Assembly: GCA_964525755.1 (NCBI GenBank)
Contig: CAZGIK010000004.1
Location: 85,293-149,292 of the forward strand
Length of the DNA stretch: 64,000 bases
Direction of reading: 5' to 3'
DNA from: an uncultured Verrucomicrobiota bacterium
GTDB lineage: Bacteria; Verrucomicrobiota; Verrucomicrobiia; Limisphaerales; UBA9464
Below are positions 1-64,000 of this stretch, piece by piece (the first letter of the stretch is position 1; each line of letters begins with the position of its first letter). The notes below the pieces were generated by a model, which ran no database searches, was not told the DNA's origin, and was given only the letters and a program-made list of their open reading frames with translations. A program made the translations under genes and the position numbers.

Positions 1-562
1 CGGGACGTTCGGGGGCGATCCGGGCGAGGAACAGGATTTCGCCGGCGTAAATGTTCCCCACCCCGGCGGCCACCGACTGGTCGAGCAGCCGCACCTTCAC
101 CGCCTGTCGGCACCCACGGAGTCGCTTGGAGAGGAACTCCACGGTGAACCCATCCCCCAGCGGCTCGGGACCCAGCCCCTCCAGGACCGCCCTGTCGAGA
201 TGCAGCCGGCCGAAGCGCCGACTGTCCTCGAACACCATCCGCCCCGCATCCAGTTCCAGCACGACCACCGCGTGGCGCGGCACCCCGGCTGTCGCCGGCT
301 GCAGGTACATGCGGCCGGTCATCCCGAGGTGACCAACCAGCATCCCTCCCGCGGCGTCCGGCCGGAGCAGTTCGAAACACAGGTGCTTCCCCCGACGGGT
401 GGTGTGGTCGAAGACCGCCCCGACCAGTCCCCGTGCCAGGCCATCGGCACCGGTGGGCCGGGTCACGCGGGGTGCGCGGACCTCGACACTGACGATCCGA
501 CGTCCCCGCAGCAGGGGTGCCAGGTGACGGACAAGAACCTCGACTTCAGGACCCTCGGGCAT
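1..562 (-). CDS. mutM: Formamidopyrimidine-DNA glycosylase (Fpg/MutM), N-terminal ~187 codons; the 3' end lies beyond the left window edge
   Basis: Absent from the ORF track because it has no stop inside the window. My reverse-strand translation from ATG 562-560 reads MPEGPEVEVLVRHL...HLGMTGRM...LGPEPL...VKVRLLDQSVAAGVGNIYAGEILFLARI. This shows the catalytic N-terminal P-E-x-P-E-V-E and the H2TH GNIY region of the Fpg/Nei family. Confidence 0.85.
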   Translation of the reverse strand, partial: MPEGPEVEVLVRHLAPLLRGRRIVSVEVRAPRVTRPTGADGLARGLVGAVFDHTTRRGKHLCFELLRPDAAGGMLVGHLGMTGRMYLQPATAGVPRHAVVVLELDAGRMVFEDSRRFGRLHLDRAVLEGLGPEPLGDGFTVEFLSKRLRGCRQAVKVRLLDQSVAAGVGNIYAGEILFLARIAPERP

Positions 563-669
563 GGCGGGGATGGCAGGCTATCCCCCATGGGCGCCGGCAC
601 AAGGGCCGACCGGATCGGGCTTCCTCCGTCGCGCCACGCCGCGGTAGCTTTTGGCGCCGATCGCATCCC

Positions 670-2580
670 ATGGCCCTCAAGCAACTCACTCCCGAGCAGA
701 TCCGCGACTGGAGCCTGGAACAGAAGGACCGCTGGTGGCTGGAGAACGTCTGGCGCGGCGACATGCCCCAGCTCACGGTCCGCTCGGCCCTCACCGGCAT
801 GATCCTCGGCGGGGTCCTGTCGCTCACCAACCTCTACGTCGGTGCCAAGACCGGATGGACCCTCGGCGTGGGCATCACGGCGGTGATCCTCGCCTTCGCC
901 CTGTTCAAGGCGCTGTCCCGGATCGGCCTCGGGAGCGAGTTCACGGTGCTGGAGAACAACGCCATGCAGTCCATCGCCGTGGCCGCGGGCTACATGACCG
1001 CCCCGCTCGTCTCGAGCATCGGGGCCTACATGATGGTCGGGAACACCGTGGTCCCGATGGGTGTGACCATGGTCTGGATGATCGCCCTGTCGGTTCTGGG
1101 CGTGCTGTTCGCCTTCCCCCTCAAGCGCCGCTTCATCAACGACGAGCAGCATCCATTCCCCGAGGGCCGTGCGGCGGGGATCGTGATGGACGCGCTGCAC
1201 ACGGGCGACGCCGGCGACGGGCTCTTCAAGGCCCGGATCCTCGCCCTGGCCGGCGCCGCCGCCGCCCTGGTCAAGGTCGCCCAGAGCCACGCGGTGATGG
1301 AACGCCTCCGCCTCGGGTTCCTCGCCATCCCCGAGTACCTCGACGGCTGGATCCACCGGATCGGCACCCTCCGGATCGGCGGGGTCGACCTGCGCGAACT
1401 GACGGTCCGGCCCGACACCGACTTCGTCATGATGGCCGCCGGGGGGCTGATGGGGATCCGGACGGGGGTCTCGCTCATGGTGGGTGCGGTGCTGAACTAC
1501 TGCATCCTGGCCCCGTGGATGATCCGCGCGGGGGACATCGCCCCGCGCATGGTGGACGGGGTGGCGACCTACGGGTTCCGTCCGATCACCACCTGGGCCC
1601 TGTGGTGGGGCGTGGCGATCATGACCACCTCCTCGCTGTTCGCCTTCTTCGCCCGGCCGATGGTCCTGCTGGGGGCGTTCCGCGGGATGTTCTCGCGGCG
1701 AAGCGCAAACGGGGTGAATGCCCGGATGCAGGGGATCGAGCTGCCGGGCTGGGTCTCCGCCGTGGGAATCCCGGTGGTGGGCGCCCTGGTGGTCTGGCTG
1801 GCCCACCGGTACTTCGGGGTGAAGCCCTGGCTGGGCGCCCTGGCGGTCCCGCTCGTGTTCATCTTCACCCTGATCGCGGTGAACTCCACCGCCCTGACCT
1901 CCATCACCCCCACCGGGGCGATGGGCAAACTCACGCAGCTCACCTACAGCGGGCTCGACCCGGGCAACATCCAGACCAACCTGATGACCGCCGGCATCAC
2001 CGCCGAGGTGTCGAGCAACGCCGCCAACCTGCTCATGGACATCAAGCCCGGGTACATGCTGGGCGCCAAGCCCCGGCAGCAGGTGGTGGGGCATTTCCTC
2101 GGGATCCTCGCCGGATCCCTGGTCGCGGTGCCCGTCTTCTACCTGGTGTTCCTGCGCGGGAACCCTGCCGGACTGGTCAGCGAACAGTATCCCATGCCGG
2201 GCATCACCATCTGGCGGGCCGTGGCCGAGATGCTGACCACCGGCCTCTCCAACCTCCCGGTCTCCGCCCGGTGGGCCGCGCTGGCCGGCGCCGTTGCCGG
2301 CATCGTCCTCGAGGCCACCCGCGTGGCCACCAAGGGTCGCTTCTGGCTCTCCGGGGTCGGACTCGGCCTGGCGGCCGTCATCCCCTTCAACACCTGCCTC
2401 GCCATGTCCCTCGGCGCCTTCGTGTTCTGGGCGGCGGACCGCTGGATGAAACGCCCCGGCTCCACCGCCCGCCGGGTGGTGGTCGACAACCAGGAACCCC
2501 TCTGCGGCGGCCTGATCGCCGGAGGCGGGGTGATCGGCATCGCCCTGATCCTCGTCGAGACCTTCCTCCTCGGCGGCTGA
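670..2580 (+). CDS. OPT-family oligopeptide transporter (polytopic membrane protein)
   Basis: Frame of track ORF 517..2580, with the start moved to ATG 670 (MALKQLTPEQIRDW). It has many hydrophobic segments and the OPT-like N-terminal block QLTVRSALTGMILGGVLSLTNLYVGAKTGWTLGVGITAVILAF. The upstream 51 codons are Arg/Gly/Pro junk. Confidence 0.85.
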   Translation: MALKQLTPEQIRDWSLEQKDRWWLENVWRGDMPQLTVRSALTGMILGGVLSLTNLYVGAKTGWTLGVGITAVILAFALFKALSRIGLGSEFTVLENNAMQSIAVAAGYMTAPLVSSIGAYMMVGNTVVPMGVTMVWMIALSVLGVLFAFPLKRRFINDEQHPFPEGRAAGIVMDALHTGDAGDGLFKARILALAGAAAALVKVAQSHAVMERLRLGFLAIPEYLDGWIHRIGTLRIGGVDLRELTVRPDTDFVMMAAGGLMGIRTGVSLMVGAVLNYCILAPWMIRAGDIAPRMVDGVATYGFRPITTWALWWGVAIMTTSSLFAFFARPMVLLGAFRGMFSRRSANGVNARMQGIELPGWVSAVGIPVVGALVVWLAHRYFGVKPWLGALAVPLVFIFTLIAVNSTALTSITPTGAMGKLTQLTYSGLDPGNIQTNLMTAGITAEVSSNAANLLMDIKPGYMLGAKPRQQVVGHFLGILAGSLVAVPVFYLVFLRGNPAGLVSEQYPMPGITIWRAVAEMLTTGLSNLPVSARWAALAGAVAGIVLEATRVATKGRFWLSGVGLGLAAVIPFNTCLAMSLGAFVFWAADRWMKRPGSTARRVVVDNQEPLCGGLIAGGGVIGIALILVETFLLGG

Positions 2581-2669
2581 GCCGTCTCCATGCGGCCGGA
2601 AGCCTCCCGCGGGCGCCGGACTTGACCCGCGCCCCGCGGCCCGCAGAGTCGCCGGCCGGAAACGGTTCC

Positions 2670-3836
2670 ATGTCGACCTCTTCCCATCCCATCCTCCCCG
2701 GATCCGTCGTGGGCGTCCTCGGTGGCGGCCAGCTCGGCCGCATGTTCGCCCTGGCCGCCCGCCAGCTCGGCTACCGGATCCATGTGTACTCGCCCGACGA
2801 CGACACGCCGGCCGGGCAGGTGGGCGATGTCGAGATCTGTGCGTCCTACGACGACCTCGACCGGGTCCGCGCCTTCGCCCGGTCGGCGCGGGTGGTGACG
2901 TTCGAGTTCGAGAACGTCCCCAGCGCCACCTCCCGGGCCGCCGCCGAGGTCACCCTGGTACGGCCCGCGGGCGAGGTCCTGCACATCACCCAGCAGCGCC
3001 TGCGCGAGAAGACGTTCCTCGCGACGAACGGCTTCCCGGTCACCCCGTTCCGGGCCGTCCGCTCGCTCGACGACCTGACGGCCGCCGCCCGCGACCTGGG
3101 CCTGCCGGGTGTGCTGAAGACGGCCAGCTTCGGATACGACGGCAAGGGGCAGCAGAAGCTGACCGATGCCGCGAGCCTCGCGGAGGCGCACGCCGCCCTC
3201 GGCGGGGCCGAGGGCATCTACGAGGCCTGGGTTTCCTACGAGCGCGAGGTGAGCGTGGTGGCGGCGCGGGGAATCGACGGCACGTTCGCCGCGTTCCCGG
3301 TGTTCGAGAACGCCCACGCCCGCCACATCCTCGACATCACGGTCGCCCCGGCCGGCATCGCCCCGGCGCTCGCCGACGAGGCGGTGGGGCTCGCCCGCGG
3401 CATCCTCGACGCGCTCGACGTGGTGGGCCTGCTGACGGTGGAGCTGTTCGTGACCACCTCCGGCCGGCTGCTGGTGAACGAGCTGGCCCCGCGGACCCAC
3501 AACTCGGGCCACCTGACCATCGACGCCTGCGTCACCAGCCAGTTCGAGCAGCAGCTCCGCGCGGTGTGCGGCCTGCCGCTGGGATCGGTCCGGCAGCATC
3601 GCCCCGCGGCCATGGCCAACCTGCTCGGCGACGTGTGGATCGCGGCGGACGGACGTCCCGACTGGGCGGCCGCCCTGGCGGATCCGGCCGTGAAGCTCCA
3701 CCTCTACGGCAAGTCCGAACCCCGTGCCGGGCGCAAGATGGGACACCTCACCGCCCTCGCCGACACCCCCGCCGAGGCCGTCCGCCGCGTGCGCGAGGCC
3801 CGGGAACGCCTCACCGGACCGGTGGGCGCCGGCTGA
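2670..3836 (+). CDS. purK: N5-carboxyaminoimidazole ribonucleotide synthase (PurK, ATP-grasp)
   Basis: Last 388 aa of track ORF 651..3836, starting at ATG 2670. Motifs VGVLGGGQLGRM, LKTASFGYDGKGQ, NELAPRTHNSGH and GRKMGHLT are characteristic of PurK. Confidence 0.9.
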   Translation: MSTSSHPILPGSVVGVLGGGQLGRMFALAARQLGYRIHVYSPDDDTPAGQVGDVEICASYDDLDRVRAFARSARVVTFEFENVPSATSRAAAEVTLVRPAGEVLHITQQRLREKTFLATNGFPVTPFRAVRSLDDLTAAARDLGLPGVLKTASFGYDGKGQQKLTDAASLAEAHAALGGAEGIYEAWVSYEREVSVVAARGIDGTFAAFPVFENAHARHILDITVAPAGIAPALADEAVGLARGILDALDVVGLLTVELFVTTSGRLLVNELAPRTHNSGHLTIDACVTSQFEQQLRAVCGLPLGSVRQHRPAAMANLLGDVWIAADGRPDWAAALADPAVKLHLYGKSEPRAGRKMGHLTALADTPAEAVRRVREARERLTGPVGAG

Positions 3837-3920
3837 TCCCCGGCCCCGGGGGCGGCCGGACCGGCTCCCACGCCGAAGGCGCTTCCCCCCGGCCCGGTCG
3901 CTCTCCTACCTTCCCGCCCC

Positions 3921-4811
3921 GTGCAGTTCGGCAAGACAGCGCTGGTCGGAGTCGGCTTGCTGGGCGGGTCCCTGGGCCTGGCCCTGCGGGAACGCCGCCT
4001 CGCCGCGGAGGTGGCCGGCTACGCCCGCCGCGCCGCCACGCTGGAGGAATGCCGAAGGCGGGGGGTCACCGACTCCGCCTCCGGCGACCTCGCTGCGGTG
4101 GTGCGCGACGCCGAACTGGTCGTGCTCTGCACCCCGGTGGGCGAGATGCGGGCGGTCACCGAACGGTTCCTGCCCATGCTCCGGCCCGACGCGGTCGTGA
4201 CCGATGTCGGCAGCGTCAAGGGCAGCGTGGTGTCGGACCTCGAGCGGATCGTGGCGGACGCCGGCGGCCACTTCGTCGGAAGCCACCCGATGGCCGGTTC
4301 GGAGAAGTCGGGGGTGGGGGCCGCCCGTCCGGACCTCTTCGAGGGGGCGGTGTGCGTGGTGACCCCGACACCCCGCACCGATCCCGGCGCGCTGGAGCGG
4401 GTGCGGGCGCTGTGGACGGCGGTCGGCGCCCAGGTGCTCCCGCTCGCGCCGGGAGTCCACGACGAACTGGTCAGCCGGTCGAGCCACCTCCCCCACGTGG
4501 TGGCGGCGGGCCTGGCCAGCTACGTCCTCAGCCCGGCCCATCCCCCGGCCCAGCCCCGGCTCTGCGCCACCGGGTTCCGCGACACCACCCGCGTGGCGTC
4601 GGGCTCCCCGGTGATGTGGCGCGACATCGCCCTCGCCAACCGGGAGGCCCTCGCCCGGGTGCTGGGCGTGTTCATCGACGACCTCCGGGAGTTCCAGCGG
4701 TCGTTGGCCGATGCCGACGCGGCCGCCGTGGAGGAGTACTTCGTCCGGGCCCGGGAACGCCGGGAACGGTGGGCGTCGGGCGCCGGCCCCGAAACCTCGC
4801 CCCGCGAGTGA
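3921..4811 (+). CDS. tyrA: Prephenate/arogenate dehydrogenase
   Basis: Track ORF with a GTG start. Rossmann block VGVGLLGGSLGLAL, then DVGSVKG, GSHPMAGSEKSG and SRSSHLPH. Confidence 0.85.
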   Translation: MQFGKTALVGVGLLGGSLGLALRERRLAAEVAGYARRAATLEECRRRGVTDSASGDLAAVVRDAELVVLCTPVGEMRAVTERFLPMLRPDAVVTDVGSVKGSVVSDLERIVADAGGHFVGSHPMAGSEKSGVGAARPDLFEGAVCVVTPTPRTDPGALERVRALWTAVGAQVLPLAPGVHDELVSRSSHLPHVVAAGLASYVLSPAHPPAQPRLCATGFRDTTRVASGSPVMWRDIALANREALARVLGVFIDDLREFQRSLADADAAAVEEYFVRARERRERWASGAGPETSPRE

Positions 4812-4851
4812 ACGTCCCTGCCCTCCCCGTCCGTCCCCCGCCTTTCCCCGC

Positions 4852-6147
4852 ATGCTGCCCTCCCTCATCGAGATCGAGCCCCCGGCCCGCCCCGCCCCCG
4901 CCGAGATCACCATCCCCGGGTCCAAGAGCCTGACCAACCGCGCCCTCGTCCTCGCCGCCCTCGCCCGCGGCACCACCCGCCTCCGCGGCGCCCTGTGGAG
5001 CGAGGACACCGAGGTGATGGTGGACGCGCTCCGCCGGCTGGGCTTCGCGGTCACGGTCGATGCGGATCCCGACGAGGAGGCCAACCGGCTCCTGACCGTG
5101 GTGGGCCAGGGCGGACGGGTTCCGCCCGGGGGCCGTGCCGACGCCCCCCGGGAGCTGTTCGTGGGCAACGCCGGCACCGCCGCCCGGTTCCTGTCCGCCC
5201 TGGTGTGCCTGGGCGCGGGCTGGTACCGGCTGCACGGGGTGCCCCGCATGCACGAGCGCCCCCAGGGCGCCCTCTTCGCCGCCCTCCGTCAACTGGGCTA
5301 CCGCGTGGAGGCTCCCGGCGACCTGCTGCCCGCCCGCATCGAGGGGCAACCCGACCGGCCACCCCGCTCGGCCGCGGTGGGCATCGACGCCAGCTCCCAG
5401 TTCGCGTCCGCCCTGCTCCTGGCCGCGGCGGCCGGCAACTGGCGGATCACCGTGGCCGGGACCGCCGACGAGGACGAGGCGCCGTACGTCGCCATGACCC
5501 GCCAGCTCGCCGCCACCTTTCCCGCCGACGGCGGGGAGTACCAGGTCGAACCCGACGCCTCCAGCGCCAGCTACTTCATCGGCGCCGGCCACCTGCACGC
5601 CTGGCGGCATCTGGCCGACGGTGCCCGTCCCGCAGTGGGGATCCGGAACTGGCCCTCGACCGACTGGCAGGTCGACGCCCGGTTTCCGCTCTACCTGCCC
5701 CTCCCGCCCGAGGTGTCGCGCCGGACCGACCTGGGCGATGCGATCATGACCGCCATCGTGCTGGCCCCGCTGGAGGGACGGCCGGTGGCGTTCCACGACC
5801 TCGGCCGGCTCCGCGTCCAGGAATGCGAGCGGGTGGCCGCCCTGCGGACGGAGCTGACCCGATGCGGTGCCCGGGTGGAGGAGGCCGGCGACAGCCTGCT
5901 CGTCCATCCGTCCTCCCTCCACGGGGCGGAGATCGAGACCTACCAGGACCACCGGATGGCCATGTGCTTCGCGACTCTGGGCTTGCATGTGCCCGGGGTG
6001 AAAATCAGAAACCCCGCGTGTGTCCGAAAGACCTTCCCGAACTTCTTCCGCAAGCTGACCCTCCCGGCCCCGCACGGGCTCGGGGCGGTGGTGCGGGAGG
6101 CGGGAACGGGAAGGCGCCTGTCCGGCGACGAACTGCTCGCCGGATGA
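4852..6147 (+). CDS. aroA: 3-phosphoshikimate 1-carboxyvinyltransferase (EPSP synthase)
   Basis: Frame of track ORF 4711..6147, starting at ATG 4852 (MLPSLIEIEP). Motifs PGSKSLTNRALVLAAL, LFVGNAGTAARFL, DHRMAMCFA and VRKTFPNFF. Confidence 0.9.
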   Translation: MLPSLIEIEPPARPAPAEITIPGSKSLTNRALVLAALARGTTRLRGALWSEDTEVMVDALRRLGFAVTVDADPDEEANRLLTVVGQGGRVPPGGRADAPRELFVGNAGTAARFLSALVCLGAGWYRLHGVPRMHERPQGALFAALRQLGYRVEAPGDLLPARIEGQPDRPPRSAAVGIDASSQFASALLLAAAAGNWRITVAGTADEDEAPYVAMTRQLAATFPADGGEYQVEPDASSASYFIGAGHLHAWRHLADGARPAVGIRNWPSTDWQVDARFPLYLPLPPEVSRRTDLGDAIMTAIVLAPLEGRPVAFHDLGRLRVQECERVAALRTELTRCGARVEEAGDSLLVHPSSLHGAEIETYQDHRMAMCFATLGLHVPGVKIRNPACVRKTFPNFFRKLTLPAPHGLGAVVREAGTGRRLSGDELLAG

Positions 6148-6839
6148 ACCCGCCCGACCGATCGAGCGAGGATCCGATGCGGTTGCCCTGCGTCATCGCC
6201 ATGGACGGCCCCAGCGCCTCGGGCAAGGGCACGCTCTCCCGCCGCCTGGCCGCGGACCTCGGCTATCTCTACGTCGACACCGGCGCCATGTACCGGACGC
6301 TCGCCTGGTGGGCCCTCCAGAACGGCCTGCGATGCGAGAAGCCCATGTCGGATGCCGACGAGACGGCCGTCGTCCGGCTCCTCCGCCGTTGGAAGGCGGA
6401 GATGCGGGCGGTGGACGGCCAGGCGTGGCTCCACGTGAACGGGTATTTCCCCCGGACCGAGATCCGCACCGACGAGGTGGAACACGCCGTGCCGGTCGTG
6501 GCCCAGATCGGGCCGGTGCGCGACTGGATGGTGGCCCGGCAACGCGAATGCACCGGGCTGGGGCCGCTGGTCATGGAGGGACGCGACATCGGCACCGAGG
6601 TGTTCCCCCTCGCGCCCGTGAAGTTCTTCCTCGAGGCCGACGAGCAGGAACGCCAGGCCCGCATCGCCGGTCGCGGCGGCAACACCAGCGCCGCCCGCCG
6701 GGACGCCATGGATTCGAACCGAAAGAAGGGCGCCCTCGTCCCGGCGCTGGATTCCATCCGCGTGAACAACACCGGACAGACCCCCGACGAGACCTACGCC
6801 GTCCTCCGCGAGCACGTCCGCTCCCGCCTCGGGATCTGA
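6144..6839 (+). CDS. cmk: Cytidylate kinase
   Basis: Tail of track ORF 4995..6839. ATG 6144 overlaps the aroA stop (ATGA); an alternative ATG is at 6177. P-loop IAMDGPSASGKGT, then VDTGAMYR and EGRDIGT. Confidence 0.9.
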   Translation: MNPPDRSSEDPMRLPCVIAMDGPSASGKGTLSRRLAADLGYLYVDTGAMYRTLAWWALQNGLRCEKPMSDADETAVVRLLRRWKAEMRAVDGQAWLHVNGYFPRTEIRTDEVEHAVPVVAQIGPVRDWMVARQRECTGLGPLVMEGRDIGTEVFPLAPVKFFLEADEQERQARIAGRGGNTSAARRDAMDSNRKKGALVPALDSIRVNNTGQTPDETYAVLREHVRSRLGI

Positions 6840-6943
6840 CCCGCAGCCCCGGGGTGGAACGCACCCGCGGGTCCGCCGCCGCCGGACGGCGAAACACGGA
6901 ACACGGGCTGGCCCCGTCGGCTCCCCCTGTCATTCTTCCCCCC

Positions 6944-8611
6944 ATGCGGTCATGGCAGCAGTGGTGGCGGATGGCGGTCCTCCTCGGACTCACCCTGGTT
7001 CCGGCGCGGGCCCGGGCGTCGGGTGGCGAGGTGGTGGTGCTCTACACCACCCGGGTGCCAGAGGGACGCGAGGTCGCCGAGCACTACGCCCGGAAACGTC
7101 AGGTGCCCGACACCCAAGTCATCGGACTCGACATCCCCACCGGGAACCAACTCTCCCGCGACCAATTCCTCCTGTCGATCCAGACCCCGCTCCTGATGGA
7201 GCTGCAGCGCCGCGGCCTGATGACGTTTGAGATCGACACCTCGCGCGGCCCGTCCGAGCCGCCCCGCTACACCTGCACCCGGTCGTCGGTCCGCTACCTC
7301 GCCCTGACGTACGGCATCCCGTGGAGTATCGCTCCCGATGCGGCCGCCGAGGCGTCGGCCCCGGCCTCCATCCCGCCCCAGGGCCGACGCACCGAGGCGT
7401 CGGTCGACAGCGAGCTGGCCCTGCTGCCGCGTGCCGGGCATTTCCCCGCCTGGGGTCCGCTCCAGAACCCGGTCTACGCCAACACCAACCGGGCGCTGCT
7501 CCATCCCACCAACGGCGTGTTCCTGGTCACGCGCCTCGACGGCCCGACCCCCGACATCGCCCGCCGCCTGGTGGACAAGGCGATGGACGCGGAGGAGCAC
7601 GGCCTGCTCGGGCACAGCTACATCGACCTGCGCAACATCACCGAGGGCGCCTACCGGACGGGCGACGAATGGATCACCAACACGGCCATCGTCAGCCGGG
7701 CGCTGGGGTTCTCGACGTTCGTCGACAACCGGCCGGAGACCCTTCCCGACACCTTTCCCCTGAGCCATGTGGCGATCTATGCGGGCTGGTACAACGACCG
7801 GGTCAACGGACCGTTCGCCCGGCCCGAGGTGGAGTTCCAGCCCGGGGCCATCGCCTACCACCTCCACTCCTTCAGCGCCTACAACCTCCATTCCACCGAC
7901 CAGAACTGGGCCGGTCCGCTGCTGGCCCGCGGCGCGACGGCCACCATGGGCAGCGTCCACGAGCCCTACCTGCCCCTCACCCCGAATCCCGCCGTCCTCC
8001 TCGCCACCCTGGCCCAGCTGCAGTTCACCCTCGGCGAGGCCGGCACCGTCTGCCAGCCGGGCCTATCCTGGGCGAACATCGTCGTGGGCGACCCCCTCTA
8101 CCAGCCGTTCAAGGTCGGGCTGCTCGAACTGGAGGGAACCTATGCCGCGCTCCGCGACCAGCGCCTGGAGTGGGTCCTCCTCCGGAAGGTCAACGGCTAC
8201 CTGATGCAGGGGCGCGACCCGGAGGTGCTCCGCAGCTACCTCATCGAGCAGCCCATCACCACCAACAGCGCCGTGCTGTCGGAGAAGGTCGCGGCCATGT
8301 ACGCCGACGTGATCCGCATGCGGCCCGCCATCCAGTGGGCCCGGCATGCCCTTTCCCGGGATCCCTCCCCGCAGCAGCGCACCCGCCTGCTGCTCAACCT
8401 CGCCGAATGGCAGGAGATCCAGGGTGAACCGGCCGACGCCCTGGAGACGCTCCGCCGGGTCGAGGGGGAGCGTCCCGACTACGCCGCGCTGGTGACCTTC
8501 CGACAGAAGCAGCTGCACCTGGCCCGCGACGCCGGGAAACGCGACGAGGTCACCCGACTGGAGGCCGTCCTCACCGCGCTGTCCCCGCCCGCCCCACCGG
8601 CCTCGCCCTGA
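6944..8611 (+). CDS. Secreted conserved hypothetical protein; from memory it resembles the TIGR03790-type family, with a helical TPR-like C-terminus
   Basis: Tail of track ORF 6308..8611, starting at ATG 6944. Signal peptide MRSWQQWWRMAVLLGLTLVPARARA. Blocks VVVLYTTRVPEGREVAEHYARKRQVP, VAIYAGWYNDRV, GAIAYHLHSFSA and GATATMGSVHEPYL...GDPLYQPF. Function is unknown. Confidence 0.6.
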   Translation: MRSWQQWWRMAVLLGLTLVPARARASGGEVVVLYTTRVPEGREVAEHYARKRQVPDTQVIGLDIPTGNQLSRDQFLLSIQTPLLMELQRRGLMTFEIDTSRGPSEPPRYTCTRSSVRYLALTYGIPWSIAPDAAAEASAPASIPPQGRRTEASVDSELALLPRAGHFPAWGPLQNPVYANTNRALLHPTNGVFLVTRLDGPTPDIARRLVDKAMDAEEHGLLGHSYIDLRNITEGAYRTGDEWITNTAIVSRALGFSTFVDNRPETLPDTFPLSHVAIYAGWYNDRVNGPFARPEVEFQPGAIAYHLHSFSAYNLHSTDQNWAGPLLARGATATMGSVHEPYLPLTPNPAVLLATLAQLQFTLGEAGTVCQPGLSWANIVVGDPLYQPFKVGLLELEGTYAALRDQRLEWVLLRKVNGYLMQGRDPEVLRSYLIEQPITTNSAVLSEKVAAMYADVIRMRPAIQWARHALSRDPSPQQRTRLLLNLAEWQEIQGEPADALETLRRVEGERPDYAALVTFRQKQLHLARDAGKRDEVTRLEAVLTALSPPAPPASP

Positions 8612-8648
8612 GCCGATCCGACGACGAGGTTCCGGCTGAGGACCAGGG

Positions 8649-9080
8649 TCACTTCTCGCCGACGTTCCCCGCCTTGTCCCAGGCCCTGTATCCGCCCTTG
8701 AAGTTCAGCAGGTCCTGGAAGCCCAGTCCGGACATGACGTTGCACGCCTTGACGCTCCGGACGCCGGCGGCGCAGTGGACCAGGTACTTCTTCGACTTGT
8801 CGAGGGCGGCCACCTTCCCGGCAAAGCCGTCGGCGTTCACGTCGATCAGCACCGCACCGGGGACATGCCCGGCCTTGAACTCCTTCTCCGTCCGCACGTC
8901 GAGGACGACGGTCCCCGGCTCCTTCCGGAGCTTCTCGAACGTCTCGAGGTCGATGTCCCGATAGCGCTGCTGACCGGCCTTCACGGCCGTGCCGTTGCCG
9001 GGCTTGTCCTGGGCGGACAGGGGGAGGGCGGCGGAGGGAAGGAGCGCCGCGGCGATCAGGACGGGGAGGAACCGGTTCAT
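8649..9080 (-). CDS. Secreted single-domain rhodanese (sulfurtransferase-like)
   Basis: Last 143 aa of track ORF 8649..10562(-), starting at ATG 9080. Signal peptide MNRFLPVLIAAALLPSAALPLSA, then VVLDVRTEKEFKAGHVPGA and the active-site loop VHCAAGVRS. Confidence 0.85.
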   Translation of the reverse strand: MNRFLPVLIAAALLPSAALPLSAQDKPGNGTAVKAGQQRYRDIDLETFEKLRKEPGTVVLDVRTEKEFKAGHVPGAVLIDVNADGFAGKVAALDKSKKYLVHCAAGVRSVKACNVMSGLGFQDLLNFKGGYRAWDKAGNVGEK

Positions 9081-9108
9081 GACGGGGAAGGAAGCAGACG
9101 GGACGGGG

Positions 9109-10572
9109 ATGGCCAAGCGGGATTCCGGCCCGGGTGCGACCCCGACCCGACCGGCCTTCCCCCGCGCAACCGCCGGCCGTAGCGTCGGCGCCGTGGACCG
9201 TTGGCCAGAACCCCTCCGCACCGCCCTCGCCGCGCTCCCCGCCCCCGCCCCCGGCCCGCTCGTCGTCGGGGTCTCGGGCGGACTCGACTCCGTCGTCCTC
9301 CTCGACGGCCTGGTGCGGCTCGCCCGGGAATCCGGATGGGATCTCACCGTGGCCCACCTCGACCACGCGCTCCGACCGGGTTCGGATGCCGATGCCCGTT
9401 TCGTCGACCAGCTCGCCCGACGGCTCGGATGCCCGTCGGCGATCGAACGGCTTCCCACGGGCTGGCACCGGGAACGCCAGGGGGAGTCGGTCGAGATGGC
9501 GGCGCGGCGGCATCGGCACCGGTTCCTCGCCCGTGTGGCCCGGGGCGTCGGCGCGGGGCACGTCGCCCTGGCGCACCATGCCGACGACCAGGCGGAACTC
9601 CTGCTCCTCCGCCTGCTCCGCGGGGCGGGTTCCGACGGGCTGGGCGGCCTGCGGGCGGTCGCCCCGAGCCCGGCCGACCCGGGGATCCTGCTCCTCCGTC
9701 CCCTGCTCGCCCTGCCCCGGGCCGTCCTCGAGGCCCTGGCCCGGACGGGCGGGCTGGAATGGCGCGAGGATCCCAGCAACGCCGACCCGGCCTTCCTCCG
9801 GAACCGGGTGCGCCATGAGGTCCTGCCGTATCTGGCCGGGATCGCGGGGCCGGGCCTGGCCGGCCGGCTGGCGCGGACGGCGACAATCCTGGGGGACGAG
9901 GCCGACTGGATCGCGGCCGAGGCCGACCGGTGGTTGCGGGCGGCCAGACCCCGGGCCTTCGGGCGCCTGCCGGTCGCCCTGCAGCGGGCGGTCCTGCGGG
10001 AGCAGCTCTGGCGGCTGGGGGTGGAGGCCACCTGGGAACGGGTTGAACACCTGCGCCTCCACCCGGGATCGGCCCTCACCCCGGGCACCGGCCTCCGCCT
10101 CGGGAGGCGACCCGACGGCCACCTGGACGCCACCGCGCTGGAGCGACGGACCTGGAATCCCGACGAGGTCCGGGTGCTTCTGGGGACCTCGGCAGGCTCC
10201 GTCACGTTCGGCGGGGTCGGGATCACCTGGCGGAGGCGGCGATCGGCCGGGCGCGTCCCGCCCCCCCGCACCGGCCGGGAGACGCTGGACGCCGACGCCG
10301 TCGGCTCCGGGATCCTGTTGCGGCACTGGCGGCCCGGTGACCGGTTCCAGCCCCTTGGCATGGAGCGCCCGGCCAAGCTGCAGGACCTGTGGGTCAACCG
10401 GAAGGTTCCCCGCGCCGAGCGGTTCCGCCGGGTCGTGGCGGCCACGGCCGACGGGCGCCTGTTCTGGGTCGAGGGCCTGCCTCCGGGCGAGGCGTTCCGG
10501 ATCGGTCCGGCAACCCGGCATCGGCTCGACTGGACCTGGGACCGCACGAGCCCGGAAAGCACGGCGGAATGA
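9109..10572 (+). CDS. tilS: tRNA(Ile)-lysidine synthase
   Basis: Frame of track ORF 8989..10572. PP-loop VGVSGGLDSVVLL, then HLDHALR and HHADDQAELLLLRLLRG. The start is uncertain: ATG 9109 or in-frame GTG 9193. Confidence 0.85.
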   Translation: MAKRDSGPGATPTRPAFPRATAGRSVGAVDRWPEPLRTALAALPAPAPGPLVVGVSGGLDSVVLLDGLVRLARESGWDLTVAHLDHALRPGSDADARFVDQLARRLGCPSAIERLPTGWHRERQGESVEMAARRHRHRFLARVARGVGAGHVALAHHADDQAELLLLRLLRGAGSDGLGGLRAVAPSPADPGILLLRPLLALPRAVLEALARTGGLEWREDPSNADPAFLRNRVRHEVLPYLAGIAGPGLAGRLARTATILGDEADWIAAEADRWLRAARPRAFGRLPVALQRAVLREQLWRLGVEATWERVEHLRLHPGSALTPGTGLRLGRRPDGHLDATALERRTWNPDEVRVLLGTSAGSVTFGGVGITWRRRRSAGRVPPPRTGRETLDADAVGSGILLRHWRPGDRFQPLGMERPAKLQDLWVNRKVPRAERFRRVVAATADGRLFWVEGLPPGEAFRIGPATRHRLDWTWDRTSPESTAE

Positions 10573-10638
10573 TTTCATCCCGTCGCCTACCGACAATTGC
10601 GCCCCCGGGGGTCGGGTGTTAGCGTCCGACGCCAAAGC

Positions 10639-12651
10639 ATGTCGGACGAATCCAATTACAACGGGGGCGACCGGCGCCCGACCGAGCCGCGAATGCCGGC
10701 CCGGACGTGGGTGCTGATGATCGCCCTCGCGGCGTGTGTCCCGCTGCTGATGTTCCTGAACCAGCGGCGACAGCCCCACGCCCGCCAGATCACCCAGCCC
10801 CAGCTGCTGGGGCTGGTCCAGTCGAATCTCGTCCGCAACGGCACCGTCACCTACTCCTCCAGTTCCCGCTACCTGCACGGGGTGACCGGCGAATTCATCG
10901 AGACCGACGCGGTCGGCAAGACCAACGTCGTCCCGTTCTTCGTCAATGCCCGCCTCACCCAGGACATCGAGAGCATGCTGGTTAACGAGGCCGGATTCCG
11001 GCCGGAGGAGAACAGCAACGTCTGGCTGTCGGTCATGGTCCAGCTGCTGCCCATCCTCCTGATCGGCGTCCTGATCTGGTTCTTCTTCATCCGGCAGATC
11101 AAGGCCGCCGGTCGCGGCGCCCTCAGCTTCGGGAAGTCCAAGGCCCGCCTGCTGGCCAAGGACAAGAACAAGACCACCTTCAAGGACGTGGCCGGGGTGG
11201 ACGAGGCCAAGGAGGAGGTCGGCGAACTGGTGGAGTTCCTCAAGGACCCGAAGAAGTTCCAGAAGCTCGGCGGCCGCATCCCCAAGGGAATCCTCATGGT
11301 GGGCCCGCCCGGGACCGGCAAGACCCTCCTCGCCAAGGCCATCGCCGGCGAGGCCGATGCCAGCTTCTTCAGCATCTCGGGATCGGATTTCGTGGAGATG
11401 TTCGTCGGCGTCGGCGCCAGCCGGGTCCGGGACATGTTCGAGCAGGCCCGCAAGAACACGCCGTGCCTGATCTTCATCGACGAGATCGACGCCGTGGGAC
11501 GGAGCCGCGGGCACGGCCTCGGGGGCGGCAACGACGAGCGGGAGCAGACCCTCAATGCCCTGCTGGTCGAGATGGACGGATTCGACACCCAGGAGGGCAT
11601 CATCATCATCGCCGCCACCAACCGGCCCGATGTCCTCGATCCCGCCCTCCTGCGCCCCGGCCGGTTCGACCGCCAGGTGACCGTCAACCTCCCCGACGTC
11701 CGCGGCCGCGAGGCCATCCTCAAGGTCCACGCCAAGAACGTGAAGCTCGACGGGTCGGTCGACCTCTCGGTCATCGCCCGCGGCACCCCCGGGTTCTCCG
11801 GGGCGGAACTCGCCAACCTCCTCAACGAGGCCGCCCTCCTGGCGGCCCGCACCGGCAAGAAGTCCATCGGAATGGAGGAACTGGAGGAGGCCCGCGACAA
11901 GGTGCGTTGGGGACGGGAACGCCGGAGCCTGGCGATGTCGGAGGAGGAGAAGCGCGGCACCGCCTGGCATGAGGCCGGCCACGCCGTGGTCAACGTGCTC
12001 CTCGAGCACACCCATCCCCTCCACAAGGTCACCATCATCCCCCGCGGCCAGGCCCTCGGCGCCACCATGTACCTCCCCAAGGAGGACATCCTCAACCGCC
12101 GGAAGAAGGAGCTCGAGGACCTCATCACCGTCATGATGGCGGGCCGCATCGCCGAGGAGATGGTCACGAACGACATCTCGAGCGGGGCCTCCGGCGACAT
12201 CCAGCAGGCCACCCACATGGCCAAGGCCATGGTGATGCACTGGGGCATGAGCGAACGCCTCGGGATGGTCCAGTACGGCGAGTCGCAGGAGTACGTGTTC
12301 CTCGGACGCGACATGATGCGTTCCAAGGACTACTCCGAGGCGATCGCCCAGGAGATCGACGCCGAGGTGAAACGCATCATCGACTCGGGCTACCACCGCG
12401 CCAAGGAGTTGCTCGACAGCCACCGCGACAAGCTCGAGCTGGTGGCCAAGGCGCTCCTCGAGTACGAGACGCTCGAGGGTTCGCAGGTCGACGAGATCGT
12501 CCGCACCGGCCGGTTCACCCCGCCGCCGGTGAAGCCGACGGATGTCGAGCCCCCGTCCGGCGCCCAGGCGACCACCCCGACCCCCGAGGTGCCGAAGCCC
12601 ACCCCGCCGAAGCTCCCCGGCTTCGGCAACCCGGCGCCGGCCGCGGTCTGA
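10639..12651 (+). CDS. ftsH: ATP-dependent zinc metalloprotease FtsH
   Basis: Frame of track ORF 10597..12651, starting at ATG 10639. Walker A GPPGTGKT, Walker B IIFIDEID, SRH region, zinc site HEAGHA, and N-terminal TM segments. Confidence 0.95.
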
Positions 12652-12657
12652 CCGGAC

Positions 12658-12695
12658 GGGCGCGGCCCCCGCCCCCCTCGGCGGGGGCCGCGCCC
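12658..12695. terminator. Bidirectional GC-rich hairpin between the convergent ftsH and the ATP-grasp-like gene
   Basis: GGGCGCGGCCCCCGCC (12658-12673), loop CCCCTC, then GGCGGGGGCCGCGCCC (12680-12695). This is a perfect 16-bp stem, 6 nt after the ftsH stop and 1 nt before the opposing stop codon. There is no long U-tract. Confidence 0.6.
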
Positions 12696-12696
12696 T

Positions 12697-14073
12697 TCAG
12701 TCGGATCGGCCGGGGGCCGTGCCGGGGATTCCATCCCGGGATGCCTCCACCACGGGCACCAGCACGGCGTCGCCCATCCCGTGAATGATCTTCTTGTCGG
12801 CCGGGTTGATCGTCGCCAGCACCCCCCCGAGGTGGGTCCGGGCCGCGTCGCCTTCGCCGTGCACGAAGTAGTACGGGCACAGTCGCACCCGCCCGGGCAT
12901 CGCCACCTCCCGACCGGACGCCGGATCGACCCAGGTGGTCTCGACCAGGCGCGGTTTCCGGTACTCCTGCAGGACGTGCGGGTGATCCGGCCAGTCCCGA
13001 AGGGCCCCGTCCACCGCGGCCGACCAGTCGGCCCCGCTGAGGTCGCTGCCCAGGTGCACCCCGCGGGATCCCCACGCCCGCTCGGAGAAACCCGATATCT
13101 TCAGCACCAAGTCCCGCTCCCGCTGCGACAGGAGCTTCAGCTGCCGCCAGTCGGTCAGGTCCAGTCCCGGATAGGCGGCATGGGGCGGGAGCGGCGTCGG
13201 ATCCAGCACCCACGACCGCGGGACCATCGGACGGAGACGCCTCAGGAACCCGTCGCCCAACTGCTCCCTCCAGTAGCCGGTGAGGTTCCGGTTCCCCAGC
13301 AATGCCAGCCAGAGCTTCTCCTCGAACAGGGGCCGCGGCGGCGGGGTGAGGCGGACCTCCCGCCGCCTGGCCGCCTCGAACAGCGGGCCGGAGGCGGGCA
13401 CCTGGGGCAGGTCGAACAGCTCGAAGAACCGGTACACGGCGTCGCCCGTTGCCCATCGGGTGAAGCTCCCGTCCACCACACCGAACCGATCCCGCCCGAG
13501 TCGATCCGCCAGCCATTCCATCTCCGGCCGGTAGGTCGCCGCCTCCTCGGAGACCATCAGATGCACCCGCGTCGCCGTGCCAAAGATCCCCTCGAACCCC
13601 CGCCGCATCCCGTCGGCCCCGCCCAGCACCGGGTCGCCCAGCCCGGCATAGGTCTCATTGAGCCATTGGGTGAGCCCGATGCCGCCCGGAACGGAGTCCA
13701 GCTCGGTGATGACGAACCCGTCGTCGGTGAGCAGCAGGTCGGGTCGGATGACCCGTGGAAGTTCGCTGCGGAAGGCGGGATCCCGCTGGAGGGCGACCAG
13801 TTCCGCGGGCTTGCCCTGGTCCAGCAGCGCGGACACCCAGCCGGGCTGGCGTCCCTCGGACGACCACCGGTACAGCAGGCTGGCGGCGCGCTGGAACTGC
13901 AGGAGGACCCGTCCGAGCCCCTCGAGCTCGCGGACCAGGGCCGGCTCGAGGACGAACGGACGCGGACCGATCCGCCACCGGAGCCCGTCGAACAGTCCGT
14001 CGGCCGGCATCGCCGCCTGCACCCTGCCGGCCCGATCGGCAGCCGTCAGGCCGTCCGGGGACACCGGGCTCAT
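12697..14073 (-). CDS. Conserved hypothetical protein, ATP-grasp-like (glutathionylspermidine-synthase / circularly-permuted ATP-grasp flavour); function unknown
   Basis: Last 458 aa of track ORF 12697..14946(-). ATG 14073 overlaps the proA stop (ATGA). Blocks VIRPDLLLTDDGFVITELDSVPGGIGL, EEKLWLALLGNRNLTGYW and LVLKISGFSERAWGSRGVHLG resemble nucleotide-binding strands of ATP-grasp ligases. The assignment is by eye only. Confidence 0.45.
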   Translation of the reverse strand: MSPVSPDGLTAADRAGRVQAAMPADGLFDGLRWRIGPRPFVLEPALVRELEGLGRVLLQFQRAASLLYRWSSEGRQPGWVSALLDQGKPAELVALQRDPAFRSELPRVIRPDLLLTDDGFVITELDSVPGGIGLTQWLNETYAGLGDPVLGGADGMRRGFEGIFGTATRVHLMVSEEAATYRPEMEWLADRLGRDRFGVVDGSFTRWATGDAVYRFFELFDLPQVPASGPLFEAARRREVRLTPPPRPLFEEKLWLALLGNRNLTGYWREQLGDGFLRRLRPMVPRSWVLDPTPLPPHAAYPGLDLTDWRQLKLLSQRERDLVLKISGFSERAWGSRGVHLGSDLSGADWSAAVDGALRDWPDHPHVLQEYRKPRLVETTWVDPASGREVAMPGRVRLCPYYFVHGEGDAARTHLGGVLATINPADKKIIHGMGDAVLVPVVEASRDGIPGTAPGRSD

Positions 14074-15338
14074 TCGCGGATCTGGCCGTTGCCGAAGCCC
14101 AGCCACTTGTAGGTGCAGAGTTCCTCCAGGCCCATCGGCCCCCGCGCGCCGATCTTGTCGGTGCTGATCCCGATCTCGGCCCCCATGCCGAACTCCCCGC
14201 CGTCGGTGAACCGGGTGGAGGCGTTCCAGTACACCGCCGCGGAATCCACCTCGTGGAGGAAGCGCTGCGCCGTGGCCTCGTTGGCCGTGACGATCGCGTC
14301 GGAATGCCCCGACCCGTGGTCGGCAATGTGGCGGATCGCGGCATCCACCCCCTCCACCACCCGGACGTTCACCGTGTAGTCGTTGTACTCCGTCTCCCAG
14401 TCGGCCTCGGTCGCCTCCCGCACCACGTTGCCGCGGTTCCCGACACCAAAACGCAGGAGCGGGATCGACTCGGGATCGGCATGGAACTCGACGCCCTTCT
14501 GCGCCAACCGGGAGGCGACGCACGGGAGGAAACGTCCGGCGACGGCCCGGTCGACCAGGAGGGTCTCGGCGGCGTTGCACACGGAGGGACGCTGGCACTT
14601 GGCATTGAAGGCGATGGCCTCGGCCATCTCCAGGTCCGCGTCGCGATCCACATACACGTGGCAGACGCCCTTGTAGTGCTTGATCACCGGCACGCGGCTG
14701 CACTCGGTCACCGCGCGGATCAGGCCCTCGCCGCCACGGGGCATGCAGAGGTCGACGTAACGGGTGAGCGACAGGAGGGCCGGGATGGCGGCCCGGTCGG
14801 GGGTGGGGACCACCTGGATGCCGTGCTCGGGAAACGCCGGCACCGCGCGCCGCGCCGCCCCGACCATCGTGCGGGCGATCACCTGGTTGGAATGCAGCGC
14901 CTCGCGCCCGCCCCGCAGGATGCAGGCGTTGCCCGTCTTGAGGCACAGGCTGGCGGCGTCGGCGGTGACGTTCGGACGCGACTCGTAGATGATCACCACC
15001 ACCCCGATCGGCGTGGCGACCTTGCGCAACCGGAGGCCGTTGGGACGGACCCGCTCGTCGAGCACCCGGCCCACCGGGTCGGGGAGCGCGGCCACCTCGC
15101 GGAGTCCGGAGGCCATGGCGGCGATCCGGGCCGGGGTGAGGGTCAGGCGCTCGAGCATGGCACCGGACAGCCCGAGGGAGCGGCCGACCTCGAGGTCCCG
15201 GGCATTGGCCTCGGCCAACTCCGGTGCGGCCGCCTCGAGCGCCGTGGCCATGGCCCCCAAGGCGGCGTTCTTCTCGTCCGTCCCCAACCGGGCCAGGACC
15301 CGGGATGCCTCCCGGGCCTGCCGCGCCAGCACCGTCAT
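14070..15338 (-). CDS. proA: Gamma-glutamyl phosphate reductase
   Basis: Frame of track ORF 14070..15542(-), starting at ATG 15338 (or GTG 15356). Blocks IGVVVIIYESRPNVT, NACILRGGREA, FNAKCQRPSVCNAAETLLV and ASTRFTDGGEFG. Confidence 0.9.
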   Translation of the reverse strand: MTVLARQAREASRVLARLGTDEKNAALGAMATALEAAAPELAEANARDLEVGRSLGLSGAMLERLTLTPARIAAMASGLREVAALPDPVGRVLDERVRPNGLRLRKVATPIGVVVIIYESRPNVTADAASLCLKTGNACILRGGREALHSNQVIARTMVGAARRAVPAFPEHGIQVVPTPDRAAIPALLSLTRYVDLCMPRGGEGLIRAVTECSRVPVIKHYKGVCHVYVDRDADLEMAEAIAFNAKCQRPSVCNAAETLLVDRAVAGRFLPCVASRLAQKGVEFHADPESIPLLRFGVGNRGNVVREATEADWETEYNDYTVNVRVVEGVDAAIRHIADHGSGHSDAIVTANEATAQRFLHEVDSAAVYWNASTRFTDGGEFGMGAEIGISTDKIGARGPMGLEELCTYKWLGFGNGQIRE

Positions 15339-15520
15339 CTCCTCCAGCAACGTCACGGCCCGAGGGTAGTGGAAGGCCGGCGCCGAGGAAGGCGGAATCC
15401 CGGCCGTCGGCGTCGAATCAATGGTTGGCAGGCCGCCGGGGGCTCGGGCAATATCCGGCCCGGAATACCGGTTGCCCGGTCCCCCGCGGGGCCGGCATCC
15501 AACGGGAAAGCGGACATCGC

Positions 15521-15793
15521 ATGGCAGACTACTCCGATCCATACCACCGTTCCGACTCCGGCCCCCGCTCGGTCGAAATCCTCTACGAGGTCAGCCTGCA
15601 GGCCGAGCGGAAGACCCTCTCCCTCTCGCTGCGCCAGAACAGCCGCGGACGCTTCCTGCGCATCACCGAGGAGGTCGGTGGCCGCCGCGACGCCATCGTG
15701 GTTCCGGCCTCGGGACTGGAGGACTTCCGGCAGGCCCTCGACAACGTGCTGGCCGCCGACGCGGCCAACGCCAACGAGGACGAGGGACTCTGA
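15521..15793 (+). CDS. PUR-alpha-like single-repeat ssDNA/RNA-binding protein (DUF3276/PUR family)
   Basis: Tail of track ORF 15224..15793, starting at ATG 15521; 90 aa. The core LYEVSLQAERKTLSLSLRQNSRGRFLRITEEVGGRRDAIVVPASGLEDFRQAL matches the PUR-repeat pattern (K-x-F/L-x-L-x-L-K/R-x-N-x-R-G-R-F-L-R-I-x-E...G-R-R..I..P..G...F). Confidence 0.65.
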   Translation: MADYSDPYHRSDSGPRSVEILYEVSLQAERKTLSLSLRQNSRGRFLRITEEVGGRRDAIVVPASGLEDFRQALDNVLAADAANANEDEGL

Positions 15794-15924
15794 CCGGGAC
15801 GCCGCGACGGACCCGGAGCCCTTCCGGTCGCGTCATCCACGACTGAGAGACAGGAAACTTCGAGGGGTCCTGTTTTCGCGGAAACGGCCAGCGGGTGGTC
15901 TTTGGCCGATCGGTCGGAAGCCGA

Positions 15925-16341
15925 TCAGCGGCCGGTTGCCGGGGACAGCGCCGGGGCTTCCGTCGCCTCGTCGCCCTTCGCCCCACCCTTCCGGGTGGCG
16001 GCCCGGCGCACCTTCGGCGCATCGCCCCACAGTCCCTCGAGATCGTACTTCTCGCGGACGTCCGCCCGCATGATGTGGACGATCACGTCGAAGAAATCCG
16101 CCACCACCCACTGGGTCTGGACCGCACCGTCGGTCGCCTGCGGGGTGATGCCGTGCTCGTCCTTGAGGCGACCGCAGACCTCGTCCTGGATCGCCCGCAG
16201 GTGGGGTTCGCTGGATCCGGTGGCGATCACGAAATAGTCCGTGACCGACGAGAGCTTCCTCACGTCGAGCACCACCACGTTCTCCGCCTTGCGGTTTTCG
16301 GCCAGCGTCCGGCAGAGCTGGGCCAGCTTCCTCGAATCCAT
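15925..16341 (-). CDS. rsfS: Ribosome silencing factor RsfS (iojap)
   Basis: Last 138 aa of track ORF 15925..17034(-), starting at ATG 16341. Blocks KAENVVVLDVRKLSSVTDYFVIATGSSEPHLRAI, WVVADFFDVIVHIM and REKYDLEGLW. Confidence 0.9.
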   Translation of the reverse strand: MDSRKLAQLCRTLAENRKAENVVVLDVRKLSSVTDYFVIATGSSEPHLRAIQDEVCGRLKDEHGITPQATDGAVQTQWVVADFFDVIVHIMRADVREKYDLEGLWGDAPKVRRAATRKGGAKGDEATEAPALSPATGR

Positions 16342-16483
16342 GCGGCCCGGAGGATGGGGCGCCCACCCGCCGAGATAAAGCCGATTCCCGTCCCACCCGG
16401 AAAGCGCCCCCCACCGCCGGCCGGCCGCCGCCGCCCCCCAATCCCGGCCTTGCCTTCGCCGCTTTGCCGTAGAGAGTGGGGCC

Positions 16484-17119
16484 ATGACACCGGGAGAGGC
16501 GGCGGCGCAGCTGGCGACGATCCGGACGCTGATGGAGCGGTCCGCCCTGTATCGGCGCGCCCTGACCCCGATCGCCCTGGCGGTGGGGTGCATCGGGCTG
16601 GCGGGTGCCCTGACGGGATACGGGCTCCGGATCGACTCCGCGGCCGGGTTCACGGCGTGGTGGCTGGGAACCGGGCTGGCATCGGCGGCGGTGGCCCTGG
16701 TGCTGATCCGTCGGCAGGCATTGAAGGACCGCGAGCCGTTCTGGTCGCCTCCCACCCGACGGGTGAGCCAGGCGATGGTCCCCGCGCTCGGTGCCGGCGT
16801 GGCGATCGCGGTGCCGTTCCTCCTCGACCAGCCCTGGGCGGTGCGGGTCACCTGGCTGCTGCCGGCCCTCTGGATGGTCCTGTACGGCCTCGCCCTGCAT
16901 GCCGCCGGGTTCTTCGCCACCCGGGGCATCCGCCTGCTGGGATGGGTGTTCATCATCGCCGGCGGGGCCGACCTCCTCTGGTGGACCTGCCCCCTGAACC
17001 AGTTCCCTCCGACCGGCCGGTCCCACCTGGTCATGGGGGCCGCCTTCGGTGTCGGCCACCTCGCCTACGCCGCCTACCTGCGCTTCACGGAAAACCGGAC
17101 TCCCGCCCGTGAGCCCTGA
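16484..17119 (+). CDS. Integral membrane protein, unknown function (about 5-6 TM)
   Basis: Track ORF. Hydrophobic segments are interspersed with short loops and it shows GC3-consistent codon usage. Its 3' end overlaps the start of the following regulator gene. Confidence 0.6.
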   Translation: MTPGEAAAQLATIRTLMERSALYRRALTPIALAVGCIGLAGALTGYGLRIDSAAGFTAWWLGTGLASAAVALVLIRRQALKDREPFWSPPTRRVSQAMVPALGAGVAIAVPFLLDQPWAVRVTWLLPALWMVLYGLALHAAGFFATRGIRLLGWVFIIAGGADLLWWTCPLNQFPPTGRSHLVMGAAFGVGHLAYAAYLRFTENRTPAREP

Positions 17120-17417
17120 ACCCCTCCGCCAGCTCGACCGACTCATCCACGAGAAGGGCCGCCTGGGGATCATGTCCCTCCTGGCCGCCTCGCCGGAGGT
17201 GTCCTTCACCGAGCTGCGGGACCAGCTCGGCATGACCGACGGGAACCTCACCACGCACATCCGGACCCTCCAGCAGGCAGGCTACCTCGCCGTCACCAAG
17301 GCCTACCGGGACCATCGTCCCCTCACCACCTGCCACCTCACCGAGGCCGGCCGCACCGCCTTCCACCACTACCTGTCCCTCCTCGAGCAGATCCTCCACG
17401 AGGTCCGGCCCGATTGA
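17109..17417 (+). CDS. Small winged-helix transcriptional regulator (ArsR/MarR-like HTH)
   Basis: Frame of track ORF 17049..17417. The likely start, GTG 17109, overlaps the upstream gene by 11 nt. Sequence: LDRLIHEKGRLGIMSLLAASPEVSFTELRDQLGMTDGNLTTHIRTLQQAGYLAV...LTEAGR. Confidence 0.7.
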   Translation: MSPEPLRQLDRLIHEKGRLGIMSLLAASPEVSFTELRDQLGMTDGNLTTHIRTLQQAGYLAVTKAYRDHRPLTTCHLTEAGRTAFHHYLSLLEQILHEVRPD

Positions 17418-17482
17418 TTCCAGCCCCGCCGTTTGAACATCCACGACCCGCCGCGGTCGATCACTTTGCAATACAAAGCACC

Positions 17483-18394
17483 ATGAGAATCCTGAAGGCC
17501 GATCATCTGGGAATGTGTTTCGGGGTGCGCGACGCGATCGCGCTGGCGCGTCGCGAGGCGGCGCGCGGGCCGGTGACGGTGGTGGGGCGGCTGGTCCACA
17601 ACGAGACGGTGGTGGGACGGCTTCGCCGGGAGGGCGTGTCGTCCACGCCGGATCCCGACGGCGTGACGACGCCGGTGGCGATCATCACGGCCCACGGCAC
17701 ATCCGACCGCCGGCGCGAGGCCCTGCGGGAGCGGGGACTGGAAGTGGCGGATGCCACCTGTCCGCTGGTCCACCGCGCCCATGAGGCCCTCGGCCGGCTG
17801 GTCCGGGACGGGTTCCATCCGGTCATCATCGGCATTCCCGACCACGTCGAGGTGCGGGGCCTGGCGGAGGATCATCCCGGGGTGGAGATCGTGCGGGATG
17901 AGGCCGGAATCGACTCCCTTCCGATCCGCCCCCGGTACGGGGTGGTGTCGCAGACGACCCAGCCGGTGGCCCGGGTCCGGGCGCTGGTCGCCCGCCTGCG
18001 CGACCGCATGCCCGACTCCCTGGTCCGCTGGATCGACACCGTCTGCCGTCCCACGAAGGAACGCCAGGAGGCGGCGGAGGCGCTGGCGGCGGAGGCCGAC
18101 GTGGTGGTGGTGGTCGGCGGACCGCTCAGCAACAACACCCGGGAACTGGCCGCGACCTGCCGGCTCCAGTGTCTCCGGGTGCATCCGGTGTCGACGGTGG
18201 AGGAACTCCGGCGGGAGTGGTTCGGCCCGGACGACACGGTGGGGCTGACGGCCGGGACGTCGACTCCGGACGACGTGATCGACGCCATCGAGCGCCGTCT
18301 GCGCGAGTGGGCGACCGGGTGCCGGGACGGCGGGGCCCCCGTCGCCCGGCCCGGGGGCGCCCTGCTTGAACGGACGGCCGCCGGGACTGTCTGA
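17483..18394 (+). CDS. ispH: 4-hydroxy-3-methylbut-2-enyl diphosphate reductase
   Basis: Frame of track ORF 17414..18394, starting at ATG 17483 (MRILKADHLGMCFGV). Blocks IITAHG, ATCPLV, VVSQTT and VVVVGGPLSNNT. The three conserved Cys are present. Confidence 0.9.
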   Translation: MRILKADHLGMCFGVRDAIALARREAARGPVTVVGRLVHNETVVGRLRREGVSSTPDPDGVTTPVAIITAHGTSDRRREALRERGLEVADATCPLVHRAHEALGRLVRDGFHPVIIGIPDHVEVRGLAEDHPGVEIVRDEAGIDSLPIRPRYGVVSQTTQPVARVRALVARLRDRMPDSLVRWIDTVCRPTKERQEAAEALAAEADVVVVVGGPLSNNTRELAATCRLQCLRVHPVSTVEELRREWFGPDDTVGLTAGTSTPDDVIDAIERRLREWATGCRDGGAPVARPGGALLERTAAGTV

Positions 18395-18409
18395 GCCCTC
18401 GGATTTCCC

Positions 18410-19123
18410 GTGCCCGGCCCATCCTCCATCGCCGCCCCGACCCCGGATTGGACACCGGTCCTCCCGTCGCGGGATTGGCGGTCGCCCGGGGCCGTGATGT
18501 CGGGCGGACTGGCCTGCGGGTGCATCGTCGCCGGGGCCGGGCTCTACGGCCTGGCGATCGGGAGTTGGCGGTCGCCGCTGCAGGCCGTCTTCACCGGGGT
18601 GAAGTTCCCCCTGATCCTGCTGGCGACCGCCGTGGGGAACTCCCTGATCAGCGCCCTGCTCGCCCCGCTGCTGGGGTTGCGGATGGGGTTCCGGGAGAGT
18701 CTGTCGGCGGTGCTCTCCACCTTTGCGACCCTGAGCCTGATCCTCGGCAGCCTCGGGCCGGCGGTCGTGTTCCTCGTCTGGAGCCTGCCGGGTGCCGAGG
18801 CCGGCTGGGAGGATCGTTCCCGGGCGTTCTACCTGCTGCAATCCAGCCAGGTGGCGTGCATCGGCGCCGCCGGGACGGCGGCCGTGGTCCGGCTGCGCCA
18901 TCACCTGGAACGCCGGGGCGGCTCCGCGGCCGTCGCCCGACGGGTGCTCGCAGCCTGGCTGTCGATCCACCTGCTCCTCGGCAGCCAGCTCACCTGGATC
19001 CTCCGCCCGTTCTTCGGCCAGCATGCGCTCCCGGTCCAGTTCCTGCGGCCCGCCCCGCTGGACGGGAACTTCTTCGAGACCCTCGCCTTCTCCCTGCGCC
19101 ATCTGGCCGGTTCCCTTCCGTGA
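18410..19123 (+). CDS. Integral membrane protein, unknown function (paralog 1)
   Basis: Track ORF with a GTG start; an alternative ATG is at 18497. It has about 5 TM segments and shares its block order with the next gene (YGLAIGSW / YGLVIGTF; LRPFFG / MRPLVG; NFFETL / RFFIGHW). Confidence 0.55.
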   Translation: MPGPSSIAAPTPDWTPVLPSRDWRSPGAVMSGGLACGCIVAGAGLYGLAIGSWRSPLQAVFTGVKFPLILLATAVGNSLISALLAPLLGLRMGFRESLSAVLSTFATLSLILGSLGPAVVFLVWSLPGAEAGWEDRSRAFYLLQSSQVACIGAAGTAAVVRLRHHLERRGGSAAVARRVLAAWLSIHLLLGSQLTWILRPFFGQHALPVQFLRPAPLDGNFFETLAFSLRHLAGSLP

Positions 19124-19142
19124 GTCCCCATCCCCACCGCCC

Positions 19143-19838
19143 ATGAACCCATCCGCCGTTCCCACCCCATCCGCCGCCATTCCGCATCCGGAGCCGATGA
19201 CCGCCGGCCAGGCGGTCGCCGCCCTGCTCCAGGATCCGGGCCGGCTGTTCCTCCATCTCGAACACCACGCCCCCGGCCCGATCCTCCGCGTCCACCTCCT
19301 TGTGGCGGTGATCGGGGCGGCCGCCTACGGGCTCGTGATCGGCACGTTCTCCGGCGGCGACCAGATCTGGCGGGCCCTGGTCAAGACCACCATCGGCCTG
19401 CCGCTGGCGGCGCTCATCTGCCTCCCCAGCCTCTACGTGTTCTCGGGTCTGGCCGGTGCGCGGCTCCGGCCGGCCCAGGTGGCGGCCATGGCGGCGTCCC
19501 TCCTGGCCCTGATGACGCTCCTGCTCCTCGGCTTCGCCCCGGTGGCGTGGGTCTTCTCGGTGTCGACCAACGGCGTCCCCTTCATGGGGGCGCTCCACCT
19601 GGTCCTGTGGGTGGCGGCCGCCGGGTTCGGCTTCCGCCTGCTCGGGGCCGGCCTGACGCACTTCGGCGGCCGGTCCGGCGCGGCGCCGACCGCCTGGGCG
19701 CTCCTCTTCCTCCTGGTCTCCCTCCAGATGACCACGGCCATGCGCCCGCTCGTCGGAACCGCCGACACCTGGCTGCCCACCGAGAAGCGGTTCTTCATCG
19801 GACACTGGCTGTCCGAACTGCGGACGGCAGCCGAATGA
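19143..19838 (+). CDS. Integral membrane protein, unknown function (paralog 2)
   Basis: Tail of track ORF 18792..19838, starting at ATG 19143. It has about 5 TM segments and resembles the preceding gene. Confidence 0.6.
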   Translation: MNPSAVPTPSAAIPHPEPMTAGQAVAALLQDPGRLFLHLEHHAPGPILRVHLLVAVIGAAAYGLVIGTFSGGDQIWRALVKTTIGLPLAALICLPSLYVFSGLAGARLRPAQVAAMAASLLALMTLLLLGFAPVAWVFSVSTNGVPFMGALHLVLWVAAAGFGFRLLGAGLTHFGGRSGAAPTAWALLFLLVSLQMTTAMRPLVGTADTWLPTEKRFFIGHWLSELRTAAE

Positions 19839-19847
19839 TCCGGGGCC

Positions 19848-20891
19848 CTATTTCGTGCCCGCGGCCTCGGTCAGGACCTCGGCGATCCAGTCGGACTGGG
19901 CCAGGTACCATCCCACGGTCTCGCGGATGCCGGTCTCGAAGGTGTGGGCGGGGACCCACCCCAGTTCCCGCTCGATCTTGCCCGCGTCGATCGCGTACCG
20001 GCGGTCGTGCCCCGGACGGTCGGTCACGAAACGGATCAGCGACCGGGAGTCCCCCCCCAGCTCCGGACGCATCTCGTCCACCAGGTCGCAGATCCGCTCG
20101 ACGATCCGGATGTTCGGCCACTCGTTGTGGCCGCCCACGTTGTAGGTCTCGCCGTCCCGCCCCCGGTTCAGCACCTGCCACAACGCCTCGCAGTGGTCCC
20201 CCACGTACAGCCAGTCCCGCACGTTCATCCCGTCCCCGTACACCGGGATGCCCTCCCGACGGAGCACCTTGAGGATCACCACCGGGATCAGCTTCTCGGG
20301 AAACTGGAACGGGCCGTAGTTGTTCGAGCAGTTCGTCACCACCGTCGGCAGCCCGTAGGTGTGGTGGTAGGCCCGCACCAGCAGGTCGCTCGACGCCTTG
20401 CTGGCCGAGTAGGGCGAGTTCGGGGCGTACGGGGTGGTCTCGGTGAACAGGCCCGTCTCCCCCAGCGAGCCGTACACCTCGTCGGTGCTGACATGATGGA
20501 ACCGCGGGGCGATCCCGTGCCGGAGCTGGAACGGCTTCTCCATCCACGCCTCACGGCAGGCCTCGAGGAGGTGGAAGGTGCCGACGACATTCGTGTGGAT
20601 GAACGCGCCGGGGCCGCTGATCGAGCGGTCCACATGGCTCTCGGCCGCCAGGTGCAGGACGTGGGTGACGGCGTGTTCCCGCACCACCCGCCGCACCGCC
20701 TCCTGGTCGCGCAGGTCGACCTGCTCGAAGGCGTACCGCGGATGGTTCTCAACCCCGCGCAGGTTCGCCCGGTGGCCCGCGTAGGTGAGGCAGTCGAGGT
20801 TGATCAACCGGTCGATCGACGGGTGGTCGATGACGTGCCGGATGAGGTTCGAGCCGATGAATCCGGCACCGCCGGTGAGAAGCAGGTTCAT
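19848..20891 (-). CDS. rfbB: dTDP-glucose 4,6-dehydratase
   Basis: Track ORF. Blocks [28 protein letters not shown] and the C-terminal [10 protein letters not shown]. Confidence 0.95.
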
Positions 20892-20899
20892 TCTTTTCT

Positions 20900-20930
20900 G
20901 GGCTAAAGGCTAAAGGCTAAGGGCCAAGGG
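20900..20930. repeat. Left arm of a 31-nt inverted repeat (four GGCNAAR heptamers)
   Basis: GGGCTAAAGGCTAAAGGCTAAGGGCCAAGGG. It matches the reverse complement of 21339-21369 at 29/31 positions and ends 8 nt from the rfbB ATG. Confidence 0.85.
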
Positions 20931-20945
20931 AGTGGGGGATGAGAA

Positions 20946-21329
20946 CTAAAGGTGGGATGGGGGCGGCTTGAAGGTCTGCGATCGGGATCGAGCCAGGGCG
21001 GCGAGGGACCGGGCCAAGCCTTCCAGGCGGGCATCCAGTTCCGTCTGAGTGGCCAGATCAACCAACCCCACCTCCGCTGCGATATCCACCTGGGTTCGAA
21101 GCTCCGCGATGGAGCCCTTCGCAATCTGGAAAAAGCGGACCGCCTCCCGATCGCCGCCCCGCTCGTCTCCTTCGGCGATGTTGCTCGCGACGCTGACCGC
21201 CGACCGGCACATCTGATCCTTCAGCCCGAAATCGCGGGACAACGGCGGTACGGACGCCAACCGGTACACCTCAACCGCAATCGCCCGTGCCTCCTGCCAG
21301 ACCTTCAGATCCCGGTATCCCGTCCCCAT
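20946..21329 (-). CDS. Four-helix-bundle protein (TIGR02436 / 23S rRNA intervening-sequence protein family, Avd-like)
   Basis: Track ORF, 127 aa. Blocks YRDLKVWQEARAIAVEVYRL, QMCRSAVSVASNIAEG, RFFQIAKGSIAELRTQ. Confidence 0.85.
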   Translation of the reverse strand: MGTGYRDLKVWQEARAIAVEVYRLASVPPLSRDFGLKDQMCRSAVSVASNIAEGDERGGDREAVRFFQIAKGSIAELRTQVDIAAEVGLVDLATQTELDARLEGLARSLAALARSRSQTFKPPPSHL

Positions 21330-21338
21330 CGCCTTCAG

Positions 21339-21369
21339 CCCTTCGCCCTTAGCCTTTGGCCTTTAGCCC
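21339..21369. repeat. Right arm of the 31-nt inverted repeat
   Basis: CCCTTCGCCCTTAGCCTTTGGCCTTTAGCCC. It contains the stop codon (21349-21351) and the last codons (GLKAKG) of the upstream reductase gene. Confidence 0.85.
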
Positions 21370-22317
21370 CTCTGCAACCCAGTTTCTCAACGACTCGTCC
21401 AGCGCCTCGTCGACGGGGCGGATGCGGATGCCGGCAGCGGTCAGCTTGGTCATGTCGAGCAGGCAGTTGGAGCGCGGGGTCTTGGCCGCCACCCGGTAGA
21501 ACTCGGCATCGTCGGTCCAGTACTCGAACGTCCGGTCCAGCCGCAGCCGCTCCCGGATCAACTCGACCACCTGGCGCGTCGTCACCCAGCCGGGGTTGGT
21601 CACGTTGTACAGCCCGAACGGCACCCGCTTCTCCAAGCAATCCAGGCACGCCTTCGCGAAGTCACCCCGGTGGGAGATGCTGTTGGCGTTGTCATACACC
21701 TTGGCGTAGCGCTGGACCTTGCTCAGGTAGTTGCGGGCGTTGTCCACCCCGTCGAACGGGATCCGCAGCCGCCACAGGTAGCTCCGTCCCAACCCCAGCA
21801 CCGCCTCCTCGCCCAGGGCCTTGGTCCCGCTGTAGAAGCTGCACGGGCCGTCGCGGAAGCTGAAGTTCGGCGGGTCCTCCTCCCGGAACCCCGCCAGACG
21901 CCCGGGTTCCTCCGCGATCACCGCCCGCATCGCCGGCGTGGTCAGGTCCTTCTCCACCCGCCATGATCCGTCCTCCTGGCGCACCCGCGCGCCGCTGTAG
22001 ATGCAGCCGGAGCTGACATGCCCCCACGGCAAGCCCGCCACCTCGCAGGCCTGGGCGATGGTCTGCGGCAGCAGCGTGTTGCCCAGCAGCGTGTCGGCCC
22101 GATGCGCCTCGCAGGCGTCCACGTTCGGCTTGCCGGTGTAGCCGGCGCAGTTGACCACGAACTCCGGCCGGACGTCCGTGAGCAGCGCCCGCAGGCGGTC
22201 GAAGCGCGTGTAGTCCGCCTCGCTCCGCGAGACCCGACGGTACACCCATCCGCGACGCCGCAACTCGGCCTCGAACGCCTCGCCCACATAGCCCGTTCCT
22301 CCCAGCAGCAGGATCAT
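21349..22317 (-). CDS. NAD-dependent 4-keto-6-deoxyhexose reductase of the NRS/ER type (possible bifunctional 3,5-epimerase/4-reductase for dTDP-rhamnose)
   Basis: Frame of track ORF 21349..22446(-), starting at ATG 22317 (MILLLGGTGYVG). Blocks NCAGYTGKPNVDACE, EEDPPNFSF...SFYSGTKALGE, NARNYLSKVQRYAKV, YNVTNPG and PRSNCLLDMTKL align by eye with plant/giant-virus NRS/ER-type enzymes rather than classical RfbD. Confidence 0.7.
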   Translation of the reverse strand: MILLLGGTGYVGEAFEAELRRRGWVYRRVSRSEADYTRFDRLRALLTDVRPEFVVNCAGYTGKPNVDACEAHRADTLLGNTLLPQTIAQACEVAGLPWGHVSSGCIYSGARVRQEDGSWRVEKDLTTPAMRAVIAEEPGRLAGFREEDPPNFSFRDGPCSFYSGTKALGEEAVLGLGRSYLWRLRIPFDGVDNARNYLSKVQRYAKVYDNANSISHRGDFAKACLDCLEKRVPFGLYNVTNPGWVTTRQVVELIRERLRLDRTFEYWTDDAEFYRVAAKTPRSNCLLDMTKLTAAGIRIRPVDEALDESLRNWVAEGLKAKG

Positions 22318-22357
22318 CTGGTCTTTCCTTGGAATCTCGTTGGTTCGACAGGCGGAT

Positions 22358-23230
22358 TCAGCCCCGCCGCGCCTCGGCCACGACCTCCTCGAGGTAGGTC
22401 CGGTACTCGCACCGGGGCAGGCGCCCCACCAGCGTGTCGAGGGCATCCAGTCCGATGAACCCCCGACGGAACGCCGCCTCCTCCGGGCAGCCCACCTTGA
22501 TCCCCTGCCGCTTCTCGATGGTCTGCACGTAGGCGCTGGCCTCGTGCAGGCTCGAGCTGGTCCCCGCGTCCAGCCAGGCGAAGCCGCGTTCCAGCCGATA
22601 CACCTGCAGCCGGCCGCGGCGGAGGTACTCGACGTTCACGTCGGTGATCTCCAGCTCCCCCCGGGCGCTGGGCTTCAGGTCGCGGGCGATCTGGACGATC
22701 TCGTTGTCGTAGATGTACAGCCCGGGCACCGCGTAGTTCGAGCGCGGCGCCTTCGGCTTCTCCTCGATGGAGATCGCCCGCCCCTGGGCGTCGAACTCCA
22801 CCACCCCGTAGCGCTCGGGGTCGTGGACGTGGTAGCCGAAGATCACCGCACCCTCGCCGAACGCACCGAACGCGCGGGAGAAGGTGTCGCCCCCGTAGAA
22901 GATGTTGTCGCCCAGGATCAGGGTGACCGGGTCGGAACCGATGAAGCTGTCGGCGATCCGGAACGCCTGGGCGATCCCCTCCGGACGGGCCTGCTCCCGG
23001 TACTCGATCCGAAGCCCCCACGCCGAGCCGTCGCCGAGCAACTGACGGAAACGCGGCAGGTCGTGCGGGGTGGAGATCAGGCACACCTCCCGCACGCCCC
23101 CCTCGATCAGGGTGGTCAGCGGGTAGTACACCATGGGCTTGTCGTACACCGGCTGCAGCTGCTTCGACGCCACCAGCGTCAGCGGATACAGCCGGCTGCC
23201 GGCGCCCCCGGCGAGGATGATCCCCTTCAT
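22358..23230 (-). CDS. rfbA: Glucose-1-phosphate thymidylyltransferase
   Basis: Frame of track ORF 22358..23332(-), starting at ATG 23230. Blocks MKGIILAGGAGSRLYPLT, KQLQPVYDKPMVYYPL, LGDNIFYG and RGFAWLDAGT. Confidence 0.95.
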   Translation of the reverse strand: MKGIILAGGAGSRLYPLTLVASKQLQPVYDKPMVYYPLTTLIEGGVREVCLISTPHDLPRFRQLLGDGSAWGLRIEYREQARPEGIAQAFRIADSFIGSDPVTLILGDNIFYGGDTFSRAFGAFGEGAVIFGYHVHDPERYGVVEFDAQGRAISIEEKPKAPRSNYAVPGLYIYDNEIVQIARDLKPSARGELEITDVNVEYLRRGRLQVYRLERGFAWLDAGTSSSLHEASAYVQTIEKRQGIKVGCPEEAAFRRGFIGLDALDTLVGRLPRCEYRTYLEEVVAEARRG

Positions 23231-23316
23231 TCGGGGCGGAAGACTACGGATGACGGACCGGAAGGCCAGCCACGAGTGGATTGCCCATCCGGGCGGCCGC
23301 CGGTCACGATCGGGCC

Positions 23317-24294
23317 GTGGCGGATGAGGCATCCTTCGACATCGGGCCCCTGACGTCCCGGCTCCGGGAACTGCGCGGGGCCGGGGTGTACCTCGGGACC
23401 TCGTCGTGGAAGTACCCCGGCTGGTGCGGGCAGGTGTACACCCCCGGGCGCTACACCTTCCGGGGCCGGTTCAGCGAGGCGCGGTTCGAGCGCACCTGCC
23501 TGCAGGAATACGCCGCCACGTTCCCGACGGTCTGTGTCGACGCCGCGTACTACACCTTCCCGAGGGAATCCTGGCTCCAGGGCCTCGCCGGCCAGGTTCC
23601 GGACGACTTCCGCTTCTCCTTCAAGGTCACCGACGAGATCACCCTCCGGCACTACCCCCGACTGCCCCGGTTCGGCCCACGGGGCGGGACCGCGAACCCG
23701 AGCTTCCTCAACCCCGACCTCTTCTGCCGTTCCTTCCTCGGTCCGCTGGAACGGATCCGTCCGAAGGTCGGCCTGCTCATCTTCGAGTTCTCCCATTTCC
23801 ATCCCTCCGATTTTTCCCGGGGACGGGACTTCGTCGCCGCGCTGGACCGGTTCCTCGGCTGCCTCCCGCCCGACTGGTCCTACGGGGTGGAGATCCGCAA
23901 CCGCAACCTGCTGCATCCGGAATACTTCGCCGCCCTGGCCCGGCACGGGGTCTCGCATGTCTTCAACTCGTGGACGGACATGCCCGCGGTGTCGGACCAA
24001 CTGGACATGCCGGGAAGCGTGACCTGTCCGTCGACGGTCGGATGCCGCCTCCTCCTGCGTCCGGGCCGCACCTACCAGGAGGCGGTCAGCCGGTTCGCGC
24101 CCTATGACCGGGTGCGGGACGAGTTCATCGAGGGCCGCGAGGCGGGGGCGCGCCTGATCGCGGATTCGCTGGCGCTCGACCGACGGCGGACCGCCTACCT
24201 CTACGTGAACAACCGCTTCGAGGGAAACGCCCCGCTGACCATCGCGGCGATGATCGAGCGCGCCCGGAAGCGACGGGAGGCGGAACTCGAATAG
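23317..24294 (+). CDS. DUF72 family protein
   Basis: Frame of track ORF 23281..24294; the start is GTG 23317 or TTG 23281. Blocks YLGTSSWKYPGW, FPTVCVDAAYY, FRFSFKV and YLYVNNRFEGNAP. Confidence 0.8.
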   Translation: MADEASFDIGPLTSRLRELRGAGVYLGTSSWKYPGWCGQVYTPGRYTFRGRFSEARFERTCLQEYAATFPTVCVDAAYYTFPRESWLQGLAGQVPDDFRFSFKVTDEITLRHYPRLPRFGPRGGTANPSFLNPDLFCRSFLGPLERIRPKVGLLIFEFSHFHPSDFSRGRDFVAALDRFLGCLPPDWSYGVEIRNRNLLHPEYFAALARHGVSHVFNSWTDMPAVSDQLDMPGSVTCPSTVGCRLLLRPGRTYQEAVSRFAPYDRVRDEFIEGREAGARLIADSLALDRRRTAYLYVNNRFEGNAPLTIAAMIERARKRREAELE

Positions 24295-24318
24295 CCGGGA
24301 CCGGGACGGCGGACCGGG

Positions 24319-25047
24319 TCAGTCGACGAGGGCGTCCCACGCCACGGACACGATCCCGCCGAGGATGTCGCCGATGTCCAGGCCCCAGCCGTTTCCGCCC
24401 AGGCTCCGGACCGGCGGCGGGCTGGCGGATCCCATGGGCACCGGCGACGAGGCCCGGCGGCGGCGATTCTCCAGTTCCTCCACCTCCATCCGTCGCGCCC
24501 GCTCCAGCCCTCCGACCCGGACGAAGTCCACCACGCGGGTGAGTTCCTCCGCATCGAACCAGGTGCCATGAGCCTTGCACACGTCGACCACCACGCCGGA
24601 ACTGCGGGCGAAGTTGCGCCGGTTCATCAACTCGGCGCAGACCGGACAACGGCGATACCGGACCGGTTCGATCGAATCGGCGGCGGATGCGGAAGGGAAA
24701 CGGTGCAACACCGCCGTCTGTGCCTCGGCGGTCCGGACCACGTGCTCGACCGATCCGCCGTCGAGCCACAGCCCGTGGCATCCGGCGCATTCCTGGAGGT
24801 CCACCTCACCCACCCGCGTGTGGTGCATCCGCTTCCGACAGGTGGGACACTCGTGGACGCCGGCTCCCTGGTCCCAGCGGTCACCCCGCTCGCCGCAGTG
24901 CGGGCAGAATCGGGAGCCGAGGAACATCATCCCGAAGCACCCCGGGCAGGCGATCGTGGCGAGGCGCGCCCCGCAGTGGCCACAGGCGGTCGCATCGGTC
25001 CGCGCCGGGGCCCCGCAGCCATGACATTGCAGCGTTGTCGTCTGCAT
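24319..25047 (-). CDS. Multi-zinc-ribbon protein (two zf-TFIIB-type CxxC...CxxC units plus an N-terminal double zinc ribbon)
   Basis: Last 242 aa of track ORF 24319..25419(-), starting at ATG 25047. Blocks CHGCGAP...CGHCG, CPGC...CPHCG, CPTC...LQECAGCHGLWLD and CPVC...VDVCKAHGTWFDAEEL. Confidence 0.65.
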   Translation of the reverse strand: MQTTTLQCHGCGAPARTDATACGHCGARLATIACPGCFGMMFLGSRFCPHCGERGDRWDQGAGVHECPTCRKRMHHTRVGEVDLQECAGCHGLWLDGGSVEHVVRTAEAQTAVLHRFPSASAADSIEPVRYRRCPVCAELMNRRNFARSSGVVVDVCKAHGTWFDAEELTRVVDFVRVGGLERARRMEVEELENRRRRASSPVPMGSASPPPVRSLGGNGWGLDIGDILGGIVSVAWDALVD

Positions 25048-25165
25048 GGCCGCGCATCCTGAACAGCCCGTTCCCGATCGCCAATGGAATGTCGTCCGGA
25101 CTTCCGACCGGCAGCCCGCCCTCCCGGGCGGTGAATGCCCCGCCCCCCGGACGCGTCGGCCCCGG

Positions 25166-27139
25166 GTGATTCCACGCGCCGCCGCCCGCCTCGTCGGATG
25201 GACCGTCCCCGCCCTGCTCGCCATCCTCGCCCGGGCCGAGGTCCCGATCGACGTGGCGGCCAACCCACCGCCCGGCGCCCCCGGCCTCCAGGAATCCCTC
25301 GACCGCGCCCGGGCCATCCGGTCGGCACGCCCCGGGGAGGGCGTCACCCTCGTCCTGGCCGACGGCGTCCACCGTCTCGACATCCCCCTCACCTTCGGCC
25401 CGGGCGACTCGCGGATCACCCTCGCCGCCGCACCGGGGGCCCGTCCGGTCCTCTCCGGGGCGGTGGACGTGACCGGATGGGAACCGCTGCCCGGTCGCCC
25501 CGGCGCGTGGCATGCGCCATCCCCCGCCCGGCTGGAGGGGCGTGCGACGCCCCGTCAGCTGTTCATCAACGGCGCCCGGGCCATCCCGGCCCGGATCCCG
25601 AACGAGGGCCACCGGATGAGCCGCGGTCCGCTGACCGGCACGACGCCGATCCACCTCCCCTTCCACCCCGGCGACCTGCAACCCGCCTGGGCGGGCCGGG
25701 CCTCGGTGGGGATGTACATGAAGTGGACCCAACTGCACCTGCCGCTGGGAGACATCGACGGGGACGCCGGGGTGGCCCGCCTCGACGGCGGCCCGCGTTC
25801 CGCGTGGATGGACAGTCCGGAGGAGCGCTACTGGATCGAGGGGGTGCCCGAGGCGCTCGACGCCCCGGGGGAATGGCAGCGGGATCCGGATTCGGGCCGG
25901 TTCCTGCTGATTCCACCGACCGGGATCGACCCGCGCACGGCCTCGGTCACGGTGCCGGCGCTCGACGTCCTGGTGCTCTGGGAGGGAACCGCGGAGCGGC
26001 CGGTGCGGGAGGTCACCCTGAGAGGCCTGACCTTTGCCGGGACGGAGTGCGGGTTTCCGTCGCCCGGCCGGATCGATCCCCAGGCCGCCAGCCAGACCCC
26101 CGGGGCGCTCCGGGCCCGGTACGCCGTGGGCTGCCGGGTGGAGGACTGCCTGTTCGACGGGCTGGGCGGCTATGGCCTGGAGATGGGTCGCGGCTGCCAG
26201 GACTGGCGCGTGGTGGGCAATGAGTTTCGAGACCTCGGGGCCGGCGGCATCCGGATCGGGGAACCGGGCGACCGGGAGCCAGACCCCGCCGCCGCCTGCC
26301 ACAGTCACCACTTCACCGACAACCACCTCCACCGGCTGGGCCGTATCCTCGCACCGGCGGTCGGCGTCCTGGTCTTCCAGAGCGGCACCAACCGGATCGC
26401 CCACAACCACATCCACGACCTGTACTACACCGCGATCTCGGTCGGGTGGACCTGGGGCTACCAGGCCTCGCCCTGCCGCGGGAACGTGATCGAGTTCAAC
26501 CACGTCCATGACATCGGCCAGGGACTCCTCAGCGACATGGGCGGCATCTACCTCCTCGGTCCCCAACCGGGAACGGTGGTCCGGAACAACGTCTTCCACG
26601 ACATCCGGAGCCGACAGTACGGCGGCTGGGGGCTCTACACCGACGAGGGCAGCACCGGGATCCTCCTCGAAAACAACGTCGCTTACCGCTGCCTCGATGC
26701 CGGGTTCCACCAGCACTACGGCCGGGACAACGTGGTCCGCAACAACCTCCTCGCCTGGAACAGCCGGCATTCGGTGATGCGCACCCGCGACGAGCCCCAC
26801 CGCTCGTTCGAGTTCACCCGCAACGTGGTCCTCGCCGATTCCGGCACCCTGCTGGGCAGCAACTGGAACGGAACCCCGGACCGGTTCACCACCGACCACA
26901 ACCTCTGGTTCGACGCCCGCCACGGGGCCTCGGTCGACGCCTACCGGTTCGCCGGAGGCACCTGGGAGGAATGGAGGCAGCGGGGCCACGACCGCCATTC
27001 GGTCATCGCCGATCCCCTGCTGGTGGATCCGCTCCGCCCCGAACGCGGCCTCCGGCCGGATTCCCCCGCGTTCGGAATCGGTTTCCAGCCGATCGACCTC
27101 TCCCGGCTCGGACCACGTCCGCCCGGGGAACGGGACTGA
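25166..27139 (+). CDS. Secreted right-handed parallel beta-helix repeat protein (pectate-lyase-fold, probable polysaccharide-active enzyme)
   Basis: Frame of track ORF 25046..27139. The likely start is GTG 25166, which gives the signal peptide [24 protein letters not shown]. Repeated blocks: [41 protein letters not shown] and NNVAYRC. Confidence 0.7.
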
Positions 27140-27156
27140 GCGGGAACTCCGAGGGG

Positions 27157-27993
27157 TCACCCGGGCGGCGGGCCGGCGAGGCATCGGGCCACGGTGACGA
27201 ACTGCTCGAGCCCGACCTTTTCCGCCCGCTCGGTCGGGGTGATCCCGGCCGCGTCGAAGGCGACCGCCAACGCGTCGGCCGGCCAGTCCTGCTTCAGCAG
27301 CTTGAGCATCATCTTGCGACGTTGGCTGAAGCCCCGCTTCACCACCCGGATGAACACCGCGGCGACGCGCCGGTCGGCCAGCGGAACGGCCCGGCGCACC
27401 AGCGTCACACAGGCCGAATCCACGTCGGGCGCCGGGAAGAAACAGCCCCGCGGGATGCCGAACCAGCCGGCCACCTCATACCGCAGCCCCAGCAGCAGGG
27501 TGAGCAGGCCGTAGTCCGACGTGTCCCGCTGGGCGGCGATCCGTCGGACCACCTCGAGCTGGAGGGTGACCACCATCCGGGCCGGCGGGCCGTCGGCCCC
27601 GGCCAGGTCCACCAGGAGGGGCGAGGCGACCGAATACGGAAGGTTGGCCACGAGGCTCCAGTCGGACCAGTCCCGCGGGTTCTCCCGCAGCCAGTCCATC
27701 GCATCGGCCACCACCAGGTGCAGACGGCCATCGGTTCCCAGCCGCCCACGGAGAACCTCCGCCAACCGCGCATCCTTCTCGATGGCGAGCACCTCCGAGG
27801 CGGCCGACAGGAGTCGCTCGGTCAGCGGCCCCAACCCCGGGCCGATCTCCAGCACCCGGGAATCCGGACCGAGCTGCGCGGCGGCGACGATGCGGTCCAA
27901 CTGACGGGCGTCGTGCAGGAAGTTCTGTCCGAGGGAACGGGTCAGCTGGATGTCACCCGCGGCCAGGATCCGTCGCATCTCGCCCAAGGTCAT
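27157..27993 (-). CDS. rsmA: 16S rRNA (adenine1518/1519-N6)-dimethyltransferase
   Basis: Last 278 aa of track ORF 27157..29415(-). ATG 27993 overlaps the upstream stop (ATGA). Blocks [31 protein letters not shown] and FSQRRKM. Confidence 0.9.
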
Positions 27994-29372
27994 CGTTTCC
28001 TCCCGGTTTTTGCCGACGCCATCCCCTGCTCCGCCACCAGGGCGGCGCGCACCGCCGCCACCGCCCGGTCGATCTGGGCGGCCGTGATGGTCAGGGGCGG
28101 TGTGAATCCCAGCACCTCGGAGTCCGCGCCCTCGGGCAGGACCACATACCCGTCGCGCAGCAGGCGCTTCATCACCGCGACCACCGTCGCGGTGGCCGGC
28201 CGGCCGTCGGGGTGGTGCACGCCGATCCCGGCCATGAGTCCCAATCCCCGCGGGGACAACACCCACGGCCAGGCCGCGTCCGCCATCTGGTTGAGGCACC
28301 CCAGCAGTCGGTCCCCCAGCACCGCGCTCCGTCCCGGGAGGTCCCGGTGCTCGATCTCGTCGAGCTGCGCCAGCGCCATGGCGCACCCGACCGGGTTGCC
28401 CAGGAACGTGCTGGTGTGGATCGCCTCGCCGTCCGACGCCGGCCAGGCGCGGTCCATGACATCCGCCCGCCCGACACAGGCCGAGATGGGGAATCCGCCG
28501 GCCAGCGCCTTGCCCAGGCAGATGATGTCCGGCACCACGCCGCTGTGCTCCACGGCGAACCAGGCGCCGGTCCGGCCGAAGCCGGTGTAGATCTCGTCCA
28601 CCACCAGCAGCGCCCCGTGGGCGTCGCACGCGGTGCGGAGGCGGCGGAGGAAATCCCGGTGCGGCACCCGGATGCCGCCCCGGGCCTGGACCGGCTCGAC
28701 GAGCACGGCACCGACATCCCCCCGGGCCAGCTCGCGCCCGAGGGCCGCCTCGACGGCCGGCAGGTCGTCGCATCCGGACCCCGGACAGCCGCACGCGGCG
28801 CACCGGGGGAACGGGAGGAAGGTGCCGAACCCGGGCAGCTGACGCTCGAAGGGTGAGCGGAAGTGCGCCCGGTGCGTGACGTTGAGGGCACCGTAACCCA
28901 GGCCATGATAGCCCCCCTCGAACGCCAGCACCCGGGACCGTCCGGTGGCCAGCAGGGCCGTCTTGAGCGCCGCCTCCACCGCCTCGAATCCCGAGCTGCC
29001 CAGGATCACCCGACCCCGGCCCGGGCCCGCCCCACCCACCGCGGGGCGGCGACGGCGCCAACGGCCGAACGTCAGTTCGCTCAGGCGTCGGGCGAGGAGC
29101 GCCTTGGCCGGATGCGGGTGCACGTCGCCCATGGCATGGGGAAGCAGCGCCAACTGGCGTTGCCCGGCGCGCACCACGCGCGGATTGGCATGCCCGGCGG
29201 CCGCCACCCCGAAGGCGGCGGTCAGGTCGAGGTACTCCCGCCCCTCCGGATCCCACACCCGACAGCCCCGGGCCCGGGCCCAGACCGCCGGCCAGCCCCC
29301 GGCCGGGTCCAGATGGGTCACGTTGCGCGACTCGTAGTCGCGCAGGGTCCGTAACACCTCCCGGGAAGTCAT
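27990..29372 (-). CDS. Class-III pyridoxal-phosphate aminotransferase (acetylornithine/GABA aminotransferase-like); substrate unknown
   Basis: Last 460 aa of track ORF 27990..29726(-), starting at ATG 29372. Blocks [42 protein letters not shown] and the PLP-lysine context [14 protein letters not shown]. Confidence 0.8.
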
Positions 29373-29383
29373 CGCCCGCCGAT

Positions 29384-30118
29384 TCACACGCCCCGCTCCT
29401 CCGGCGGCCAGACAAACTTGTGCATCTGCAGCTGGAACCGCACCGGGAGCCGGTCGGCGATGATCGCCTCGACCAGCCCCCGACGGTCGAGGGGACGATG
29501 CGCCGCCGGCACCGCCTTCAGGCTCGGGTCCCGCTGGACCGGCAGGAGGGGGGCGGCCCACGAGAAGAGGACCGGACACACCTGCTCCAGCCGGTGCCGA
29601 CGCACCACGTCGCGCGCCCATTCGTAGTCCTCCCGGGTGCTGATCACGAACTTGACCTCGTCGGTCGGCCGGAGGTCGTCGAGGTTCTCCCATCGATTGC
29701 GGCCGGACTCGCCGCTGGCCGGACACTTGAGGTCCATGATGCGACGGACGCGCGGATCGAGCGTCGAGATGTCATGGGCCCCGCTCGTCTCCACCAGCAC
29801 GACGAATCCCTCGTCGCAGAGCCGGGCCATCAGGGGACGCACCCCGGCCTGGAGGAGCGGTTCCCCGCCGGTGAACTCCACCAGCGGCAACCGGACCGCA
29901 CCGGCCACCGTGGAGTACCCGTCGGCCAACTCCAGCACCCGGCCGTGCACCGCCTCCACGTCCATCCGCCCGCCCGACGTGAAGGCGTAGGCGGTGTCGC
30001 AGTAGGAGCAGCGGAGATTGCATCCGGTGAGCCGGACGAACACGCAGGGCAACCCCGCGTGGGTGCTCTCGCCCTGCAGGCTCAGGTAGATCTCGTTGAC
30101 GACGAGGGTGCCAGACAC
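29384..30118 (-). CDS. queE: 7-carboxy-7-deazaguanine synthase (radical SAM)
   Basis: Track ORF with a GTG start. Blocks EIYLSLQGESTHAGLPCVFVRLTGCNLRCSYCDT, FTGGEPLLQ and VETSG. Confidence 0.85.
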   Translation of the reverse strand: MSGTLVVNEIYLSLQGESTHAGLPCVFVRLTGCNLRCSYCDTAYAFTSGGRMDVEAVHGRVLELADGYSTVAGAVRLPLVEFTGGEPLLQAGVRPLMARLCDEGFVVLVETSGAHDISTLDPRVRRIMDLKCPASGESGRNRWENLDDLRPTDEVKFVISTREDYEWARDVVRRHRLEQVCPVLFSWAAPLLPVQRDPSLKAVPAAHRPLDRRGLVEAIIADRLPVRFQLQMHKFVWPPEERGV

Positions 30119-30200
30119 GCGGCGACGCTATCGGCCCGTTCCCCGCGAAGGAAGCCCGACGCAGGCACCTCCCCTCCTGCCCGGGCCGTGCACCGCAGGA

Positions 30201-30965
30201 TCAGTCCCCGAGCAGGGCCTGCTGGAGGGCGCGGAGCTCGTCGTCGACCTGGGACGGGTCGGCGAGTGTCCCGGCCAGTTCCTCCCGGAGCAGCTCGCGG
30301 TACCGCTTGCGCAGGCGGTGGACCGCCACCCGGAACGCCCCCTCCTCCATGCCGAGGCGACGGGCGGCATCGGCGTGCGGGATGGCCTCCTCCCCGAGCA
30401 TCAGGTAGCCGCGGGCCGCCTCGAACAGCCCGGCACGGCCGGAGCCGGCGCATTCCGACCGCAGGCGTCCCACCACCTGCTCGAGGAGCGACACCGCCCA
30501 GGCGCGGTCGAACTCGCGCTCCGGGTCGGCCGGGTCCGGCACCTCGAGCCCGTACCGGCTGTCGGCCGCCGACCAGTCGAGGGACAGGTGCGGCACGCCG
30601 CCCCCGCGTTTCATCCGACCGGACCGGTCGCGCTCGTTCGACAGAAAGTTCTGCAACGCCGCGAGCAGGAAGGCCCGGAAACGGCCGCGATCGGCCGACA
30701 GTCCCCCGAGGGGGTTCCGCTCGAGGAACCGGGCGAAGAACGCCTGGGTGAGATCCTCGGCATCCTCGCGGCTCCGCACCCGCCGGCGAACGTACGCATA
30801 GAGCGGATACCAGTACGCCTGGCACAGCGCGGCCAGCGCCCGCTCGGCGTCGGGCGACGTCCCCCGCCCCGCCGCCACCACCTGGGTCCAGCGGGTGGTC
30901 GCAAACACCTCCCCCCGGCCCACCAGCGGATCCGCCCCCCCGGAAGTCCCGTCCGTCCCGCTCAT
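30201..30965 (-). CDS. ECF-type RNA polymerase sigma factor (kinase-associated type)
   Basis: Last 254 aa of track ORF 30201..32444(-). ATG 30965 overlaps the kinase stop (ATGA). Blocks TRWTQV, YWYPLYAYVRRR...EDAEDLTQAFFARFLE, GRFRAFLLAALQNFLSNERDR and region 4 AARRLGMEEGAFRVAVHRLRKRYRELL. Confidence 0.85.
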   Translation of the reverse strand: MSGTDGTSGGADPLVGRGEVFATTRWTQVVAAGRGTSPDAERALAALCQAYWYPLYAYVRRRVRSREDAEDLTQAFFARFLERNPLGGLSADRGRFRAFLLAALQNFLSNERDRSGRMKRGGGVPHLSLDWSAADSRYGLEVPDPADPEREFDRAWAVSLLEQVVGRLRSECAGSGRAGLFEAARGYLMLGEEAIPHADAARRLGMEEGAFRVAVHRLRKRYRELLREELAGTLADPSQVDDELRALQQALLGD

Positions 30966-33583
30966 CGCGTGATCCTCCGCAGGCGGATGGTGGCGTCGGG
31001 CAGCCCCGGGCCGACCCGGACCAACCGGAGCAGGCCGAATCCCCCCTCCCGGGTCTGGTAGGCGTAGGTGCGATGGCCCGAATAGGGCCCCTCCACCGGC
31101 AGGCGGGCGGGCGCGAAACGTCGCTCGTACACCCGGTCGATCACCTCCCGCGGGGTCAACCGCTCCCATTCGGCCTCCTCGACCACCGCCAGGTGGACGG
31201 TGCCCGCCAGGTCGAGCCCGGCGGCCCCCAGGGCGGCATCGAATCCCTCCGACACCGCCCACGCCGCCGCCCCGGCCGCCGCCGCCAGCGCGTTCTCGCC
31301 GTCCGCATCCGACGGAAACCGGCCGATCCGACCGGAATCGAAGTCCACCAACTCCGTGACGGTGACCTCCAGATCCGGGGCGAAGGCCAGCCGACGGGGT
31401 TCCGGCAGCTTCCCCGCCGGTTGCAGGGCGACATCGGGGAACCGGACCCACCGGACCGGCCGGGCCTGGGCCACGAACTCGCGGACATCCTCCAGCCGCA
31501 GCCCGTGGAAGACGAAGGTGAGAATCGAGTCGTCGCCGGACGGCCCCAGGGACCCGGACATCGAACGCTCCGTGTGCTCCACCCCGGAGTGGTCCACCGC
31601 CACGATCCGGAACCGCCAGTCGCGCGACTCTCGCGGGAGCATTGCCGTGATGCGGGCTCCCTCGGGGGAATCCGATGTCGCGTGCACCTGGAGCCGCGGA
31701 TGGGGATCGTCCGGGAGCCGACGGGATCCGGCCGGGCGTCCGTCGCGGTGGTAGGCGGCGAGGGGACGCCAGGGGTCGACCGACACCCCCACCTCGGGCG
31801 CGATCCGCTGCCCGGCCGACACCCCGGAATAGCAGGCCGCCCGGGCACCCGGAAGCTCCCGCCCGTTCACGAACACCACCCCGCCCGCGGCCACGGACAT
31901 TCCCGCACCCGCCTCGAAATACGGTCCATCGGAACCCGACGGCAGATCCACCACCCGGAACACCATCGCCCGCCCCGTATCCTCCATGCCCCCCGGGCAC
32001 GAGAGCCGATGGACCTCGTAGGTGCCGGCGTCGGGTCGGCCGTCGGGAAACCACCACTGGTTGGGTGCGGCATCGGGCAGGGACACGGCCAGCAACTCGA
32101 TGCGCCCTCCGCCCTCCAACTCCGCCCGGAGGGCGCCCGAGGCGGGCTCGGGTCGGGCGACCTGCGGGACGGCGGCATCGGGTCGGCCGAACAGCGGACG
32201 GATCACACCGCGATGCAGGTAGTGGCTGCCCACCACCACGACGAACAGGGCGGCCAGAGTGAGGTAGTCCCGGAGGAAGCGGGGTCGCCGGCGCCGGTTC
32301 AGCACCACCGTTCCGTTCATCGTCCGTTCCACCGCCGCCCGGGGTTCGTCGCGCAGGAGCGCCCGTCGGATGCCCCAGAACGCCGTCAGCAACCCGGCCA
32401 TCCAGACCACCCGCGGCAGGGCGTGCTCGCCCCCGCTCAGCCACCGGACGAGGTAATGTCCGACGGCGGCCACGGACATGGTGGCAAACACCAGCCCGAG
32501 CGCCCCCTCGAACGAGACCTCCCGTTCGCCATCCCGCTCGGTCACCACCGGGATCCCCGCCCAGCGCAGATGCCGGACCGGTGCCGGTCCCGTCCCGGGT
32601 TCCCCATCCCCCGTCCCGGCCTCCGGTGCGGGCGAGCGCGACACGGTCTCGACCCCGGTCTTCACGTCGCCGGCCCGCTGATAGCGCCGCTCGGGATCGT
32701 TCTCCAGCGCCCGCAGGACGACCGCGTCCAGCCGGACATCGACCTCCACCTTGCGCGACGGCGGCGGGAACTTCCCGAGCGGAAGATCGCCGGTGAGCAT
32801 CTCGTAGATCACCACCCCGAGGGAATAGATGTCGGCCCGGTGATCGACCGACAGCGGACGTTCCACCTGCTCGGGCGCCATGTAGTGCGGGGTGCCCATC
32901 ACCTGGCCGTCGACGGTCAGCCGACCGGTGTCACCCTCCGGCCCGAGGATCCGCGCCAGGCCGAAGTCGGCGATCTTCACCCGCCCCTTCCGGTCGACCA
33001 GGACGTTCTCCGGCTTGATGTCCCGATGGACCACGCCTTCGTCGTGGGCGTACTGCAGGGCGTCGCAGATCTGGGGGATGATCTGGAGGACCTCCCGGGG
33101 CGACAACCGGCCCGACTGTTCGAGTTGGCGGAGGTTGGCGCCGTCGACGTACTCCATGAGGAAGAAGTGGTGCCGGCCGGCCCGGCCGAACTCGTGGACG
33201 GACACGATGTTCGGGTGGCTGAGCCGCGCCAGGGCCCGGGCCTCGCGGTTGAACCGCTCCTCGAACAGGGTGCCGCCGGGGCCGTCGGCCGGGAGGATCT
33301 TCAGCGCCACCATCCGGTCGAGGTCCGGCTGCCGGGCCTGGTACACCGCCCCCATGCCCCCCGCCCCGATGAGGCGGATGATCTCCAGCCGCGGGAACAA
33401 CGCCGCCACGTCGGCGACCGGGGGCGGCTCGAAGCGCGGTCCACCGCCGGGTCGCTCGCCGGAGCGGGTCGCATCGGCCTGGACCAGCAGGCAGGCCGGG
33501 CAAAGCCCCTGCAGCCCGCCGCCGGGCAGCGGCCGACCGCATTGGGGACAGGCGGTGGGGGACGGGGTCACTGGAGTTTTCAT
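30962..33583 (-). CDS. Ser/Thr protein kinase with an N-terminal zinc ribbon, three TM segments and a ~400-aa extracytoplasmic C-terminal domain of unknown family
   Basis: Part of track ORF 30962..34948(-), starting at ATG 33583 (MKTPVTPSPTACPQCG...CPAC). Hanks motifs GAGGMGAVYQA, VALK, HRDIKPENVL, IADFGLA and GTPHYMAPE. TM segments are at about aa 360-380, 392-407 and 438-455. Confidence 0.9.
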   Translation of the reverse strand: MKTPVTPSPTACPQCGRPLPGGGLQGLCPACLLVQADATRSGERPGGGPRFEPPPVADVAALFPRLEIIRLIGAGGMGAVYQARQPDLDRMVALKILPADGPGGTLFEERFNREARALARLSHPNIVSVHEFGRAGRHHFFLMEYVDGANLRQLEQSGRLSPREVLQIIPQICDALQYAHDEGVVHRDIKPENVLVDRKGRVKIADFGLARILGPEGDTGRLTVDGQVMGTPHYMAPEQVERPLSVDHRADIYSLGVVIYEMLTGDLPLGKFPPPSRKVEVDVRLDAVVLRALENDPERRYQRAGDVKTGVETVSRSPAPEAGTGDGEPGTGPAPVRHLRWAGIPVVTERDGEREVSFEGALGLVFATMSVAAVGHYLVRWLSGGEHALPRVVWMAGLLTAFWGIRRALLRDEPRAAVERTMNGTVVLNRRRRPRFLRDYLTLAALFVVVVGSHYLHRGVIRPLFGRPDAAVPQVARPEPASGALRAELEGGGRIELLAVSLPDAAPNQWWFPDGRPDAGTYEVHRLSCPGGMEDTGRAMVFRVVDLPSGSDGPYFEAGAGMSVAAGGVVFVNGRELPGARAACYSGVSAGQRIAPEVGVSVDPWRPLAAYHRDGRPAGSRRLPDDPHPRLQVHATSDSPEGARITAMLPRESRDWRFRIVAVDHSGVEHTERSMSGSLGPSGDDSILTFVFHGLRLEDVREFVAQARPVRWVRFPDVALQPAGKLPEPRRLAFAPDLEVTVTELVDFDSGRIGRFPSDADGENALAAAAGAAAWAVSEGFDAALGAAGLDLAGTVHLAVVEEAEWERLTPREVIDRVYERRFAPARLPVEGPYSGHRTYAYQTREGGFGLLRLVRVGPGLPDATIRLRRITR

Positions 33584-33739
33584 GATCGTGTAATGTCTCG
33601 TCACCTCATCCAGAAGCATTTTCCGGCCGCCGTTACATCCGCCCGCGAATCCGTCGCGGCCCTCGCACTTGCCAGTCCCCCGACCGGCCCCGAGCATGGA
33701 GCGCGGCACCCGCAACCGCCGCCGACCGACCCAGCGTCC

Positions 33740-35854
33740 ATGCCCCAGTCCTCCCGCCCCTCCCTCCCCCTCCCCGTGGCCGTTCCCACCTCCCCACGGG
33801 GGACCCCCTGCGCCCGGGCCGTCCGGCTCGCCGCCCTGCTGGCCGGGTTCGCAACCATCGGCTGGGCGGAGGACATCGACATCCGCCAGCGGTCCAACCT
33901 CCGGACGGAGATCACCGCGCTGGGCGTGGCCCATCGCGACGGGCTCTGCCTGGTGGCCGACGGGAACGGGGGGCTCCAGGTCGTGGAGGTGGCCGACCCG
34001 GACCAACCCCGGCGGATCGGAGCCCTGCCGACGCCCGGACCCGCCCGCTCGGTCCTCCTCGCCGGGCCCCTCGCCTACGTGGCGGCGGACGCGGCAGGGG
34101 TGGTGGTGGTGGACATCGGGGATCCCGCCAACCCGCGGCAGGTCGGCGCGGTCGACACCGCGGGCATCGCGGTCGGGCTGGCACTCGACGGAGACCGGCT
34201 CCACGTGGCCGACGGGCCGGCCGGCGTGGTGATGCTCGACGTGTCCGATCCCACCGCGCCCCGGCCCGTGGTTGATTTCGACACCCCGGGGTTTGCGCAG
34301 TCCGTGGCGGTGTCGGGCGACCGGGTGCTGGTGGCGGATGCCGGGGGCGGACTCCACGTCCTCGACCTCACCGGGCCCGCGGCGCCGCGTCGGCTCGGCG
34401 GCTGGGACAGCCCCGGCACCGCGACGGGAATCGTCGTCTCCGGACAATTCGCCTACCTCACCGACGGCGACTTCGGCCTGCATGTGCTCGACCTGGATGC
34501 CGGGCCCGACCCGGTGCGGATCGGGGGCGTGCGCCCCTCGGGCCTCGCCCTGGGCGTGGCGATCGACGGCACCCGGGGAACCGTGGCCAATGGGTCGGAG
34601 GTGTATGTGGTCGACCTGTCCGACGCGGCCGCCCCGCGGCTCATCGGAAGCTGGAGCACCCGGAGCACCGCCCAGGCGACCTGGCTGGAGGACGGCCTGG
34701 TCTACGTGGCCGCCGGCCTGGCCGGGCTCGACATCCTGGACATCACCCGGGCGGCCACCCCGCCCCGGCTGGGATCCTCCATCCTGACCGGCGAGATCCA
34801 GTCGATCGCCCGTTCCGAAAGCCTGCTGGTGACGGCACAGGGCAGCCGGGGCATCGGCCTGTTCGAGGCGGGCGCCGATGGTTCCCTGACCCAGCTGGTT
34901 GAGACCAACCGCTTCGGATCCGCGCTCGACGTGGCGATCGACGGACACCTGGCGATGATCGCGTCGGGAGTCGGCGGTGTCTCACTCATCGACGTCGGGG
35001 ATCCGGGAAACCTCGTCCGGCGCGGCGGGTTCGACACGGCAGGCTATGCCCGCGGGGTGGCGATCGCCGGAAACAGGGGTGCGGTGGCGGACGCTCATGG
35101 GGGTCTGGTCTGGCTGGATCTCGACACGCCGGGGGATCCGGTCCGGACCGGGGTGCTCGAGCCGCGCGACGAGACCTACGCCGTGGCCATGGCCCACGGC
35201 CGGGCCTATGTGGCGGACGGGTTCGCGGGACTCCGGGTCATCGCGGAGGACGAATCGGGCAAGCCCGTGGAGGTCGGCCTGCTCGCCGAACTGGGGCCCG
35301 CGCGCGATGTCGGGGTGATCGGCAACCTGGCGTGGGTCGCCGCCCGGCAGCAGGGCCTCCACCTGATCTCGGTGGCCGACCCCACCCAGCCCACCCTCCT
35401 CTCCACCTGGCAGACCGGGACCGCCGTCACCAGCGTGGCCGGGACCGGACGGTTCCTCTACGTCGCCGAGGAAGGACGTGGAGTCGTTGTCCTCGACATC
35501 GCGGATCCCGCCGCCCCACGCCGGGTGGGAGGGAATTCGGCCGTCCCGGCTGTCGTCCTCGGGGACGGAACCTCCGTGACCTACGCGGGGACATCGGATG
35601 GCGAGTTGGTGGTCCTGGGCTTCCATCGGCCGGAGCTCCGCCTCGACATCCGGATGCCCTCGGTGGCCGGCAATGCCCGGCTGCGGCTCGACGGCCCCCA
35701 GGGGGCCCTCATCCGCCTGCAGCGGGGGCCGGAACCCGGGATCTGGGCCGACTGGACCTCGGTGAGCCTCGGGGATATGCCGCTCGAGATCGACGATCCG
35801 GAATCCGCCGGCAGCGCCTCCGGCGTCTACCGGGCAGTCCAGGATGCCCCTTGA
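33740..35854 (+). CDS. Secreted LVIVD-repeat beta-propeller protein
   Basis: Tail of track ORF 31073..35854. ATG 33740 is followed by the signal-like VRLAALLAGFATIGWA. It has about 12 repeats of the type GGLQVVEVADPDQPRRIG / AGVVVVDIGDPANPRQVG / GVVMLDVSDPTAPRPV. Confidence 0.75.
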   Translation: MPQSSRPSLPLPVAVPTSPRGTPCARAVRLAALLAGFATIGWAEDIDIRQRSNLRTEITALGVAHRDGLCLVADGNGGLQVVEVADPDQPRRIGALPTPGPARSVLLAGPLAYVAADAAGVVVVDIGDPANPRQVGAVDTAGIAVGLALDGDRLHVADGPAGVVMLDVSDPTAPRPVVDFDTPGFAQSVAVSGDRVLVADAGGGLHVLDLTGPAAPRRLGGWDSPGTATGIVVSGQFAYLTDGDFGLHVLDLDAGPDPVRIGGVRPSGLALGVAIDGTRGTVANGSEVYVVDLSDAAAPRLIGSWSTRSTAQATWLEDGLVYVAAGLAGLDILDITRAATPPRLGSSILTGEIQSIARSESLLVTAQGSRGIGLFEAGADGSLTQLVETNRFGSALDVAIDGHLAMIASGVGGVSLIDVGDPGNLVRRGGFDTAGYARGVAIAGNRGAVADAHGGLVWLDLDTPGDPVRTGVLEPRDETYAVAMAHGRAYVADGFAGLRVIAEDESGKPVEVGLLAELGPARDVGVIGNLAWVAARQQGLHLISVADPTQPTLLSTWQTGTAVTSVAGTGRFLYVAEEGRGVVVLDIADPAAPRRVGGNSAVPAVVLGDGTSVTYAGTSDGELVVLGFHRPELRLDIRMPSVAGNARLRLDGPQGALIRLQRGPEPGIWADWTSVSLGDMPLEIDDPESAGSASGVYRAVQDAP

Positions 35855-35863
35855 CCCGGGCGG

Positions 35864-36754
35864 TCAGGCGCCGAAGACGCGGCGGACGAACTCCCGGCTG
35901 CGGGCGTGGTTCTCGACCACCGTGCGGGTGATCCGCGTCCCCGCCTCAAGAGCCAATTCGACCGTGTAGCGCGGGGCCATCGACCGCTCCCGGGCGAGCC
36001 GCGCGATCGCCGTGTAGTCGATGTCCCCGGCGTCCAGATCCTCCCACCACACCTTCTCCCGGCTCTGGCGCAGATGCCACGAGACCACCCGGTCCCCGTA
36101 CCGCCCGAGCGCGTCCATCGGAGGAACCCCGCCCCGGTACATCCAGTGGGTGTCGATGCAGAAATCCACACGTCCGGCCCGGGTGCGGTCGAAGTTGGAA
36201 TGGAACTCCCGGGCACCGTCGGCCAGCTCCGGGGTGTGGTGATGGAGCCCGAGCCGCAGCCCGAGGGCCGACAGGGCATCGCCCAGGTCCGACAGGGCCC
36301 GGGCCTGGACGAGCAGCTCGGCATCGGTCTTGGCCCGACCGATCGGATCGGGATTGCACACGATCACCCCGAACCCCGCCCCGGCGGCGACCCGGGCGGC
36401 GGCGGTGATCCGGCCGACCGTCTCGTCCGCCCGGGCCGCCTCATGGAAGGCCCCGCCGGTGTAGAGGCTGACCGGACGCAGTCCGCGGGCCCGAAGCCGT
36501 TCGGCAAACCGCCCGTTCCCGTCCGGATCGGCCACGTCGAGGTTCCCCTCGGCATAGTCGAAGCCCGCATCGCGCAGGGACGCGAAGACCTCGTCCAGAT
36601 GGTCCTCGAGGCGCTTCCCGTCGCGCGAATAGTACTGTCCCCAGCCGTACAGCTGGGAGCCGACGACCGGACGGACCGTCGCCTGGGCGGTGAGGGTGCG
36701 CGCCACGGCGCCTCCGAGGGCCAGTCGGGCGAGGAAGGTTCTCCGGGAGTGCAT
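35864..36754 (-). CDS. TAT-exported sugar phosphate isomerase/epimerase (xylose-isomerase-like TIM barrel)
   Basis: Track ORF. Twin-arginine leader MHSRRTFLARLALGGAVA, and AP-endonuclease-2/TIM-barrel-like blocks (LGLRLGLHHH, VVSWHLRQ). Confidence 0.8.
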   Translation of the reverse strand: MHSRRTFLARLALGGAVARTLTAQATVRPVVGSQLYGWGQYYSRDGKRLEDHLDEVFASLRDAGFDYAEGNLDVADPDGNGRFAERLRARGLRPVSLYTGGAFHEAARADETVGRITAAARVAAGAGFGVIVCNPDPIGRAKTDAELLVQARALSDLGDALSALGLRLGLHHHTPELADGAREFHSNFDRTRAGRVDFCIDTHWMYRGGVPPMDALGRYGDRVVSWHLRQSREKVWWEDLDAGDIDYTAIARLARERSMAPRYTVELALEAGTRITRTVVENHARSREFVRRVFGA

Positions 36755-36771
36755 GGGATGGGAACAGGCTT

Positions 36772-37932
36772 TCAGCGTCGGAACGAGGCGGCGAAGTCGT
36801 CGCGGGTGGGCGCCACGACCTTCTTCTCGGCCGTGGACGCGGCGACCAGGCCGGCCAGGTGCGCCTCCCAGGCCGCGCCGTCCAGAGGGAGCTCCAGCGT
36901 GCGGTCGAGCATCGCCGAGAAGACGATCGCGTTGGCGAGTTCCACGGAATGGATCCCCTCGCTCCCGGGCGCGATCAATGCCGCCCCGTCGAGGACGGCA
37001 TCGCAGAAGTTCTCCATCAGCCGCGCATGCGGCTCCGTGGCGTCGGTGAACGGGATCTCGCAGTTCCAGACCTCCGGCTTGGTGAAGCCGCCGGTGGATG
37101 TCCGGAGGAACTCCAGCATGTCACCGTCGTTGCGGGTGAACCGGAGGCGGCCGTCCTCCAACACCGCCCGGCCGCGGGAGCCGGTGATCTCGAGGCGGTT
37201 GGTGCCGGGGGCCTCGGCCGTGCTCGAGATGAACACCCCGGTGGCACCCCCCGGATACTCCAGATACGCCGTGACCTCGTCCTCGACCTCGATCCGGTGG
37301 TGCCGGCCGAACCCGCAAAACCCGCGGACCCGGGCCGGCATTCCCAGGAGCCAGGCGAGGACGTCGAGGTTGTGCAGGCACTGGTTGAGCAGGACCCCGC
37401 CGCCCTCGCCCTTCCACGTGGCCCGCCATCCGCCGCTGGCGTAGTACGCCTCGGTCCGGAACCAGTCGGTGTTGATCCAGTTCACCCGGACGAGGGTTCC
37501 CAGTTCACCCGACGTGATCAGGCGCCGGAGGCGGAGGTAGCGGGGTTCGACCCGGAGCTGGAACATGCCGGCGAGCACCCGGTCCGGGTGGGCCGCCGCG
37601 CAGGCCAGGAGCCGTTCGGCATCGGCCTTGTGGGCAGAGATCGGCTTCTCGACCATCACATGCAGGCCCGCCTCCAACGCAGCGATCCCCAGCGTCGTGT
37701 GCTGGTAGTGGGGCGTGGCGATCAGCACCGCGTCGGCCAGACCCGACCCGATCAGCGCCGCCGGGTCGGTGAACGTCGCCAGCCCGCGCTCCCGGTACGG
37801 CTCGAGCTTCGACCCGGTCGGCGCACACACCGCCGTCAACTCCGCCCGCGCGACCCGGCCCCCGAGGAGATACCCGGCGTGATGACGTCCGATGTTGCCG
37901 AGACCGATGAGACCGATGCGGACTTTCTTCAT
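36772..37932 (-). CDS. Gfo/Idh/MocA family oxidoreductase
   Basis: Frame of track ORF 36772..37986(-), starting at ATG 37932. Blocks MKKVRIGLIGLGNIGRHH, HVMVEKP and GGGVLLNQCLHNLD. Confidence 0.9.
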   Translation of the reverse strand: MKKVRIGLIGLGNIGRHHAGYLLGGRVARAELTAVCAPTGSKLEPYRERGLATFTDPAALIGSGLADAVLIATPHYQHTTLGIAALEAGLHVMVEKPISAHKADAERLLACAAAHPDRVLAGMFQLRVEPRYLRLRRLITSGELGTLVRVNWINTDWFRTEAYYASGGWRATWKGEGGGVLLNQCLHNLDVLAWLLGMPARVRGFCGFGRHHRIEVEDEVTAYLEYPGGATGVFISSTAEAPGTNRLEITGSRGRAVLEDGRLRFTRNDGDMLEFLRTSTGGFTKPEVWNCEIPFTDATEPHARLMENFCDAVLDGAALIAPGSEGIHSVELANAIVFSAMLDRTLELPLDGAAWEAHLAGLVAASTAEKKVVAPTRDDFAASFRR

Positions 37933-38030
37933 GGGAAGGTGCTGGAGGGCGGGGCCAGCCTGCGGACGGCCCCGCGTCCCGGGCAAGCGGATTTGCCCGT
38001 CCGCCGGCGTCCTGTTACTCGTGCGGCGTG

Positions 38031-38576
38031 ATGCGCATCGGACGTCTCCTGTCGGTCGCCCTGCTCCTGTTGCGGGGCACCTGGTCGGTGGTGCGGGCCG
38101 ACGAGGCCTCGACCGCGCCGCTGGACGAGTGGAAGGAGACGGTCCGGCGACGCTTCCCCGAGGTTCCGCAGCTGTCGACCGCCGAGCTGGCGCAGTGGCT
38201 GGCGCGCACCAACGGCCCGACCCCGGTGCTGCTCGATGTCCGGACCGCGCCCGAGTTCGCCGTGAGCCACCTGCCCGGCGCGGTGCGGGTCGACCCGAAA
38301 TCGAAACCCGCCGACCTCGGGCCGGGCCTGCCGGAGGACCGTCCGGTGGTGGTCTACTGCTCGGTCGGGTGGCGTTCCTCCGAGCTGGCCGACCGCCTGC
38401 GCCGGGCCGGCCGGACGAACATCTTCAACCTCGAGGGGTCGATCTTCGCCTGGGCCAACGAGGGCCGTCCGCTGGAGGCCCGCGGCCGGCCGGCGGAGCG
38501 GGTGCATCCGTACAACCGGACCTTCGGACGGCTGCTCCAGCCGCCGCTCCGGGCCGACGTCGGGGAGGAGCGGTGA
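38031..38576 (+). CDS. Secreted rhodanese-domain protein
   Basis: Track ORF 38028..38576 (GTG 38028 or ATG 38031). Signal peptide MRIGRLLSVALLLLRGTWSVVRA, then LLDVRTAPEFAVSHLPGA and the active-site loop VVYCSVGWRS. Confidence 0.8.
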   Translation: MRIGRLLSVALLLLRGTWSVVRADEASTAPLDEWKETVRRRFPEVPQLSTAELAQWLARTNGPTPVLLDVRTAPEFAVSHLPGAVRVDPKSKPADLGPGLPEDRPVVVYCSVGWRSSELADRLRRAGRTNIFNLEGSIFAWANEGRPLEARGRPAERVHPYNRTFGRLLQPPLRADVGEER

Positions 38577-39427
38577 ACGATCCGGCACCGGACTTGGGCC
38601 AGTTCCAGCAGTGGCGCGCGGTGGCGAGCCTCGGATGGCTCGCCCTGCTCCTGGCTTGGGAGACCGCCGCGCCATTCCTTCCCGAGTTCCCCCGGCTGCG
38701 CGACCGGCTCCGGCACGGCGTCCGCAACTACGCCATCGCCCTCCTGAACGCCGTCGTCGCCGGCCTCGGCTTCGCACTCGCCTGGAAGGCGGTCGCCGGC
38801 TGGGCCGACGCCCACCGGTTCGGCCTCCTCCACTGGATCCCCCTCCCCACCGCGGCCCAGGCCGTCGGGGCGGTCCTCCTCTTCGACCTCTGGACCTACC
38901 TCTGGCACCGGGCGGCCCACCGGCTGCCCCACCTGTGGATGTTCCACCGGATGCACCATTCGGATCCCCGGATGGACGTCACCACGGCGAACCGGTTCCA
39001 CGTGGTGGAGATCGGGATCTCGTCCGTCCTCCGCATCGGCCTCATCCCCCTGCTCGGCCTGCAGTTCTGGCACGTGGTGCTGTACGAGACGCTGCTCCAG
39101 GTCCTCGTGCAGCTGCAGCACGCCAACGTCGCCCTGCCCGGACCGGTCGAGCGGGTCATGCGCCGGGTGTTCGTCACCCCGGACATGCACAAGATCCACC
39201 ACTCCCGGTGGCAGCCGGAGACGGACTCGAACTACGCCTCCCTGTTCTCCTTCTGGGACCGGATCTTCGGCACGTACCGGATGCGTCCCGACCCGGAGAA
39301 CGTGGTGTTCGGCCTGGACGGCTACGACGACGACCGCCACCAGTCGGTGGCGGGCCTGCTGCGCACGCCGTTTCGGGAACCCGACGCACCCACCCCCCCC
39401 GCGTCCCCGACGTCCCCGGCACCCTGA
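38573..39427 (+). CDS. Fatty acid hydroxylase / sterol desaturase superfamily membrane di-iron enzyme
   Basis: Tail of track ORF 37892..39427. GTG 38573 overlaps the rhodanese stop (GTGA). Histidine boxes WHRAAH, HRMHH and HKIHH, with about 4 TM segments. Confidence 0.8.
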   Translation: MNDPAPDLGQFQQWRAVASLGWLALLLAWETAAPFLPEFPRLRDRLRHGVRNYAIALLNAVVAGLGFALAWKAVAGWADAHRFGLLHWIPLPTAAQAVGAVLLFDLWTYLWHRAAHRLPHLWMFHRMHHSDPRMDVTTANRFHVVEIGISSVLRIGLIPLLGLQFWHVVLYETLLQVLVQLQHANVALPGPVERVMRRVFVTPDMHKIHHSRWQPETDSNYASLFSFWDRIFGTYRMRPDPENVVFGLDGYDDDRHQSVAGLLRTPFREPDAPTPPASPTSPAP

Positions 39428-39434
39428 GCCCCGG

Positions 39435-40904
<1,470 letters not shown>

Positions 40905-40935
40905 GGCGGGAGGGACGGCGGTCGCTGGCGGCGGG

Positions 40936-41217
40936 CTATTCCACGATCTTGGGCACGACAAACAGGCCGCCGGCCCGGGCCGGCGCGTTCCGGAGCGCCT
41001 CGTCGCCCGACAGCGACGGCTCCACCACGTCGGGTCGCATCACGTTCACCATCGGAAACGCATGGGCGGTCGGCTCCACCCCCGACACGTCCACCTCCTT
41101 GAGCTTGGCGACGAAGCCGAGGATGTGGTCGAGTTGCTCGCCCAACCGCGCCTCCTCCTCCGGGCTCAGGGCGATCCGGGCCAGCCGGGCGACGTACTGG
41201 ATGTTGAAATCCGACAT
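40936..41217 (-). CDS. gatC: Glutamyl-tRNA(Gln) amidotransferase subunit C
   Basis: Track ORF, 93 aa: VARLARIALSPEEEARLGEQLDHILGFV. Confidence 0.9.
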   Translation of the reverse strand: MSDFNIQYVARLARIALSPEEEARLGEQLDHILGFVAKLKEVDVSGVEPTAHAFPMVNVMRPDVVEPSLSGDEALRNAPARAGGLFVVPKIVE

Positions 41218-41287
41218 GGGCGGCGAGTCTCCGTGGCGGTCCCGGCCGTGGCAAGTGCCGGTCGCGCCGCGCCCGCGGCGGATGCGG

Positions 41288-42595
41288 TCAGCCCCCCCCG
41301 GGGATCACATCCGCCCGGAGGTAGGGCCGCAGCGGCTCGGGGATCGCGATGGAGCCGTCCGCCTGCTGATGGGTCTCGACCAGGGCGACGAACAGCCGGG
41401 CCAGGGCGGTGCCGGATCCGTTCAGGATGTGCGGCAGCCGGTTGTCGCCGTCGACGGTCTTGTACCGGAGGTTCATCCGCCGCGCCTGGTAGTCCTCGCA
41501 GTTCGAGCAGCTCGACACCTCCAGGTACGCCCCCTGCCCCGGCGCCCAGACTTCGATGTCGTAGGTCTTGGCCGACGCGAACCCGAGGTCGCCAGTGCAC
41601 AGGCTGATCACGCGGTAGTGAAGCCCAAGCAGCTGCAGCACCCGTTCGGCGTGTCCCACCAGGGATTCCAGCGCCGCATAGCCGTCGGCCGGGTCGACCA
41701 CCTGGATCAGCTCGACCTTGTCGAACTGGTGCACCCGGATCATCCCGCGGGTCCCCAGCCCGGCCGCGCCGGCCTCGGCCCGGAAGCACGGGGAGTAGGC
41801 GCAGTAGCGGACCGGAAGGCGGTCGGCCGGGAGGATCTCCTCCCGATGGATGTTCGCCACCGGCGCCTCGGCGGTGGGGAGCAGGTAGAGGCGTCCGAGG
41901 GTGGAGGCGTCGAGGCCCTCCTGCACCGCGTAGGCCTGGTCCCGGAACTTGGGGAACTGGCCCACGCCGACCATGCAGTGCTCCCCGATGATGAACGGCG
42001 GGGCGACCTCGGTGTAGCCGTGTTCGTGCACGTGGAGATCGAGGAGGAACCCGGTCAGGGCCCGCTCCAGCCGGGCACCCCAGCCGGTGTAGAGCAGGAA
42101 GCCCGAGCCGCTCAGCTTGGCCCCGCGGGCGAAGTCGACCAGCCCCAGCCGCTCGCACAGCTCGACGTGGTTCCGGGGGGCGAAGGCGTACTCCGGACGG
42201 GTCCCGTGCACCCGGACCTCGGGATTGTCCGCGGCGTCGCGGCCGACCGGCACCGACGCATGGGGCAGGTTGGGAAGGCTCAGCAGGAGGGCGTCGCGCG
42301 CCGAGGCGGCCTCGTCGACGACGCGGTCCAGCTCGGCGATCCGGTCGCCGATCGTCCGGACCTCCGCCTTCCGCGACTCGGCGGTCTCCAGCTCCTTGCG
42401 CGCCATCAGCGCGCCGATCTCCTTCGAGGCCGCATTGCGCCGGGCCTTCAGCTGTTCCACCTCGGCCAGCGCGGCACGCCGACGGTCGTCGTACGCCAGC
42501 ACCTCGGCGACCTTCGCCTCGTCCCCGCCCAGGCGGAGCGCCAGCCGTTCGCGCACGAAATCCGGGTTCTCCCGCAGCAGCTTGATGTCGAGCAT
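41288..42595 (-). CDS. serS: Seryl-tRNA synthetase
   Basis: Last 435 aa of track ORF 41288..44140(-), starting at ATG 42595 (MLDIKLLRENPDFV). Class II motifs FRAEAG, RVHQFDKVE and LNGSGTALAR. Confidence 0.95.
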   Translation of the reverse strand: MLDIKLLRENPDFVRERLALRLGGDEAKVAEVLAYDDRRRAALAEVEQLKARRNAASKEIGALMARKELETAESRKAEVRTIGDRIAELDRVVDEAASARDALLLSLPNLPHASVPVGRDAADNPEVRVHGTRPEYAFAPRNHVELCERLGLVDFARGAKLSGSGFLLYTGWGARLERALTGFLLDLHVHEHGYTEVAPPFIIGEHCMVGVGQFPKFRDQAYAVQEGLDASTLGRLYLLPTAEAPVANIHREEILPADRLPVRYCAYSPCFRAEAGAAGLGTRGMIRVHQFDKVELIQVVDPADGYAALESLVGHAERVLQLLGLHYRVISLCTGDLGFASAKTYDIEVWAPGQGAYLEVSSCSNCEDYQARRMNLRYKTVDGDNRLPHILNGSGTALARLFVALVETHQQADGSIAIPEPLRPYLRADVIPGGG

Positions 42596-42688
42596 GGGCG
42601 GGAGAATGCGAACGGATGGGCGCGGGGCAACGCCGTTTTTGGGTTCCGGATTCCCGTCGGCACCAATCCCGGGTATTGCCGGGGCGGG

Positions 42689-44218
42689 ATGGCTCCCGAA
42701 CACGACCTGCTGATCGTCGGATCCGGATTCGGCGGAACGCTCCTCGCGATGATCGCCCGCCGGCTGGGCCTGCGGGTCCTGATCCTGGAGCGCGGACGGC
42801 ATCCGCGCTTCGCGATCGGGGAATCGTCCACGCCGCTGGCCGGCCTGCTGTGGGAGGAGATCGCCCGCGACCACGACCTGCCCCGCCTCCTGCCCCTGTC
42901 CAAGTGGGGCACCTGGCAGGCCGCCCGACCGGAATTGCCGGCCGGGATCAAGCGCGGCTTCAGCTTCGTCCACCATGTCCCGGGCGCGGACTGGCGTCCC
43001 GCCCCCGACCGGTCGAACACCCTCCTGGTCGCGGCGAGCCCGAACGAGCGGAGTGCCGACACCCAGTGGTACCGTCCGGCCCTCGACCATTTCCTCCTCC
43101 GGGAGGCGATCGGCCTTGGAGCGGACTATGTGGACCGGCTGGAGGTGACCCGGGTGGAGGAGGGGCCCCGGGGGATCCGGGTGCACGGGATGCGCGGGGA
43201 GCGTCCGCTGTCGTTCGAGGCCGGATGGCTGGTGGATGCGACCGGTCCACGCGGACTTCTCCACCGTCACCTGGGCCTCGGCGAGGAGCCCCTCGCGGGC
43301 ATGCCCGCCACCCGGGCGGTCTTCAGCCACTTTCGCGGGGTGGCCCGATGGGATGCCCTGCATCCCACCGGCGACGGGGCGCCGTTTCCGCCCGACGATG
43401 CCGCGCTCCATCACGTCTTCCCGGGGGGCTGGATCTGGGTGCTGCGGTTCAACAACGGGATCACCAGCGCCGGGGCGGTGCTCCAACAGGGACTCGCGTC
43501 GGAACTGGGCGCGGACACGCCCTGGGGTGTCTGGCGATGCCTCCTGGACCGCCTGCCGTCGGTGGCGGCGCAGTTCGCCCCGAGCCAGCCGGTCCGGGAG
43601 GCGGTCCGCGTCGAACCCCTGCCCTTCCGGACCTCCCGCGTGACGGGGTCCCGATGGGTCCTCCTGCCGGCCGCCGCCGGGTTCGTCGACCCCCTCCTCT
43701 CCACCGGCATCCCGCTCACGCTGCTCGGGGTCCAGCGCCTCGGCGCCTGGCTGGCCGCCGGCCAACCCCTGGAACGGCTCGATGCGTACGCGGTCGACAC
43801 CCTCGCCGACCTCGACGCGGTGGCGGCCCTGATGGGCGCGCTGCACGCGGTGATCGGACGCCCGGCCGCCTTCCAGTCGCTGACCCACCTCTACTTCGCC
43901 GCGGCCAGCTTCAGCGAGACCGCCCGTCGCCTCGGGCGCCCCGGCCTGGCCCCGGGCTTCCTGCTGCGGGAACATCCGGTGTTCGGCCACGACTGGAGCC
44001 GTCGACTGGCCGCCCTGCCCGGCCTGTCGGACGGGGCGATCGGGGCGGCGGTCCGGGAATGGATCCGGCCGGTGAACATTGCGGGCCTCGCCGACGACCG
44101 GCGGGGCAACTGGTATCCCGCCCTGGCGTCGGACCTGCACGCGGCAGCGGACCTCCTGGGAGGCGCCTCCCGGGGGGAGATCGACGCGATGCTGGCCCGG
44201 GCGGGATTTGTCGGCTGA
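42689..44218 (+). CDS. FAD-dependent oxidoreductase (flavin monooxygenase / halogenase-like fold); substrate unknown
   Basis: Tail of track ORF 40949..44218, starting at ATG 42689. Dinucleotide fold DLLIVGSGFGGTLLA and a GGWIWVLRF block resembling the GWxWxIP region of flavin-dependent halogenase-family proteins. Confidence 0.65.
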   Translation: MAPEHDLLIVGSGFGGTLLAMIARRLGLRVLILERGRHPRFAIGESSTPLAGLLWEEIARDHDLPRLLPLSKWGTWQAARPELPAGIKRGFSFVHHVPGADWRPAPDRSNTLLVAASPNERSADTQWYRPALDHFLLREAIGLGADYVDRLEVTRVEEGPRGIRVHGMRGERPLSFEAGWLVDATGPRGLLHRHLGLGEEPLAGMPATRAVFSHFRGVARWDALHPTGDGAPFPPDDAALHHVFPGGWIWVLRFNNGITSAGAVLQQGLASELGADTPWGVWRCLLDRLPSVAAQFAPSQPVREAVRVEPLPFRTSRVTGSRWVLLPAAAGFVDPLLSTGIPLTLLGVQRLGAWLAAGQPLERLDAYAVDTLADLDAVAALMGALHAVIGRPAAFQSLTHLYFAAASFSETARRLGRPGLAPGFLLREHPVFGHDWSRRLAALPGLSDGAIGAAVREWIRPVNIAGLADDRRGNWYPALASDLHAAADLLGGASRGEIDAMLARAGFVG

Positions 44219-44256
44219 CTCCCCGGAGCGTCAGCCGGCCGAGTCCGGCCACCGGG

Positions 44257-47200
44257 TCACTTCCGGGCGACCCACGCCACGGCGTTCCGCAACAGACGCT
44301 GATAGGCCGGGTGGCTGTGGGCCACGCCGTCGTGGCCGAGGGTGATCCCGGCGATGCGCGCCGTGTCGTGCGCCACCGTGAACACCTGCGGATAGGTGCG
44401 GTCCTTGGACTTCGAGTGGGCGGTGGCGAGGACGTGGATCTTCGCCCCGGCCGGGTCGGCGTCGAAGTAGTACAGCTCGTCGGCGAGGGTGAACTCGGGG
44501 GGGACGTCGCGCACCAGCGGATGACCCGGCTCGATCACCGCCACCCGGAACTCGCCGTAGCGGTCGTGCCCGCGCGCACCGCCCCCGGCGAGGGTCCGGT
44601 TGTACTCCGGCCAGTCGGCCCAGTTGTACCACAGGCCCGGATGGAGCAGGACGAGGCCCTTGCCGGCCTCGGCATGGGCGAACACCGCCTTCCGCACCTC
44701 CGGATCGGGAAACGCCTTGTTCGCGCTGATCACCAGCACGTCCGCCGCCTGGACGTCGGCCGCCACAAGGTCCTGGGGCTCGCGGTAGTGGGTGTCGATC
44801 CCCCCGGTCTCGTTCAGCATCCGGACGTCCGCCAGGTTGAACCACCGGTTGTAGTCGTGCGAGGCACCGCCGCCGATGAGCAGCACCTTGAGGCCCTCGC
44901 CCCAGGTCACCGTGGCCGCCTTGGCCGCCGGCTTCGCGGCCGCGGGGGCCGCAGCCGGGGCGGCCGGGGCCGGCCGGGCCTCGCCCAGCTCAGCGGTGAT
45001 TCCGAAGAAGGTCGGCGCCACGGCGTTGTCGTAGCTTTCCAGCACGAGCTTCTCGATCACCCCGGGGACGGTCACATCCTTGCTGAACCACCGGATCTGG
45101 CCCGGCCCGCGGGTCCAGTTCAGGCGCTGGGAACCGTCGACGTCGGGCCGGCCCCGGTAGTCGGCGATCTCCACGCCGTTCCGGAGGACGATCTCCTGGG
45201 TCCTGCCCCCGGCGAACACCAGGGTCACCCGGACCGCGTCGATCTTCTCGGAGACGGCCGGATGTCCCCATCCGGCGATACCGCCCAGGAAGTGGAGACG
45301 GCTGGCGGCAACCCCCACGGGGATCTCCACCCGCTGCGGGAGGGTCCGACGCGACCAGGAATCCCGGGCGCCGCCCTTGAGGACGATGACGTTGGCACCG
45401 GCCTTTTCGGGGCTGATGACATCGAAGGGAACCTCCCCGGCGCGGCGGATGCCGTAGCGGTTGAACGTGACGGTGTCGTCGGGGTTCTCGGGGGTGATGT
45501 ACAGACCGCGGGCGCTGTTCGCGGTGAAGGCCTTGGTCAGGTCGAGGATCCGGAACCGGCTGTCGTCGGCACACAGGTACGCCAGCAGGTCCCGCAACGC
45601 CTCGTCGCCCAGCGTCTCGAAACCCTCGGGCATCAGGGAACGTCCGGTGGACACCTTGGACACGATCTCCGAGGTGCGCAGGGTGTGGTCGGTGGTCGCG
45701 TCGCGCAGCACCACCTCGGAGGCGTTCTCCCGGTCGATGATGCCGTTGTACTGGTCGCCCGAACGGGTCTCGATGCCGTAGGCGATGAAGTTCGCCTCCA
45801 CCACGCGGTTGGGGTCGACGATGTGGATGAGCAGGTCGGCGGGGCCATGGGCGCCCATGCCGGTCAGGTCGGGGGCCAGGTTGCGCCCCTCGCCCTTGTA
45901 CACATGGCAGCCCGCACAGTTGGCGGCGTAGAGTTCCCGGCCCTTGGCGACGTCACCCGGCCGGGTGACCACCGGGGTCAGGCGCGCGATCAGGGCATCC
46001 TTCTCCTTGGCTTCGGGCCCGCGCAGCCCCTCGATCACCGCCTCCGCCCGCTTCGCCAGCGCCGTGTCGCCATGGGTCCGCAGCCGGTGCAGCCGGGCGG
46101 GCCCCAGGGTCATGGCATCGACGCGCTTCGCCTCGATCGCATCGAGGAACGTCGCCGTGGATCCGGTCCGCTTGATCACCTGGCCGAAGGCGGGCTCGAG
46201 GAGCGCCGCGCGCAGCCGGGGGAACGCCCCGACCAGGGCGTCGCCGCCCTCGGGCACCGTGCCCAGGGCGTCGATCACCAGCTTCTGGAGCGCGTCGCTG
46301 GCATCGGACCCGAGGATGCCCGCAAGGGCCGGCAGGATCGACGCGTCGAGGGACCGGAGGGCCACCAGGTTGGCGGCGGTGCGACCCCGCTGGGCGTCGG
46401 GAAGCCCGGCGTCCTTCAGCGACGCCAGCGCCCGGCCCACGGCCGGACGCAGCTCGGCCGACAGGGCGTCGGCCAGGTTCCACCGGGCCACCAGCGGCAG
46501 GGCTGAACCGGCGGTGCGCTCCCCGCCGAGGAGCGACCGCAGGGCGGCCTGGAGCGGGGCGGTCGGGGACGGCCGGACATCAGCCGCCAGGCGGTCGGCC
46601 AACGCCTCGAGGGCGACAGCCTTCAGGGCGTCGGTGGCGGCCGGCTGACGCGCCAGCAATTCCACCGCACGGGCCGCGAGCGGGGCGTCGCCGCGGTTCG
46701 CAACCAGCCGCGCCAGATGGGGCATCAGGTCGGCGAGGAACGCGGGATCGGCCGACTGGAAGGCCGCCTCGAGGTAGAGGATCGGGTCCGCCGAAGCGGC
46801 GGCCACCGCGGCCGACTGGCGCCACTTGTCGTCCTTGAGCGACGGCCAGGCCGCCACCACGGCCCGGGCGAGGGCCGGCGAGGGCTTGAGGTCGGATGCG
46901 GCCATCAGGGCGTTGATCTGGACCCGGCCATGGGAATCACGCAGCGCGGCGATGACCCCTTCCTCGGCCACCCGGGCCCGCTCGGCGGCGTCGCCTCCCA
47001 CCCGGGTTCCCTCCCCCAGGGCGGCGGCCACCCGCAGGACATTGATCCGGACCGCCGGATCGGCGTCGGCCATCAGCGCACGGGCCACATCGGCATCCCA
47101 GGCCACCTCATGGGTCCGGGCCAGGTTCGCGTACAGCCACAGGGCCTGGATCCGGGCGAAGGCCGACGCCTCGCGGTCCATGATGAGTTCGCCGAGATCC

Positions 47201-49416
47201 TCCTGGACCGACGCCAGGCGGTCGGGGCGCTCCACCAGCAGGCGGTTGGCCGTGGTGCGGACCCAGCCGTTGGGATGCCGGAGCATGGCGACCAGTCCGG
47301 CCGGGTCGGCCGGGTCGAGCCGGAACGCGGGCAGCGCCCGGGCCTCGCGATGCTGGATCCGGTAGAGCCGGGTGAAGTGATGGTCGCGGTCCGGCCGGGT
47401 GGCGGCGTTGCGGGCGCCATGGGCCGGCCCCCGGGTGTCGTTGTGGACGGCGATCTGGTTGTAGAAATCGACCAGGTACAGGGCGCCGTCGGGTCCGACC
47501 CGGCTGTGGATCGGCCGGAACCAGTAGTCCGGTCCGCCGGTCAGGAACTCCTTGTCCTTCCGTCCGTCCTCCTTGCGGCCCTGGAAGGTGGCCCCGGCCG
47601 GATCGAGGAACTGGTGGTGGAAGAGGTGCATGGTGGCCTCGCTCATGAAGAACGAGTAGCGCCCCTCGGGCGCCCACTTGCCCGGCCAGGCGCCACCGTC
47701 ATAGACCGTCGCCCCCGCGGCCGCCGTCCACGCACCCACCCAGTCGATCTGGACGTACGGCTGACGCTTCTCGGCGAACGGCGGGAAGATCTTGTTCTCC
47801 TCGATGATGTTCTTCCACGCGGTGACCCCGCCGACATTGCCCCGGGCCAGGTACCGCTCGGGCACCACCACATGGAGGATCGGCGTGCCGCAGGTCGCCG
47901 TGGTGTAGATCACCTCGTTGTCCGGGGTGATGTCGATGCCCCACGTGTTGCAGCCGTTGGCGGAAACCTGCTCGATCGCCGACCCGTCGGGCCGGAACCG
48001 GAACGCGCCGGCCGAGAACTCGCCGAAGGAACGGCGTCCGTCGCCGGACTTCACGTTGCCCCGGGTGTAGCCCACCGTGCCGTAGACCCAGCCGTCGAGA
48101 CCCCACTTGAAGTTGTTGATGACGGCATGGGTGTCGAACGTGCCCCAGCCGGTGAACAGGGTCTCCACCTTGTCGGCCCGGCCGTCGCCGTTGGTGTCCC
48201 GGATCCACAGGATGTCGGGCGCCTGAGAGACGATCACGCCGTCCTTGTAGAAGACCAGCGACGTGGGCAGCTCCAACCCGTCGGCAAAGACCGTCTTCCG
48301 GTCCATCACCCCGTCGCCGTTGGTGTCCTCGAGGATCGACACCCGGTCCTTCGGCTTGCGCGATTCGCGGGCGCCGGCGGGGTAGCGGTCGGGATCCAGC
48401 CGACGGTTCCAGTAGGCCTTGAAGTCGTTCTTGTTGACGTCGAGCCCGCCCGGGTACTCGGGGGTCTCGACCACCCACAGGCGGCCCTGCGGGTCCCAGT
48501 CGAGCGACATGATCTTCTCGGCCACGTTCTCGTCGGCGGCCAGCGTCACCCCGAACTCCGGATGCACATCCATCTTGGCCATGGCGAGGGTCGCCGGCAG
48601 CGGACCGCCCTCGGGATAGCGCAGGGAGTTCAGCTCCTCGGGCCGGCACAGCGCGTCGGTGTTGGCCATCCCGCCCGCCCAGGCGATCCCGCGCAGCAGG
48701 ACGGCCCGGTAATGGGGCGTGTTGAACACGTCGTATTCATGGCCCGGCAGGCTGACGAATGCGCGGTACGGGCGCTCGCCGCCGGGTCGGGTCTTCTCGT
48801 AGGTCCACATCTGGGGCCAGATGTTGAAGACGTCGACGAAGCTCTGGGCCAGCACCCGGACGTCGTCTGCCATGTCCATCTGGTTGTAGACCTCGTCCTT
48901 CCAGTCGAAGTTGGACAGCCCGCGGGTGATGGGGTGGTCGGCATCGACGACATACACGCCGACCTCGCCCTCATGCCACGTGGTGCCGGCCTTGTCGGGC
49001 GCGTTCCGCTTCCAGATCCACGCGCCGCCGATGACCTCCTTGCACCAGACGTGCTGGTCGTCGGAGACCACGCCGTCGTGCAGCACCACCACCCCGCCGC
49101 CGCGCCGGAGGAACGTCTCGAAGTGCTCCCGCTCGGCCCCGACGATCTTCATCCCGTCGGCGGCGTAGATCACGAGCACGTCGGTCTCCGCCAACTGTTC
49201 CGCGGTGGGGAAGGTCATCGCCCCCGACACCTTCACCCCGCGTTCGCCCAGCAGGCGGGTCCAATCGCCGAGGAACCGGGGATGGTCGTGCTGGTTGGGG
49301 CCGTGGGTCTTGATGCCGCCGCGGATGAACACCCGCAGCGGCTCGGCGGCGGCCGCGGGCAGGCAGGCGAGGAGCAGGCCAAGGAGGCCGGCAAGAAGTC
49401 GGATTCGTGCGCTCAT
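44257..49416 (-). CDS. 1,719-aa secreted multidomain protein: ThuA-like, then PVC-type membrane-bound-dehydrogenase beta-propeller domain, HEAT repeats, CxxCH heme-binding domain, an unknown beta-rich domain, and a second ThuA-like domain
   Basis: Frame of track ORF 44257..49539(-). ATG 49416 gives the signal peptide MSARIRLLAGLLGLLLACLPAAAA.
- ThuA blocks are at aa 26-248 and 1505-1719.
- The dehydrogenase-domain block is MSLDWDPQGRLWVVETPEYPGG...LEDTNGDGVMD...IRDTNGDGRAD.
- The heme motif CAGCH lies at nt 45904-45918, within GRELYAANCAGCHVYKGEG...SLMPEG. Confidence 0.8.
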   Translation of the reverse strand: MSARIRLLAGLLGLLLACLPAAAAEPLRVFIRGGIKTHGPNQHDHPRFLGDWTRLLGERGVKVSGAMTFPTAEQLAETDVLVIYAADGMKIVGAEREHFETFLRRGGGVVVLHDGVVSDDQHVWCKEVIGGAWIWKRNAPDKAGTTWHEGEVGVYVVDADHPITRGLSNFDWKDEVYNQMDMADDVRVLAQSFVDVFNIWPQMWTYEKTRPGGERPYRAFVSLPGHEYDVFNTPHYRAVLLRGIAWAGGMANTDALCRPEELNSLRYPEGGPLPATLAMAKMDVHPEFGVTLAADENVAEKIMSLDWDPQGRLWVVETPEYPGGLDVNKNDFKAYWNRRLDPDRYPAGARESRKPKDRVSILEDTNGDGVMDRKTVFADGLELPTSLVFYKDGVIVSQAPDILWIRDTNGDGRADKVETLFTGWGTFDTHAVINNFKWGLDGWVYGTVGYTRGNVKSGDGRRSFGEFSAGAFRFRPDGSAIEQVSANGCNTWGIDITPDNEVIYTTATCGTPILHVVVPERYLARGNVGGVTAWKNIIEENKIFPPFAEKRQPYVQIDWVGAWTAAAGATVYDGGAWPGKWAPEGRYSFFMSEATMHLFHHQFLDPAGATFQGRKEDGRKDKEFLTGGPDYWFRPIHSRVGPDGALYLVDFYNQIAVHNDTRGPAHGARNAATRPDRDHHFTRLYRIQHREARALPAFRLDPADPAGLVAMLRHPNGWVRTTANRLLVERPDRLASVQEDLGELIMDREASAFARIQALWLYANLARTHEVAWDADVARALMADADPAVRINVLRVAAALGEGTRVGGDAAERARVAEEGVIAALRDSHGRVQINALMAASDLKPSPALARAVVAAWPSLKDDKWRQSAAVAAASADPILYLEAAFQSADPAFLADLMPHLARLVANRGDAPLAARAVELLARQPAATDALKAVALEALADRLAADVRPSPTAPLQAALRSLLGGERTAGSALPLVARWNLADALSAELRPAVGRALASLKDAGLPDAQRGRTAANLVALRSLDASILPALAGILGSDASDALQKLVIDALGTVPEGGDALVGAFPRLRAALLEPAFGQVIKRTGSTATFLDAIEAKRVDAMTLGPARLHRLRTHGDTALAKRAEAVIEGLRGPEAKEKDALIARLTPVVTRPGDVAKGRELYAANCAGCHVYKGEGRNLAPDLTGMGAHGPADLLIHIVDPNRVVEANFIAYGIETRSGDQYNGIIDRENASEVVLRDATTDHTLRTSEIVSKVSTGRSLMPEGFETLGDEALRDLLAYLCADDSRFRILDLTKAFTANSARGLYITPENPDDTVTFNRYGIRRAGEVPFDVISPEKAGANVIVLKGGARDSWSRRTLPQRVEIPVGVAASRLHFLGGIAGWGHPAVSEKIDAVRVTLVFAGGRTQEIVLRNGVEIADYRGRPDVDGSQRLNWTRGPGQIRWFSKDVTVPGVIEKLVLESYDNAVAPTFFGITAELGEARPAPAAPAAAPAAAKPAAKAATVTWGEGLKVLLIGGGASHDYNRWFNLADVRMLNETGGIDTHYREPQDLVAADVQAADVLVISANKAFPDPEVRKAVFAHAEAGKGLVLLHPGLWYNWADWPEYNRTLAGGGARGHDRYGEFRVAVIEPGHPLVRDVPPEFTLADELYYFDADPAGAKIHVLATAHSKSKDRTYPQVFTVAHDTARIAGITLGHDGVAHSHPAYQRLLRNAVAWVARK

Positions 49417-49545
49417 GGGTCCAGTCAGATCCGTTCCCGTCCGGTCGCCACCCACCCACCCGACGCAGGGCGCCGGGCGGGCATGGGCCGGGACGACGGA
49501 AACCCGGCCACCCAAGCACCGGAACGGGTCCGCGTCCATGCATCA

Positions 49546-49661
49546 GTTGCATCGGCGGATGCCCGGGCGGCAGGCGACGGATCGGGAACGGGCTGCATCC
49601 TCGACCCATGCCCACCGCCGTGCCATGCGCCCCAGCCACGGGCCCCTATCCGCGATGCAAC
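49546..49661. repeat. Inverted 14/15-nt repeat pair in the ADH / giant-gene intergenic region
   Basis: GTTGCATCGGCGGAT (49546-49560) versus the reverse complement of ATCCGCGATGCAAC (49648-49661), which is GTTGCATCGCGGAT. They are identical apart from a 1-nt indel. Confidence 0.5.
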
Positions 49662-49671
49662 GGAAAGCCTC

Positions 49672-50697
49672 TCAGCCGGCCCCCACCTCCACCCGGACCT
49701 TCACCGCCCGACGGCCGGCGGCGGCGTCGTGGAAATGGCCGGGAAGCGCCTCCAACGACACCGACCCGTCCACGAAATCCCCCGCCCGCACCACCCCGTC
49801 GGCGATCAAAGCGAGGGCCCGGCGGATGGTCGACGGGGTGTGGTGGAAGCTGGCCCTCAGGGTCAGCGCCTCGTAGTGCCAACGGCCGGTGTCGAGGGTG
49901 ACGGTCGTCCCGGCGGGGCATCCCCCGAAGAAGTTCACCCGCCCGCCCTTCCGCACGCAGTCCACCGCCGCCTCCCATACCCCGGGACGGCCGGTGGCCT
50001 CGAGGACGGCGTCGAAGCCCGCGCCACGGACCGCATCGGGCACCCCGTCCGGATCGGCACTCTCGTGCACGGCCGACGCCCCGAGGCGCCGGGCCCGGTC
50101 GAGCCGCAGCGCGCCGCGCCCGGCCACCGTCACCTCCACCCCGGCCGCCCGCGCCGCCGCCAGCGCCAGCAGGCCGATCGGGCCGGAACCCACGACCAGC
50201 AGCCGTTCACCCGCCCGCAACGCAAGGTCGTCGAGTCCCAGCACCACGCACCCCAGGGGCTCGGCCAGCGCGGCATCGGCCGTGCCCACGCCCGACGGGA
50301 TCCGCAGCAGGTTCCGGGCGACGATCCGCGCCGGAACGACCACCGAGGCCGCATAGGCGCCGTTGAGGAACAGGAGGTCGTCACACAGGTTTTCCTGTCC
50401 GCGGCGGCACGGCGGGCAGATTCCGCAGGGGGCGGAATTGGCGGCCACGACCCGGTCCCCGACCCGCCAGTCGCCGGCATCCGGCCCGACCGCGTCGACG
50501 GTCCCGGCGAACTCATGCCCGAACCGGCACGGCGGCCGCAGCATCCGCGCGTGGTAGCCGCGCCGGAACACCTTGAGGTCGGTGCCGCAGGTCAGGGCGA
50601 CCTCCACCCGGACCCGGACCTCGCCCGGACCGGGGGCGGGATTCGGGACGTCCTCCACCCGGAGATCCCCGGGACCGTGCAGCACCGCGGCGCGCAT
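49672..50697 (-). CDS. Zinc-dependent medium-chain alcohol/polyol dehydrogenase
   Basis: Frame of track ORF 49672..50748(-), starting at ATG 50697. Blocks CGTDLKV, GHEFAG, the structural-zinc cluster CGICPPCRRGQENLC and the Rossmann VVGSGPIG. Confidence 0.85.
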   Translation of the reverse strand: MRAAVLHGPGDLRVEDVPNPAPGPGEVRVRVEVALTCGTDLKVFRRGYHARMLRPPCRFGHEFAGTVDAVGPDAGDWRVGDRVVAANSAPCGICPPCRRGQENLCDDLLFLNGAYAASVVVPARIVARNLLRIPSGVGTADAALAEPLGCVVLGLDDLALRAGERLLVVGSGPIGLLALAAARAAGVEVTVAGRGALRLDRARRLGASAVHESADPDGVPDAVRGAGFDAVLEATGRPGVWEAAVDCVRKGGRVNFFGGCPAGTTVTLDTGRWHYEALTLRASFHHTPSTIRRALALIADGVVRAGDFVDGSVSLEALPGHFHDAAAGRRAVKVRVEVGAG

Positions 50698-50762
50698 GCG
50701 CGGCAACCTCCGGACATGCGGCTTGCCCGGCAAGCGCAACTTCCCCACGGTGCGCGGCCGGC

Positions 50763-51422
50763 ATGGAGACCCTGCGGCAACTCCTCGACATCCTCCTGCA
50801 CCTGCAGGACCACCTGAACGACCTGGCGGCCAACTACGGCCCCTGGATCTACGGGATCCTGTTCCTCATCATCTTCGCCGAGACCGGCCTGGTGGTGACC
50901 CCGTTCCTCCCCGGCGACTCGCTCCTCTTCGCGGTCGGCGCCCTCGCCGCCGGCGGCACGCTCAACGTGTTCATCGCCGGGGCGTTGATGCTGGTCGCCG
51001 CCATCCTCGGCGACACCGTGAACTACTGGGTCGGCAAGCTGGCCGGGGTGCAGCTCCAGCGACGTTTCCCGCGGCTGGTGAAGCAGGAGTACATCGACCG
51101 CACCTCCGACTTCTTCGAGCGCTACGGCGGCAAGACCATCATCCTCGCCCGGTTCGTCCCGATCGTCCGCACGTTCGCCCCGTTCGTCGCCGGCATGGGC
51201 GCCATGAACTACGGCCGCTTCATGCTCTTCAACGTGTCCGGGGCGATCCTCTGGATCGGGCTGATCCTCCCGTGCGGCTGGTTCTTCGGGAATCTCCCGT
51301 TCGTGAAGAAGCACTTCGAGCTGGTGGTCCTCGGGATCATCTTCGTCAGCGTCGTCCCGATGCTGTTCGAGCTCTGGAAGGCCCGTCGCACCCCCGCCCC
51401 GGAACGCCGTCCCAACGGCTGA
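50763..51422 (+). CDS. DedA family membrane protein
   Basis: Track ORF. Blocks FAETGLVVTPFLPGDSLLF, RFVPIVRTFAPFVAG. Confidence 0.9.
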   Translation: METLRQLLDILLHLQDHLNDLAANYGPWIYGILFLIIFAETGLVVTPFLPGDSLLFAVGALAAGGTLNVFIAGALMLVAAILGDTVNYWVGKLAGVQLQRRFPRLVKQEYIDRTSDFFERYGGKTIILARFVPIVRTFAPFVAGMGAMNYGRFMLFNVSGAILWIGLILPCGWFFGNLPFVKKHFELVVLGIIFVSVVPMLFELWKARRTPAPERRPNG

Positions 51423-51502
51423 GAGGATGTCCGGAAACTCCGAGAGATCGCTCCTCTGCCGGCCCGTTGCCACGAAGCGTTTCGGCGGTAGGATCCCGTC
51501 CC

Positions 51503-51979
51503 ATGGCCAAGGCCCCCACCCTGACGCTGCAGCCCGGTGACCCGGCACCCGACTTCACCGCCACCGCCACCGACGGATCCACCGTCACCCTCGCCTCCCT
51601 CCGGGGACGCCACGTCGTCCTGTATTTCTATCCGAAGGACGACACCCCGGGATGCACCAGGGAGGCCTGCGCCTTCCGCGACGTCCATGACGCCTTCGGG
51701 AAGCGCGGCGCGGTCGTGCTCGGGGTCAGCGTCGACCCGGTCCGGGCCCACCAGAAGTTCACCGCCAAGTACCGCCTCCCCTTCCCCCTGCTGGCCGACG
51801 AGGACCGGAAGATCGTCACCGCCTACGGCGTCTGGGGGGAAAAGGTGTTCATGGGCCGACGCTACGAGGGCACCCATCGGGTCACGTTCCACATCGGACC
51901 CGACGGGCGCATCGCCCATGTCTGGCCCCAGGTGAAGCCGGAGACCCACGCGGCCGAGGTCCTGGCGGCGCTCGGTTGA
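51503..51979 (+). CDS. bcp: Thiol peroxidase Bcp (peroxiredoxin)
   Basis: Tail of track ORF 50573..51979, starting at ATG 51503. Blocks VVLYFYPKDDTPGCTREAC, GVSVD and TFHIGPDGRI. Confidence 0.9.
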   Translation: MAKAPTLTLQPGDPAPDFTATATDGSTVTLASLRGRHVVLYFYPKDDTPGCTREACAFRDVHDAFGKRGAVVLGVSVDPVRAHQKFTAKYRLPFPLLADEDRKIVTAYGVWGEKVFMGRRYEGTHRVTFHIGPDGRIAHVWPQVKPETHAAEVLAALG

Positions 51980-52005
51980 ACCGGACCGGAGGCCCGGACG
52001 GGCTT

Positions 52006-54132
52006 TCACCGGTCCCCGGCCCGGACCACCACCAGCCAGTCGGAGGACGGATCCGACGGCGGGTTCCCCAGGGACACCGGGGCCCCGCCGGGCACGCGGG
52101 CGATGTCGGAAAGCCGGAGGGGACCGCCCTCCCGGGGATTGAACCACCGCACGTCGTACACGCCCGTCGTCCCGTCGAGGTCGAGCGCCGCCGTGCCGCC
52201 CTCCGGCAGGTAGACGAGGTACACCTCCCCGGGGGCTGCCAGGCAGTAGCGGGAGTTGTCGTGTCCGGGGTTCCCCACCAGCGCGTCGGCGTTGGCCATC
52301 CGCCAGAACGGGATCCGCTCGGCCTCGAAGAACCCGAGGGCGATCCGGATGAAGTCCCACGACCGTTCCCGACTCCGGAAGTCCTCGCAGACGAGATCGT
52401 TCTCCGGGAGCTGGTATCCGAAGTAGTATTCCACGCCGGCACCGCCCGCCATGAGGTTGCCCCAGAGGGTGAACTTGCGGATGTCGTGCAGGGTGTAGGT
52501 GCGGTCTCCGTCGCGGGCGAGTCCGTCGCCCCCGGCGTATCCGGGATCGGGTGGCACGCCCATGGAGGCGGGGTTCTGCTCGTCATTGGCCACCACCCAC
52601 GGCCGCCCGGCCGCCGCGGAGGCCCGGATCCAGTGCAGGGTCCGCCGGTGGACCTCCCGCCACGAGTTCTGCAGGGAGACTCCCGTCAGGGCCGACCGGT
52701 CGCCGAGCAGGGGCGTGTACACCTCGTCCTGCTGGTCGGGGAAGGTGTGCAGGACGATGGGATGCCGGTAGGGATCGTTCGCCGCAAGCCACGCCGCCAT
52801 GGCGCGCTGCTCGTCGGGTGTCTGGGTGTTTTCCTCCCCGAGGTTCCAGTTGAGCGCCGGATGATGTCCGAACCGCGCAACCAACTCGCGGAGGTACAGG
52901 ATGCGCTCGGGACCGAGCCGTCCCCCGTCCAACGCCTCGGGCACCCGCCCCGGTGTGCGCCCGGATCCCAGCCGCTCGTCGTCGAGCTCGTTCTCCTGGA
53001 GCTTGAAGTGCAGGTGCAACCCGAGCCGGGTGGCGTGTCCGAAAACGATGTTCCACTGGTCGAGCTTGGAGCAGTCGTAGCGGAGCTTGTTCGTGCGGGC
53101 GGTGAAGGGCCACACGTTGTCGCCGTCGCCGCCGGCGTTGTAGGGCAGGAAGGAGACCGTGTTGCACCCGCGCCCGGCCAGGTAGTTCAACGCCCCGATC
53201 AGGCCCCGGCCCCGCCCGCCCCGCCAGGTCGGGTCCCCGTCCCTCCAGTCGCGCCCATGCGGCGCCCAGGTCTTGAGCGTCGACACGGGCGCCGCCTCGC
53301 CCGAACGCGTCCCCCGCGTTCGACCGGGCTCCGTCCCGTCGAAATCCGCAGTGGCCAGCAGGGTCTCCGGGGCGTCCGGACCGCCCTTGAGGAACCAGCG
53401 GCCCGAGCCGACGAAGCGCAGGTGGTGACGGCCCACATGGGCCAGGCGGCCGTGGGCCCGGAAATCGCGGCCCGACTTGTCGGTCGGCGCCACCTCGATC
53501 GCCCCCCGCCGACCCTCCCACCCGGCCACCGGCTCCCCCTCGGACTCCCGCACCGCCACCCCGGGCCCCCTCACAAACGCGATGCGATAGTCCCAGCGGC
53601 CCGGCTTCTCCGGCGCCAGATGGACCCGCCAGGCCGTGCCGGCCTCGGCACCGGTCTCACCCGACCGCCCGTCGGCCGCAAAATACCCCGGCACCCGCAC
53701 CTCCGGCTCCCCGGACTCATGGGTGAAGACCACCGTCAGCCGGTAGTCGGTGAACGGGTTCGGGGTCGGGTCGGACTCCCGGGCGTAGGGGCCGTCGAGT
53801 GTCAATGTCACCTCGTGCCACTGGCGCAACTCCCCGCCGACCTCCACAGCGCCGGAACCGTCAGGCGGACGCGGCCCGGCGGCCGCGAGGGCATCGGCAT
53901 CCAGATGCTCCTGGATCCAGCGGGCCAGGGTCGAACTGCCGCGTCCGTACCCGCCGGGCAGGGGGCGCAGATCGCGGGTCTGCACCGCGGGCGGTGGTCC
54001 CCAGTGGGCCGGGAAGGACCGGTCAACCCCGGATGCTCCCGGTGCTTCCGTCGTGGACTGCGCCCGCAGCGGGCCGCCAGCGCACACCAGGCCAAGGACC
54101 AGCAGCAGGATCGGGTGGGGACAGGCGTTCAT
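52006..54132 (-). CDS. Secreted DUF5060-domain protein with a GH5-like (DUF4038-type) glycoside hydrolase core
   Basis: Frame of track ORF 52006..54351(-). ATG 54132 gives the signal peptide MNACPHPILLLVLGLVCAGGPLRA. DUF5060-like block WHEVTLTLDGP...NPFTDYRLTVVFTH...VPGYFAADG...WRVHLAPEKPGRWDY, then NWNLGEE and a C-terminal YDVRWFNPREG. Confidence 0.65.
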   Translation of the reverse strand: MNACPHPILLLVLGLVCAGGPLRAQSTTEAPGASGVDRSFPAHWGPPPAVQTRDLRPLPGGYGRGSSTLARWIQEHLDADALAAAGPRPPDGSGAVEVGGELRQWHEVTLTLDGPYARESDPTPNPFTDYRLTVVFTHESGEPEVRVPGYFAADGRSGETGAEAGTAWRVHLAPEKPGRWDYRIAFVRGPGVAVRESEGEPVAGWEGRRGAIEVAPTDKSGRDFRAHGRLAHVGRHHLRFVGSGRWFLKGGPDAPETLLATADFDGTEPGRTRGTRSGEAAPVSTLKTWAPHGRDWRDGDPTWRGGRGRGLIGALNYLAGRGCNTVSFLPYNAGGDGDNVWPFTARTNKLRYDCSKLDQWNIVFGHATRLGLHLHFKLQENELDDERLGSGRTPGRVPEALDGGRLGPERILYLRELVARFGHHPALNWNLGEENTQTPDEQRAMAAWLAANDPYRHPIVLHTFPDQQDEVYTPLLGDRSALTGVSLQNSWREVHRRTLHWIRASAAAGRPWVVANDEQNPASMGVPPDPGYAGGDGLARDGDRTYTLHDIRKFTLWGNLMAGGAGVEYYFGYQLPENDLVCEDFRSRERSWDFIRIALGFFEAERIPFWRMANADALVGNPGHDNSRYCLAAPGEVYLVYLPEGGTAALDLDGTTGVYDVRWFNPREGGPLRLSDIARVPGGAPVSLGNPPSDPSSDWLVVVRAGDR

Positions 54133-54139
54133 GGTCGTT

Positions 54140-54616
54140 TCAGTAGGGCACGCGGTCGGGCTTGGCCCGCCACTCGTCGAAGAGCGACACCGCCATCCCG
54201 CGCAGGAGGGGCTCGACGGGAATGCGCCGACGCTCCGGCGGGGTGGCGATCTCCCGGTAGAGCCATTCGTCGTCGAAGCCGGCGGCGGCCGCGTCGTGCC
54301 GGTTCGCGGCATGGAGGATGCGGTCCACCCGGGCCCAATGGGCCGCGGCAAGGCACATCGGACAGGGCTCGCAGCTCGTGTAGAGCTCGCAGCCGCGCAG
54401 CTGGAAGTCGCCGACGTGACGACAGGCGGCGCGGATGGCGACCATCTCCGCGTGGGCGGTGGGATCGTTCGTGCCGACGACCTGGTTCCATCCGCGTCCG
54501 ATGATCTCCCCGTCGCGCACGATGACGCATCCGAAGGGCCCCCCCGCGTTGGCGTGCATCCCCTCGCGCGCCAGGCGGATGGCTTCCCGCATGAAGTCGG
54601 ACCGTTCCGGGTTCAT
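54140..54616 (-). CDS. guaD: Guanine deaminase (CDA-fold, GuaD type)
   Basis: Track ORF, 158 aa. Blocks GGPFGCVIV, DPTAHAEMVAIR, YTSCEPCPMCLAA and DAAAAGFDDEWLY are collinear, from memory, with Bacillus subtilis GuaD. Confidence 0.8.
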   Translation of the reverse strand: MNPERSDFMREAIRLAREGMHANAGGPFGCVIVRDGEIIGRGWNQVVGTNDPTAHAEMVAIRAACRHVGDFQLRGCELYTSCEPCPMCLAAAHWARVDRILHAANRHDAAAAGFDDEWLYREIATPPERRRIPVEPLLRGMAVSLFDEWRAKPDRVPY

Positions 54617-54628
54617 CGGGACCGGATG

Positions 54629-55357
54629 CTACGGCAACTCCCGGATCCGGAGGTTGCGGAACTCGACCGGGGAACCCTCGGACTCGAGGCACAGGTGGCC
54701 GCTGGCCGGCCGGCAGTCGGTTCCGCCGGAAACCTCCTCCCCGTTCACCCACAACCGGACCTCCCCGTTCACGGCGCGGACGTAGTAATGGTTCCACTCG
54801 TTCACCCCGCGACTCATCTGCTTCCGCGGGAAGCTGCGACGACCGTCGGGCGCCACCGGCGGGAACGGCCGCATGTGGGCCGGGCCGGTGGGAAAGACAT
54901 CCCCGTGGGTGGTGAACCAGTCGGCCTTCTTCCCGTGGTCCCGCTCGTACTGCTCCGTGTAGCCATGGTCGAGCACCTGGACCTCGATGCCGTCCGGCAG
55001 CCGACCCTTTCCGGCCTCGAGGTTCCGGATCGACGCTTCGCTGGCCCAGAGGAAGATCCCGGAGTTCCCGCCCGACTTCAGATGCCGCCATTCCACCACC
55101 AGCTCCAGATTGGTCATCGACTGGCGGGACCGGATCACCCCGACCGGCTGGCCCGTGCATTGGATCAGGCCGGGTGACCAGGTGAAGGTGTTGGTGGGAC
55201 AGTTCACCTGGACGAATTCCGACTCGTCCAGGACGCGCCATCCGGGTCCTGTCCCGTCGATGAATGCCCGGGGGGCGGAGGGCGCCGGTTCATCGGCACG
55301 GCCGGCGTCGTCGGCCAGGATCAGAACGGCAGCGCAGGCGGCGAGGCGGGAAATCAC
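54629..55357 (-). CDS. Secreted DUF1080 (3-keto-disaccharide hydrolase-like, concanavalin fold) protein
   Basis: Part of track ORF 54629..55912(-). The likely start, GTG 55357, gives the signal peptide (V)ISRLAACAAVLILA. Blocks NLELVVEWRHLKSGGNSGIFLW, NEWNHYYVRAVNGEVRLWVNG and GHLCLESEGSPVEFRNLRIREL. Confidence 0.8.
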   Translation of the reverse strand: MISRLAACAAVLILADDAGRADEPAPSAPRAFIDGTGPGWRVLDESEFVQVNCPTNTFTWSPGLIQCTGQPVGVIRSRQSMTNLELVVEWRHLKSGGNSGIFLWASEASIRNLEAGKGRLPDGIEVQVLDHGYTEQYERDHGKKADWFTTHGDVFPTGPAHMRPFPPVAPDGRRSFPRKQMSRGVNEWNHYYVRAVNGEVRLWVNGEEVSGGTDCRPASGHLCLESEGSPVEFRNLRIRELP

Positions 55358-55573
55358 GTCGGGGGGAGTAGCATCCCCCACCCCGGCCGGGCGAGCGAAA
55401 CCGGGCCCCGGCGAAACCGATCCCCGGCGGACGCCACGCGGGCGTCCTCGTAATCGTGATCGTGATCGTCCTCGGGTCCCGAGGCTTTCCCTCTCGAGGA
55501 CGGGCTTCGGACGCGGGGTTGACACGAACGGACGCACCGGGGTGAGTTGGTGCACGACCGTCGCCGCCCCGCC

Positions 55574-55822
55574 ATGCACCTCCCCTCCCGATCCCCGGCC
55601 CGCCGGGCGCGCGCCTTCACCCTGATCGAGCTGCTGGTGGTGATCGCCATCCTCGGCGACGTGGCCACCTTCGGCGACCTCTCGGGCCGGGCCGACACCA
55701 TGAACATAAAGAAGTGGTTCACCCGCGAGTACGCCGGCACCAAGGTCCGGCCCCGGGAACCGGACTTCACCGGCCCCAACGACGCCGGGTCCAATCCGGC
55801 CTCGCGGAACGGCGGCTTCTAG
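55574..55822 (+). CDS. Short (82-aa) protein with a prepilin-type N-terminal methylation-domain helix; possibly a truncated remnant of an H-X9-DG/DUF1559-type gene
   Basis: Frame of track ORF 55547..55822, starting at ATG 55574. ARRARAFTLIELLVVIAILG is the pseudopilin N-terminal signature. The sequence then diverges at once and ends after about 55 more residues, with no H-X9-DG motif. GC content dips locally around 55690-55715. Confidence 0.4.
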   Translation: MHLPSRSPARRARAFTLIELLVVIAILGDVATFGDLSGRADTMNIKKWFTREYAGTKVRPREPDFTGPNDAGSNPASRNGGF

Positions 55823-55875
55823 CGGGCGGAGCCCCCCGGGAAGAAAACACCCGTCCGGTGCCTCCCACCCGAGCC

Positions 55876-56949
55876 ATGTCGCCCGAAGCCTTCGACATCT
55901 TCCGGAGGACACACCCCGGCGCCTTCCTCCTCGACCCGTCCCAACCCGGAACCCTCGCCGGACACCTGGTCCGCCTGGGCTGGCTGGATCCCGATGAACC
56001 CCTGCGCTCGCTCGGCCCCGCCGGCGAGGGCAACATGAACTGCACGGTACGGGCGGTGACCGACCGCCGCACGTTCATCGTCAAGCAGGCCCGGCCCTGG
56101 GTGGAGAAGTACCCGCAGTTCGCCGCCCCATGGGACCGCGCCCGGACCGAGGCGGCGTTCTACCTCCGCGTGGCGGACAACCCGGCGGTGGCCGGCCTCA
56201 TGCCCCGGCTCCTCGGACACGACCCGGAGTCGCGTCTGCTCCTCCTCGAGGACCTCGGCACCGGGGGCGACCTGTCGTCCGCGTACCGCGATCCGACCCG
56301 TCTCCGTGCCGACCTGATCCGCTCCCTCGCCGGCTATCTTGGCGCCCTGCATGCCGGGTTCCCCGCCCCGCCCGGCCCCTCGCCCCTTCCCAACCGCGAG
56401 ATGCGGGCGCTGAACCATACCCACATCTTCCGGATCCCCTACGAACCGGGGGCCTGGCCCGACCTCGAGCCCGTCCTGCCAGGGCTCGAGGCGGTCGCCG
56501 CCGGGTTCCGAAACGACGCCGGCCTGCGCGAGGCCGTCGCCGCGCTGGGCGATTCGGTCTACCTCGCCGACGGCCCCTGCCTGCTGCACGGGGACTTCTT
56601 CCCGGGGAGCTTTCTCGACACCCCCGACGGTCCCCGGGTCATCGACCCGGAGTTCTGCTTCTTCGGCCGGCCGGAATGGGACGCCGGGGTGTTCGTCGCC
56701 CACCTGGTGCTCGCCGGAGCGCCGGAACCGGTCCACGCCGCCTGGTGGCGGGCCTACCGGCCGCCGGCGGGATTCCAGCCCCGGTTGGCGCACCAGTTGG
56801 CCGGGGCGGAGATCCTGCGCCGGATCCTCGGCTACGCCCAACTGCCGCTCGGCTCGGACCTGGCGACGCGGAAGGCCCAGCTCGAGCGGGCCCGCGCCTG
56901 GGTGCTGGAACCTCCCGATCCCGTTGCAACTCCCGACCCCGCCCCATGA
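55876..56949 (+). CDS. APH-fold kinase resembling 5-methylthioribose kinase (MtnK-like)
   Basis: Frame of track ORF 55714..56949, starting at ATG 55876. Blocks GEGNMNCTVRAV, FIVKQARPW and LLHGDFFPGSFL...VIDPEFCFFGRPEWDAGVFVAHL, which parallels the MtnK HGDLHTGS...VIDPEFAFYGP..FD.G arrangement. Confidence 0.65.
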   Translation: MSPEAFDIFRRTHPGAFLLDPSQPGTLAGHLVRLGWLDPDEPLRSLGPAGEGNMNCTVRAVTDRRTFIVKQARPWVEKYPQFAAPWDRARTEAAFYLRVADNPAVAGLMPRLLGHDPESRLLLLEDLGTGGDLSSAYRDPTRLRADLIRSLAGYLGALHAGFPAPPGPSPLPNREMRALNHTHIFRIPYEPGAWPDLEPVLPGLEAVAAGFRNDAGLREAVAALGDSVYLADGPCLLHGDFFPGSFLDTPDGPRVIDPEFCFFGRPEWDAGVFVAHLVLAGAPEPVHAAWWRAYRPPAGFQPRLAHQLAGAEILRRILGYAQLPLGSDLATRKAQLERARAWVLEPPDPVATPDPAP

Positions 56950-58220
56950 CCCATCGAGTGCCCCGCCGCCGCTTCCTCGGCACCCTCCCCCTGGCCGCCC
57001 TGCTGCCCCGGATGGGCCGTGCCGGGGCGACGGCCGATCCCAACCTCTCCGACCGCATCCGGGGCCTGCTCTGGGCCGGTTACCTCGGCGATGCCCTGGG
57101 CGGGCCGGTCGAGTTCCAGCCGCCCGAGAAGGTCCGGGCGTTGCCCGATCCCCCGAAGGCATGGGCCGACGACGAGGTCCTCGACGGGGCCGCCCTGGCC
57201 GCCACTGCCGCCCGCCTGCGGCTGAGGCCCTACGGTCCGCTCCGGCCCGAGCCCGAGTCCTACGGGCACTGGACGGCCGACGCCCCCGCCGGGACGGTCA
57301 CCGACGATTCCCGCCACAAGCTCGTCCTGATCCGCGCACTGGCCACGGCGGACGCGAACCGCGGCTGGCCGATCGGGGTGCGCGACCTCGCCCGGGCCTA
57401 CCTGGAGTGGCCGGACCAGGCGTTCATCCGATCGACTCCCGGCTTCCGCGAGTTGTGTGCCGACTGGCTGGAGGAGTGGCAACTGGGTGCCCGGTGGGTG
57501 CTCAGGCAGCGCGACCCGGCCGTGGCCCTGCCGCCCGAGCGGATGTGGAACGGGGTGCCGACCTGCTGCGGGCAGATGACCCTCCCGCCGCTGGCCGCCC
57601 TGTTCCCCGGGCGCCCGGGCGAGGCGTACCTCGCGGCCTACCACCTGGCGTATTTCGACAACGGGTTCGGGCGCGACCTCAACGCGGCGCTGGTGGCGGG
57701 CCTGGCCGAGGCGCTGGCCACGCCGCTCGACCCGGACCGCCCGGCCGATGCGTGGGCGCGGGTCTTCCACGCGGTCCGCGAGACCGATCCCCTCGGCCAT
57801 GCCCGGATCCGGTGGATGCAACGTCCGCTGCACCGATGGATGGACCTGGCCCGGGAGGCGGTCGACGAGGCCGCCGGACGTCCGGCCCGGCTGTTCCGAC
57901 GTCTCGAGACCGAGTTCGCCCGGACCACCAAGTGGGAGGCCCAGGTGCCGCTGGTCGTGGCCTTCGCCTGCATCGAAATGGCGCGGTACGAGCCGATGGC
58001 GGCCCTGCAGCTTGCCCTCGAATGGGGACACGACTCCGACTCCTACGCCGCCCTGCTCGGCGCGTTCATCGGCGCCCTCCACGGCCCGGGGATCTTCCCC
58101 TCCCGATGGATCGCCGCGGTCGGAGCCCGGATGAAGTCTGACTACGATTCCGACCCGGAATCCGACGCCGCCCTGCTGCTGCGACTTTCCCGGGAGCCGG
58201 GCCGGATCGCCCCGCCCTGA
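56946..58220 (+). CDS. ADP-ribosylglycohydrolase-family protein with a twin-arginine (TAT) signal peptide
   Basis: Tail of track ORF 56130..58220. ATG 56946 overlaps the kinase stop (ATGA). Leader MTHRVPRRRFLGTLPLAALLP...AGA, then the ARH N-terminal block IRGLLWAGYLGDALGGPVEF and the C-terminal HDSDSYAALLGAFIGALHG. Confidence 0.8.
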   Translation: MTHRVPRRRFLGTLPLAALLPRMGRAGATADPNLSDRIRGLLWAGYLGDALGGPVEFQPPEKVRALPDPPKAWADDEVLDGAALAATAARLRLRPYGPLRPEPESYGHWTADAPAGTVTDDSRHKLVLIRALATADANRGWPIGVRDLARAYLEWPDQAFIRSTPGFRELCADWLEEWQLGARWVLRQRDPAVALPPERMWNGVPTCCGQMTLPPLAALFPGRPGEAYLAAYHLAYFDNGFGRDLNAALVAGLAEALATPLDPDRPADAWARVFHAVRETDPLGHARIRWMQRPLHRWMDLAREAVDEAAGRPARLFRRLETEFARTTKWEAQVPLVVAFACIEMARYEPMAALQLALEWGHDSDSYAALLGAFIGALHGPGIFPSRWIAAVGARMKSDYDSDPESDAALLLRLSREPGRIAPP

Positions 58221-58263
58221 GCCCCCTCTGTCCGGTCCCGCCCACGGCGGCCATGCATTGGGT

Positions 58264-58329
58264 GGAACCGCGGGTGCGGTTCCGGACCGCGGACCCATCC
58301 CAGCAGTGTGGGTGGATGGATCCGCGGTC
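58264..58329 (+). terminator. Two adjacent GC-rich hairpins downstream of the ADP-ribosylglycohydrolase gene (possible terminator or leader structure)
   Basis: GGAACCGC-GGGT-GCGGTTCC (58264-58283) is a perfect 8-bp stem. GACCGCGGA...TCCGCGGTC (58285-58329) is a 9-bp outer stem with an imperfect inner CCATCC/GGATGG pairing. There is no U-tract. Confidence 0.3.
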
Positions 58330-58465
58330 GGGGTTGGTTGGACCCTGCCGGTCCCCTGATGGGGGCCGGGGACGGGGTCCGGTCGGACACCGTGTGACCG
58401 GCCGGGCCCCCAGTCTCCGAATCCACCTGTCCGGTCCCGTGCCGGGCGTCCATGATCCCGGTGAA

Positions 58466-59677
58466 GTGGCCACCGACTACGAGTTGCTGCGCGAGTACGT
58501 GGAGTCCGGTTCCGAGCCGGCCTTCACGGCCCTGGTGAACCGGCATGCCGGGACCGTGTACGCGTCCGCCCTGCGCCAGACCCGGAATCCGGAGATGGCC
58601 GAGGAGGTGACCCAGGCGGTGTTCATCCTGCTCGCCCGCAAGGCGGCCACGTTCAATTCCCGGGTGATCCTCGGGGGATGGCTGTTCCGGGCGGCCCACT
58701 TCGCCGCCCGCGACCTCGCCAAGTCCGAACACCGCCGCCAACGCCGCGAAACCGCCGCCTACCACATGTCCCCCGAAGACGCCGTACCCCCCGTCGAGCC
58801 GGTCGATGAATCCCTGTGGACCCGGGTGGCACCGGTGCTGGACCGGAGTCTCCATCGGCTGGCGGATGCCGACCGCCACGCCCTCCTGCTGCGGTTCTTC
58901 GAGAATCGGAGCCTGGCCGAGGTCGGCGCGGCGCTGGGCATCGCCGAGGATGCGGCCCGGAAGCGCGTCCGGCGGGCCCTCGACCGCCTCCGGCTGCTGC
59001 TCTCCCGGGACGGCCTCGACGTGGGATCCGAGGCCCTCGCCCCGCTCCTGACCCGGAGCACGGCGGTGGCACCGCCCCTCCACCTGGCCGCCCAGTCGGT
59101 GGCGGCGGCCTTGGGCAGTGCCGGTTCCTCCTCCGTTCCCACCACCCTGCCCTTGGTCGCGGACCTCGCCACGGCCACCGCACGGCACCTAGCCTGGTGG
59201 CACTGGAAAGGCTGGGTCCTCGGCACGACCCTCCTCGCCCTCACCACCGGGGGATCCGCCCTCGCCCTCCGGATCGCCCGGGCCGCCCCCCCGGCCGGGG
59301 TGCGTTCCGCAACGGCCGGAGACGACTACTCGGCCGCCGGGTTTCCATCGGCTGAACCCGTCCACGAGTTCATCCGCGACCTCCAGGCCCGGGTGCTGCA
59401 GGCCGACGCCGCGGGGATTGCCCGGGGGGTCCGGTTCCCGCTGCGCGTCAACCATCCGGGCGGCACGCGATGGATCGCCGACGAGGCGGCCTTCCTCGCC
59501 GGGTATCCGGACCTGATCAACCGCGACGTGGCCAGCCTCATCCTGAAGTGCCCCCGGACCGGGCTGCTGGCCCGGGACCGCGGGGTGATGATCGGGACGG
59601 GCGAGGTCTGGCTGGCGCCGGCCGATCCCGGGGCCGGCGATGTCCGGCCGCGGATCATCGCCCTGAATCTTCCCTAG
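58466..59677 (+). CDS. ECF sigma factor fused to an anti-sigma-like linker, one TM segment and a ~125-aa extracytoplasmic domain
   Basis: Frame of track ORF 58253..59677; the start is GTG 58466 or GTG 58439. Sigma-2 block ELLREYVESGSEPAFTALVNRHAGTVYASALRQTRNPEMAEEVTQAVFILLARK, sigma-4 block ALLLRFFENRSLAEVGAALGIAEDAARKRVRRALDRLR, TM segment WKGWVLGTTLLALTTGGSALAL, then a soluble C-terminal domain. Confidence 0.75.
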   Translation: MATDYELLREYVESGSEPAFTALVNRHAGTVYASALRQTRNPEMAEEVTQAVFILLARKAATFNSRVILGGWLFRAAHFAARDLAKSEHRRQRRETAAYHMSPEDAVPPVEPVDESLWTRVAPVLDRSLHRLADADRHALLLRFFENRSLAEVGAALGIAEDAARKRVRRALDRLRLLLSRDGLDVGSEALAPLLTRSTAVAPPLHLAAQSVAAALGSAGSSSVPTTLPLVADLATATARHLAWWHWKGWVLGTTLLALTTGGSALALRIARAAPPAGVRSATAGDDYSAAGFPSAEPVHEFIRDLQARVLQADAAGIARGVRFPLRVNHPGGTRWIADEAAFLAGYPDLINRDVASLILKCPRTGLLARDRGVMIGTGEVWLAPADPGAGDVRPRIIALNLP

Positions 59678-59706
59678 CCCCCCGGAAACACGCCTGCGAG
59701 GATCCC

Positions 59707-60468
59707 ATGGTGAACGTCCGACCGACATCCCCCGCCGTCGCGGGCGGCCGCGCGTTCACCGTCGCCGAGCTGCTGGTCGTCACGGCGATCATCGGGATCC
59801 TCGCCAGCCTCCTCCTCCCGGCCCTCTCCGCCGCCCAGCGTCGGGCCCGGAGCCTCCGCTGCGCCCAGAACCTGCGCCAGCTCGGGCTGGGCATGCGGAT
59901 GTATGCCGATGCCGACCCGGCCGGCCTGCTGCCCGGGCCGACCCGGAGCGGACGTCCCCCCGTGGGCCTTGATCCGTCCCCGTCCTGGGTGCATCAGCTC
60001 CGCGACCCGCTGGGGAATGTCGACGGCATCCGGATCTGTCCGGCGGACCCGTACGCCGCCGGGCGTCGGGCCGACGCCGGCAGCAGCTACGTGCTGAACG
60101 AGTACACGTCGGCCGCCCCCCGCCCCCTGCCCCTTCCGGACCTGCCGCCGTCGGCCCAGATGGTCGATCCCGACGGGCGTCCGCTCCTGCCGCCGCGCCA
60201 CATCCGCCGCCTCGACGCCCTGCCGCGTCCGTCGGAGACGATGCTCGCCTTCGAGGGTTCCGATCTCGGCTACCTGCTGGGCGACGAGCGCACCCATCCC
60301 GACACCTGGTTCTTCGGCTGGGAAAACGTCCTCGCCGACATCGCCCCGGAACGGCATTCCGGCGCGGCGAACTACCTGTTCGCCGACGGCCACGTCGAGG
60401 CGATCCGGGCCGTGCGACTGCGGGCACGGCTGGCGGCCGGCGACCACTTCGCCATCCCCCCCCGCTGA
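59707..60468 (+). CDS. Prepilin-type N-terminal domain protein with the H-X9-DG motif (DUF1559 / TIGR04294-like)
   Basis: Tail of track ORF 59470..60468, starting at ATG 59707. N-terminus RAFTVAELLVVTAIIGILASLLLPALSAAQRRARSLRCAQNLRQLGLGM. The C-terminal HSGAANYLFADGHVE is an exact H-X9-DG. Confidence 0.85.
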   Translation: MVNVRPTSPAVAGGRAFTVAELLVVTAIIGILASLLLPALSAAQRRARSLRCAQNLRQLGLGMRMYADADPAGLLPGPTRSGRPPVGLDPSPSWVHQLRDPLGNVDGIRICPADPYAAGRRADAGSSYVLNEYTSAAPRPLPLPDLPPSAQMVDPDGRPLLPPRHIRRLDALPRPSETMLAFEGSDLGYLLGDERTHPDTWFFGWENVLADIAPERHSGAANYLFADGHVEAIRAVRLRARLAAGDHFAIPPR

Positions 60469-60473
60469 TCCCC

Positions 60474-61727
60474 ATGGATCGCCCCGTCGCCATCCTCCGG
60501 ACCGCCGGCGCCCTGCTGGCCTGCCTGCCCCTGGCGGTGGCCGACCCGGAGTTCGTTCCCGTCTCCGGCACCGGCGGCCTGCTGCTGGTCGGATGGGGTG
60601 GCGGGACGGACGACGCGTTCTCCGACTACCAGCTGGGGCAGGTCGTCTCCGCGGCCGGATGGGAATCGGCCTTCGATCCGCCGATGCCCCTCCCGCTCGA
60701 CCCCGCCGCGGGAGCGGACGCAACGGGGGTGGAGCTGCCGGTGGACCCGGTCACCCACGACACGGTGGGGGTGGCCTGCGGGGAGTTCCACACGCTGCTC
60801 CTCCGGCGCGATGGCACCGTCACCGCCCGGGGCTGGAACCGGGCCGGCCAGTCGAGCGTGCCGACCGGCCTCGCGCGCGTGGTCGGCATCGCCTGCGGCG
60901 CCGACCACAGCCTCGCCGTGCGGACGGACGGGACGGTGGTGGCCTGGGGATGGAATGCCCATGGGCAATGCGACGTTCCGACGGATCTTCCCCCCGTGCA
61001 GCAGGTGGCCGGGGGGGCGTTCCACAGCGTGGCCCTCCTTCGCGACGGCCGGGTGGCCGCCTGGGGACGAAACCATTTCGGCCAGACCGATCTGCCCGAC
61101 GGCCTGACCAACGTCGTGGCCGTGTCGGCCGGGGCCACCCACAGTGTGGCGCTGCGGCTCGACGGCACCGTGGTGGTCTGGGGTGGATTCAGCGAAGGCC
61201 TCCGCACCCCCCCGCCCCGTGCCCGCGCGCTGAAGGCCGTCGCCGCCGGGGCGTACTTCAGCCTCGGTCTCCGGGATGACGGCCGGGTGGTGGCCTGGGG
61301 CGACGATGCCGGCGGCCTCCTCCAACCGCCGGCGGATCTGGCGGACGTGGTGGCCATCGCCGCGGGCAACTACCACGCCATGGCCCTGCGGCGCGACGGC
61401 ACCGTCCGCGTGTGGGGGACACCCGACTCCGGGGTCCCGCCCCCCCCGCCGGCCCTCCGGGGTGTGGCGGCCATCGCCGCGGGCGGATTCCACGGCCAGG
61501 TGCTCGTCCAGTCCGCCCCCTACCTCGACCGCATCCGCCGCACGGCCGACGGCCTCCGCTGCCAGTTGAACCTGCCCGCCGGCCGGCGCTTTGTGGTGGA
61601 GGCGTCCCGGGACCTGGTCCGCTGGGAGCCGGTGGGCGAGGACATCGCCCAGCCCGGGCGCTATGAACTCCAGTGGCCGGTCACCCCGACCGGCATGGCG
61701 TTCCGGAGGATCCGTCCGACCTGGTAG
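60474..61727 (+). CDS. Secreted RCC1-repeat beta-propeller protein
   Basis: Track ORF. Signal peptide MDRPVAILRTAGALLACLPLAVA. Six to seven repeats of the type ACGADHSLAVRTDGTVVAWGWNAHGQCDVP. Confidence 0.85.
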   Translation: MDRPVAILRTAGALLACLPLAVADPEFVPVSGTGGLLLVGWGGGTDDAFSDYQLGQVVSAAGWESAFDPPMPLPLDPAAGADATGVELPVDPVTHDTVGVACGEFHTLLLRRDGTVTARGWNRAGQSSVPTGLARVVGIACGADHSLAVRTDGTVVAWGWNAHGQCDVPTDLPPVQQVAGGAFHSVALLRDGRVAAWGRNHFGQTDLPDGLTNVVAVSAGATHSVALRLDGTVVVWGGFSEGLRTPPPRARALKAVAAGAYFSLGLRDDGRVVAWGDDAGGLLQPPADLADVVAIAAGNYHAMALRRDGTVRVWGTPDSGVPPPPPALRGVAAIAAGGFHGQVLVQSAPYLDRIRRTADGLRCQLNLPAGRRFVVEASRDLVRWEPVGEDIAQPGRYELQWPVTPTGMAFRRIRPTW

Positions 61728-61824
61728 ATCCCACGTTCAGGGATTCCCCGACTTGCCGCCCCCGACGTCCGAACCGACCTTTTCCATGAAAGCCCCTGCC
61801 CGTTTCCCGCACCGGAGGTTCTCC

Positions 61825-64000
61825 ATGACACATCCCGTAACCGCCTGGCTCCTGATCGCCCTCCTGCTGTCCCTGGTCACCCTGCCGGCCCGGGCCGCCG
61901 ACCCCGCCCCGCGCATCACCGGGATCGAGGCCCGGGAAGGGCGGCTGTGGGTGTCGGTCGATGTCCCGGAGGGGACCCGTCGGCTCACGCTCGAGACCCG
62001 GTCCCGGCTCGGCCGGGGGACCTGGACGCCCCAGAAGGTGGAATGGCTCGATGGCACCGCGGGGATCCGGGAGTGGGCGCTGGATGTGACCGGGGACTCC
62101 GTCCTCGTCCGGGTCCGGCGCGAGGCCGACGCCGATCTTCCCCTCCCGGCCGGGTTCTTCGCCGGGACCTCCGACTTCGCCCCCGAGACCAGCACCAACG
62201 CCGCCCCGCCGGATGTCTTCTTCGGGCCGGTCGATGCGGTGGCCGGCGGCGGAGAGGATCGGGCGGGTGAGACCCCCCGCGAGGTGGCCGAGTCGGACAT
62301 CTGGCGCCTCGACGGCGACACCCTGTACTTCTTCAACGGCGTCCGCGGCCTGCAGGTGATCGACCTTTCCGATCCCGACGCCCCCGTGCTGGTCGCCACC
62401 CTGCCGCTGGCCGGCCGGGGTGAGCAGATGTACCTGCTGCCGGGCCCACCCGGGGAGGGCCGCTGGCTGGCCCTGCTGACCCAGGACAACTGCGGCGGCT
62501 CGAGCAGCACCGTCCGTCTCGTCCACCATGCCGACACCACCCTGACCCCGGGCGCCGCGTTGCCGGTGACCGGCAGCGTCCGCGAAAGCCGCCTGGTCGG
62601 CACCGCCCTCTACCTCGCCTCGGCCGACTCGTATGCCCGTCCGACCCATACCGTCACCAACGAGGTCGGCGTCATCTCGGTGATCGGCGCCGAGTGGCGG
62701 ACCGACACCGTGGTCACCAGCTTCGACCTGTCCGATCCGACCGCACCCGTCGACGGTGCCGTGCTCCGTCTCCCCGCGTCCCCCGACGCCATCGCGGCGA
62801 CGCCCGAGGCGCTGTGGGTGGCGGTGACCGAGAGGGACGACAGCGAACCGGAGACCCCGTGGTATCTCCGCACCCAGACCCGCCGGGTCCACCGTTTCGA
62901 CATCACCGATCCGGCCGGCGCGGTCGTGTCGGACGGTTCGGTCGTCGTTCGCGGCCGGGTGGCGGACAAGTTCAAGCTGCACCAGGACGGCGACATCCTG
63001 ACGGTGGTCTCCCAGCAGGACGGCCTCTGGCGGCCGGCCGGTGATCCCTCGCTGGGCTGGGTGTTCTTCCCCGCCAAGACGTGGCTCGAGACCTTCCGCT
63101 GGCAGGGCGGCACCGGCACCGCGCTCGGCGTGGTCAAGCTGGTCGAGAACGAATCCCTCTTCGCCACCCGGTTCATCGGCAAGCGGGCCTATGTGGTGAC
63201 CTTCCGCCAGATCGACCCCCTGTGGATCGTCGACCTCTCCGACCCCGCCCGCCCGGAGATCAAGGGCGAGCTGCAGATCCCCGGCTACTCCAGCTACCTC
63301 GAACCCCTCGGGACCGACCGGCTGCTCGCGATGGGCGTGGAGGGCGGGAACGCCACCGTGGCCCTGTTCGACGTGAGCGACGACTCCAACCCCCGCCAGA
63401 TCACCAAGGTCTTCCTCGGGTCGGGCTGGTCCTGGAGCGAGGCGAATTCGGACGAGAAGGCCTTCCGCGTCCTGCCCGACCAGCAGCTCGCCCTGGTGCC
63501 CTGGCAGGGGTACGACGGCGAGCGCTGGACCCAGGCGGTGCAGCTGATCGACTTCACGCCCGACACCCTCGCCCTGCGCGGGGTGATCCGGCATGCGATG
63601 CAGCCGCGGCGTGCCACGGTGGTGGACGACCGGATCGTCTCCGTCTCGGGGCGCGAGCTGCTGGCGGTGGAGTTCACCGACCGCGACGCCCCGGCCGTCA
63701 CCGCCACGCTTCCCCTCGGGTTCCGCGTCGACCGGGTCGCCCGGCTCGGGGATCGGCTGGTGGAGGTGGCGTACGACGCCGACCTGTTCGGCGGGACCGG
63801 CTTCGCCCCCGAGCTGCGACTGGCGCCGGCCTCCGCACCCGATGCGGCCACCGGACGCATCGACCTGCCCCCAGGCCAGGTGGTCGGACTGGCCGTCCGC
63901 GGCTCCGTCGCCCACGTCCTCCAGTTCGAGGGCGACACCTGGCGCACCGAGGAACGCATCGACTGGAAGGAGGCGGCGGGCGGCACGGCCGGCGGTTCCG
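61825..64000 (+). CDS. Secreted beta-propeller-domain protein (PF09826 Beta_propel-like), 5' 725 codons; continues past the right window edge
   Basis: Absent from the ORF track because it has no stop in the window. GGAGG at 61814-61818 precedes ATG 61825. My translation reads MTHPVTAWLLIALLLSLVTLPARA...SDIWRLDGDTLYFFNGVRGLQVIDLSDPDAPVLV...FIGKRAYVVTFRQIDPLWIVDLSDPARPEIKGELQIPGYSSYLEPLG...VALFDVSDDSNPRQI...SEANSDEKAF. This matches the family's hallmark blocks from memory. Confidence 0.75.
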   Translation, partial: MTHPVTAWLLIALLLSLVTLPARAADPAPRITGIEAREGRLWVSVDVPEGTRRLTLETRSRLGRGTWTPQKVEWLDGTAGIREWALDVTGDSVLVRVRREADADLPLPAGFFAGTSDFAPETSTNAAPPDVFFGPVDAVAGGGEDRAGETPREVAESDIWRLDGDTLYFFNGVRGLQVIDLSDPDAPVLVATLPLAGRGEQMYLLPGPPGEGRWLALLTQDNCGGSSSTVRLVHHADTTLTPGAALPVTGSVRESRLVGTALYLASADSYARPTHTVTNEVGVISVIGAEWRTDTVVTSFDLSDPTAPVDGAVLRLPASPDAIAATPEALWVAVTERDDSEPETPWYLRTQTRRVHRFDITDPAGAVVSDGSVVVRGRVADKFKLHQDGDILTVVSQQDGLWRPAGDPSLGWVFFPAKTWLETFRWQGGTGTALGVVKLVENESLFATRFIGKRAYVVTFRQIDPLWIVDLSDPARPEIKGELQIPGYSSYLEPLGTDRLLAMGVEGGNATVALFDVSDDSNPRQITKVFLGSGWSWSEANSDEKAFRVLPDQQLALVPWQGYDGERWTQAVQLIDFTPDTLALRGVIRHAMQPRRATVVDDRIVSVSGRELLAVEFTDRDAPAVTATLPLGFRVDRVARLGDRLVEVAYDADLFGGTGFAPELRLAPASAPDAATGRIDLPPGQVVGLAVRGSVAHVLQFEGDTWRTEERIDWKEAAGGTAGGS

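What the first reader, a model, noticed from the sequence alone, without database searches (positions are those of the whole stretch)
20900..21369. A four-helix-bundle (23S-IVS/Avd family) ORF bracketed by a 31-nt heptamer-built inverted repeat inside the rhamnose operon
**The repeat.** The left arm (20900-20930) is GGGCTAAAGGCTAAAGGCTAAGGGCCAAGGG. The reverse complement of the right arm (21339-21369) is GGGCTAAAGGCCAAAGGCTAAGGGCGAAGGG. They agree at 29/31 positions. Each arm consists of four tandem heptamers GGCNAAR. The arms enclose only the 127-aa four-helix-bundle ORF, leaving a 408-nt interior.

**Overlap with neighbouring genes.** The right arm supplies the last codons (GLKAKG) and the stop codon of the upstream reductase gene. 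It also contains the best-spaced SD-like GAAGGG for the bundle ORF. The left arm ends 8 nt before the rfbB ATG.

**Why it matters.** In the minus-strand polycistronic RNA the arms would form a stem of about 31 bp with two mismatches. This is the stem-plus-ORF layout of the 23S rRNA intervening sequences in which this protein family was first noticed, and those are excised by RNase III. Here the module sits in an mRNA. It could be a portable stem-loop-ORF cassette. Alternatively it could be an RNase III processing site that uncouples rfbA and the reductase from rfbB and gates translation of the bundle protein.

I see no transposase or clear target-site duplication.
Basis: partly seen in the sequence, partly recalled or inferred. 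Interest (0 to 1): 0.6.

Follow-up and report, generated by a model that had tools for sequence, protein, structure and literature searches.

The report
IVS-type hairpin gene cassette in operon
A small promoterless gene, bracketed by two inverted runs of a 7-base repeat, sits between two co-transcribed sugar-synthesis genes. It is one example of a widespread and almost undescribed kind of insert that also accounts for the 'intervening sequences' of bacterial 23S rRNA.

Summary
A 31-nt inverted repeat (29/31 complementary), built from tandem GGCNAAR heptamers, brackets a 127-aa four-helix-bundle ORF (PF05635/TIGR02436). The ORF lies between an RmlD-like reductase gene and rfbB.

The feature is not local. 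In 80 family loci from many phyla, 74-80% have flanking inverted arrays beyond same-locus controls. Period 7 dominates (58/86 flanks vs 40/407 controls). The G-rich array lies upstream of the ORF in 44/51 cases.

Eighty orthologous rfbA-reductase-rfbB operons all lack this ORF. At the same junction they are empty, or carry ORF-less heptamer hairpins, or carry a different cargo (GxxExxY PD-(D/E)XK nuclease) inside its own heptamer arms, or carry deletion derivatives.

The Coxiella 23S IVS has tandem heptamers in its RNase III-cut stem. Xanthomonas XCC0516 sits between accB and accC inside the published, unexplained GGGAATC inverted pairs.

Best reading: a gain/loss stem-loop cassette of the IVS kind that loops itself out of the operon transcript.

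RNase III cleavage is inferred, not shown. No G.U signature supports RNA-level selection. The mobility mechanism is unknown.

The parts
21339..21369 (-). 5' arm in the transcript: GGGCTAAAGGCCAAAGGCTAAGGGCGAAGGG, four GGCNAAR heptamers. The array continues inward to 21332. It holds the last six codons and the stop of the reductase, and an SD-like GAAGGG.
   Evidence: (I2); translation
21349..21351 (-). TAA stop codon of the reductase, supplied by the third heptamer of the 5' arm
   Evidence: ORF end 21349. Orthologs stop right after the conserved E codon.
21339..21344 (-). SD-like GAAGGG, 9 nt upstream of the bundle ATG, at the inner end of the 5' arm. It would be paired in the stem.
   Evidence: sequence; stem. 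Function is inferred.
20946..21329 (-). Cargo ORF of 127 aa: four-helix-bundle protein (PF05635 23S_rRNA_IVP, TIGR02436). It is under purifying selection.
   Evidence: dN/dS is 0.13-0.15 against 93%-identical alleles. Nearest solved structure is 2GSC XCC0516, E=3.7e-15.
20900..20930 (-). 3' arm in the transcript: CCCTTGGCCCTTAGCCTTTAGCCTTTAGCCC, C-rich, four heptamers. It ends 8 nt before the rfbB ATG.
19848..20891 (-). Downstream host gene rfbB (dTDP-glucose 4,6-dehydratase)
   Evidence: TIGR01181 at 480 bits, above the cutoff
21349..22317 (-). Upstream host gene: RmlD-like NAD-dependent reductase/epimerase. 322 aa as called on public contigs; the mechanical ORF runs to 22446.
22358..23230 (-). 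rfbA (glucose-1-phosphate thymidylyltransferase), first gene of the conserved rfbA-reductase-rfbB unit
   Evidence: TIGR01207 at 421 bits; 290 aa gene call

Best explanation
**What it is.** This is a promoterless, terminator-less stem-loop cassette of the same kind as the ORF-bearing intervening sequences (IVS) of 23S rRNA. Here it is lodged in the junction between two cistrons of an rfb operon instead of in an rRNA helix.

**Anatomy.** It has three parts: a G-rich array of about four tandem heptamers, a small cargo gene (a four-helix-bundle protein that is still under purifying selection), and the reverse-complement C-rich array.

**How it most likely works.**
- The cassette is transcribed as part of the operon.
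- The two arrays pair into a stem of about 31 bp. The stem loops the 408-nt insert out. It also brings the stop codon of the upstream gene and the start codon of rfbB to the base of the stem, within about 10 nt of each other. The insertion therefore does little harm to the operon.
- By analogy with the rRNA IVS, RNase III probably cuts the stem. That would release a monocistronic cargo mRNA and separate the flanking messages. This step is inferred.
- Because the arms are tandem repeats, slippage changes the copy number of either arm without abolishing pairing. The stem simply re-forms in another register.

**Evolution.** The cassette behaves as a unit of gain and loss. Arms and cargo are inherited together across host phyla. 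The same operon junction in relatives is empty, or occupied by ORF-less heptamer hairpins, or by cassettes with another cargo and another unit.

**What remains unknown.** How it reaches new sites is unknown. It does not behave like a burst-type transposon.
For: **Shown.**
- Arms, ORF and overlaps are as described.
- No promoter-like site lies in the operon stretch 19700-23500. The single terminator-like hit is no more than the shuffles give.
- Stem energies are -57.3 kcal/mol (z=-8.0) for the window and -54.8 (z=-7.2) for the L005 allele. L005 has 5 rather than 4 units in its 3' arm and pairs in a shifted register.
- Family-wide test on 80 loci from many phyla: the flanking-IR score has median 14.5, against 7 in same-locus controls. 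80% exceed the control 95th percentile and 74% the 99th.
- The best tandem period is 7 in 58/86 upstream and 58/86 downstream flanks, against 40/407 controls (p=7e-38). The upstream array is G>C in 44/51 and the downstream array C>G in 48/52.
- 80 orthologous rfbA-reductase-rfbB loci (63-70% identical reductase) have no family ORF. 11 have overlapping ATGAATG stop/start codons, which is a truly empty site. Others carry ATTTACG, CACGGAT or AACAAAG mini-hairpins. About 10 carry a GxxExxY ORF (TIGR04256, E=5e-40) inside heptamer arms. There are also an arms-only derivative (L148) and a 3'-half remnant (L117).
- More GxxExxY cassettes lie at the rfbA|reductase junction and in L009.
- Unit similarity tracks cargo protein similarity (Mantel test, 0/2000 permutations).
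- Copy number is polymorphic in populations (2-7 units with an identical ORF) and changes independently in the two arms.
- Cargo dN/dS is 0.13-0.15.
- In named organisms: Xanthomonas XCC0516 orthologs lie between accB and accC inside inverted GGGAATC arrays. Nostoc punctiforme, Stanieria and Nostoc ATCC 53789 plasmid copies also have such arms.

**From the literature.**
- The Coxiella IVS has tandem GACAGAT heptamers in its RNase III-cut stem, with strain-variable copy number (PMC4990558).
- Xanthomonas has 70-75 convergent GGGAATC pairs per genome. They lie mostly between co-oriented genes, have a mode of 4 units, and are transcribed (PMC4692102).
Against: - RNase III cleavage and translational gating are untested here.
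- Arm mismatches show no excess of G.U over A.C (97 vs 121; per locus 20 vs 34). The sense RNA stem is therefore not shown to be what selection preserves. A DNA-level cause is equally possible.
- Identical cargo proteins found on many contigs always sit in one context, so there is no sign of recent transposition.
- No target-site duplication and no transposase were found. Only one copy lies in the 64-kb window.
- About 20-25% of family loci show no significant arms.
- One locus (L201) has direct rather than inverted arrays around the ORF.
- Some array pairs bracket ordinary genes (L129, L040). Hairpin arrays therefore also exist independently of cargo.
Confidence: 0.7

Rival explanations
1. 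DNA-level mobile element. The heptamer arrays would be terminal binding sites, or ssDNA hairpin or cruciform signals, for a transposase or recombinase acting in trans. Alternatively they could be such signals for the cargo protein itself. ORF-less hairpins would be its MITE-like non-autonomous derivatives, and the RNA stem would be incidental. This overlaps with the best explanation on portability. It differs on what the arms are for.
For: - No G.U signature in the arms.
- With-cargo and without-cargo elements share the same unit on the same contigs (CGCGGAT/CACGGAT in L109, L097, L136, L120).
- Deletion derivatives exist: L148 and L117.
- Units consist of a core of about 5 nt plus 1-2 free positions, and mismatches are phase-concentrated (p=0.0014), as expected for repeated protein-binding sites.
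- Units are cargo-specific within one contig (L009).
- One cargo family is a PD-(D/E)XK nuclease.
Against: - No target-site duplication at any junction inspected.
- No transposase or recombinase next to the cassettes in the window.
- No identical copies at different sites.
- The strong polarity of the G-rich arm relative to the ORF (44/51) is not required by a symmetric DNA signal.
- Copy number drifts independently in the two arms.
Confidence: 0.22
2. Slippage-born simple-sequence repeats with no element identity. Heptameric SSRs are intrinsically over-produced by bacterial polymerases. On this view they accumulate in intergenic spacers, possibly acting as G-quadruplex or i-motif formers as proposed for Xanthomonas. 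The ORF would simply be a small horizontally acquired gene that happens to sit between two such arrays.
For: - Heptameric SSRs are reported as over-represented in bacteria, and the GGGAATC arrays form G4 in vitro (PMC4692102).
- Copy number is hypervariable.
- Solo arrays exist upstream of rfbB in several relatives.
- TAACTGA direct arrays occur upstream of start codons in other phyla (PMC4679880).
Against: - The two arrays around each ORF are reverse complements of one another far beyond controls.
- Units co-vary with the cargo protein.
- Many units cannot form G4 (ATTTACG, AACAAAG, CACGGAT).
- Arrays are absent from truly empty junctions. They appear together with the insert.
Confidence: 0.06
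3. A locally evolved regulatory hairpin of this rfb operon, not portable. It would act as an RNase III site, an mRNA stabiliser or a translational-coupling device. The bundle protein would be an operon-specific factor.
For: - The stem base is tightly placed between the stop and start codons.
- No terminator tail follows the stem.
- The cargo is under purifying selection.
Against: - 80 orthologous operons lack it.
- The same architecture surrounds family members in unrelated contexts: accB/accC, lexA/imuB, cas6/cas4 and polysaccharide genes.
- Different cargo occupies the same junction in relatives.
Confidence: 0.02
4. An Avd accessory gene of a diversity-generating retroelement.
For: PF05635 includes bAvd. 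Many homologs also hit PF22296 (bAvd) in the precomputed annotation.
Against: - No reverse transcriptase among the neighbours.
- No direct repeats of 40 nt or more (TR/VR) within 10-32 kb of the window.
Confidence: 0.01

Closest known systems
ORF-bearing intervening sequences of 23S rRNA (Coxiella burnetii helix-45 IVS; Leptospira, Brucella)
   Same: - The ORF family is the same (S23p / PF05635).
- The size is similar (about 430-470 nt).
- Terminal inverted repeats form a stem of about 28-31 bp around the ORF.
- Tandem heptamers lie in the 5' arm just upstream of the start codon, with variable copy number.
- The SD-like sequence lies inside the stem (PMC4990558).
   Different: - The host RNA is an mRNA operon junction, not 23S rRNA. 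Searches find no rRNA signature or Rfam family.
- The cargo here is under purifying selection (dN/dS about 0.14). The Coxiella ORF is decaying and apparently untranslated.
- RNase III excision is demonstrated there and only inferred here.
Xanthomonas GGGAATC heptamer repeats and their convergent (inverted) pairs (Rehm et al. 2015, PMC4692102)
   Same: - Tandem heptamers with a mode of about 4 units and variable length.
- Intergenic, between co-oriented genes, transcribed, and often in inverted pairs.
- I show that one such pair brackets the XCC0516 ortholog between accB and accC.
   Different: - The published description treats them as G-quadruplex-forming SSRs and does not mention enclosed ORFs.
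- The unit sequence here is different (GGCNAAR) and a weaker G4 candidate.
REP/BIME (REPIN) elements and MITEs
   Same: - Short inverted-repeat elements in intergenic spacers of operons.
- ORF-less hairpin versions exist alongside larger ones.
- Sites show presence/absence polymorphism.
   Different: - The arms are tandem short-unit arrays, not a fixed palindrome or TIR consensus.
- No TSD, no RAYT and no transposase were seen.
- A coding cargo sits inside the loop.
- No multi-copy identical set was detected.
Homing-endonuclease genes sheltered in self-splicing introns or inteins
   Same: The logic is the same. A small selfish gene (one cargo family is a PD-(D/E)XK nuclease) is carried in a sequence that removes or neutralises itself at the RNA level, so the host gene or operon keeps working.
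   Different: - There is no ribozyme or splicing. Neutralisation would be by a stem and host RNase III, without ligation.
- The four-helix-bundle cargo has no known nuclease activity.
- Homing is not shown.
DGR accessory protein Avd
   Same: Same Pfam family and same fold class (pentameric four-helix bundle).
   Different: No RT and no TR/VR here. No phage relative was detectable by tblastn.

Membership tests
PF05635 / TIGR02436 four-helix-bundle (23S rRNA IVS protein) family | Profile HMM match above the curated cutoff | tested here: met
   PF05635 scores 105.9 bits against a cutoff of 33.8. TIGR02436 scores 99.8 bits against a cutoff of 24.
PF05635 / TIGR02436 four-helix-bundle (23S rRNA IVS protein) family | Conserved RxxxSxxxNxxEG core motif | tested here: met
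   R42, S46, N50, E53 and G54 are present (CRSAVSVASNIAEG). They are invariant or nearly invariant in a 51-sequence alignment. The motif is noted in PMC3936711.
PF05635 / TIGR02436 four-helix-bundle (23S rRNA IVS protein) family | Four-helix-bundle fold and homopentameric ring | not tested
   Only sequence similarity to 2GSC XCC0516 is available (E=3.7e-15). No structure was predicted.
23S rRNA intervening sequence (IVS) | Inserted in a 23S rRNA helix (9, 25 or 45) | tested here: not met
   It lies between protein-coding genes of an rfb operon. No Rfam hit at E<=1. None of the 80 family loci shows coherent rRNA hallmarks.
23S rRNA intervening sequence (IVS) | Terminal inverted repeats forming a long stem around the insert | tested here: met
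   31 nt, 29/31 complementary; -57.3 kcal/mol, z=-8.0.
23S rRNA intervening sequence (IVS) | S23p-family ORF in the loop, preceded by tandem heptamers in the stem (Coxiella type) | tested here: met
   compared with PMC4990558.
23S rRNA intervening sequence (IVS) | Excision by RNase III | not testable with these tools
   Needs RNA end mapping or an in vitro cleavage assay.
Inverted heptamer SSR pairs (Xanthomonas type, PMC4692102) | Tandem 7-nt units, about 4 copies, intergenic between co-oriented genes, two arrays in convergent orientation | tested here: met
   The same layout was verified around XCC0516 orthologs.
DNA transposon / MITE | Target-site duplication flanking the terminal inverted repeats | tested here: not met
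   No direct repeat at the outer boundaries, either in the window or at other occupied junctions.
DNA transposon / MITE | Multiple near-identical copies, or an associated transposase | tested here: inconclusive
   One copy in 64 kb. Identical proteins occur in only one context. No transposase among the neighbours. The whole genome was not available.
Diversity-generating retroelement (Avd component) | Adjacent reverse transcriptase and a TR/VR repeat pair | tested here: not met
Integron gene cassette | A single attC hairpin downstream of the ORF, in an array next to intI | tested here: not met
   The two arms flank the ORF instead of forming one downstream attC. The neighbours are rfb genes.
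Intrinsic terminator / attenuator | GC-rich stem followed by a U-run | tested here: not met
   The 3' arm is followed by AGAAAAGAATG. No terminator-like site at the arms.

The most novel reading that the evidence does not exclude
Heptamer-array inverted repeats, together with a small cargo gene or with none, may form a phylum-spanning and so far unrecognised class of selfish stem-loop cassettes. The cargo is a TIGR02436 four-helix-bundle ring protein or a TIGR04256 GxxExxY PD-(D/E)XK nuclease.

On this reading:
- The classic 23S rRNA intervening sequences are simply the members that landed in rRNA.
- The Xanthomonas 'G4 repeat' pairs, and probably some cyanobacterial STRR arrays, are the ORF-less or ORF-bearing members in mRNA.
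- The encoded proteins recognise the ~5-nt cores of their own 7-nt-spaced arrays, one core per subunit of the ring.
- Through that recognition they drive the element's maintenance or spread, and the ORF-less hairpins are non-autonomous derivatives.
Probability: 0.25. Interest if true: 0.9.

Novelty: new variant of a known kind. Interest (0 to 1): 0.78.

Why it matters
Three puzzles have been treated separately.
- Why some bacteria carry ORF-containing intervening sequences in 23S rRNA.
- What the very large 'four helix bundle protein' and 'GxxExxY protein' families are, and why they turn up wedged inside conserved operons such as cas, acc, rfb and SOS.
- What the over-represented intergenic heptamer repeats of Xanthomonas and cyanobacteria are.

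The data here tie all three to one architecture: inverted tandem-heptamer arms around a small cargo or an empty loop. This architecture is gained and lost at intercistronic junctions.

The question becomes directly testable in cultured organisms. Xanthomonas accB-[XCC0516]-accC and Nostoc punctiforme pNPUN01 are suitable. The relevant experiments are RNase III mapping, arm deletions and protein-repeat binding.

There is also a practical consequence for annotation. The reported 'associations' of these ORFs with Cas4 and Cas6 are probably insertion artefacts. Gene 3' ends can be rewritten by the arms, as with the GLKAKG tail here.

Tried and rejected
- **G.U versus A.C test.** I compared arm mismatches in 69 modules to detect selection on the sense RNA stem. 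There was no excess (97 vs 121), so I do not claim RNA-level selection.
- **Recent transposition.** I looked up identical proteins seen on many contigs (P0036 on 24, P0108 on 19). All were in one context each.
- **rRNA context.** I searched 23S and 16S hallmark motifs in all loci and found only scattered chance hits. Rfam found nothing on the window region.
- **DGR.** No RT and no TR/VR.
- **Own promoter or terminator.** Not supported: no promoter-like site, and the single terminator-like hit is within the number the shuffles give.
- **GxxExxY relatives in viral contigs.** None.
- **Bundle relatives in phage records, intended as a DGR-Avd negative control.** None detectable, so that control could not be run.
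- **Literature.** Searches for a prior description of heptamer arms around this family found only the Coxiella heptamer note, the Xanthomonas inverted-pair paper and the Beggiatoaceae TAACTGA paper. None links the arrays to the ORF families. The library lacks most subscription journals, so absence is not proof.
- **Stop codons in all frames.** I considered whether period 7 serves to place a stop codon in all three frames. I dropped this because many units (AACAAAG, ATTTACG on the sense strand) hold no stop.
- **Integron attC analogy.** I considered and dropped it because the arms flank the ORF rather than forming one downstream site.
Full report
**1. The observation**

Reading window 20700-21600 and running the repeat finder confirm the inverted repeat. 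The arms are at 20900-20930 and 21339-21369. They are 31 nt long, 94% complementary, and 408 nt apart.

Both arms are tandem heptamer arrays. TRF gives 4.4 copies on the left and 5.3 on the right, and the right array continues inward to 21332.

A degenerate two-and-a-half-unit pattern matches 7 times in the 64-kb window. All matches lie in these arms. Shuffles give 0.16 on average.

The only ORF enclosed is 20946-21329(-), 127 aa. It hits PF05635 (E=1.6e-30) and TIGR02436. There is no paralog elsewhere in the window.

On the same strand the gene order is rfbA (22358-23230), an RmlD-like reductase (21349-22317), the cassette, and rfbB (19848-20891). The reductase reads ...WVAEGLKAKG*, with its last six codons and TAA stop inside the 5' arm. 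The 3' arm ends 8 nt before the rfbB ATG.

**2. The fold**

The 511-nt region folds with the two arms as the outermost stem (z=-3.3). The arms alone, joined by a short linker, give -57.3 kcal/mol (z=-8.0).

No promoter-like site lies in 19700-23500, and the single terminator-like hit is within what the shuffles give. The 3' arm is followed by AGAAAAGAATG, not a U-run. The cassette is therefore best read as co-transcribed with the operon.

**3. Close alleles**

The exact protein occurs on four other contigs in the same context.

Alleles 93% identical (L005, L189, L190) sit in the same operon. Their arms differ at the variable position of the unit, and their 3' arm has five heptamers instead of four. 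They still fold to -54.8 kcal/mol in a shifted register.

Between the window and these alleles the ORF has dN/dS of 0.13-0.15 at dS of 0.22. The protein is therefore maintained by selection, unlike the decaying Coxiella copy.

**4. Family-wide architecture**

I aligned 51 homologs and fetched 80 loci from named genomes and MAGs. They come from Verrucomicrobiota, Nitrospirota, Planctomycetota, Acidobacteriota, Bacteroidota, Clostridia, Proteobacteria and others.

For each ORF I scored the best ungapped inverted repeat between 130 nt upstream and 130 nt downstream. I compared this with the same geometry at random offsets in the same loci.
- The observed median score is 14.5.
- In controls the median is 7, the 95th percentile 9, the 99th percentile 11 and the maximum 13.
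- 80% of loci exceed the control 95th percentile and 74% the 99th.

The arms are nearly always tandem short units. The best period is 7 in 58/86 upstream and 58/86 downstream flanks, against 40/407 controls (p=7e-38). Periods 8 and 9 are the minor classes. The median is about 4 copies and the maximum about 20.

The unit sequence differs from locus to locus (GGCTAGA, GGCAATA, GGAGTGA, GACGGTG, GGGTGTA and others). What is conserved is the architecture, not the sequence.

There is a strong polarity. The array upstream of the ORF is G>C in 44/51 cases, and the downstream array is C>G in 48/52.

Unit similarity tracks cargo-protein similarity (Mantel test, 0/2000 permutations). Unit distance is 0.5 above 70% protein identity, 2.7 at 55-70%, and 3.4 below 45%. 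Arms and cargo therefore travel together, but the arms evolve fast.

None of these loci shows coherent rRNA hallmarks.

**5. Empty sites and alternative occupants of the same junction**

I fetched 80 metagenomic loci that encode orthologs of the reductase, 63-70% identical. The rfbA-reductase-rfbB order is conserved, and none of them has a TIGR02436 ORF. Their reductases end ...NWKPE*. The GLKAKG tail and the stop codon of the window gene are therefore supplied by the insert.

The junctions form a series.
- Eleven loci have overlapping stop and start codons (ATGAATG). Several more have spacers of 4-20 nt. These are truly empty sites.
- Six have a solo C-rich heptamer array directly before the rfbB ATG.
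- About fifteen have ORF-less hairpins whose arms are tandem heptamers, with loops of about 30-55 nt. L145 has ATTTACG x4 against CGTAAAT x4, a perfect 28/28. Others use CACGGAT or CACAGAT. L148 uses AACAAAG.
- Two have CACGGAT arms with an extra inner hairpin.
- About ten carry a different ORF of 125-165 aa, flanked by AACAAAG- or GAAGACG-type inverted arrays. This ORF is TIGR04256 'GxxExxY' / PF13366 PD-(D/E)XK (E=5e-40).
- L148 is an arms-only derivative of that type. L117 keeps only the last codons plus the 3' arm. L116 has three modules in tandem.

Further GxxExxY cassettes sit at the rfbA|reductase junction of the same operons. Their arms are AACCGCGGATTACGCGGATT / AATCCGCGTAATCCGCGGTT, the same unit family as the ORF-less hairpins one junction downstream on the same contigs.

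In L009 a GxxExxY cassette and a bundle cassette flank the same rfbB, each with its own unit.

An unbiased scan of about 1 Mb found 297 arrays (193 of period 7). 64 had an inverted partner within 1.5 kb, against 32 with a direct partner. The scan also found some pairs that bracket ordinary genes.

**6. Dynamics**

Population samples of two other cassettes show that heptamer copy number is hypervariable. With an identical ORF and identical flanks, the GGTAATA array has 2, 3, 4, 6 or 7 copies. The two arms change independently.

Identical proteins were always found in one context, so there is no sign of burst transposition.

Arm mismatches are modestly phase-concentrated (0.43 against 0.36 expected, p=0.0014). 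Each unit is a core of about 5 nt plus 1-2 free positions. In Xanthomonas every heptamer has one mismatch at a fixed phase.

Mismatches show no G.U excess (97 G.U against 121 A.C). Complementarity is therefore not shown to be preserved by selection on the sense RNA. Template-switch correction of quasi-palindromes, or recognition at the DNA level, remain open.

**7. Links to what is published**

*Coxiella.* The Coxiella burnetii IVS paper (PMC4990558) describes the following.
- A 28-bp terminal stem around an S23p ORF.
- An SD-like sequence and three tandem GACAGAT heptamers just upstream of the start codon.
- Strain-variable copy number.
- RNase III cleavage at the start of the first repeat.

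*Xanthomonas.* Rehm et al. (PMC4692102) describe GGGAATC arrays in Xanthomonas. They are mostly intergenic, lie between co-oriented genes, have a mode of four units, vary in length and are transcribed. There are 70-75 convergent pairs per genome. The authors interpret them as G-quadruplex formers and do not mention enclosed genes.

I fetched the orthologs of XCC0516, the only solved structure of this family (2GSC). In X. campestris and X. citri the gene lies between accB and accC. It is bracketed by GGGAATCGGGAGTGGAGAATCGGGAATCGG, which starts 6 nt after the accB stop. Its partner arm is CCCATTCCCCATTCTCGACTCCCTATTCCC, which ends at the accC ATG.

*Cyanobacteria.* Plasmid copies in Nostoc punctiforme, Stanieria and Nostoc ATCC 53789 have the same layout. 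A Pseudanabaena copy sits between cas6 and cas4. This gives a simple explanation for the reported co-occurrence of 23S_rRNA_IVP genes with Cas4 and Cas6 (PMC3936711).

*What was not found.* No paper in the searchable library links the arrays to the ORF families. The library lacks most subscription journals.

**8. Interpretation**

*Shown.*
- The arms and the ORF form a unit.
- That unit is absent from orthologous sites.
- It is inherited together across phyla.
- It shares its architecture with the rRNA IVS, with an unrelated cargo family and with ORF-less hairpins.
- It lacks its own transcription signals.
- It is placed so that the stem base abuts the upstream stop codon and the downstream start codon.

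*Inferred.*
- In the transcript the stem loops the insert out and keeps the two host cistrons juxtaposed.
- RNase III cuts the stem, as it does in rRNA.
- The SD-like GAAGGG at the inner end of the 5' arm makes cargo translation depend on opening or cutting the stem.

*Unknown.*
- The means of spread.
- The reason for period 7.
- The role of the cargo proteins.

A DGR is excluded: there is no RT and no TR/VR. A purely local regulatory hairpin is excluded by the comparative data. A DNA-level mobile element mobilised in trans remains a serious rival for what the arms are for.

**9. Verdict**

The locus is an instance of a widespread and essentially undescribed architecture. That architecture unifies rRNA intervening sequences, two large orphan protein families and the enigmatic intergenic heptamer repeats.

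I file it as a new variant of a known kind: an IVS-type element in an mRNA. I give a 25% chance to the stronger reading, namely that this is a distinct class of selfish cassette whose proteins act on their own arms.

Noticed in passing
L009:2300-4400 (Oleiharenicola sp. MAG): One rfbB gene is flanked upstream by a GxxExxY cassette (CGCGAAG-type arms) and downstream by a four-helix-bundle cassette (GGCTAGA arms). Two cargo types with two different units sit on one contig.
   Followed up: partly
L169-L178 (e.g. L170:400-2550): The order lexA - [bundle ORF] - imuB/DinB-like polymerase (IMS) - [second, 151-aa bundle ORF] puts two cassettes inside an SOS-mutagenesis operon. The GGTAATA array upstream of the first ORF has 2 to 7 copies in different samples.
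   Followed up: partly
L201:1-2300 (Pseudanabaena galeata plasmid pPg_01): A bundle ORF lies between cas6 and cas4. Its flanking arrays are in direct orientation (AAAAGCT about 17 copies upstream, AAAAGCC about 10 copies downstream). A short inverted AGCTTTT array lies further upstream. This is an exception to the inverted rule.
   Followed up: no
L197:1100-1800 (Nostoc PCC 7120 pCC7120gamma): An ISL3 transposase gene ends 78 nt upstream of the bundle ORF, and the expected 5' arm is missing. The 3' CTGCCYT array is intact. The related Stanieria copy (L199) keeps both arms.
   Followed up: no
L092, L100, L124, L135, L139, L151 (reductase|rfbB spacer): Solo C-rich heptamer arrays (three units of the TCAACNN type, e.g. 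CCCTCAACCTTCAACTTGCAACC in L100) lie directly before the rfbB ATG with no inverted partner. They could be footprints of lost cassettes or an independent leader element.
   Followed up: no
L155:3951-4528: The same junction holds a DUF2283 ORF, plus a small upstream ORF, with no heptamer arms. The junction is therefore a hot spot for other small inserts too.
   Followed up: partly
L129:2424-3636; L040:1774-2854: Whole ordinary genes are bracketed by inverted heptamer arrays: rfbB in L129 and a 316-aa oxidoreductase-like ORF in L040. L129 has ATCCCGA x9. Arrays are thus not restricted to the two small cargo families.
   Followed up: no
window 21349-22317 (-): The 'reductase' matches RmlD models only over its N-terminal ~110 residues. 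TIGR01214 scores 75.6 bits against a cutoff of 224. No rfbC lies beside it. It is a conserved but non-canonical member of the rfbA-X-rfbB unit, found in all 80 relatives.
   Followed up: no
L191:2430-2870 and window arms: Arm mismatches fall at a fixed phase of the heptamer. In Xanthomonas there is one per unit. In the window both are at the N of GGCNAAR. Across 49 modules the phase concentration is 0.43 against 0.36 expected (p=0.0014).
   Followed up: yes
window 17049-19838: Downstream of rfbB on the other strand lie an HTH_34 regulator, LytB/IspH, and two ORFs with no Pfam hit (18410-19123 and 18792-19838). They are unrelated to the cassette.
   Followed up: partly
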